This document shows, piece by piece, positions 1-64,000 of a stretch of 64,000 bases of DNA. Origin of the DNA: a virus; IMG/VR virus record IMGVR_UViG_3300037808_001516, positions 64,001 to 128,000 of that record, one strand, 5' to 3'. The position numbers and the translations under genes are program-made. Position 1 is the stretch's first letter; the number at the start of each line of letters is the position of its first letter. A model generated the notes under the pieces. The model was not told the DNA's origin. It made no database searches and was given only the letters and a program-made list of their open reading frames with translations.

Positions 1-30
1 CTAACATTGAGAGTTCGACTGGATTACTAA
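1..30 (+). CDS. 3' end of an upstream gene (partial, ...LTLRVRLDY*)
   Basis: Frame 1 reads LTLRVRLDY-TAA and stops 1 nt before the next ATG; the C-terminus resembles that of the next protein (FMFKMKIDF). Confidence 0.55.
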   Translation, partial: LTLRVRLDY

Positions 31-31
31 A

Positions 32-1213
32 ATGAGTTTTAAAAGGTTTCAGCAGAAAGACATAGTGAACAACACTATGGTTGCTAAACCTGAATTTAAT
101 TTTATAGTTCACAGCGGCAGCACGTTTCTTCAGAGAGAGAGGTCCGTCGACGGCAACTTTTCCAACACAATAAAACATATAGAATCAGGTCATGTAAGTT
201 TACACGAACTAAACATCAACAGACCTAGTGATTCATTAATCTATTCCTTTATTGAAAAAGACAGCACCAGATATTCATTCAAGACAATAACAACAACAGA
301 ATTTGATTCTGAATCCACTTTCGGGTTTGGATCTCAAATGACATCTTCTTACCCTGTCAGCGCATCTCTAAGCAGGATATATGTACCAGCAGGTATTGAG
401 TTTAACACAGGTGGAGTGACAGCCCACGTAAATAAGAAATACATCAGGGCTTTGAAAAACCCCATATCGTCATCAAACGTCTTGGGCCCGTCAAACAAGT
501 ATGGATCCCTAGGCACTTCCGCGGTCAACATGATCTGCGCCCCTGGTATCTTTGCCGGGTCTGGAATCGACAAGGGCTCGATTGAACTGAACTATTATGT
601 GACTGGAACATTGGTTGCGACTGCCAAAGATCTATATTCTGATGGAAGGATGATACAAACATACGGTTCAACAACATCCGTTGAAGTGGGAATGGTAGTT
701 TATAACCAGGGGATTATTTTATTAACGTCTTCAACCAGCCTACATACAAGCACAGATAAGTTTTTCTCACCATCCTCAACGGCCAACCCATCTTGGTTAT
801 CTTTCGGTACCGGTTTAAAACAGGCCGGCCTATCGCTCTCTCACGGAGATGTAGAAGACTCTTCATATTCTATAAATTTCAAGGGGACTAACAAGATACC
901 CACACTTACAATGTTTGCATTTTCAGAAAAAGGAGAGCATAACTTTTCTAAGAATCCGACATTTTTATCAAGATCTTCAGGTGAGGTATATTTTCAGAAC
1001 AAAGAGAATTATAGAGAGAGACAGTATCAAATAAAGAAGGTGAATAAATCTCCGTATGCAGACCACCAGGAAGAATTTCAGAACGTGACTTACATTTCAA
1101 AAGTGGGCATATATGACAAAGACAAGAACCTAATAGCTATCGCCTCTCTAGCTAACCCAGTAAAGAACACTGAAAAAAGAGACTTTATGTTCAAGATGAA
1201 GATAGATTTTTAA
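32..1213 (+). CDS. virion structural protein with C-terminal tail-collar-fibre-like motif
   Basis: Ser/Thr/Gly-rich beta-type sequence; C-terminal ISKVGIYDKDKNLIAIASL resembles the E-x-G-L-F/Y-D...L-I-A motif of tail-collar/baseplate proteins. Confidence 0.55.
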   Translation: MSFKRFQQKDIVNNTMVAKPEFNFIVHSGSTFLQRERSVDGNFSNTIKHIESGHVSLHELNINRPSDSLIYSFIEKDSTRYSFKTITTTEFDSESTFGFGSQMTSSYPVSASLSRIYVPAGIEFNTGGVTAHVNKKYIRALKNPISSSNVLGPSNKYGSLGTSAVNMICAPGIFAGSGIDKGSIELNYYVTGTLVATAKDLYSDGRMIQTYGSTTSVEVGMVVYNQGIILLTSSTSLHTSTDKFFSPSSTANPSWLSFGTGLKQAGLSLSHGDVEDSSYSINFKGTNKIPTLTMFAFSEKGEHNFSKNPTFLSRSSGEVYFQNKENYRERQYQIKKVNKSPYADHQEEFQNVTYISKVGIYDKDKNLIAIASLANPVKNTEKRDFMFKMKIDF

Positions 1214-1881
1214 TGGATATTCTAAAGAAGAAGATGAAGTTTTTGGCAACAAAGTTGTCCGCTTTGCAGTCCGAGTTCTCCGTCTCTAGAGAAATATTCG
1301 AATTGGCCTCACGAGAAGTTGATAGCATGTTTAAGCAGAAATACTTTCCAGAATCTTCGATGGTAGAAGAAGAAAAAAATAAGGACTTGGAAGAGTATGA
1401 CCCTGATCAGGACCAAGAACAGGAAGAAGTTAAGGCAGAACCAGCCCCGCCGGAACCTCCAAACCCAGAAGACATGCCAGAGCAACAATCAGCGCTGAAG
1501 GACGCATCTCCAGAAGTAAAAAAGATGTTTAAAAAAATAGCATCTCAGTGTCACCCGGACAAGTTGCAAGATATGGACGATGGGTTTGAAAAAACAAAAA
1601 AAGAACAACTCTACCAAAAAGCAAGACAAGCACTGGAAAACAATGATGTACTGATAATGGCAGATGTCGCCAACGAACTTGGGGTTGAGATACCTGAAAT
1701 AACCGAAACGCAACTAAAACAGACTGAACAGAAAATTATTTCTATAAAAAAAGAACTATCAATGATAGAATCAACAGCAGTGTGGCACTGGTTCTTCACA
1801 GAGGACCCCGCAAGAAAAGATGACATTTTAAAACAATTATTTCAAGTGATGTATGAAGAACAACAAAACGCTAGGTCTTGA
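1213..1881 (+). CDS. J-domain (DnaJ-like) co-chaperone protein
   Basis: EVKKMFKKIASQCHPDKL contains the HPD motif in J-domain helix context; acidic/Pro linker upstream. Confidence 0.75.
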   Translation: MDILKKKMKFLATKLSALQSEFSVSREIFELASREVDSMFKQKYFPESSMVEEEKNKDLEEYDPDQDQEQEEVKAEPAPPEPPNPEDMPEQQSALKDASPEVKKMFKKIASQCHPDKLQDMDDGFEKTKKEQLYQKARQALENNDVLIMADVANELGVEIPEITETQLKQTEQKIISIKKELSMIESTAVWHWFFTEDPARKDDILKQLFQVMYEEQQNARS

Positions 1882-2398
1882 CATTTCAACTTCTATTACC
1901 GGAGCGACGGTCATGCAAGACAGTAAAATACTAGAAACAGTGTTCTGGGACACCAGAAACAAAAGAAAGTTTCCTACCTTCTATGAAAAAGCAAAGTTTA
2001 TTAAAGAAAATATCTTGACAATAAAAAAGAAACATGGTATAACTAATATATACATCGAGCAATCTTTGCAATCATTCCGCTCGGGATTCTCTTCAGCGCA
2101 GACTTTGTCGACGCTAGCCAGGTTCAACGGTGTCGTGTCGTGGTTCTGCTTTGAGATATTCGGAATCCAACCAGAAATGATTGCAGCAACATCCGCCAGA
2201 AAACAAGCAGGTGTCGGCATCAAGCGTGGCGATAATGCTAAAGAAAAGGTTTTACAATTTGTTATTGACAACTTCCCACAAATTGAGATACAATATACAA
2301 AACACGGAAATCCAAAACCGGGCACACTAGACATGTGTGATAGTATTGTAATCGCTTTAGCGGGAGATAGACTTGTCAGAGAAGCTCAAATTACTTAA
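1853..2398 (+). CDS. RuvC-like Holliday junction resolvase
   Basis: LGLDISTSITG, IYIE and C-terminal DMCDSIVIA acidic motifs of the RNase H/RuvC fold. Confidence 0.8.
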   Translation: MKNNKTLGLDISTSITGATVMQDSKILETVFWDTRNKRKFPTFYEKAKFIKENILTIKKKHGITNIYIEQSLQSFRSGFSSAQTLSTLARFNGVVSWFCFEIFGIQPEMIAATSARKQAGVGIKRGDNAKEKVLQFVIDNFPQIEIQYTKHGNPKPGTLDMCDSIVIALAGDRLVREAQIT

Positions 2399-3290
2399 GA
2401 AAGCTCTAGGCCACTGTTGGTCTAATGAAGATGAACACCAGTTCAGTTGTCCAAAATGTAACCATCATAAGCTAAAATTATCGGTCAACATAGATAAGGA
2501 TGTGTTCAAGTGCTGGATCTGTGACTACTCTGGAACAAAGATATCGCAACTAATTAGACAGTGTACACCAGCCTATTACGCTGACTGGAGACAGTTGGCG
2601 GGAGAACTCGACCTTGCGAAATACGACACTATATTCGCAGAGCATGTGCCTGAGCCTCCGCAAATAATAGATCTACCAGAAAATTTCCAAACACTAACAG
2701 GTAAAAAGACAAGACTCAAAAGGAGAGCCCTAGGTTATCTTTACTCTCGCGGCTTTACAGATAGAGATATTTTGACTTGGAAGATTGGTTTCTGTGATTA
2801 CGGAGAGTATCAAGACAGAGTTATCATCCCAAGTTTTGATGACGATGGTAATGTTAATTTCTTTGTGGCGAGATCATATACAGACGATTGGATGAAATAC
2901 AAAAACCCAAGAGTCAGTAAGGATATTATCTTCAATGACCTCAACATTGATTGGGATGATGATGTAATCTTGGCTGAAGGCGTGTTCGATGCAATGAAGT
3001 GTAAGAATGCCGTTCCACTGCTTGGTTCGACTCTGAGGGAAAACTCAAGACTATTCCAGAAGATATGCGATCGCAAGCCTGATGTATACTTGGCTTTGGA
3101 TGAAGATGCCAAAGGGAAAGAGTTTGGGATAGCAAACAAATTGAGAGAATACGGCATTAAAGTTATGTCCATCGATGTCAGCGGCTATTCGGACATTGGA
3201 GAGATGCCACAAGAGGTGGTAGAACAGCGAAAACAAAATGCGGATATTGTATCCGATTTAGACTATTTACATTATAAATTAGATTTTTAA
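2373..3290 (+). CDS. DNA primase (zinc finger + TOPRIM)
   Basis: CPKC...CWIC zinc finger, RVIIP, AEGVFDAM and LDEDAKG TOPRIM motifs; TTG start. Confidence 0.88.
   Translation: MSEKLKLLKKALGHCWSNEDEHQFSCPKCNHHKLKLSVNIDKDVFKCWICDYSGTKISQLIRQCTPAYYADWRQLAGELDLAKYDTIFAEHVPEPPQIIDLPENFQTLTGKKTRLKRRALGYLYSRGFTDRDILTWKIGFCDYGEYQDRVIIPSFDDDGNVNFFVARSYTDDWMKYKNPRVSKDIIFNDLNIDWDDDVILAEGVFDAMKCKNAVPLLGSTLRENSRLFQKICDRKPDVYLALDEDAKGKEFGIANKLREYGIKVMSIDVSGYSDIGEMPQEVVEQRKQNADIVSDLDYLHYKLDF
3262..3269 (+). promoter_or_regulatory. putative late promoter ACTATTTA
   Basis: Same motif recurs before structural genes; lies about 35 nt upstream of the small-ORF cluster. Confidence 0.55.
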
Positions 3291-3302
3291 AGGAGTTTTA
3301 TA

Positions 3303-3533
3303 ATGAAAAAATCAGAACTGAAGAGAATGATAGCAGAAGAAGTTTCCAGAATAACCGAGTCCGCCGGCTCGGTTCGTCATGACCTAAGGTATATCAAAGA
3401 GATAATTGAAGAAATCGGCGCCAACCCCGACACCGGTCCCACCGCCCTAGACTTCCAAAATATCATGGGGCATTGCAAAAGAGCGCTGCAGCGACTAGCC
3501 GACCGGGAAAAATATCAAAATCCGGCAAAATAA
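3303..3533 (+). CDS. small protein with KSELKxxIxEE N-terminal motif (putative internal head protein)
   Basis: AAGGAG RBS; N-terminus MKKSELKRMIAEEV shared with 3555, 3862 and 15061. Confidence 0.6.
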   Translation: MKKSELKRMIAEEVSRITESAGSVRHDLRYIKEIIEEIGANPDTGPTALDFQNIMGHCKRALQRLADREKYQNPAK

Positions 3534-3554
3534 CAAAAAAGGAGAAAATCATAA

Positions 3555-3818
3555 ATGAACAAAACACAACTAAAAAGACTAATAAAAGAAGAAACTAAAA
3601 AAGTATTAAATGAGAGAGGAAACTCCAAACAGAATGCCATGCACAATGCAAGGAGAGCACTTGAAACAGAAGATGTTAAATGGCTAAAAGATGCACTTTT
3701 ACGTTTAATGAATGAGATGGCCGGCTTAGACCCGGAGCTAAAATTTTATCTACCAAAGAAAGAAGAGCCACAGTGTCATGATACACCATTCGGCCCGTTG
3801 TGCCCGGACGATGATTGA
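3555..3818 (+). CDS. small protein with KTQLKRLIKEE N-terminal motif (putative internal head protein)
   Basis: AGGAG RBS; shared N-terminal motif followed by VLNE. Confidence 0.6.
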   Translation: MNKTQLKRLIKEETKKVLNERGNSKQNAMHNARRALETEDVKWLKDALLRLMNEMAGLDPELKFYLPKKEEPQCHDTPFGPLCPDDD

Positions 3819-3861
3819 TCAAGCACGGAATAGAGTCAAAACAAGCAACAGGAGAACAATA

Positions 3862-4032
3862 ATGGAACTTACAAAAAGAAGACTAAAAGAAATAATCGCA
3901 GAAGAGATGAACCACTTAGCAGAAACAGGCGACCTCAACATGATTACCGAATCAGAAAAGAAAGCATTCGCTATCATTCTTGAGAAGCTTACACCAACTC
4001 AACTTGAGACCCTCGGCCTCAAAAGAATTTAG
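3862..4032 (+). CDS. small protein with LTKRRLKEIIAEE motif (putative internal head protein)
   Basis: Start moved from 3778 to ATG 3862, which follows an AGGAG RBS; shared motif. Confidence 0.6.
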   Translation: MELTKRRLKEIIAEEMNHLAETGDLNMITESEKKAFAIILEKLTPTQLETLGLKRI

Positions 4033-4061
4033 TTGACACCCCTACCAAACCCTGCTATACT
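4033..4061 (+). promoter_or_regulatory. sigma70-type promoter (TTGACA-17-TATACT, extended -10 TG)
   Basis: TTGACA 4033-4038, TG, TATACT 4056-4061 in the intergenic gap before the Mre11-Rad50 gene. Confidence 0.8.
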
Positions 4062-4091
4062 TGTATCATAACAATTATTCACGGAGAATAA

Positions 4092-7000
4092 ATGAGATTT
4101 GCTCACATTGCGGACACCCATATCCGAAACCTAAAATACCATTTTGAATACAAAGATGTATTTCAACAACTTTATAAATCACTAAAAGAAGAAAAGGTGG
4201 ACTACATTATCCACTGCGGAGACATCGCACACACCAAGACACAAATCTCACCAGAGTTTGTGGACATGTGCAGAGACTTCTTCCAGAACCTTGCAGCCAT
4301 CGCACCAACCTACATCATCCTAGGTAATCACGACGGCAACCTTCGCAACGGTTCTAGGCAAGACGCTCTTTCCCCTATTGCAAAGGCAATCAATGACCCA
4401 AATCTCATCCTGTTAAAGAACGCCGGAGAGACAAAAATCAATGATAAGTTTTGTCTAAATGTTTTATCTGTATTTGATGAGGAAAACTGGACCGAACCAA
4501 CAGACTACAACCTAGTTAACATAGCGTTATATCACGGCGCTATTGATAAATCCAAAACAGACAGCAACTGGACACTAGGCGGCGACCATAGTATCGAAAT
4601 CTTTGAAGAGTTTGACTTTGGCTTTCTTGGGGATATTCACAAAACACAAAAGTTAGATAAGGAAGGTCGTATCTGGTATGCTGGCTCTACAGTTCAACAA
4701 AATTTTGGTGAGTCATTGGATAAAGGTTATCTACTTTGGGATATTGAAAGTAAAGACAATTTTACCAATAGACTCATTACCTTCAATAACCCAAAGCCTT
4801 TCATTACTCTTCCTCTAAGTGAGAAGGGCAATCTGCCAAGACTAAAGCCACCAGAAGGTGCACGTCTTCGTATCGTATCTGAGAGTAATGTATCTCTGGA
4901 CAAGGTTCGTAAGGCCGTCGACATTGCAAAATTTAAGTACAATCCTGAGTCGGTAACTTATCTTAACAGGGCTGCCGGTAAACAAATCAAAGTAGCAGCA
5001 CCAGAAGGTCTAGAGAAACAAGACTTACGAGACATCAAGACACAGGAAACTCTAATGGCTGAGTATCTAAAAGAATACGAGTCGACAGAAGAAGTTCTAG
5101 AGAAAGTTTATAAACTAAACAAAGAATTCAACAAGCAAATTGAAGAGAACGAAGACGTAATGAGGAATGTCAATTGGTCACTTCAGAGTTTGGAGTGGGA
5201 CAACCTATTCAACTACGCAGAAGGAAACAGGATTGACTTTACCAAATTAGAAGGTATCGTTGGTATCTTTGGGAAGAATTACTCAGGCAAGTCTTCTATT
5301 GTGGATACTTTGCTTTACTCTATGTATAACTCTACCTCGAAGTCTATTCGAAAGAACTTAAACATTATCAACCAAAACAAAGATGAATGTGTTGCCACAG
5401 CAACCATCAAGGTTGATGGAACAGACTACATCATAGAACGAAAGTCAAACAAGTACACAAAGCGCCTAAAGGGTGTAGAGACTCAGGAGGCAACGACGGA
5501 CTTAGAATTCTACTCAAAAGACGCGATGGGCAATCACACGGGACTCAACGGCACATCGAGACAAGATACTGACAAGAATGTGCGAAGATACTTCGGGACT
5601 CTACCGGACTTCCTCGCAACCTCCATGGCCTCTCAGTTGGACTCGTTGTCTTTTATCAACGAGGGTTCAACAAAAAGAAAAGAGTTTCTGGCCAAGTTCT
5701 TAGATTTGGAAATCTTTGATAAGAAGTTCAAGATGGCAAAGGAAGCTTCGGCCGAAATCAAAGCGTCTCTCAAGAGGCTCGAAGGTATCGACTTTGATGG
5801 AAACATCAAGGACATCAAATCGGAAATCACCAAGGGAGAGCTTGCAATCGAAAAGAACAAAGCAATCTGCAGCACCCTCAAAGAAGAGCTAGGAGACTTA
5901 TCACAAGCTCTAAACGACCTTCAGAATAAGATTGCATCAGTTCCAGCAGACGTCATAGACCCTGTGATGACATCACGGGCCATAGCGAACAAGCAGCAAG
6001 TGATACTACAGACCACAGCTCAGAAGACTGAGGCTCAACAGCTACTAATGGAGAACGAGACAAAATTTGAAAAGATAGACACGTTTCTCGCAGCATTCGA
6101 AGTAGATTCATACCGAAAGAAGAAAGAACTTATCGATTCTAGTTCTGAAGATCTTGAATTGTTGCTTGCTCAAATGGAGAGTGAATCTAAGAAGAAGAGT
6201 AGAAATAGAGAAAAACAAGACCTACTATCACAAGTGCCTTGCGGGTCACAATTTCCCACTTGCAAGTTCATCAAGGATGCGCACCAAGCAGTCGATTTGA
6301 TTCAGATATCTGAAAAGAAGATGAGTTCTATGTCTAAAGATATCAATTCTTTAGGAGAGAAAATTTCTTCACTGGAGCCTTTGAAGGTGGCAAGCCATCT
6401 TGATAAGTACAATCAACTGGTGGAGAAGAGAAATCAAATAGCAACAACAATCGCAAACAGCAAGCTCGTTGTTGAACGCGCAGACAGCTCCCTGTTCAAG
6501 GAGCAGGTTGAATTAGATGAGCTTAATACCAAGGCAAACTTGTACGAAGAAAACAAGGAAGCTATCGAAAACCTAAAACAACTCCTATCAGATAGAGACA
6601 ATTTGAAGGAACAGGCATTATCGAAAGAAAGGGAGCTTACATCATGCGATCAGAGAATTATGCAGCTTCATAAGAAGCACGGCTCATCAGAGCAAAAGCT
6701 GGTTCACATGCAACAACAACACAAGGAGTTTCAAGAACTAGAAGAGAACTTTGCTGCCTATCACTTGTTCATGGTTTGCTGCCATCCCAATGGTGTTTCT
6801 TATGAAATCATAAAGGAGAGGTTGCCTTACATCAACCAAGAAATCTCCAAGATCTTGACAAACATTGTAGACTTCGAGGTCTTTATCTCTAACAATGAGG
6901 ACAAGCTTGACATCTTTATCAAGCACCCAAGCCACGACCCTCGTCCATTAGAGATGGGATCTGGTGCAGAGAAGACAATCGCATCAATGGCCATTCGACT

Positions 7001-7229
7001 TGCATTTTTAACTGTGTCCAGTTTACCAAAGTCCGACCTATTTATACTTGACGAGCCGGGAACTGCTCTCGATGAAGAAAACATGGAAGGCTTTGTCCGT
7101 ATCTTAGATATGGTCAAGGGATACTTCAAGACTGTTCTTCTTATCTCACATCTCGACAGTTTAAAAGATTGTGTAGACATGCAGATAAACATCGAGAAAA
7201 AGAACGGCTATGCGCACGTAAACATTTAG
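4092..7229 (+). CDS. fused SbcD/Mre11 nuclease - SbcC/Rad50 ATPase (T4 gp47+gp46-like)
   Basis: Phosphoesterase motifs HIADTH, GD, GNHD, GDIH; Walker A GKNYSGKS; coiled coil with central VPCG...PTC; signature GSGAEK; Walker B FILDE. Confidence 0.9.
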   Translation: MRFAHIADTHIRNLKYHFEYKDVFQQLYKSLKEEKVDYIIHCGDIAHTKTQISPEFVDMCRDFFQNLAAIAPTYIILGNHDGNLRNGSRQDALSPIAKAINDPNLILLKNAGETKINDKFCLNVLSVFDEENWTEPTDYNLVNIALYHGAIDKSKTDSNWTLGGDHSIEIFEEFDFGFLGDIHKTQKLDKEGRIWYAGSTVQQNFGESLDKGYLLWDIESKDNFTNRLITFNNPKPFITLPLSEKGNLPRLKPPEGARLRIVSESNVSLDKVRKAVDIAKFKYNPESVTYLNRAAGKQIKVAAPEGLEKQDLRDIKTQETLMAEYLKEYESTEEVLEKVYKLNKEFNKQIEENEDVMRNVNWSLQSLEWDNLFNYAEGNRIDFTKLEGIVGIFGKNYSGKSSIVDTLLYSMYNSTSKSIRKNLNIINQNKDECVATATIKVDGTDYIIERKSNKYTKRLKGVETQEATTDLEFYSKDAMGNHTGLNGTSRQDTDKNVRRYFGTLPDFLATSMASQLDSLSFINEGSTKRKEFLAKFLDLEIFDKKFKMAKEASAEIKASLKRLEGIDFDGNIKDIKSEITKGELAIEKNKAICSTLKEELGDLSQALNDLQNKIASVPADVIDPVMTSRAIANKQQVILQTTAQKTEAQQLLMENETKFEKIDTFLAAFEVDSYRKKKELIDSSSEDLELLLAQMESESKKKSRNREKQDLLSQVPCGSQFPTCKFIKDAHQAVDLIQISEKKMSSMSKDINSLGEKISSLEPLKVASHLDKYNQLVEKRNQIATTIANSKLVVERADSSLFKEQVELDELNTKANLYEENKEAIENLKQLLSDRDNLKEQALSKERELTSCDQRIMQLHKKHGSSEQKLVHMQQQHKEFQELEENFAAYHLFMVCCHPNGVSYEIIKERLPYINQEISKILTNIVDFEVFISNNEDKLDIFIKHPSHDPRPLEMGSGAEKTIASMAIRLAFLTVSSLPKSDLFILDEPGTALDEENMEGFVRILDMVKGYFKTVLLISHLDSLKDCVDMQINIEKKNGYAHVNI

Positions 7230-7237
7230 GAGGATTT

Positions 7238-7438
7238 ATGATGACAGCAATAAAAGCATGGGCAGACAAACACACGGAAAGATTTATTTCTCGCAAGTTC
7301 TTAGCGTGGCTAACAGCGACAGGGCTAGTAGCATACGGCTCAGTAACTTCTTCGGACTGGGTTTCGGTAACGTTAGCATACATTGGATCACAAGCAGCAG
7401 TCGACCTTGCCACACAGTGGAAGCACGGTAAGCAATAA
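7238..7438 (+). CDS. small two-TM membrane protein, holin-like
   Basis: AGGAGG RBS before ATG-ATG at 7238; SRKFLAW followed by two hydrophobic segments. Confidence 0.5.
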   Translation: MMTAIKAWADKHTERFISRKFLAWLTATGLVAYGSVTSSDWVSVTLAYIGSQAAVDLATQWKHGKQ

Positions 7439-7824
7439 TGTTATATCTCAAGATCTTCTGGGCTTGGATAAAGAAAAACTGGAAGCTATCAGCACTTGCA
7501 GCATGGACCATTTTTATTTGGCTTGTGTCTCGCAAGAATGCCGATGGCGCCATCCAAGCCATGAAGGCGAACAAGGAGTCTTATGAAGCTCAGATCCAGG
7601 GCCTCAAAGATGCTCACGAAGAGGAAGTTCAAAAAAGAGAAGAACTTCACTTAAAATATCGTGTGACTCTTGGTAAGATAAAAGAAAAATACGATCTCGA
7701 AGAAGAACAGCTTTCTCGTAAAAAGAAAAAGAAAGTAAAAGAGATCATAAAGAAAGCAAAGGACAATCCTGATGAGATCAATGAAAAAATTGAAAACCTC
7801 TTTGGCTTTACTGCTGCTGATTAG
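7438..7824 (+). CDS. N-terminal TM + coiled-coil protein (i-spanin-like)
   Basis: WKLSALAAWTIFIWLV TM segment then charged coiled coil; overlaps neighbours. Confidence 0.45.
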   Translation: MLYLKIFWAWIKKNWKLSALAAWTIFIWLVSRKNADGAIQAMKANKESYEAQIQGLKDAHEEEVQKREELHLKYRVTLGKIKEKYDLEEEQLSRKKKKKVKEIIKKAKDNPDEINEKIENLFGFTAAD

Positions 7825-8215
7825 TTTTACCAGCATCTCGTTTGCAGCGCCAGGAAAATATAAACAAGTAGAGCAAGGGGACACTGTCCCTTTTTCTGGT
7901 TGGTGTTTTGACAAAGAAGCATCAGCACAGATACTAGCAGACAAAGAATTTCAAGAAAAACAATGCAAGCTCAAGACCAATAGAGCTTTACAGATTCAGT
8001 TCGCAAACTATGATTTAGAGTTGGGTAAACTCAAGGCCGACATGAAATATGAAGTTGGCACAAGAGATACGATTATCGAAGCTCTAAAGGAAGAGAATCT
8101 AAAATTAGAAAAAGTTATTATCGATAGTTCGAACACTCACTGGCACGTCTTCGCATCTCTCGGCTTTGTAGCTGGAGCTATATTGACCATAGTAATTGTG
8201 GAGACTGTAGAGTGA
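7781..8215 (+). CDS. signal-peptide protein with coiled coil and C-terminal TM (spanin-like partner)
   Basis: MKKLKTSLALLLLISFTSISFA signal peptide; C-terminal hydrophobic helix; overlaps the upstream gene in another frame. Confidence 0.45.
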   Translation: MKKLKTSLALLLLISFTSISFAAPGKYKQVEQGDTVPFSGWCFDKEASAQILADKEFQEKQCKLKTNRALQIQFANYDLELGKLKADMKYEVGTRDTIIEALKEENLKLEKVIIDSSNTHWHVFASLGFVAGAILTIVIVETVE

Positions 8216-8583
8216 AAGAAAAAGATCTAAACGAAGTAGCTAAAATAGAAAAAGCAATAAAGGAGAAGTACGGAGATGAAGCGATTCAGAACCCTAAGGG
8301 ATCTTGGGATCAGGAGAAAGAAAATAAATATCTGGAAGACCTCAAATCTTTTTACAAAAGGGATCCTCGCAAAAAAACAACAGAGGTCATTGGGGATGTC
8401 AAAATTAAAACAAGAAAAGCATCGAACCAGGTAGAGAGAGAATGCCCAGTTTGTGGTTCATATTCCTTCTCTGGACGAGATGATGTTTATATGACAAAGT
8501 TTAACTGCTGTTTTGATTGTTATATTCAGCATGTCGACGGCCGAGAAGAAAGATGGAAATCGGGCTGGAGACCAAACAACTAA
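8212..8583 (+). CDS. hypothetical protein with Cys cluster (CPVC...CCFDC)
   Basis: ORF with GGAG RBS and GTG start; zinc-finger-like cysteines. Confidence 0.6.
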   Translation: MKEKDLNEVAKIEKAIKEKYGDEAIQNPKGSWDQEKENKYLEDLKSFYKRDPRKKTTEVIGDVKIKTRKASNQVERECPVCGSYSFSGRDDVYMTKFNCCFDCYIQHVDGREERWKSGWRPNN

Positions 8584-8610
8584 CTATTTACTATTAGAAA
8601 ACTATTTATT
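8583..8610 (+). promoter_or_regulatory. tandem putative late promoters ACTATTTA
   Basis: ACTATTTA at 8583-8590 and ACTATTTAT at 8601-8609, ahead of the terminase operon. Confidence 0.65.
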
Positions 8611-8629
8611 GTAAGAGGAATTTAAAACA

Positions 8630-9130
8630 ATGGCAACAACTTTAGAAATTATAAACTGTATCTCACAGGTACTTGCTAATTCATATGACGGAGCACTTGA
8701 CGAGAGCGGAGAACCGGTTAAAATTGGTCTCCGAAGGGAAGAGGGTAACCCCCTAATAGATCAAAGAGTCATGGACGGATTTGGAGCGCACATCAGCGGA
8801 AACAGACTTCACATCAAATACCACGCAGAAATACCACTTAAAGAAGTTCACTCAAATGGTTTCGAGGGAGAGATGGAATCCATGGTGGAGAAGGTCAAGT
8901 CTTTTATTCAGAAGGAATACAATAAATTGAAAAAATCTTCTCTTTCTCTTTCGGATCCAAGTGAGGTTGATGTTCTTGTTGAATATGTATCTCGTATACG
9001 TTGCAGTGTCAAGGTACACAAATGCTACGAAATAGGAGGAGTCCAGTCAGAGATCAACGATCCAGAATCTACTGAGCGTCCCACAGACCCATCATTCGCT
9101 AAGATGGTTGCTCTCGGCGGACTTAAGTAA
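8630..9130 (+). CDS. hypothetical phage protein upstream of terminase
   Basis: 166-aa ORF with GAGG RBS; no motif recognised. Confidence 0.65.
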   Translation: MATTLEIINCISQVLANSYDGALDESGEPVKIGLRREEGNPLIDQRVMDGFGAHISGNRLHIKYHAEIPLKEVHSNGFEGEMESMVEKVKSFIQKEYNKLKKSSLSLSDPSEVDVLVEYVSRIRCSVKVHKCYEIGGVQSEINDPESTERPTDPSFAKMVALGGLK

Positions 9131-9139
9131 GAGGCTTTA

Positions 9140-10726
9140 GTGTCGATAAAACTTACCAAGCAAGAAATAATGAAGGAAATTGTCCGATGCGGCAAGAAGC
9201 CTGAATACTTTATCCACACATACGCAAAGATAACTCACCCAATGAGAGGGCTGATACCCTTCCACTTGTATCCATTCCAAGAAGACCTGTTGGAAGATTT
9301 CGAAGACAATCGATTCAACATCATACTCAAAGCGAGACAGTTGGGAATCTCTACAGTCACCGCGGCATACGTTGCATGGATGATGATGTTTCATCGAGAG
9401 AAGAATGTGCTTGTCATCGCGACTAAGTTTAACACCGCGGCAAACTTAGTAAAGAAAGTTAAGGCAATCATCAAAGCTTTACCAGATTGGCTAAAGATCT
9501 CCACAGTAGATATAGACAATAGAACCTCATTTGTTCTTTCTAACGGATCACAAATTAAGGCATCATCCACATCCGGGGACGCCGGGCGATCGGAAGCACT
9601 ATCTCTTCTCGTCATAGATGAAGCAGCACACGTAGAAGGCCTTGACGAGCTGTGGATGGGCCTCTACCCTACACTATCAACTGGTGGTCGATGCATCGCC
9701 TTGTCTACCCCTAATGGTGTGGGAAATTGGTTTCACAAAAACTACGTAGAAGCGGAGAATAAGTCAAATGATTTTTTCCCAACAAAACTACCGTGGGACG
9801 TCCACCCAGATAGAGACCAGGAGTGGTTTGAAAAAGAGACCAGAAATATGTCTCGTAGGGAAATTGCTCAGGAGCTAGAGTGCAACTTTAACATGTCTGG
9901 TGAGACAGTCTTCGGCGCCGAGGACTTGGAATTATATTTGAACATGTCTTGTGAACCCAAGCACCGAACTGGATTCGACAGAAACCTTTGGATCTGGGAA
10001 GAGAGAAGACAAAACAACACTTACCTTATCGCTGCAGATGTTGCCCGCGGTGATGGTAAGGATTACTCAGTGTGCCATGTTTTCAAATTGGAAACAATGG
10101 AACTTGTTGCAGAGTATCAGGGAAAGGTTACACCGGACGTGTTCTCTAGGGTTCTATTTGACGTGGGACAAGAGTATGGAAACGGATTACTGGTGGTAGA
10201 AAACAACTCAGTAGGTTTTGCAGTCCTTGACAAGCTTAAGGAAATGCAGTATCCTAATCTTTACCATTCCATTAAGTCCACACACGAGTTTGTGGAGGAA
10301 TATCAAGCAGATCAGATGTCCAACGCGGTACCTGGATTCTCTACAACGTCAAAAACGAGACCTTTAATAGTCGCTAAGATGGAAGAATTCATTAGAAATA
10401 ACCTAATTAAGATATATTCCACTCGTCTACTAGCTGAAATGAAGACTTTTGTTTGGAATAACGGAAGAGCCGAAGCTATGAGATCTTACAACGACGATCT
10501 CATAATGGCTTGCGCCGTCGGGTGCTGGGTTAGAGATACTGCACTGGCAGTAAACCAGAGGGACGCCGAGTACGCTAAAGCTTTTATAGGTTCCATTACG
10601 AAAACTACAAACGAAATGGACACGAGGATAAAAGGTATGGTTGGAACGCAAAAATTAAAAATGACAGATGCCGCAAATGAGCATCAACAAAACATCGCCG
10701 CATTTCCGTGGCTATTTAAGGGATAA
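9140..10726 (+). CDS. terminase large subunit (T4 gp17-like)
   Basis: LYPFQ, KARQLGIST Walker A, LLVIDEAA Walker B, STPNG, nuclease DVARGDGKDYS and NDDLIMA. Confidence 0.95.
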   Translation: MSIKLTKQEIMKEIVRCGKKPEYFIHTYAKITHPMRGLIPFHLYPFQEDLLEDFEDNRFNIILKARQLGISTVTAAYVAWMMMFHREKNVLVIATKFNTAANLVKKVKAIIKALPDWLKISTVDIDNRTSFVLSNGSQIKASSTSGDAGRSEALSLLVIDEAAHVEGLDELWMGLYPTLSTGGRCIALSTPNGVGNWFHKNYVEAENKSNDFFPTKLPWDVHPDRDQEWFEKETRNMSRREIAQELECNFNMSGETVFGAEDLELYLNMSCEPKHRTGFDRNLWIWEERRQNNTYLIAADVARGDGKDYSVCHVFKLETMELVAEYQGKVTPDVFSRVLFDVGQEYGNGLLVVENNSVGFAVLDKLKEMQYPNLYHSIKSTHEFVEEYQADQMSNAVPGFSTTSKTRPLIVAKMEEFIRNNLIKIYSTRLLAEMKTFVWNNGRAEAMRSYNDDLIMACAVGCWVRDTALAVNQRDAEYAKAFIGSITKTTNEMDTRIKGMVGTQKLKMTDAANEHQQNIAAFPWLFKG

Positions 10727-10729
10727 AAC

Positions 10730-12718
10730 ATGGCAAGCAAAAAGAATAAAAACAACACAAGAAACCCACAAAGTCTATTGTTCAGGAGACTGACGAGACT
10801 GTTGTCGGGCCCTCTGACTCAGTACCGGACTCAAAACAATCACCGGCTCAGGAGAATTGACTTAGACAAATATGCTAATAGCTTTACTTCTACATCCGGA
10901 AAGGATTTTAAAAAGACTGCGTACAATCCTTACGACAATTTGCAAGCGCAATATATGGCATCTCAACAGAGAGCAGAAAGATACGTAGACTTCGACCAGA
11001 TGGAATACACACCTGAGATTGCTTCCTCACTTGATATCTATGCTGACGAGATGACAACTTACTCTTCTCTCTCTCCGATGTTAAGCATTGAGTGCCCCAA
11101 TGAAGAGATCAAGGCAATTCTAAGCTCTCTTTACAGTAATGTGTTGAACATAGAACACAACATGTTCTCTTGGTGTCGAACAATGTGCAAGTATGGAGAC
11201 TTCTTCTTATATCTCGATATAGATGATGAGCTTGGAGTTACGTCAGTTATTGGTCTCCCAACACAAGAGCTTGAAAGATTAGAAGGAGAAGATAAAACAA
11301 ATCCTAATTATGTGCAATATCAGTGGAACTCAGCCGGACTTACTTTTGAAAACTGGCAAGTGGGACACTTTAGAATCCTCGGCCAAGACAAATACAACCC
11401 ATATGGCACATCTGTTTTGGAACCATCGAGGAGAATATGGAGACAACTAACCCTTATCGAAGACGCTATGATGGCGTATCGTATCGTTAGATCACCCGAG
11501 AGGAAAGCTTTCTATATCGACGTTGGCAATATACCTCCGCAAGACATAGAACAGTATATGCAAAAGGTGATGACTCAAATGAAGAGAAATCAAGTTGTAG
11601 ATTCAAAGACAGGCCGAGTAGACTTGAGGTATAATCCACTCTCAGTGGAAGAAGATTATTTCATCCCTGTCCGCGGCAATAGCAGTACAAAGATAGAGAC
11701 GGTACCTGGAGGTAAATATACAGGCGATATCGACGATGTTAAGTATTTGAGAGACAAACTGTTTTCTGCACTTAAGATACCAGCCGCTTACATTTCTTCC
11801 GACGGAGAAAAAGCGATGGAAGACAAGACAACCCTGGCACAGAAAGACATTAGATTTGCAAGGACAATCCAAAGACTTCAAAGGTCTGTCATATCAGAGC
11901 TTGAAAAGATTGGAATTATTCACCTTTATACGTTGGGGTACAGAGAAGAAGATCTTGTTTCCTTCACATGTCACTTAAACAATCCCTCAAAGATCGCCGA
12001 GATGCAAGAACTCGAACACTGGAAGAGTAGATTCGAAATAGCGGGGAACGCAACAGAAGGGTTCTTTTCTAAGCAATGGCTAGCAAAGACTTTATTCGGA
12101 ATGTCCAACGAAGAATTTATCAGGAACAGAAGAGAAATGTTCTACGACAAACGATACGAGGCAGCTCTAGAGACAGCAGGGGAAGCCGAGCAGGCAGAGT
12201 TAACTTCTGATTTGAATTCCGGAGTCGATGATCTTGAGACGACTGCAGGCAATGCGGACCTCGCCGGCGGCACCGGCGCCGTAGGTTCTGAGCCTGAACT
12301 TGGTGCTTCGATACCTGCCGCTGGTGCAGACCTTGGAGCAGACGATGCTGGCCAGGACGGAGACCTACTAGCAACACCACCAGGAAAACGAGAGGACGAC
12401 AAGGGAAGAACCACGACAGACAAGTCTCACGGATGGTACGAGCCCCGCGGACTAAAGCCCGGCGGAGACCGTAGAAGGGCGTCAGGACCACGGAAGAAAA
12501 ACATGAACCGCGCCGCATCCCCGGAAACAGGAACAATGAGAAAGATGTTCCCTGGTATGGAAGAACTTTCAGGCTTAACAAAAGCAACCAGTGTTTATGA
12601 AGATAAAAAGACTAATTATAAAGTAGAGGAGACAAAAATCCTCAAAGAACAAAAAGAGTTAGATGCTCTTTTCAAAAGCCTAAAAGCGAGGGACGAAAAG
12701 AATGAGACTGAAGCATAA
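10730..12718 (+). CDS. portal protein (T4 gp20-like)
   Basis: IEDAMMAYRIVRSPERKAFYIDVGN, EDYFIP, DDVKYLRDKLFSALKIP; acidic/basic C-terminal extension. Confidence 0.95.
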   Translation: MASKKNKNNTRNPQSLLFRRLTRLLSGPLTQYRTQNNHRLRRIDLDKYANSFTSTSGKDFKKTAYNPYDNLQAQYMASQQRAERYVDFDQMEYTPEIASSLDIYADEMTTYSSLSPMLSIECPNEEIKAILSSLYSNVLNIEHNMFSWCRTMCKYGDFFLYLDIDDELGVTSVIGLPTQELERLEGEDKTNPNYVQYQWNSAGLTFENWQVGHFRILGQDKYNPYGTSVLEPSRRIWRQLTLIEDAMMAYRIVRSPERKAFYIDVGNIPPQDIEQYMQKVMTQMKRNQVVDSKTGRVDLRYNPLSVEEDYFIPVRGNSSTKIETVPGGKYTGDIDDVKYLRDKLFSALKIPAAYISSDGEKAMEDKTTLAQKDIRFARTIQRLQRSVISELEKIGIIHLYTLGYREEDLVSFTCHLNNPSKIAEMQELEHWKSRFEIAGNATEGFFSKQWLAKTLFGMSNEEFIRNRREMFYDKRYEAALETAGEAEQAELTSDLNSGVDDLETTAGNADLAGGTGAVGSEPELGASIPAAGADLGADDAGQDGDLLATPPGKREDDKGRTTTDKSHGWYEPRGLKPGGDRRRASGPRKKNMNRAASPETGTMRKMFPGMEELSGLTKATSVYEDKKTNYKVEETKILKEQKELDALFKSLKARDEKNETEA

Positions 12719-13520
12719 CAAGAAAAGAAACACAGCATTTGTTTACGAGGCACTGGTAAGAGAGTTGACAGAGTCGGTTGTTAAGAACAACAAAAACAAA
12801 CAAAACAAGATTGTTTCAATTATCAAGGACCACTTCAAGGGAGACTCCTTATTGAAAAAGGAGCTGGAGCTTTATAGAACCATATATGAAACCCGACATA
12901 TTGAAAAGACCACAGCCGAGAAGATTGTTGTCCAAGTTAAAGAAAAGCACGACTCTATGGATAAGAGGATGTTGTTCTTGGAACAATCTGCGCTCATCAA
13001 TAAGATAAACAGAACACTGTCGAACAAAGTTTATAACAACTTTGTTCCAAATTATAAGACGATAGCTTCGGTTTATTCTATTTTTCAAGAGGCACTGCCA
13101 GTAAAGGACAGAGTTCTTCTGGAAGAGAACATTGTTGATCAAATGTCCGCATCAGCAAACACAATCCAAGAGTCGCAACAACCTATTGATTCACTTGTGT
13201 ATGGAACTTTTGTAACTAAGTTCAACGAAGAGTATTCTGATTCGTTGAATGAGAATCAAAAAACGCTCCTAAGCACCTATGTATCCTCTTTTGAGAACAA
13301 TGGAGTGGACTTGAAGATATACTTAAACGAGGAGATCGGTAGAATAAAGGGAAGGCTAGTCGAAATAAAAGAAGAAAACAACAATTCAGAGCTTAAAGAA
13401 AAGTTAGAAAAAGTTTATAATATTTTAGATGAGACAAAGACAAAAGAAATAGACACCTCTACATTAGAGGTTGTTCTTTCTACGCAACAGTTATTGGAAG
13501 AGTTGGAAAATGGCGATTGA
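12702..13520 (+). CDS. hypothetical head-module protein
   Basis: 272-aa helical ORF (KHNKKRNT N-terminus) overlapping the portal stop. Confidence 0.7.
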   Translation: MRLKHNKKRNTAFVYEALVRELTESVVKNNKNKQNKIVSIIKDHFKGDSLLKKELELYRTIYETRHIEKTTAEKIVVQVKEKHDSMDKRMLFLEQSALINKINRTLSNKVYNNFVPNYKTIASVYSIFQEALPVKDRVLLEENIVDQMSASANTIQESQQPIDSLVYGTFVTKFNEEYSDSLNENQKTLLSTYVSSFENNGVDLKIYLNEEIGRIKGRLVEIKEENNNSELKEKLEKVYNILDETKTKEIDTSTLEVVLSTQQLLEELENGD

Positions 13521-14052
13521 TATTAAAATAGAATTAGACCCTAGGATAAATTTAAAAGCCAGAAGAACAATAGAGGGCAACATTATAATACTAGACCATG
13601 AAGACATGGACATAGTTTTGATGTCTGAGAAGAAGAAGTGTATAGCGTTTCCGAAGGAGTCAATGTCGGATAAGGTTTACTCCTCTCAGGACAGGATGTT
13701 CAACTTCTTAGCCAAAAGAGGATTGATAAATCGTGGCACCATTCGCGGAGGTAATGTCTTTGGTTCCTTAGAGGCAGACATGCTTGAATCTAAGATCCCC
13801 GGTGTTGATTACGGCCAAGCACTTCTATATTCTATTCACGAATATATTACAGACGAGCGCCCATATTTCAAATCAGCTGAAGAGTATGATGATGCTCGCC
13901 TTGATGCAATGCTTCGCCCTTCAACTGAAGATTCGACTGAGCTTGGAGACGTGCCGCAGAAAGCCAGTAAGGGTTCGATGACTAAACAGATCGGACCATA
14001 CGGCTTTCAATACAACTACTCCCTCGTCAGAGAGGACCAAGGTGAAGACTAG
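13510..14052 (+). CDS. hypothetical protein
   Basis: ORF in the head operon; start placed at ATG 13510 overlapping the upstream gene. Confidence 0.65.
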   Translation: MAIDIKIELDPRINLKARRTIEGNIIILDHEDMDIVLMSEKKKCIAFPKESMSDKVYSSQDRMFNFLAKRGLINRGTIRGGNVFGSLEADMLESKIPGVDYGQALLYSIHEYITDERPYFKSAEEYDDARLDAMLRPSTEDSTELGDVPQKASKGSMTKQIGPYGFQYNYSLVREDQGED

Positions 14053-14363
14053 TGACATTTATTTGGTTCTCACTTATTTCATATGGCCTCACCCAGATCC
14101 TCGTTTACGGAAAAATCCTAGACCCAATCCGCCCAAAGTCCGGAAAGTTAGGGCAATTGCTTGAGTGCCCAATGTGCACCGGCTTTTGGGTGGGTCTATT
14201 TTTATGGTCCGTAAAGGACTATACTCAACTATTTACTTTTGATAATTCTTTTGTTACAGGCATACTGCTTGGTTTCGCCGGCTCCGGCTCGGCATACATC
14301 GGCAATATGATTTTTGGTGACGAAGGAATAAAAATTGAACATCTTGTAAGGGAGAAAAAATGA
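14052..14363 (+). CDS. DUF1360-like small membrane protein
   Basis: LGQLLECPMCTGFWVG (CPxCxxxW) flanked by TM segments. Confidence 0.65.
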   Translation: MTFIWFSLISYGLTQILVYGKILDPIRPKSGKLGQLLECPMCTGFWVGLFLWSVKDYTQLFTFDNSFVTGILLGFAGSGSAYIGNMIFGDEGIKIEHLVREKK

Positions 14364-14425
14364 GAGACTTAATTACAATAAAGAGAATGCTAAGACCAGT
14401 AAGACGCTGTAAAGCCGGCTGCTAG
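14360..14425 (+). CDS. 21-aa basic/Cys peptide MRDLITIKRMLRPVRRCKAGC
   Basis: GGAGA RBS, ATGA overlap with the upstream stop, fills the gap exactly; below the ORF-track length cutoff. Confidence 0.5.
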   Translation: MRDLITIKRMLRPVRRCKAGC

Positions 14426-14458
14426 ATGACGCGGGTGGCCCCCGCTGTGAGGAAAAAC

Positions 14459-15064
14459 ATGAAACTTATTAGAGAATATTACGAATTATGCGAAGGCGGC
14501 GTATGCCAAGACCTTCTTACTGAAGATGACAAGAAGTTTGTCGCCGAAGGCGGCCGCATGTTGTCCGGCGTTATGCAAATGGCAGAAACTCAAAACGGTA
14601 ATGGCAGAGTGTACCCACAAGCCATACTGGAAAGAGAGGTCGCTAACTATGCCAAGCTTGTAAAAGAACGCAGAGCACTTGGGGAACTAGACCATCCAGA
14701 CAGTTCTGTCATTAACTTGGCTAACGCTTCGCATATGGTCACTAAGATATGGATGGAAGGCAAGGTCTGTAAAGGTACAATTAGGGTATTGCCGACACCA
14801 TCCGGAAAGATCCTTGAGGGCCTCATTGACGCTGGTTGCCTGTTGGGTATATCCTCACGAGGTATGGGGTCGGTGACTGAGAGAAACGGTATTACTATGG
14901 TAGAGGATGATTTCCAGCTTCTTTGTTTTGATATGGTTTCAGACCCTTCAACGCCAGGAGCTTTCATGTTAAAAGAGGCTAAAGAAAACACAAACATCTT
15001 CACCAAAGAAGACAAGATTGACAGAGCTATAAACAACTTTCTACATAAGTTTGGAGAAAAATGA
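14459..15064 (+). CDS. prohead core protease (T4 gp21-like)
   Basis: NGNGRVYP, ALGELDHP, LGISSRGMGS, DMVSDPSTPGA; ATG 14459 follows a GAGG RBS. Confidence 0.93.
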   Translation: MKLIREYYELCEGGVCQDLLTEDDKKFVAEGGRMLSGVMQMAETQNGNGRVYPQAILEREVANYAKLVKERRALGELDHPDSSVINLANASHMVTKIWMEGKVCKGTIRVLPTPSGKILEGLIDAGCLLGISSRGMGSVTERNGITMVEDDFQLLCFDMVSDPSTPGAFMLKEAKENTNIFTKEDKIDRAINNFLHKFGEK

Positions 15065-15477
15065 AGAAATCAGAGTTAAAAAACATCATTAAAGAGTGTG
15101 TAAAGGAAATATTGTTCGAAGAGGGCGTACTTTCTAATCTCGTCGCAGAGGTTGCATTTGGTATTGCAAAAGCTCAAGGAACATTGGTGGAAAACAACAA
15201 GCAACCCCAAGACACGAAAGCAGCGCAAGAATTAAAAGAAGAACAACAAGAGTCGAGAAGACAAAAACTTCTCGAAACAAAAAGAAAGATGCTAGATGCT
15301 ATGGGTAATCAAAACATGGCTAACGTCTTCGAAGGTACAGAACCACTCAAGTCTGCCGGCACCCCTCAGGCTTCACCAGCCCAAGGACCGATGGCAGGAA
15401 GAGACCCTAACGATGCTGGTGTAGATATCAGCGGTTTGTTTAGTGTAGCAGGACAAAAGTGGAACGCTCTAAAGTAA
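15061..15477 (+). CDS. hypothetical head protein with KKSELKNIIKE N-terminus
   Basis: GGAG RBS; same N-terminal motif as the 3303 family. Confidence 0.65.
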   Translation: MKKSELKNIIKECVKEILFEEGVLSNLVAEVAFGIAKAQGTLVENNKQPQDTKAAQELKEEQQESRRQKLLETKRKMLDAMGNQNMANVFEGTEPLKSAGTPQASPAQGPMAGRDPNDAGVDISGLFSVAGQKWNALK

Positions 15478-15487
15478 AGGAGAAACG

Positions 15488-15724
15488 ATGAGCAAAGGAA
15501 AAGTATGTCACGTTGAAATCGTGATACATGATCAGAACCAAGTAGAGAGGATGATCAAGAAGTTTACGCGCAAGTGTAAAAAGCAAGGTCTGTTCGCAGA
15601 ACTACAGGAAAGAAGATACTTCAAAAAGAAGTCTCTTAAGATGAAAGAAAAACGGGAAAATAAAAAGAGGTTGTCCCAAAAAACAACTCAAAAGATGAAA
15701 GACAAATTTAACAAATTTGATTAG
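15488..15724 (+). CDS. rpsU: phage-encoded ribosomal protein bS21 homolog
   Basis: VERMIKKFTRKCKKQGLFAELQERRYFKKKS matches the bS21 pattern E-x-a-l-r-r-F-k-r...G...e...r-x-Y-x-K-P-S; 78 aa, very basic. Confidence 0.8.
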   Translation: MSKGKVCHVEIVIHDQNQVERMIKKFTRKCKKQGLFAELQERRYFKKKSLKMKEKRENKKRLSQKTTQKMKDKFNKFD

Positions 15725-15735
15725 GAGAACACAAA

Positions 15736-16155
15736 ATGGCAAAAGGATTTAGCAATGTACCAGCACCATCGCATGAGTTTAGAAGTGCATCAAGCTGGGG
15801 TAGGACAAGAGGCCCGAAGAATTTAGCCGGCACCAACGGCACGCAGGTGTCAGCTGCAACGGCGCCTCCAACATCCGTAACGAATGGTTATGCAACAGAG
15901 AACCAAAGGTATTTGCACTTACGGTTTAAAGAATCACAGAACACATCCAGAACAATAACGGTGTGGGCTTGGTCTCATGCATTCGGAGCGTGGTCAGCTT
16001 TAACAGACTTGACTGGAACGGCCGTAACTCTTACATGCGACGCCGAAACAAAATATAGAGTGTTTGAGATAAGCGGCGTCGACAGAGTTTATTTCCAGGC
16101 ATCCGGTGCACTACATGGCTCTGACGAACTTCACGCAGCAGGCTCAACGTTCTAG
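15736..16155 (+). CDS. putative capsid decoration protein
   Basis: 139-aa beta-rich ORF in the head module; homologous to the C-terminus of the next gene. Confidence 0.5.
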   Translation: MAKGFSNVPAPSHEFRSASSWGRTRGPKNLAGTNGTQVSAATAPPTSVTNGYATENQRYLHLRFKESQNTSRTITVWAWSHAFGAWSALTDLTGTAVTLTCDAETKYRVFEISGVDRVYFQASGALHGSDELHAAGSTF

Positions 16156-16164
16156 GAGAAACCA

Positions 16165-17367
16165 ATGTCTAAAAGAGTTAACTTAAAAGCAGTTCAGTTT
16201 TCTTCGAATGGAGACACAATAGATATCGCAGACAGCGACAACTTATCTTTTACAGATGGTTCGGGCACAGACAAGCCTTTTTCTATATCTGCTTGGGTGT
16301 ATGTCGGAAATATCGCAACAGACTCAGGTGTAATAATTTCACGAAGAAATAGAGACGGCGCCGGCGTCCAAGACGGTGAGTGGATAATAGAACACGTCAA
16401 CGGAAAAATTAAAGCTTACTTGTATGCTGATAATGCTTATAACGAACAAGCAGGCTTCTCAACTTCGAACAGGTTAATATTTGAATCTTCTGCCGCAAAC
16501 CTAACTTCTGCTACCTGGCACTTCATAACAGTTACATACGATGCAAGTCAAGCCACCACCGGACTTAAGGTATACAAAGATGGGACGGAGATCACTGCGA
16601 ACAAAACTGTACAGAAGAACCTCTATGCCGGCATGCCCAATTATAATATCGTTACTACCATCGGCGGCACCGACAGCCCCGATACAAATACGTTTGAGGA
16701 TAACATTGCTGACGTCGTTGTTTTTGATAAGGAACTTTCGCAAACTGAGATAACAGAAATATACAATGGCGGAAAAGTTAAAAACATGACAAAGGCCACC
16801 ACATACAACAACATTATCTCTTGGTGGAAGATGGGCGACGACACCGATGCTCCAATCGCCAATGGAATAAAAGACTATGTGGGCTCGAACAACGGGACCA
16901 TGGTCGGAGACTCTGTTATAGTCACTGTACCCGCACTGGATACAGACAGGATAGGTAATGACGGAGTTATGATACCATCAAGTTGGGGTCGCACCCGACA
17001 ACCAAAGAACATCGCTGGCGACCACCAGGTATATGTTCATGGTGGCATCGCAGGAAACATGCCGACAACAGTACCAAGCGGAGTAGACGCAGGGTATGCG
17101 CTGGAAAACCAAAGATATCTACATCTTTACTGGAAGGCTGCATCCACAACTGCAGCAGTGACAGCCTGGACATACAGTCATGCCTCCGGCGATTGGTCAG
17201 AACTATATGATACTGGTGGAACACAGGTGAAACTGTCAGTCTCAGGGGCCCCCGCAGATACCATGAGAATCTTTGAAGTGTCAGGTGTAGACAGGGTTTA
17301 CTTTCGCCAATCCGGCACCGCACTCGCGGCAACTGATTTGTTTGCAGCAGCTGCCTCTAGCTTCTAG
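16165..17367 (+). CDS. LamG/concanavalin-like domain virion protein with C-terminal domain paralogous to 15736
   Basis: FSISAWV, WHFITVTYD, LKVYKDG, IADVVVFDKELSQTEI, ISWWKMGD LamG motifs. Confidence 0.75.
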   Translation: MSKRVNLKAVQFSSNGDTIDIADSDNLSFTDGSGTDKPFSISAWVYVGNIATDSGVIISRRNRDGAGVQDGEWIIEHVNGKIKAYLYADNAYNEQAGFSTSNRLIFESSAANLTSATWHFITVTYDASQATTGLKVYKDGTEITANKTVQKNLYAGMPNYNIVTTIGGTDSPDTNTFEDNIADVVVFDKELSQTEITEIYNGGKVKNMTKATTYNNIISWWKMGDDTDAPIANGIKDYVGSNNGTMVGDSVIVTVPALDTDRIGNDGVMIPSSWGRTRQPKNIAGDHQVYVHGGIAGNMPTTVPSGVDAGYALENQRYLHLYWKAASTTAAVTAWTYSHASGDWSELYDTGGTQVKLSVSGAPADTMRIFEVSGVDRVYFRQSGTALAATDLFAAAASSF

Positions 17368-17401
17368 CAGAAATTTTTCCTTCCCTTTAGAAACTGAAAA
17401 C

Positions 17402-17410
17402 ACTATTTAT
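17402..17410 (+). promoter_or_regulatory. putative late promoter ACTATTTAT
   Basis: Intergenic, upstream of the scaffold-capsid operon. Confidence 0.7.
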
Positions 17411-17466
17411 TAAGAGGCGGACCAATCCGTCGTCCGTATAATATAATTTGTTAGGAGTCAAAAATA

Positions 17467-18663
17467 ATGTCAAACTTACTGGAAAGAGCAATCATCGATG
17501 CAAAAGCGTTGAAGGAAGTGGCGCTTAAAAACGCAGAACAGCTTGTAATAGAGAAATACTCTGTAGAAGTCAAAGAAGCGATGAGCCAGATCCTTGAAGA
17601 TGAATCTGCCGAAGCCATGGTCGACCTCTTCGGAGATGAACAGTCTGCAGAAGCAGGCATGCCCGAGTCTCCTGAAGGAGAAGAACTCGAAGATCCTATC
17701 ACAACTAGTGATATAGAATCTCAGATACCAGATGCATTCATGTCCGACGACGAAGAAATAATCCAAATCAAGTTGGACTCTCTCGATGATGAAATCGAAG
17801 ACGAAGATGCTTTGTTTGGAGGAGACGACAAGCTGGATGACGATGAGATAGGTATCGACATCACAGACGACGAAGAGATGGACGCGGACCTTGATGCCTC
17901 TATCGAGCCTGACATCGACCTGGGATCTGATCTCGGCTCCGACATAGGCGCAGGCATGGACACTGCAGGATTGCAAGAAGTCATAGCTTCCGCTTTACAG
18001 GATATTCTATCCGAGGAAGAAGAGGATGAGGAAGACCTTAACGAAGAGGACAAAGAAGAACTCGATGAGGAGATTGACCTAGATGAGCTTATGGAAAGAG
18101 TCAGAGTCGAAGGCACTCCACAAAAGTCTGGTTGGGCCGGAACACCAGAATCTATCATGAAAGAATACGAATCAATGCTGCTTGCTAGAGAGCAAGACAG
18201 CGAAGTAAAAGAAGAGAACGAGGAACTTCGAAAGAATGTTGCCGCTCTTCAAAAAGAAAACAAGACACTTACTTCTGCGGCACTCAAGCTGCAGGAGCAA
18301 AACAAAGATTTTACTACAGCATTTAACACATTGCAAGAAAAGTTAGAGACCATGAATGTTTCCAACGCAAAGTTGCTGTATATTAACCAGGCTCTAGAAA
18401 ATGCCTCCTTGAATGAGCGACAAAAAAGAAAAATTGTCGAAGCCATTTCGAAAGCCGGAACAGTACAAGAAGCAAAGATTGTATTTGAAACTATGAACGA
18501 CACAGTTGTTACTACTTCAGACGTGAGGAAAGAAACTACTTTAAGTGAAATGGTATCAAGAAAGTCTTCACTACTTGTCGCGGCTCGAAAAGAGCAACCA
18601 AAACAGGAAGCCAGCCCCTTATTCAATAGAATGCAAGCGCTGGCAGGAATAAAGACAAATTAA
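17467..18663 (+). CDS. prohead scaffold/core protein (T4 gp22-like)
   Basis: Very acidic middle, coiled coil, NAKLLY, C-terminal RMQALAGI; directly upstream of the major capsid gene. Confidence 0.8.
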   Translation: MSNLLERAIIDAKALKEVALKNAEQLVIEKYSVEVKEAMSQILEDESAEAMVDLFGDEQSAEAGMPESPEGEELEDPITTSDIESQIPDAFMSDDEEIIQIKLDSLDDEIEDEDALFGGDDKLDDDEIGIDITDDEEMDADLDASIEPDIDLGSDLGSDIGAGMDTAGLQEVIASALQDILSEEEEDEEDLNEEDKEELDEEIDLDELMERVRVEGTPQKSGWAGTPESIMKEYESMLLAREQDSEVKEENEELRKNVAALQKENKTLTSAALKLQEQNKDFTTAFNTLQEKLETMNVSNAKLLYINQALENASLNERQKRKIVEAISKAGTVQEAKIVFETMNDTVVTTSDVRKETTLSEMVSRKSSLLVAARKEQPKQEASPLFNRMQALAGIKTN

Positions 18664-18699
18664 TTCTAATAATATTACAGAAAAGGAGGTGAATTTATA

Positions 18700-20481
18700 A
18701 TGTCTATTTTACAAAAATTAACAGAAGGCGTACAGTCCCGCGATATGCAGGCCGAAGGTGCAGCTCTTCTTAACAAATGGGAAGCTACTGGCTTGCTTGA
18801 GGGTCTCAATGAGGGATCAGCAAAGCAAGGTATGGCAGTTCTTCTAGAAAACCAAGCAAAGGAGCTTCTCCGTGAGGCTTCTACAATGGGTGCAGGCGAT
18901 GTCGAAGGCTTCGCAGCAGTTGCATTCCCAATCGTTCGTCGTGTATTCGGCGGGTTGATTGCAAATGATCTCGTATCGGTTCAGCCAATGAGCTTGCCGT
19001 CCGGTCTCATTTTCTTTCTTGATTTCACACATAACAATTCTAAGGGTGGAGCCATCGGTGGCGATTCTATCTATGGCGGTAATGTGGTTGGTCGTCAGTT
19101 GACTGGCGGTGTTAATCTTGCAGATCCAGCCGGCTACGGCAACAACGTCGGTAAGGGTGGTCACTATGACTTCGGTCATGCACACTCATCACCAACTGGT
19201 TCTGCAACTTCAACAGCTACTCGTAGTACTGCTACCGGCGTCGGTTTTACTAGCAAGACCATCGCGAGCCTGGTTGAGGCTGATCTTAAGCTTATCGATT
19301 ATGACGTAGATATCACGGAATTAGGCAACAGCGACTCTGATGCAGAAATTACAGTTCAGGTGATTACGGACGCTGCTGAGTTAACCGCGCTTAAAGCAGC
19401 AAATATCGACCTAGAAAATCTTTCTGGCCTACAAATCGCGGCCGCTCAACTTGATACCCCTGAAAGAATGGTTCGTAGGTTAACCAAAGCAATACACAAC
19501 GCAGCAGGTGAACTTACTGGTATCCGAATCGTCCTCATCGACGAATCAGGCGCTGTCACAACCGTCGCTACCGATAATGTGGATTTCACATTCCCAGTTG
19601 TTGACGAGTTCACAAATGGTGTAGCTGCAGGTTCAGTTGTTGGTGGTGCACCATTCGGTCTTGAAGGTTCCGACAATAATGGCGGCGACTTTGATGGTGT
19701 TGGTCGCGACATAATGTCCGAGATCGACATCAAGGTTGACAGCATCGCTGTTACCGCACAGACCAAGAAGTTGAAGGCCAAGTGGTCTCCAGAGCTTGGT
19801 CAGGACCTCAACGCATACCACAACTTGGATGCAGAGGTTGAGTTGACTGGCATTCTTTCAGAGCAGATTGCTTTGGAAATTGACCGTGAGCTTCTTAGTG
19901 AGCTTGTTAACGGTGCAACCGCCGGTACTCGATACTGGAGCCGCGCTCCAGGTTTGTTTGTTAACTCTCTCGGCCAAGAAGTCGGTGCTAACACAGCTGC
20001 TCCAGACTTCACCGGTACAGTTAGCGAGTGGTACGAGACGCTCATTGAGACAATCAATGATGTAAGCGCTCAGATCCACAGAAAGACGCTTCGTGGCGGT
20101 GCAAACTTTGTTGTTTGCTCTCCAGAGGTTGCTAACATCCTTGAGTTCACCAGTGGTTTCCGCGCAAGCGTAACTGCTGACCAGGACAGAGGCACAATCG
20201 GCGCCGTCCGCGCTGGTAGCTTGAGCAAGAAGTTCGACGTTTACGTTGATCCTTACTTCTTGCGAAACGTGATCCTCGTTGGTCGTAAGGGTAGCTCGTT
20301 CCTTGAGAGCGGGTTTGTATATGCGCCTTACGTACCACTCCAGGTAACACCAACCATCTTCGGTACGGAAGACTTCATACCGCGTAAGGGTGTAATGACC
20401 CGCTACGCGAAGAAGATGGTACGACCTGACATGTACGGTCTTGTTGTTGTTCAGGATCTACTTGGTAAAGAAGGTAGATAA
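18700..20481 (+). CDS. major capsid protein (T4 gp23-like)
   Basis: LLENQ, VSVQPMSLPSGLIF, KKLKAKWSPELGQDL, EIDRE, YAPYVPL, PRKGVMTRY. Confidence 0.96.
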   Translation: MSILQKLTEGVQSRDMQAEGAALLNKWEATGLLEGLNEGSAKQGMAVLLENQAKELLREASTMGAGDVEGFAAVAFPIVRRVFGGLIANDLVSVQPMSLPSGLIFFLDFTHNNSKGGAIGGDSIYGGNVVGRQLTGGVNLADPAGYGNNVGKGGHYDFGHAHSSPTGSATSTATRSTATGVGFTSKTIASLVEADLKLIDYDVDITELGNSDSDAEITVQVITDAAELTALKAANIDLENLSGLQIAAAQLDTPERMVRRLTKAIHNAAGELTGIRIVLIDESGAVTTVATDNVDFTFPVVDEFTNGVAAGSVVGGAPFGLEGSDNNGGDFDGVGRDIMSEIDIKVDSIAVTAQTKKLKAKWSPELGQDLNAYHNLDAEVELTGILSEQIALEIDRELLSELVNGATAGTRYWSRAPGLFVNSLGQEVGANTAAPDFTGTVSEWYETLIETINDVSAQIHRKTLRGGANFVVCSPEVANILEFTSGFRASVTADQDRGTIGAVRAGSLSKKFDVYVDPYFLRNVILVGRKGSSFLESGFVYAPYVPLQVTPTIFGTEDFIPRKGVMTRYAKKMVRPDMYGLVVVQDLLGKEGR

Positions 20482-20507
20482 TACAGCTACAAGCTAGCAC
20501 AAAAGCT

Positions 20508-20540
20508 AAGCCCAGTCTTCGGACTGGGCTTTTCTTTTTC
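20508..20540 (+). terminator. Rho-independent terminator after the capsid gene
   Basis: AAGCCCAGTC-TTCG-GACTGGGCTT stem with UUCG loop, followed by a T-rich tail. Confidence 0.9.
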
Positions 20541-20557
20541 TATTGATTAAACCATGT

Positions 20558-20566
20558 ACTATTTAT
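20558..20566 (+). promoter_or_regulatory. putative late promoter ACTATTTAT
   Basis: Immediately after the terminator, before 20599. Confidence 0.7.
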
Positions 20567-20598
20567 ATTGATAACCTTAAAACAGGAGGACCCCAAAA

Positions 20599-21495
20599 AT
20601 GGGCAAGAAAAGAAGATATTTGACCAATCCCAAGAAGTTTGGCAAAAAGCATTTTGAAATTTTAGACAACATGGACGGCACTGATGACAATATTATTTCA
20701 TCGGACAACGCCGTACTAGCTATAAGAACACTAGGACTCGTAGCAAACAATGACAGGACAATCTCTCTTACAACAGAGTTGTTCGGTTCAGGTTCAGACA
20801 CAGAGTTCTTAAGGTACAAGTTCCCTGTTACTGGTGGCGTAGCAGTTCTCGCCGACATTATTGGTAGCGAGACTTGTGAGAGAAAAGTTACTTCCACTGG
20901 ATATCAGTTCACGGCTTCATTGCCGGCTAACGCTAGCGTGGCAGGCCCACTGAGAGACGCCTCCGGAAATATCTTTGTCTTGCCCACAGGTAAGACAGAT
21001 GTGTTGGCTGCCATAGGAACTAACTTTCCAGACAACATATCAACCCCAGCAAATGCAACGACTTTCTTGCAAGAGTCGGTAACAGTTAGCACGGCCCCAA
21101 TCGGCGTAACCAGTACACTCTTGGATACCTCTCTTAGTAGCACCGGCGCACTAACAATGAGTTGTACTGCTGGATTAGTTGGAACAGGTCCACAACACGG
21201 TTCTGGTTCTGGAGTTGGATCGTCTCAGGTTTACTCTATCGCTAGCGCCGTCGGTCATGGTTTCCACGTCGCCTTATCTGGCAACTTGACAGGGTCCTTG
21301 ACTTTGAGCCAGCATAGCGGTTTTGCAACGACGCCAAACTACCATGGAAGCTCATCGGTTGTTCTTTTGGCTTCCGCATCAGTTGCTGCACTTGCTGCAC
21401 AGACACTTACTGTCACATTCACTCCACTGGATGTAAACGGAGCACAATCAACAAGCGAAGCGGTATCGACAACGATGACCGTACCATTCACATAA
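20599..21495 (+). CDS. putative virion protein, basic MGKKRR N-terminus + Ser/Thr/Gly-rich beta region
   Basis: AGGAGG RBS; composition typical of structural proteins. Confidence 0.6.
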   Translation: MGKKRRYLTNPKKFGKKHFEILDNMDGTDDNIISSDNAVLAIRTLGLVANNDRTISLTTELFGSGSDTEFLRYKFPVTGGVAVLADIIGSETCERKVTSTGYQFTASLPANASVAGPLRDASGNIFVLPTGKTDVLAAIGTNFPDNISTPANATTFLQESVTVSTAPIGVTSTLLDTSLSSTGALTMSCTAGLVGTGPQHGSGSGVGSSQVYSIASAVGHGFHVALSGNLTGSLTLSQHSGFATTPNYHGSSSVVLLASASVAALAAQTLTVTFTPLDVNGAQSTSEAVSTTMTVPFT

Positions 21496-21511
21496 TACGA
21501 AAGGATAAGTA

Positions 21512-21904
21512 ATGGGTAAAAAGAAGAAGATTCTTCTCAAGTACAAGAAACTTGGCATAATAAGCAAGAAGTGGGAAAAGAAATTTGCTCACTTCTTGCA
21601 GGCCAACATCGACACATTCACTGCAAAAGTTGAAGAGACATTGGAAAAGGTTGATCAAGTTCTTGAATCAACGCAAGTTGTTATCGATTCTACAAAAGAA
21701 GTCGAACCAACTGAGCCTGTAGAAGTGGTCGTGGAAGAGAAGCCTAAAACTACAAGAAAAAGAAAGTCGCCTACAAAGAAGACTGCTACTACTGCAGATA
21801 AGAAGACGACACCAGCCAAGAAGAAGCCAACTGGTTCAACTGAAAAGAAAACCACCACTACAACTCGTAGAAGGCGAACCACCAAAACTAAAACAGAAGC
21901 CTAG
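21512..21904 (+). CDS. Lys/Thr-rich basic protein (histone-H1-like tail)
   Basis: C-terminal KPKTTRKRKSPTKKTATT...RRRRTTKTK low-complexity basic tail. Confidence 0.6.
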   Translation: MGKKKKILLKYKKLGIISKKWEKKFAHFLQANIDTFTAKVEETLEKVDQVLESTQVVIDSTKEVEPTEPVEVVVEEKPKTTRKRKSPTKKTATTADKKTTPAKKKPTGSTEKKTTTTTRRRRTTKTKTEA

Positions 21905-21965
21905 GTGAAATGGCCGCCTGGACAACTAGTTATAATGATAAACTATAACTTGTGAGGATCTGTAA

Positions 21966-23225
21966 ATGTCTCTACCAACTCTAACTCCAGCGAGCGCTCT
22001 TTCGGCCGTTGTACTTCCTGTTACTGGTGCAACCAACAAGGTAAACACCGCGGTACCATACAAGATTTACTCTGATGAAACATCGCCGCTTTACTCTTCT
22101 GAGTTTATTTCAGGCGCAGTGGATCAGGTATCTTATGTGTATAAGAAACTTGGAGGAGATGTACTAGACCTGGAGATAACAGAGGGAAATGTTTACGCTG
22201 CTTACGAAGAAGCTGTTCTGGAATATTCATACTTAATAAACGTCCACCAAGCAACAAACATTCTATCGGATACTCTAGGGAACACTACAGGATCGTTTGA
22301 TTCAAAGGGCAACATAGAGTCAGGCTCATTGTCGTCTTCGTTGGGAGGCGAACATGTAGCGCTTAAGTACCCCAAATTCGAATATAGCATGACCCGTCGC
22401 ATCGCTGATGGTGTAGGTGCAGAAGTGGGAGTTAATGGCTCGGTCCAATACTCAGCTTCTTTCGATGTTACTTTTGGTATTCAAGATTATAACCTTCAAG
22501 ATATTATAAGTTCTTCTGAAGAATACTCCGGATCAGTTGGGAACAAGACAGTGCTTATTAAGAAGGTCTTCTATAAGACCCCTCACGCCATGTGGAGATT
22601 TTTTGGTTATTACGGTGGACTGAACGTCGTGGGCAACATGCAGAGTTATGGTCAATTTTCAGACGACTCAACCTTTCAACTGATTCCGACCTGGCAAAAC
22701 AAGTCTCAAGCGCTGGCTTTCGAAGATGCAATATATACTAGAATGTCTCATTTTTCATATGAACTGAGAAATAACAACTTAAGGCTAAGCCCTATACCAT
22801 ACACTGGCGGCCCAACAAAGATGTGGGTTGAGTTCTCTATACCAACGGACGTTTGGGACAACGACGACACCGCAACTGACGGTATAAACAACATGAACAC
22901 GTTGCCGATCGGAAATCTTCCGTTTAAGAACATAAATTCAATAGGTAAGCAGTGGATCAGAAGGTTTGCCTTGGCACTATGTAAAGAGACTTTAGGGCAG
23001 GTAAGATCTAAGTTTGGAAATGTTCCAATACCAGGTCAGCAGGTCAGCTTGAACGGTACCGCACTGGTCAGTGAAGCAAAAACAGAGCAGAATGCTCTGC
23101 GAGACGAGCTAAAAACTACGCTAGCTGAACTTACATATGCTAAATTAGCCGAAGCTGATGCGAATATGCTTGAAAGTACTGAGAAAGTTTTGGATAAGGT
23201 TCCAAACTATATTTTTGTGGGGTAA
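21966..23225 (+). CDS. neck/head-tail adaptor protein (T4 gp13-like)
   Basis: KKLGGDVLDLEI, WIRRFALALCKETLGQVRSKF...IPG..V.LNG; position after the capsid gene. Confidence 0.8.
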   Translation: MSLPTLTPASALSAVVLPVTGATNKVNTAVPYKIYSDETSPLYSSEFISGAVDQVSYVYKKLGGDVLDLEITEGNVYAAYEEAVLEYSYLINVHQATNILSDTLGNTTGSFDSKGNIESGSLSSSLGGEHVALKYPKFEYSMTRRIADGVGAEVGVNGSVQYSASFDVTFGIQDYNLQDIISSSEEYSGSVGNKTVLIKKVFYKTPHAMWRFFGYYGGLNVVGNMQSYGQFSDDSTFQLIPTWQNKSQALAFEDAIYTRMSHFSYELRNNNLRLSPIPYTGGPTKMWVEFSIPTDVWDNDDTATDGINNMNTLPIGNLPFKNINSIGKQWIRRFALALCKETLGQVRSKFGNVPIPGQQVSLNGTALVSEAKTEQNALRDELKTTLAELTYAKLAEADANMLESTEKVLDKVPNYIFVG

Positions 23226-23230
23226 TGTAA

Positions 23231-23719
23231 ATGTCTGAAGATAACAAATGGTCACAACCAGCATCACCGCCGCCGCCCTTGTTTACGGGAAAGAAGGAAA
23301 AAGACCTTGTAAAGCAAGTCAACGATGAAATCATCGAAAGAGTTGTTGGGCAGACAATAGCATACTACCCAGTAAGCTTGGAGCATACAAATTTTCACGA
23401 AATCTATGGAGAAGCCATACAAAAGTCTTTTTTAAACCCAATAAGAGTCTATGCGATGGTCTCTTATGTGTCAGAGACAACCACGACCACTCCGCTTGGC
23501 GTAGACAGGGTTGAAAGAATAAAGGTATCGTTTCACAAAAGAAGATTAACAGAAGATCAGGACCTCTTTGTCAGAGAAGGGGACTTTGTACAGTACGGTG
23601 ATAACTTTTATGAAATATTGACACTCTCTGAACCGATTTGGCTTTACGGACAAGTAGAATCGAAGTTCGAAATAACCGCAGAGTGCGTCAGAGCTAGAGA
23701 GGGTTTATTTAATGTCTGA
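23231..23719 (+). CDS. neck/head-closure protein (T4 gp14-like)
   Basis: GQTIAYY...IYGE..., VREGDFV; synteny after gp13-like. Confidence 0.7.
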   Translation: MSEDNKWSQPASPPPPLFTGKKEKDLVKQVNDEIIERVVGQTIAYYPVSLEHTNFHEIYGEAIQKSFLNPIRVYAMVSYVSETTTTTPLGVDRVERIKVSFHKRRLTEDQDLFVREGDFVQYGDNFYEILTLSEPIWLYGQVESKFEITAECVRAREGLFNV

Positions 23720-24530
23720 AATTACCAACGATGTGAAAAAAGTCTACTTTGACCCATCAACTATTGAAACTATTGACAAATCTGTGTTAAACTTTATTAA
23801 AGGATTGAATCTTTTCTCGAATACTAATGAAGGGTGGAGAGAGGTTCCAGTGGTGTGGGGAACTTCAGAGAGAGCATTCCTGGTAAAGAACAGCAAGGAC
23901 ATAAGAGACCAGCAAGGGATCCTAAAGTTGCCAATAATATCGGTATATAGAAGCTCCATAGTGAAAGACATGTCGAGTAAAGGAGTATTCCAGGGCAATG
24001 TGCCTGGCAACAACGACGAACAAGGAGGAAGCCTTGTTGTGTCGAGAGTCATAAACCAAGATAAAACAAAGAACTTTGCAAACGCAGACGCAAAGAGACT
24101 CTATAAGCAGGAGAACTATCCTTACGATAATCAGAAGATTGTATACAAAACAGTCAGTGCACCAATGCCTGTAAATGTAACAGTATCATATGAAATTACG
24201 ATAAGAACAGAATATCAGCAACAAATGAACGAATTAATGTTGCCTTTTATCACAAAACCTGGTACTATAAACTATGTAAATTTACAAGAAAGCGAACACA
24301 GATTTGAAGGATTCGTAGACGGAAACTTTAATGACCAAGGAAACTTGCAGAACTTCTCTTCTGATGAGAGAAGGTTTGAGACCAAGATATCATTAAGAGT
24401 TGTCGGGTATTTAGTCGGTGAAGACAAAAATGGAGAAAGACCACACTACTCGATCCGAGAAAATTTTGTAGAAGTAAAGATGCCAAAAGAAAGAATTATA
24501 ATAGATCCCGATGAGTGGGACAAGACATAA
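23712..24530 (+). CDS. tail terminator/sheath stabiliser (T4 gp15-like)
   Basis: VPVVWG...ER, LPIIS, PMPVNVTVSYEITI..EYQQQMNEL; synteny. Confidence 0.7.
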   Translation: MSEITNDVKKVYFDPSTIETIDKSVLNFIKGLNLFSNTNEGWREVPVVWGTSERAFLVKNSKDIRDQQGILKLPIISVYRSSIVKDMSSKGVFQGNVPGNNDEQGGSLVVSRVINQDKTKNFANADAKRLYKQENYPYDNQKIVYKTVSAPMPVNVTVSYEITIRTEYQQQMNELMLPFITKPGTINYVNLQESEHRFEGFVDGNFNDQGNLQNFSSDERRFETKISLRVVGYLVGEDKNGERPHYSIRENFVEVKMPKERIIIDPDEWDKT

Positions 24531-24554
24531 ATCAAAAAAGAAAGGATACTTAAT

Positions 24555-24875
24555 ATGTCAGAAGAAAACAACAAAGAGCAAGAAAACGCGCCACAATCAC
24601 AGGAGGTCGTAGAGATCGAATGGGAGGAAGTCAAGGAACTTGTCAGTGTCAGAGCAGCACTAAGCCAAACAGAGAACGAACTAGCACGGTTTATGCTACA
24701 GGCTGAGAGAAGAAAGAACATGCTGGTGGCAAAAGTAGAGCAACTCGAAGCTGGCCTCTATCAGTTGGGTTCAGAGCTTAGAAGTCAGAAAGAGATTGAT
24801 GACTCATTTACTTACGAGTTAAAATTACCATCCCAGATTGGGGAAAAGGGCTATTTTCTCCGGAAAGATTCATAA
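24555..24875 (+). CDS. hypothetical coiled-coil protein
   Basis: 106-aa ORF with AAGGA RBS. Confidence 0.6.
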   Translation: MSEENNKEQENAPQSQEVVEIEWEEVKELVSVRAALSQTENELARFMLQAERRKNMLVAKVEQLEAGLYQLGSELRSQKEIDDSFTYELKLPSQIGEKGYFLRKDS

Positions 24876-24936
24876 ACACCACCACAGCAGACTACTTAGG
24901 TTATAACCGCAAGTTCAACATAACAAGGAGAGAGCG

Positions 24937-25149
24937 ATGTATACAACTAGCGACATAGGCATAGCAGCTTATCTGCAACTAAGGAAGTTTAAGCTTACGG
25001 AGTGTAGGAGATTGGACTCTGGGAAGTTTCATTTTGTCTTTGAAGACCCTAATAATCAATGCTCGGTAATTGCACTTGAGTTTCTAGATTCTGACTTTTG
25101 CAGATTTGATAACAACGTTAGAAACTTAAAGAAAATTCTCTTCTCTTAG
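24937..25149 (+). CDS. DUF5659-like small protein
   Basis: YTTSDIGIAAYL...FHFVF pattern; AAGGAG RBS. Confidence 0.6.
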   Translation: MYTTSDIGIAAYLQLRKFKLTECRRLDSGKFHFVFEDPNNQCSVIALEFLDSDFCRFDNNVRNLKKILFS

Positions 25150-25160
25150 TGTAATCGGAA

Positions 25161-25169
25161 ACTATTTAT
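25161..25169 (+). promoter_or_regulatory. putative late promoter ACTATTTAT followed by a long AT-rich leader
   Basis: About 110 nt upstream of the fibre gene start. Confidence 0.65.
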
Positions 25170-25278
25170 AAGCAGACGTTCGTTAGCTTCATTTAAATAA
25201 CATTCCCTCATATTTAATACTCTTATATTTTATAAAATAATATTATTTTTTATATAACATATATAGGAGGAAAAATAT

Positions 25279-28200
25279 ATGGCTTATGAAATAAGTTCTT
25301 CCGTCGCAAACTCTACTTTCGCTATTCAGGGGGTGACCTCATCCGTTACAAACGGATTCGAGCAAGGCGGCAAGTTTAGCCCAGACGGAACGAAATTGGC
25401 TGTGGGCACATATCGCCATGGCGGAGCCGGATCAACGGACTATGGTATAGACATCTATACCTCAGCCTCATCTGGCGGATGGACTCGAACAGAATCCATC
25501 GACACCGGAACCAGCGGCCCCGGGGCCCACATGGAGTGGTACTCAGCCACTAATATCTTTGCGATTGTTGGAAACAACATCAAAAACTTTCTCAGTGGCG
25601 CTTCTGGTTGGTCAGCCGGTCAGGTTAACGTTGCAACTGGTGGTGATCGTTACTTTGAATTCAACCCAAGTAAAACGATTCTCGCAACATGGAAAGGTAC
25701 AGACCAAAACTGGAGGTCTATCTATTCAGGCTCAGGAAACTGGACTTCAACATCAGACCAGTCCGCAGGCAGCTATGGCGACCTGCAGAGTTTGGCTTGG
25801 ATATCTGATGATGTTATCGCTTTAGGTTATCCAGAGAACTCATCCTACAGAGGTATCTTGTTGACTTACAAGACAACTAACGGTGGCTCTAGCTATAGCA
25901 TGGCTGAATATCTGAATGGCGATTCAGTCCAGTTGCCAGGTATGGGTGCTGCTTTGTATTATCACACGTCGAGCAACGCTCTTCTCGTGGGAACACGCGC
26001 CGCTGCAGCTGACACTGAGAATGCTAAAAACAAGCTAATCTTGATCCAGTCAGGTTCTGAAGGTCACCTACCTGCGAGCTATACCTCTCACACGGTTATA
26101 GACTCTGGTAAAAGACCGATAGACGGCTTTCAGACTGCACCACAGTCTGGAAACGGTGATAGAGTGCTCATGGTTACCCATGATGACGGTGCTGACGATG
26201 CTGACTTGTTAGCAATCGAATCCGGATCGGCCGGATGGAAAGTTACAGTAATCGATGATAACATTCAAGGCCCAAGTTCGGAAGGTAATATTGATATATC
26301 ATCTCTCGGTGCTGTTGTTTCGAATGACATTGGAAACGGCTCCGGCCAGGCTACCTTTGTAGTCAGGCAGATGATATCTGCAGACCCAGCACTTGCATCT
26401 ACTGTTGCATCGACTGTTGGCAGTTCCGGAGGAACCGTTAAGGCAGGTGGTACTAATTCATCCCCTGTAGGTCAGGTTGTAATACCGTCAAACGCGCTTG
26501 GCGGTAATGTGTCCGTCAGTGTTGATACCGCGCATGCGTCGTCGTCCGTCAAATTAGGCTTAAGAACGCTAGGAGAAGCTTCTAGTAATATAATTCGCCT
26601 AACGCCACATGGCACAAAGTTTAGTTCAGCAGTTACAGTTACGATTCGTTTGAAAGATGGAGCTTCAACCGACAACTTACAGTTGTTGAAAAGAAACAGT
26701 GAAACCGGACAATGGTATGATACCGGAGTCAGCTTATCTGTTTCTTCAGGCACAGTATCTTTCACCACTACTAGCTTTAGTGATTATATAATAATAGGAG
26801 GACAAAAAGTGGCTAGAACAAAAATAAATAATATACAATTAGATAGATTAGAGAGGGCAAACTCGGTCTTAGCTTCGGCTTTGAACCTTACAGCTTCGGC
26901 AAACACAGTTGCACTGGATGTGATTGATTCAGACAGATTTTTACTGCAATCAGCAAGTGGAGAATCTCAGATAGTCTCAGCATCGGCTATAGCAACATAT
27001 ATGGCAACAAAGGTACAGCCTACCCATATCCAAACAACGGATACGGACACAGCAGGGACATATAGAGTCACGTTTACAGACTCAACAGACACAGATACTA
27101 CATCACAAATCTTTACTGATGGTGATCTAGTTTTTAATGCAGGAACAAATGCTTTAAGCATGGCAATCCTGTCAGCATCATCAGATATCAGCGGCTCAGC
27201 TGCACTTTTCGTAGGATCTAGTGCAACCGTTAATAATGGGCTCACAGTCACTGCTGGTGGCGCAACAGTTACAGCGGGCGGACTTACCGTCTCGGCTGGC
27301 GGAGCAAGCATAACAGGACCAGTAACTTCATCTGCAGCTGTAAGGACCGGTGCAGGCTTGATTACTGGTCAATCTATTTTGGACATTGGTACAGACAGTG
27401 ATCCTGATGCACTAAGAGTTGGTTCAAGTAATGTTAATGTTTCATTGTCTCTTGAGTCGAGTGGTCCATCCTCCGGTGCATTTACTGTAGCCGGCGGCGT
27501 CGGTATCGGCGACGACCTTTTCGTCGGTAATGAAATATCTGGTTCTGGTGATCTTAAAGCAGGAACCATCACCATGGCGGAATTCACTGTTGCTAGAAAT
27601 GGTAACACTGATATTGATGGTACCTTGAACGTTGAAGGTGTTCCAACTTTTCAAGCTGGTGCAGTCTTTTCGTCCGGTATTACAACCGCAGGTGCAATTG
27701 CAGGGGCAACAACAATCTCTGGTTCGAGCACAATCTCAGGCCATGCCTTGGATATCGAAACGGATGCAAACGTCGCAGGTGACCTTACTGTTGTTGGTGA
27801 TCTTGTAATTCAGGGCGCCACAACAACGATTGAAACCACAAATCTTCTCGTGGAAGATAGCTTGATTGAGATCGCCCGCGGCAATGGCGGCTCTAGAGCA
27901 TCCAATGCAGGAGCTGGTCTCTTTATTTCTGGTACATTGGCTAACGATGTTTCACTTACTGTACAAGGCAGCGGCGGACGACTTAGAGTCAGCGGTTCCA
28001 CCCCTGGTTTTGATACTGTGTTTGGCGGTTCTTACGCCATCAACGGAAGCTCGGTCCTCAACAACACAACACTTGGAAGCTCTGTTGTTAATTCAAGCTT
28101 GACTTCCCTCGGGACACAAGCAGAAGCGTTGAACATGGGCTCTCAGGGCATTACTGCTGCTGGCGCAATCGCTGGTGCATCAACTGTATCTGGTTCTGGT

Positions 28201-46277: not shown

Positions 46278-47036
46278 ATGGCACTTAATTTAGACGCTAT
46301 GAAAGCGAAACTCGATAAACTTAACGGAAAGGGAGACGGAAAGAAAAACTTCTGGCGACCAGAGGACGGAGAAAGCAATATCCGTATCGTTTCCACGAAG
46401 GACGGCGACCCGTTCAAGGAAAAGTTCTTCCACTACGGTGTTGGTGGTCAATCTTTTCTCTGCCCAAAGCGCAACTTTGGGGATGACTGCCCAACCTGCA
46501 ACTTCGCCAACAAGCTTTGGAATGAAGGCACAGAGGATAGTAAAAAGCAAGCAAAGGAGATGTTTGCAAAGCAACGTTTCTTTTCCCCGGTTCTTGTCCG
46601 AGGTGAAGAAGCAGAAGGCATTCGAGTTTGGGGATACGGCAAGATGGCTTATGAAAAGCTTCTTACAATCGTCCTTGACCCTGACTATGGTGATATCACA
46701 GACCCTGAGAATGGCAACGACCTGAAGTTGATGTACGGCAAGCTGCCTGGTGCTAGTTTCCCTCGCACCGACATTCGACCTCGGCCTCGAAAGACTGTTC
46801 TTTGTGATGATGCTGTCGGTGGAGACGACCGATGCGCAGAGCTTTTGGAGACCATTCCAAACTTTGATGAAATCTTTGAGCGCAAGACAACTGAAGAAGT
46901 TCAGTCTATTATGGACCAGTTCCTTTCAGGAGACACTGGAAATTCAGAGGTAGAAAAGTTCGGTGGCAGTAATACCACTTCTACCACGTCTTCGGACTCG
47001 GTGGAGAATGCATTCAACGATTTGTTGAATCAGTAG
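46278..47036 (+). CDS. single-stranded DNA-binding protein (gp32-like)
   Basis: FWRP..G...IRIV, H...CP......CPTC, VWGYGK, DITDPENGNDL, acidic C-terminal tail. Confidence 0.82.
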   Translation: MALNLDAMKAKLDKLNGKGDGKKNFWRPEDGESNIRIVSTKDGDPFKEKFFHYGVGGQSFLCPKRNFGDDCPTCNFANKLWNEGTEDSKKQAKEMFAKQRFFSPVLVRGEEAEGIRVWGYGKMAYEKLLTIVLDPDYGDITDPENGNDLKLMYGKLPGASFPRTDIRPRPRKTVLCDDAVGGDDRCAELLETIPNFDEIFERKTTEEVQSIMDQFLSGDTGNSEVEKFGGSNTTSTTSSDSVENAFNDLLNQ

Positions 47037-47043
47037 GTGAAAC

Positions 47044-48171
47044 ATGGCTAAGGTTTCGAAACTCAAAAAGGGTGCTTTAGATATTGCTTCTATCCGAGGC
47101 ATTATCAACAAGAAAGCCGGTAGAGAAGTTGCTCATTCACTTCAGGATAATAATCCAACAGAAGTGAATGAGTGGATTCCTACTGGTTCACGGTGGCTTG
47201 ATGCCATCATTTGCAAGGGCAGACATGCTGGTATCCCTGTGGGTAAAATCTCAGAGATTGCCGGCCTTCCTGGTACTGGTAAGTCATTCTTGGCTGCCCA
47301 GATTGCCGGGAACGCTCAAAAGATGGGTATTGATGTGGTATACTTTGATTCAGAATCAGCTATTGACCCTTCTTTTATGGAGCGCGCAGGTTGCGACCTA
47401 GACAGGCTTATGTATGTCCAAGCAGCATCTGTTGAGTTTGTCCTGGAGACCATCGAAGAACTGCTAGCCACTGGTAACAAATGGCTTTTTATTTGGGATT
47501 CTTTGGCTCTTACTCCCTCGATTTCTGATATTGATGGCGACTTCAATCCTCAGTCTTCGATGGCGGTAAAGCCTAGAATCCTAGCCAAGGGAATGTCTAA
47601 ATTAACTATCCCTATCGCTGATGCAGATGCAACCTTTCTAGTCCTCAATCAATTGAAGACTAACTTGGGAGCAAGAACACCAGCGCAGGCTATGACTGAA
47701 CCATACACGACCCCAGGTGGAAAGGCTATGATTTATGCTTATTCACTTCGTGTGTGGCTCACAGCAAGAAAAGCCAAAGCTAGTTTCATCGTGGATGACA
47801 ATGGTTTCCGCATTGGATCTGAAGTAAAGGTAAAGCTTGAAAAGTCTCGTTTTGGGACACACGGCCGAACCTGCAACTTCAAGATCCTATGGGGAGATGA
47901 TGCTGTTGGCGTCCAAGATGAAGAAAGTTGGTTCGATGCAATCCAAATCTCTGAAAGACTTGAACAGTCTGGTGCATGGTTTACGCTAATCCACAATGAT
48001 GGGTCTAAGGAAAAGTTCCAGCGCAAACAATGGGTCACCAAACTTGAGAGTGAAAAATTCAGAGAAAGTGTCTTGACTATTATTGAAGAAGATGTTATTA
48101 TGAAGTTCAAGAATAGAGAAGGCAACGCAGGCGACTTCTACGAACCGGAAGACATTCCGGCTGAAGATTAG
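47044..48171 (+). CDS. recA: RecA/UvsX recombinase
   Basis: IPTGS, GIPVG, Walker A GLPGTGKS, FDSE, WDS, LNQ, TPGGKA. Confidence 0.92.
   Translation: MAKVSKLKKGALDIASIRGIINKKAGREVAHSLQDNNPTEVNEWIPTGSRWLDAIICKGRHAGIPVGKISEIAGLPGTGKSFLAAQIAGNAQKMGIDVVYFDSESAIDPSFMERAGCDLDRLMYVQAASVEFVLETIEELLATGNKWLFIWDSLALTPSISDIDGDFNPQSSMAVKPRILAKGMSKLTIPIADADATFLVLNQLKTNLGARTPAQAMTEPYTTPGGKAMIYAYSLRVWLTARKAKASFIVDDNGFRIGSEVKVKLEKSRFGTHGRTCNFKILWGDDAVGVQDEESWFDAIQISERLEQSGAWFTLIHNDGSKEKFQRKQWVTKLESEKFRESVLTIIEEDVIMKFKNREGNAGDFYEPEDIPAED
48073..48101 (+). promoter_or_regulatory. sigma70-type promoter inside the recA 3' end (TTGACT-17-TATTAT, extended TG)
   Basis: Hexamers and spacing read directly. Confidence 0.55.
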
Positions 48172-48180
48172 CCACTACAC

Positions 48181-48208
48181 AGCCCGCCTCTTCTGGCGGG
48201 CTTTTTTT
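48181..48208 (+). terminator. Rho-independent terminator after recA
   Basis: AGCCCGCC-TCTTCT-GGCGGGCT followed by a T run. Confidence 0.85.
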
Positions 48209-48220
48209 ATGGAGAAGAAG

Positions 48221-49183
48221 ATGAATAGAGTAATGATTGTAGACGCATATAACCAGTTTATTAGAGGTTATATCGTAGACCCAAGTAAGAACCCCAATGG
48301 CGACCCAATCGGCGGCATACGGACGTTTATCAACATCACAAACAAACTGACTAGAGAAATCAAGCCAGACTTGGTAGTGTTAGTATGGGACGGCAAGGGC
48401 GGCTCGCAAAAGCGTAGAGCAATGAACAAGGCCTACAAGGGAGGCCGCAAGCCACCACGCACTAACTGGGGTCAAGTAGGTATGAGCCCGGAGGAGCTTA
48501 CGGACAATAAGGTGTGGCAACAAATGAGAGTGATTGAATACTTCAACAGTACTCCTATGATTCAGTTTATGGAACCACACGTAGAGGCAGACGACGTTAT
48601 CTCTTACATCAAGAATACATCAATGTTTGAAGACTGGCAAAAGGTCATCGTCTCAGCAGATAAAGATTTTATTCAATTATTGGATGATAAAACAATCCTG
48701 CACAGACCTATCCAGAAAGAGTATCTAAATAAGAACAGTATAGTGGAGAAATTCAACATCCACCCCACGAACTTTGCTCTTGCAAGGGCTATCGTTGGAG
48801 ACTCCTCGGATAACCTACCAGGAGTGCCTAGAGTAGGACTACCGACAGTAGCAAAGAAATTTCCTTTCCTAAAAGAAGAGAAGACGCACTACTTAGATAG
48901 CATTCTGGCTGAATGCAGTAAACCAGAAAATAACCAAAAAGTGTATACAAACATTTTAGAATCAAAGGAGTTAATAGAAAACAATTATGATATTATGCAA
49001 TTATCCTCACCAATGTTGTCAATTCAAGCCAAACAAGGGATCGACGATACGTTTGAGCAATATAGCCCCCACTACAATCAAACGGAAATGAGAAAACTGA
49101 TGATCCAGGACGGAGTTCTCACCGTAAGCACCCAAGACCTAGACCAGAGATTTAACAATATTATCTCTTCCTTTTCTCGGTAA
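48221..49183 (+). CDS. 5'-3' exonuclease / flap endonuclease (PolI N-terminal, T4 RNase H-like)
   Basis: IVDAYN, VWDG, YKGGR, EADDVI, SADKDFIQL, GDSSDNLPGVPRVG. Confidence 0.92.
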   Translation: MNRVMIVDAYNQFIRGYIVDPSKNPNGDPIGGIRTFINITNKLTREIKPDLVVLVWDGKGGSQKRRAMNKAYKGGRKPPRTNWGQVGMSPEELTDNKVWQQMRVIEYFNSTPMIQFMEPHVEADDVISYIKNTSMFEDWQKVIVSADKDFIQLLDDKTILHRPIQKEYLNKNSIVEKFNIHPTNFALARAIVGDSSDNLPGVPRVGLPTVAKKFPFLKEEKTHYLDSILAECSKPENNQKVYTNILESKELIENNYDIMQLSSPMLSIQAKQGIDDTFEQYSPHYNQTEMRKLMIQDGVLTVSTQDLDQRFNNIISSFSR

Positions 49184-49218
49184 AACCTGTTATACTGTAT
49201 AGATAACAAAGGATAAAC

Positions 49219-50595
49219 ATGGAACAAGATACAAGCTTCTCCAAATTTGGTAAGTCTTTTCAGGAAGACCTATGCCACATGATTTTGAACGACCGTCCAT
49301 TCGCGGACCAAATGTTCGAAGTCTTAGACATTAACTTTTTGGAACTGAAGCACTTGAGAGTGTTCATCCAGAAGATACAGGACTACAGAAAAAGATACGG
49401 TGTACACCCAACCTCTAAGATTATGCTATCGGTCATCCGAACAGGGTTAGACAGCGAGCCAGAGTCGGTCAAGACTAGAATCAGGGACTATTACGCCCGA
49501 GTACTAGCCAATGGTCAGGAACCAGACGCGGTTGAATACATCAAGGACACAGCGCTGGATTTCTGTAAGAAGCAGAAACTAAAGGGTGCTTTGATAAAGT
49601 CGGTTGAACTAATTAAATCGTCTTCCTTCGACGAGGTGTCTAAAGTTATCGACGATGCTCTCAAATTAGGTTCAGACAATACAATGGGTTATGATTATAT
49701 TGCGGACTTCGAGGCGAGATTTCTCAAGAAAGCAAGAGACCCAGTAACAACAGGGTGGGCAGATATTGATGACATTTCTAAGGGAGGTCTTGGTAAAGGG
49801 GAGCTTGGCGTTGTTGTGGCTCCTACTGGTGCAGGCAAATCAATGGTCCTCGTACATCTTGGGGCGCAGGCAGTCAAGGCCGGCAAAAATGTACTACACT
49901 ACACATTGGAACTTGGTGACACTATTGTTGCTGGTCGTTATGACGCTGCTATTACTGGCGTTGAACTGAAAAATCTAGCAGTTTTCAAAGAGAAGATTTA
50001 TGATGAGATAAAAGATGTTCAAGGTAGGCTCATCGTCAAGGAATATCCCACCAGAAGCGCTAATATCCAAACAATCAAAAACCACATTGAGAAGCTAAAA
50101 CGCCGAGATTTCGTCCCAGACATGATCATCGTGGACTACGGAGACCTAATTCGACCAGAAAATGGCGGAAAAGATGAGAAAAGACACCAACTCGAAACTA
50201 TTTACGAAGAGCTAAGAGGATTGGCTCAAATTTGCGAGTGTCCACTCTGGACAGCATCGCAAACAAACAGGTCCGGACTGAATGCTGAAGTGATTACCAT
50301 GGAATCGATTTCGGAGGCATTCAACAAATGCTTTGTAGCAGATTTTATCTTTACCGTCTCTAGAACGGTGGAGGACAAGAACAATAACACTGGTCGTATC
50401 TTCGTAGCGAAGAATAGGAACGGCCCGGATGGACTCGTGTATCCTTTGTTCATGGATACCAGCAGCGTGACCATCAAAGTCCTGTCTCAGACAGGTGAAA
50501 CAGTAAATGATATAATTCAAAAATCTTCGAAGGACAGGTTAGATGCTTTGAAGGAAAAATACCAAGTATTCAAGAAAGAAGGAGGAAAGAAATAA
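49219..50595 (+). CDS. DnaB-like replicative helicase (T4 gp41-like)
   Basis: APTGAGKS, TLE, IVDYGD, TASQTNR, KNRNG. Confidence 0.92.
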   Translation: MEQDTSFSKFGKSFQEDLCHMILNDRPFADQMFEVLDINFLELKHLRVFIQKIQDYRKRYGVHPTSKIMLSVIRTGLDSEPESVKTRIRDYYARVLANGQEPDAVEYIKDTALDFCKKQKLKGALIKSVELIKSSSFDEVSKVIDDALKLGSDNTMGYDYIADFEARFLKKARDPVTTGWADIDDISKGGLGKGELGVVVAPTGAGKSMVLVHLGAQAVKAGKNVLHYTLELGDTIVAGRYDAAITGVELKNLAVFKEKIYDEIKDVQGRLIVKEYPTRSANIQTIKNHIEKLKRRDFVPDMIIVDYGDLIRPENGGKDEKRHQLETIYEELRGLAQICECPLWTASQTNRSGLNAEVITMESISEAFNKCFVADFIFTVSRTVEDKNNNTGRIFVAKNRNGPDGLVYPLFMDTSSVTIKVLSQTGETVNDIIQKSSKDRLDALKEKYQVFKKEGGKK

Positions 50596-52458
50596 ATGGA
50601 ATTATCGAATCAAATATTATCAGAAATAACAGTGCACATGAAGTACGCAAGGTACCTGGAGAGTGAACAGAGAAGAGAGACGTGGGACGAACTAGTAACA
50701 CGCAACATGAACATGCACCTAAAGAAGTTTCCTGAACTGGAACTTCAAATCGTCAAGGCTTACAAAATGGTCTTCGATAGAAAGGTGCTACCTTCAATGA
50801 GATCAATGCAATTTGGTGGTAAACCAATTGAAGTGGCCCCAAATCGTATCTTTAATTGCGCATTCATGCCTACTGACGACTGGAGATGCTTTGGAGAGGC
50901 CATGTTTCTCCTTCTCGGCGGTACCGGTGTTGGTTATTCTGTACAAAAGCACCACACAGAGAAATTACCAGAGATTACCAAGCCAAACATGAACAGAACG
51001 CGTCGCTTCCTAGTCAATGACTCAATCGAAGGCTGGGCAGACGCGGTAAAAGCTCTTGTACGCTCTTATTTCCAGGGAGGTTCACACCTTCGCTTTGACT
51101 TTACAGACATCCGACCAAAGGGAGCAGCACTAATCACTTCAGGTGGCAAAGCCCCAGGACCACAGCCTCTCAAGGAGTGCCTGGTCAAACTAGAAGGTAT
51201 TCTCTCAAACCGTGAAAACGGTGAGAAGCTTTCCACAATCGAAGTACATGACATGATTTGCCACATCGCAGACGCAGTTCTTGCCGGCGGCATTAGGAGA
51301 GCAGCACTTATTTCCTTATTTTCAGCAGATGACGAGGACATGATCGCAGCCAAAACAGGAAACTGGTGGGAAACCAATCCACAACGAGGTAGAGCCAACA
51401 ACTCTGTTGTACTATTACGCCACAAGATTGATAAAGAATACTTTATGAGCCTTTGGGACAGAGTTAAAGCTTCTGGCGCTGGAGAGCCTGGTTTTTATTT
51501 TTCAAACGATAAAGACTGGGGAACCAACCCTTGTTGTGAGATTGGTTTACGTCCATACCAGTTCTGTAACCTCACGGAAGTAAACGTATCTAACGTAGAG
51601 GATCAAGCAGACCTCAATGAGAGAGTTAGAGCCGCAACTTTTATCGGAACTTTACAAGCCAGCTATACAGATTTTCACTATCTTCGCGACATTTGGCGCA
51701 GAACTACAGAAAAAGACGCACTTATCGGTGTATCTATGACCGGTATCGCTTCTGGAGCCGTCTTAGAATTAGACATGAAAGAGGCAGCGAAAGGTGTAAA
51801 GACAGAGAACGCAAGAGTGGCGGAGCTTATTGGAATCAAACCAGCAGCACGAACAACTTGTGTAAAACCCGCGGGAACTACAAGCTTGACGCTTGGAACA
51901 TCTTCAGGTATCCACGCTTGGCACAATGACTACTATATTCGCAGAATCCGTGTAGGCAAGAACGAGCCTATCTACGCACACCTGTTGAGCAACCATCCAG
52001 AGCTAGTAGAGGATGAATACTTCAGTCCTCACACTACTGCCGTCATCTCTATTCCACAGAAGGCCCCAGAAGGCTCTATCATGAGAACAGAGTCGGCGCT
52101 ACAGCTACTCAAGAGAGTAAAACTCGTGACTGACGAGTGGGTAAAGCCAGGTTTTCGCAAGGGACAGAACACTCACAACATATCAGCGACTGTGTCGATA
52201 AAAGATGCGGAATGGGTTGACGTAGGCGAGTGGATGTGGGATAATAGAGCTAGCTATAACGGCTTATCGGTTCTTCCCTACAACGGTGGAACCTATACGC
52301 AGGCTCCATTCGAAGATTGCTCAAAGGAGACTTACGAAGCTATGATGGCCTCTCTCACTAATATCGACCTCACTCAGGTCTCTGAAGATGAAGACAACAC
52401 TAACCTAGCAGGTGAAGTTGCCTGTGCTGGTGGAGCTTGCGAAATAAAATTCGTATAA
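50596..52458 (+). CDS. nrdJ: class II (B12-dependent) ribonucleotide reductase
   Basis: KYAR..RRETW, NCAF, GGIRRAALI, TNPCCEI, CNL, VKPAGT, C-terminal CAGGACE; no beta subunit nearby. Confidence 0.9.
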   Translation: MELSNQILSEITVHMKYARYLESEQRRETWDELVTRNMNMHLKKFPELELQIVKAYKMVFDRKVLPSMRSMQFGGKPIEVAPNRIFNCAFMPTDDWRCFGEAMFLLLGGTGVGYSVQKHHTEKLPEITKPNMNRTRRFLVNDSIEGWADAVKALVRSYFQGGSHLRFDFTDIRPKGAALITSGGKAPGPQPLKECLVKLEGILSNRENGEKLSTIEVHDMICHIADAVLAGGIRRAALISLFSADDEDMIAAKTGNWWETNPQRGRANNSVVLLRHKIDKEYFMSLWDRVKASGAGEPGFYFSNDKDWGTNPCCEIGLRPYQFCNLTEVNVSNVEDQADLNERVRAATFIGTLQASYTDFHYLRDIWRRTTEKDALIGVSMTGIASGAVLELDMKEAAKGVKTENARVAELIGIKPAARTTCVKPAGTTSLTLGTSSGIHAWHNDYYIRRIRVGKNEPIYAHLLSNHPELVEDEYFSPHTTAVISIPQKAPEGSIMRTESALQLLKRVKLVTDEWVKPGFRKGQNTHNISATVSIKDAEWVDVGEWMWDNRASYNGLSVLPYNGGTYTQAPFEDCSKETYEAMMASLTNIDLTQVSEDEDNTNLAGEVACAGGACEIKFV

Positions 52459-52464
52459 AACTAC

Positions 52465-52493
52465 TTGACAAATGTGATAAAATGTCATATTAT
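52465..52493 (+). promoter_or_regulatory. sigma70-type promoter (TTGACA-17-TATTAT)
   Basis: Intergenic after nrdJ. Confidence 0.75.
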
Positions 52494-52524
52494 TATAATA
52501 CAACTCAACAACAAAGGAGAATTT

Positions 52525-52791
52525 ATGAGTTCTAACGACAAATTGCTAACCAAAGAGGAGCACCTCTCAAACTATATCAAGACCTTCGTGGCCATTGAAG
52601 ACGCCATGGAACCATTCAAGGAGCAGCGCTCTGACCTTCGAGAATCCTACAACGAAAATGGATGGTTATCAAAGGAAGAGATGAGACTGGCAGTGAAAGC
52701 GTACCGACTTTATAAGTCAGAGACGGATATGGAAATCTTGACTGATTATGTAAACAAGTGTCAGCGTTCTATGGGGAGAATTTTAGCATGA
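52525..52791 (+). CDS. small dsDNA-binding-like protein (GapR/DUF2312-like)
   Basis: L..YI.....IED......EQ..DL...Y...G pattern; AAGGAG RBS before ATG 52525. Confidence 0.45.
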   Translation: MSSNDKLLTKEEHLSNYIKTFVAIEDAMEPFKEQRSDLRESYNENGWLSKEEMRLAVKAYRLYKSETDMEILTDYVNKCQRSMGRILA

Positions 52792-53111
52792 GTGGAGTAC
52801 CATTCAGACTCAAGCCGGTGAACAGACATCTTTTGGTGGTACCTCATGTCGCAAAGAATGAGACCACCACAGGAGTTCTGCTCCCTGACGATTTTAAGCC
52901 AGATGAAGACAGGTATATCGAGGCCACTGTTATCGATGTCGCATCTGATTGTAGCCCTCAGTTCAAGTACCTTAGGCTCGGGAACGTTGATAATAAGAAA
53001 ATTATTGTTGATAGGACCATGGTCGAGGAAGTGAAGCTAAAGGAAAAAACCCACTACATGATTTTAGAAAACTACGTAGTGGGAGTATACAGGAGGCCGG
53101 ATGAGGGTTGA
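52788..53111 (+). CDS. GroES/Cpn10-like co-chaperonin
   Basis: LKPVNRHLLV...ETTTGVLLPD...ATVIDV...MILENYVVG. Confidence 0.75.
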   Translation: MSGVPFRLKPVNRHLLVVPHVAKNETTTGVLLPDDFKPDEDRYIEATVIDVASDCSPQFKYLRLGNVDNKKIIVDRTMVEEVKLKEKTHYMILENYVVGVYRRPDEG

Positions 53112-53805
53112 ACTCTTTGACGACAAGATAGGTGCGGTTGAGTACGTTTCACATATGGGTTCAGATCTCTCGGTTGTTAATGCAGCAAGGGTATCTTTCG
53201 GATCGGAAAAAGAAGAAGTAGATGAGAAGGATATCAAACTTATCAACTACCTTATGGACCATAACCACAGTTCTCCTTTTGAGCACTGTGCTATCACGTT
53301 TAGGTTCACAGTACCTCTCTTTATACGTAGCCAGCACCACAGACACAGGACTTGGGCCTATAATGAAATCTCTAGAAGATACACATCAGTAGACATCAAC
53401 TTCTACGAACCTAAAGAGTTTAGGCAGCAGCACAAAAGCAACAGGCAGGCCAGCACTGACGACTTGATAAACCCAATTGTCGAGTACAACAGGTCCGGTC
53501 TGCCTATCTCAGCCGGAGCCTCAACATTAGTGAAAGCGCACCATCAAGAGTGTATGAAACTATTTGAGCAGATGCTGAAGTCCGGAATTTGTAGAGAGCA
53601 AGCAAGAGGCGTTCTACCTCAAAATTTGTATACGCAGTATTACGGTACAGTAAATCTACACAATCTTCTCAAGTTCGTATCATTACGTTCGCACGCAGGA
53701 GCACAGTGGGAGATTCAGCAAGTTGCCGAGGCCTGCCTAGAGATTGCAGAAGACCTATTCCCACACTCGGTACACTCATTCATCAAAAGTAAGATGGAGA
53801 AGTGA
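53101..53805 (+). CDS. thyX: flavin-dependent thymidylate synthase
   Basis: AARVS, HSSPFEH, RHR...NEISRRY, EQARGVLP, AQWEI. Confidence 0.95.
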   Translation: MRVELFDDKIGAVEYVSHMGSDLSVVNAARVSFGSEKEEVDEKDIKLINYLMDHNHSSPFEHCAITFRFTVPLFIRSQHHRHRTWAYNEISRRYTSVDINFYEPKEFRQQHKSNRQASTDDLINPIVEYNRSGLPISAGASTLVKAHHQECMKLFEQMLKSGICREQARGVLPQNLYTQYYGTVNLHNLLKFVSLRSHAGAQWEIQQVAEACLEIAEDLFPHSVHSFIKSKMEK

Positions 53806-54284
53806 TGGAATCCGTAATGACCTTGTGCCTCGCTGCCGGATTAGCTTTACAGTTGAACCCTGTCCAGCAAAGAAACGTTTGTCGATACGAAAAAGATATT
53901 ATCGAGAACGCAAATAAATATAATCTAGAGCCAGAGTTAGTCGCAGGTCTCATGTTCGTGGAGAGCGCATACTACCCAAATGCTGTTTCGCATGCAGATG
54001 CCTGTGGTTTGATGCAGGTTGTTCCTAAGTGGACAGGTGGGCGCGCCACTGGAGGTAAGAGGTACACATGCGAACAACTGAAGGATCCCAGGACAGCAAT
54101 AAGTACGGGTACCCGCATCCTAAACTGGACCATCAACAGTTTCGCAAAGGGCAATCTCGACCAGGGCCTATGCTTTTACAACGCCGGCTCGATTTGCAAG
54201 AAAGAAGTGTTCTATAAGAACCTTTACTATGTTAAATTAGTTAAAAGAATCAGAGACAAAATCAAGAGAGTATACGAGGAATAG
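53802..54284 (+). CDS. soluble lytic transglycosylase (SLT domain) with hydrophobic N-terminus
   Basis: VES catalytic Glu, GLMQV, YNAG. Confidence 0.85.
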   Translation: MMESVMTLCLAAGLALQLNPVQQRNVCRYEKDIIENANKYNLEPELVAGLMFVESAYYPNAVSHADACGLMQVVPKWTGGRATGGKRYTCEQLKDPRTAISTGTRILNWTINSFAKGNLDQGLCFYNAGSICKKEVFYKNLYYVKLVKRIRDKIKRVYEE

Positions 54285-54289
54285 CCACA

Positions 54290-56371
54290 ATGAGATACCT
54301 ACCTTTGCTGCTAGTCTTAGCGTCCTGCGCAGACACAGTTCCACAACAAAGCGAGACAAATGACCTACAAGTAGGCATAAGTGCAGACCTTTTGTCCCCA
54401 GACATACAAATTATAGAAATCCCAGACATCATTGTCGATGCTTATGTCGACCCTTGTGCTGATGTTCGGAACATAGACGAGGACTATTGTGAATGCTTTC
54501 CTCGTTGTTGCCAGCGGCAAACTTGGTATTGCCCACCAACAGGAACAGAGATTCAGGCCAAAGAAGCTATTCTGGACATATGCGGGGAAGACTACATTCC
54601 ATGTGATAGAAACCTGGACGACACCTGCGCGCCATCAGAGATTATCTATGAAAGCGACTGCAACCACGCATTTGACTGTCCCCCGGGAATAAACGAAGAC
54701 TTTACAATGTATTATGATTGTGATGCAAATGGTATTCCGGGCAGACAAGAGGTAAGATGCGACAAAGGTAGATTATATTATGGAGAGTGTGTAACTTGCA
54801 TCCCTTCAGACGAAGTATGTGATAGCGTCGACAATGATTGCGACGACGCAGTGGACGAGCATCAGCTAAATGAGTGTGGGCTATGTGGACCTCTTCCTCA
54901 GGATGTGTGCAACAACATAGATGATGACTGCGATGGCAATGTGGACGAAGACTTAGTTAGGGAATGTGTTACTGAATGCGAACGTGGCATCGAAGCGTGC
55001 ATCGAAGGCCGTTGGATAGGTTGTACTGCGAGACAACCAACGGAAGAAGCCTGTGATGGCTTTGACAACGATTGTGATGCTCTGGTAGATGAAGCTTTAA
55101 ACTGTCAGTGTCCCCCTGCTATGATCGGGGCCCTTATTCCCTGTATGGAGCCACCACTTACATGTGGTATGGGGTTCAAGACTTGCGAGTGTGATAACGA
55201 CGATTGCTCTTTGACTAAAATGACGGATTGTCTTGCCCTCTGTTCTTGGTTGCCTGAAGAAGTGGTACCCGCAGACGCACCAGATACTTGCGATGAATTT
55301 CTGGGTATTCCGGTAGAGCCTGAGGTTTGCAATAATTTTGATGAAGACTGCGACGGACTCATCGACGAGCAACTAACAAAGTTTTGCTACTCAGGCCCCG
55401 AAGGAACATCTAATGTGGGCGTCTGTCAAGTAGGAGAGATGTTGTGCAAGGAAGGTCAATGGTATGGAGAGGTTTCTAGTGGAGACCTACTGCTAGACTT
55501 TTGCGCCGGCGAGGTTGTACCAAGTAGAGAGATTTGTGACGGAGCAGATAACGACTGCGACGGCACTACAGACTTTGGAGAGGAAATACCAGACACAGAC
55601 ATTCTGTTCATCCTCGACTGGTCCGGGTCAATGTCGTACAGCATTGGCGCCACTCGCATGGCGATGAACAGGTTTGCTAATCAATTCGCAGCAGAGGACA
55701 AACTGAAGTGGGGACTAGAAACTGGACCCAGGATGCTACCAGCTCTTGGGCAGGACGACCTTGATACGGCAGAATATTTAAGAATTGAGACAAACATTGC
55801 AAGTTTTGCTGATTTTATGTCTGCATTCGCGAACGCCGGCAACTTCGATCTCGGATCCAGCAACGAAATGCTTCGTGACGCTGTCTATCTGTCAATTGAT
55901 AATCTAACAACCAATGGACCCTATGACGTCTCTTCAGCTAGGTGGCTAAACAGGCTATCAACAAACGTAAATTCTATCCCTCCGCTGCAGCAATTCAAGA
56001 TTGACTGGAGGCAAGACGCCGACAGGATAATCATTGTTTTTACAGATGAGGATGATCAATCTTATTTGGTTCCGGAAGTAGAACCTTCAGACCTTATAAC
56101 GGCCCTCTCCGCCACGCCAGACACAAAGCTATACGTCTTTACCAAACCTTACTATAGAGCCCAGTGGAGAAGGTATATCGACCCGACAGGTGGTAGTGCG
56201 TTCATCCTTACGTCAAACTCAGAACAGATGTACAACGACTTGATGTCTATCCTTGATGAAATATGCCTGCCTGACTCGTCGACTGCAGCCTTACTGCCAC
56301 TTGGCATGCCCGGATATAAGAGAGTTAGTTATGGATCAAGATATGATTTTGAGATGGGGATATGTTACTAG
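54290..56371 (+). CDS. lipoprotein with Cys/Asp metal-binding repeats and a C-terminal VWA domain
   Basis: Lipobox LASC; five E/D-x-C-D/N-x-x-D-x-D-C-D-x-x-x-D repeats; MIDAS DWSGS and FTDE. Confidence 0.85.
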   Translation: MRYLPLLLVLASCADTVPQQSETNDLQVGISADLLSPDIQIIEIPDIIVDAYVDPCADVRNIDEDYCECFPRCCQRQTWYCPPTGTEIQAKEAILDICGEDYIPCDRNLDDTCAPSEIIYESDCNHAFDCPPGINEDFTMYYDCDANGIPGRQEVRCDKGRLYYGECVTCIPSDEVCDSVDNDCDDAVDEHQLNECGLCGPLPQDVCNNIDDDCDGNVDEDLVRECVTECERGIEACIEGRWIGCTARQPTEEACDGFDNDCDALVDEALNCQCPPAMIGALIPCMEPPLTCGMGFKTCECDNDDCSLTKMTDCLALCSWLPEEVVPADAPDTCDEFLGIPVEPEVCNNFDEDCDGLIDEQLTKFCYSGPEGTSNVGVCQVGEMLCKEGQWYGEVSSGDLLLDFCAGEVVPSREICDGADNDCDGTTDFGEEIPDTDILFILDWSGSMSYSIGATRMAMNRFANQFAAEDKLKWGLETGPRMLPALGQDDLDTAEYLRIETNIASFADFMSAFANAGNFDLGSSNEMLRDAVYLSIDNLTTNGPYDVSSARWLNRLSTNVNSIPPLQQFKIDWRQDADRIIIVFTDEDDQSYLVPEVEPSDLITALSATPDTKLYVFTKPYYRAQWRRYIDPTGGSAFILTSNSEQMYNDLMSILDEICLPDSSTAALLPLGMPGYKRVSYGSRYDFEMGICY

Positions 56372-64000: not shown

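Follow-up and report, generated by a model that had tools for sequence, protein, structure and literature searches.

Does a phage fibre gene that carries a second start signal in its middle encode one protein or two? This question is raised by a long open reading frame in the window, a stretch of 64,000 nt (bases 64001-128000 of the 143.9-kb IMG/VR record IMGVR_UViG_3300037808_001516) from the genome of an uncultured marine phage. A first-pass annotation had proposed that a nested start, in frame, immediately follows a ZU5-like domain, and this proposal held on every computational test that it had itself suggested. Since more than 20 related phages share the internal Shine-Dalgarno (SD) sequence and start codon down to the individual base, a long fibre with a head and a short fibre without one are very probably both encoded, and the fibre gene is best described as a probable conserved nested gene with a long and a short form.

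Two start signals in one fibre gene

The fibre gene lies in the order major head protein (18700), head-tail adaptor-like protein (21966), fibre, sheath (29441), tube (32860) and hub (33469), and its position, taken alone, suggests a fibre of the neck or whisker type. The nearest cultured relatives of the capsid protein are those of Flavobacterium phage immuto, Microcystis phage Mel-JY01 and Rhodothermus phage RM378 (42-47% identity); to judge from these sequences, the window phage is a distant T4-like myovirus. No cultured-phage relatives of the fibre gene were found by megablast and tblastn against 50,697 phage records, and Pfam and PHROGs searches with both halves of the open reading frame (ORF) returned nothing beyond one sub-threshold ZU5 match. 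Among 20 complete fibres compared, fused or stand-alone, the C-terminal domain was present in every one and the middle part differed in length. The features of the gene are collected in Table 1.

Table 1 Features of the fibre gene and its surroundings (positions in the window).
Feature	Position	Strand	Basis
Main translation initiation region of the long form: TAGGAGG, 8-nt A/T spacer, ATG 25279	25264..25281	+	
Long ORF, 1350 aa: beta-propeller, ZU5, fibre	25279..29331	+	ORF reading and translation
Beta-propeller head, residues ~27-329, 24 predicted strands	25357..26265	+	AF2 and Foldseek
ZU5-fold domain (predicted), residues 373-510; last strand encoded by the AT-rich and SD bases	26395..26808	+	AF2, Foldseek, VIA-align
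Phe500-Ser501, candidate site of autoproteolysis, in the loop that joins the last two ZU5 strands	26776..26781	+	Alignment and model
Internal SD TAGGAGGA, encoding Ile-Gly-Gly of the last ZU5 strand	26795..26802	+	Kept in 26 distinct junctions
Nested ORF, putative short fibre, 840 aa, from GTG 26809	26809..29331	+	
Conserved fibre N-terminal domain, ~130 aa	26809..27198	+	HMMER matches
Conserved fibre C-terminal domain, last ~60-70 aa	29119..29328	+	Shared by 20 complete fibres
Strong intrinsic terminator-like hairpin, 9-bp stem and T tail, 3' of the fibre gene	29356..29388	+	

At the internal site, TAGGAGGA is followed by CAAAAA (6 nt) and then by the in-frame GTG at 26809-26811. The frame and length given earlier for this start were confirmed, as (26809-25279)/3 equals 510, which makes the GTG codon 511 and the product 840 aa long. 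Counted from the AGGAGG at 26796-26801, the A-rich spacer measures 7 nt; the in-frame start codon is thus preceded by an SD at functional spacing, as in a nested gene. The AT-richness remarked on in the first-pass annotation is equally real, with a GC content of 0.28 at 26750-26849, the gene's most AT-rich region, against ~0.47 for the whole gene, and local RNA folding in a 51-nt window at the nested start is weak (-0.7 kcal/mol, compared with -10.2 on average over the gene), among the weakest 0.8%. The start was also said to lie shortly after the motif TTSFSDY, and it does follow directly upon it, at a distance of 8 residues rather than the 9 originally given (the motif ends at Y503). The internal context had further been described as a mirror of the main one, and this likeness can be quantified: the 64-kb window contains 3 copies of the extended motif TAGGAGG-N5-8-RTGGC where 0.05 would be expected, and two of them, at 25264 and 26795, are the two starts of this gene. 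A context nearly identical to the main start of the window also precedes the long ORF of one relative (L048). An internal promoter was considered and rejected, as sigma-70-like matches within the gene were at the level of shuffled sequence and the AT-rich run of the window was not conserved in relatives.

How often such a signal arises by chance was assessed within the window genome. A 4-mer SD core was present at 58% of first starts (115 plus-strand ORFs) versus 15% of control positions, and 12 of the 14 plus-strand sites that combine AGGAGG, a start codon and an ORF of 50 aa or more were true gene starts; only those at 24023 and 26796 lie deep inside ORFs. At the same time, GGAGG occurs at -16 to -5 before 7 of 1071 internal in-frame ATG or GTG codons, a frequency at which a single genome cannot exclude chance.

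Relatives with and without the head

When IMG/VR and metagenome contigs were scanned, 36 loci were recovered, among which 26 different junction sequences could be told apart; the metagenome search patterns included the residue preceding the start and could detect fused forms only. GGAGG(A/T/G) followed after 5-7 nt by an in-frame ATG or GTG was found in 26/26 distinct junctions, which come from related loci and are not 26 independent trials. The position of the nested start is held by Met or Val in all relatives and by no other residue; wherever it is Val the codon is GTG, although GTG makes up only 10% of Val codons. Homologs running continuously across this point without a ribosome-binding site had been named beforehand as evidence against initiation here; the fused homologs are indeed continuous, yet all of them keep the ribosome-binding site and the ATG or GTG at the nucleotide level. 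Folding of the 51-nt junction window was weak in all 16 loci analyzed (among the weakest 0.5-22% of windows per ORF). A false fusion or sequencing error was ruled out, since more than 20 independent assemblies show an uninterrupted frame. A two-gene form, in which a head and ZU5 end in a stop codon and the fibre follows, was encountered neither in 10 longer ZU5 matches nor in the 36 loci, which is weak evidence of its absence.

The pattern of codon use at the junction indicates what has been conserved. Within a 28-codon block the neighbouring third positions vary freely, and the Ile/Leu-Gly-Gly codons are fixed as (A/T)TA GGA GG(A/T/G), although these SD codons are rare in the same ORFs (GGA, 14-26% of Gly; ATA, 10-29% of Ile; TTA, 8-23% of Leu codons). 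Moreover, at three loci (L011, L030 and L032) x-Ile/Leu-Gly-Gly is replaced by Ala-Val-Glu-Asp and GGAGGA is kept with its register shifted by one base. The retention of GGAGGA despite the change of peptide argues for selection on the bases and not on the peptide, and the fixation of rare codons, together with an SD in another register at these loci, amounts to the synonymous-site conservation expected of a nested gene. As far as sequence comparison can tell, conservation across relatives excludes a chance origin of the internal SD and start. The fused layout spans lineages that share only 36-57% identity at the junction, and with at least four unrelated N-terminal modules attached, the layout appears from these sequences to be old; the suggestion of a recent fusion that had kept its old ribosome-binding site is accordingly not supported.

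Homologs that begin at the equivalent Met, which the first-pass annotation had proposed to look for, do exist. When the first 140 residues of the nested product were used as HMMER query against 1.84 billion representative proteins, the fibre N-terminal domain was located at residue 1 in six proteins (P0125, P0127, P0131, P0133, P0134 and P0137), known from protein records of which some may be truncated calls, and likewise in P0007. In 10 longer proteins the domain is internal and aligned from its first residue every time, preceded by 303-886 residues that close with the ZU5-end motif T-T-x-F-S-[DEQ]-[YF]. At the DNA level the stand-alone form was read in one locus, L046 (IMGVR_UViG_3300032088_000004; P0007 type), where a 1186-aa fibre starts at the equivalent of residue 511, behind a 190-nt AT-rich intergenic spacer and its own SD. 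This locus is syntenic with the window: a gene for an adaptor-like protein of 419 aa is followed by genes of 162, 274, 108 and 70 aa, the fibre and the sheath. In this relative, the counterpart of the short product is thus a complete protein with a gene of its own. A separate scan with P0125 brought up unrelated fibre genes that matched its middle part and not its start.

An exchangeable head, a ZU5 domain and a candidate cleavage site

Structure prediction of residues 1-375 and 368-530 recovered both domains that had been postulated upstream of the nested start, a propeller and a ZU5-like domain. The first model is a 24-strand beta-propeller (AF2, mean pLDDT 66), for which the top Foldseek matches were all propellers (E ~1e-8, TM ~0.5); these were generic propellers only, and the search returned no specific function. 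Among relatives the part ahead of ZU5 belongs to at least four unrelated classes and measures 510-1162 aa. One relative (L030) carries a propeller 94% identical to that of the window, yet joined to a different ZU5 and the Val-Glu-Asp junction type, from which it follows that heads have been exchanged at a point upstream of ZU5. The ZU5 domain, the nested start and the fibre N-terminal domain travel together. The same propeller was also seen in two other proteins (P0122 and P0123), which have no ZU5.

The second model, generated with ten homologs in the input (pLDDT 82), shows the beta-sandwich fold of ZU5 (PF00791); it extends 20 residues past the junction, with low confidence in that part. 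The best 17 Foldseek matches were all to ZU5 domains, from ankyrins and from UNC5b (best E 1.6e-8), and the ZO-1 ZU5, GAIN domains and the rat NLRP1 FIIND appeared further down the same list. VIA-align superposed the model on the ankyrin-B ZU5 with Z 15.7 (rmsd 2.8 over 131 residues, model range 6-144), and on GAIN domains and the rat NLRP1 FIIND with Z 9.7-11.5 and 9.4, respectively. In a PDB profile search ankyrin ZU5 ranked first (E 0.016). Against the Pfam ZU5 profile the window protein scored 12.4 bits (E 0.19) and three relatives (L003, L019 and L010) 19.4-19.8 bits, below the gathering cut-off of 21 bits, which was exceeded by one relative (L007) with 27.9 bits. The last strand of the modeled domain runs from Tyr503 to Gly508, and since the aligned range ends at model residue 144, corresponding to residue 511, the predicted ZU5 fold ends exactly at the nested start. 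No report of a ZU5 domain in a phage fibre, or of a nested start in a fibre gene, was found in a literature search.

Some ZU5 domains cut themselves, and the motif at the end of this one invites a comparison. PIDD is cleaved at HF/S, whereas CARD8 and NLRP1 are cleaved at SF/S, a site that requires the Phe and the second Ser and depends little on residue -2; the non-cleaving UNC5b has Leu in place of the Phe (D'Osualdo et al. 2011, PMC3210808). The SFS found here in place of HFS, which the first-pass annotation had pointed out, is therefore favourable, as it is the motif at which CARD8 and NLRP1 are cut (PMC3210808). Neither Phe500 nor Ser501 varies in the alignment or in any of the junctions read, whereas residue -2 is S, R, Q or K. 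In the AF2 model the pair falls in residues 133-135, the loop between strands 125-132 and 136-141, so that a Phe followed by a candidate nucleophilic Ser occupies the predicted loop before the last strand, as in autoproteolytic ZU5 and FIIND domains. A further residue, His444, is near-invariant among relatives and absent in the L011 type. By analogy, the Phe500-Ser501 pair has the features of the cleaving subgroup of ZU5 domains. Self-cleavage of the long form at this bond, in the manner of CARD8, NLRP1 and PIDD, is a tentative proposal that we consider quite possible.

Competing explanations and known systems

In the explanation that we favour, ribosomes starting at ATG 25279 would produce the 1350-aa long form, consisting of an exchangeable propeller head, ZU5 and the fibre, and others would start at GTG 26809, guided by the SD within the codons of the last ZU5 strand, to produce the 840-aa short form, the presumed counterpart of the stand-alone fibre in relatives without a head module. 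Taken as a whole, this explanation is probable, and so is the production of both forms by the window gene, which we infer from the sequence. The long form might in addition be cleaved at Phe500-Ser501, in which case the last strand would hold the head in place through non-covalent contacts, in the way known from FIIND and GAIN domains, and given that cleavage, the number of fibres, or of chains per trimer, that bear a head would be set by the relative use of the two starts. That both mechanisms operate together, with a self-cleaving long form whose head is clipped on via the last ZU5 strand only and with internal initiation supplying head-less chains, the two starts setting the number of heads per trimer or virion, seems to us rather doubtful. 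Against a nested gene it can be held that SD-led initiation would be atypical if the host belonged to the Bacteroidota, as hinted by the cultured relatives; the genes of this phage clearly do use SD sequences.

Another objection is that the invariant Phe-Ser pair offers a second route to a free fibre, so that internal initiation could be unnecessary. Only the long form would then be made, cleavage at Phe500-Ser501 alone would free the fibre, and the SD-like bases would be kept for another reason, for example to cause a pause while ZU5 folds. Such an account draws on the ZU5 fold, whose loop ahead of the last strand contains an invariant Phe-Ser, on the requirement of cleavage-competent ZU5 domains for exactly Phe and Ser (PMC3210808) and on the bacterial ZU5 autopeptidases that accompany beta-propellers at the base of filamentous proteins (PMC3482391). 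A pause, however, leaves two facts unaccounted for: at the position 6-7 nt downstream only ATG or GTG occurs, to the exclusion of other Val, Ile or Leu codons, and it is precisely at this residue that stand-alone orthologs start. We regard it as unlikely that cleavage by itself accounts for the locus. Two explanations that assign the internal signal no role in translation appear less probable still. A relic of two fused genes, whose old ribosome-binding site has not decayed and has no present function, is compatible with the existence of a stand-alone form (L046) and with the resemblance of the internal context to the main start, but it is made highly improbable by the presence of the fusion, with unrelated N-terminal modules, in lineages only 36-57% identical at the junction, by flanking synonymous sites that are saturated while the rare-codon SD and the start are invariant, and by the retention of the SD in another register where the peptide changed. 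Equally improbable is a cassette boundary, at which short repeats at the main and internal starts would serve the recombination that swaps or deletes heads. The heads are mosaic (the 94% identical propeller of L030 stands beside a different ZU5 and junction type), the head module is flanked by repeats resembling initiation regions and a relative without the module exists; the exchange point implied by L030, however, lies upstream of ZU5 and not at the junction, the shared stretch amounts to only ~9 + 5 nt, and recombination would not demand an in-frame start codon at SD spacing.

If the favoured nested gene is real, such fibres should be annotated with two CDS features. The variable part of the family sits ahead of the conserved fibre, with at least four unrelated module classes swapped between phages, and if the heads bind hosts, a testable model emerges for changing or mixing specificities, in which the dose of a bulky tip is set by translation and not by separate genes. 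Should both cleavage and internal initiation hold true, this would be the first viral tethered autoproteolytic joint of the ZU5/GAIN type and a system in which host-range modules are plugged into a fibre at its N-terminal end.

Parts of this arrangement have parallels elsewhere. With the ZU5 and FIIND domains of PIDD, CARD8 and NLRP1 the window protein shares the predicted fold, a Phe-Ser in the loop before a long strand and an unconserved residue -2 (dispensable in CARD8), whereas here the context is that of a viral structural protein and a fibre domain follows rather than a demonstrated UPA domain. Bacterial ZU5 autopeptidases form the N-terminal base of filamentous RHS and polymorphic toxins, often together with a beta-propeller (Zhang et al. 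2012, PMC3482391). The order of beta-propeller, ZU5 and long filamentous part is common to both, but the phage fibre has a nested start and contains no RHS repeats, toxin domain or SpvB. The likeness to T4 fibritin (wac) and neck fibres lies in a fibrous protein with conserved end domains whose gene is placed beside neck and adaptor genes and before the sheath; it is a likeness of gene position, as Pfam, PHROG and cultured-phage searches revealed no sequence or profile similarity to fibritin. The GAIN domain of adhesion GPCRs is cut at the motif HL/T, and its cleaved last strand remains bound. Here the resemblance is structural only, comprising a related fold (Z 9.7-11.5) and a candidate site in the turn before the last strand, and the motif in the window is Phe-Ser instead of HL/T.

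In-frame nested phage genes expressed by internal initiation are represented by T7 gene 4A/4B, lambda C/Nu3 and phiX174 A/A*. In common with these, the fibre gene consists of one ORF with a second SD and in-frame start and a shared C-terminal part, the short form corresponding to the functional core and the long form adding an N-terminal domain. In contrast to them, the putative nested product is a virion fibre known from sequence alone, the additional part is an exchangeable head, and the SD is embedded in the last strand of a predicted ZU5 domain. Nested genes of this kind are known mostly as single cases, whereas this one appears to have been kept by a whole family of uncultured marine myoviruses.

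Modularity of the propeller head

The propeller head of the window fibre (25279-26400) was found at 94% identity over 371 aa in the related locus L030 (position 5079 and upstream). Despite this window-like propeller head, the ZU5 domain and junction of L030 (ZU5-end motif, internal Shine-Dalgarno (SD) sequence and nested start) are of the Val-Glu-Asp type, in which the SD lies in a shifted register. A near-identical propeller joined to a differing ZU5 domain and junction suggests that phages have recently exchanged the head module. The propeller was also identified in two stand-alone database proteins, P0122 (576 aa, 55% identity) and P0123 (579 aa, 37% identity), in which it is combined with another 75-aa N-terminal part and another C-terminal domain, with neither ZU5 nor fibre. 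Judged from these sequences, the propeller is therefore an independently circulating module. Among related junctions, that of P0146 (400 aa, TARA) is a variant in which the Met stands one residue farther from the ZU5-end motif and is preceded by A-T-I-G-D-S-N.

Surroundings of the fibre gene

Between the fibre and sheath genes lies a strong terminator-like hairpin, a position suggesting that the fibre gene may be the last of its transcription unit. The PHROG sheath profile (496 positions) was stretched across the entire protein encoded by the following gene, which implies that this sheath carries large insertions. In the syntenic locus L046, where the fibre gene stands alone without a head module, the 190-nt spacer upstream of that gene contains a tandem repeat (5866-5905) with 2-3 copies of a ~14-nt unit (TTTTTCACCTAGCA).

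Features downstream of the fibre gene in the window
Feature	Position	Description
Strong intrinsic-terminator-like hairpin	29356-29388	9-bp stem, 7 GC pairs, T-rich tail
Tail sheath gene	29441-32815	1124 aa, unusually long

Internal starts and SD usage

Besides the fibre-gene site, the window holds a sole deep-internal AGGAGG with an in-frame start (24023-24041), in which a 10-nt spacer separates the motif from a GTG at 24039. The surrounding ORF (23712-24530, 272 aa) belongs to the cluster of neck genes, and the GTG, 109 codons from its beginning, would yield a predicted nested product of 163 aa; homologues of the ORF measure 414 aa in the related locus L002 and 274 aa in L046. SD sequences are widely used by this phage (G000), at 58% of ORF starts (4-mer core at the first starts of 115 plus-strand ORFs). 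Among cultured phages, those most closely related to it have Flavobacterium, Microcystis and Rhodothermus as hosts, and if the host of G000 were a member of the Bacteroidota, SD-led translation of its late genes would be a point of interest.
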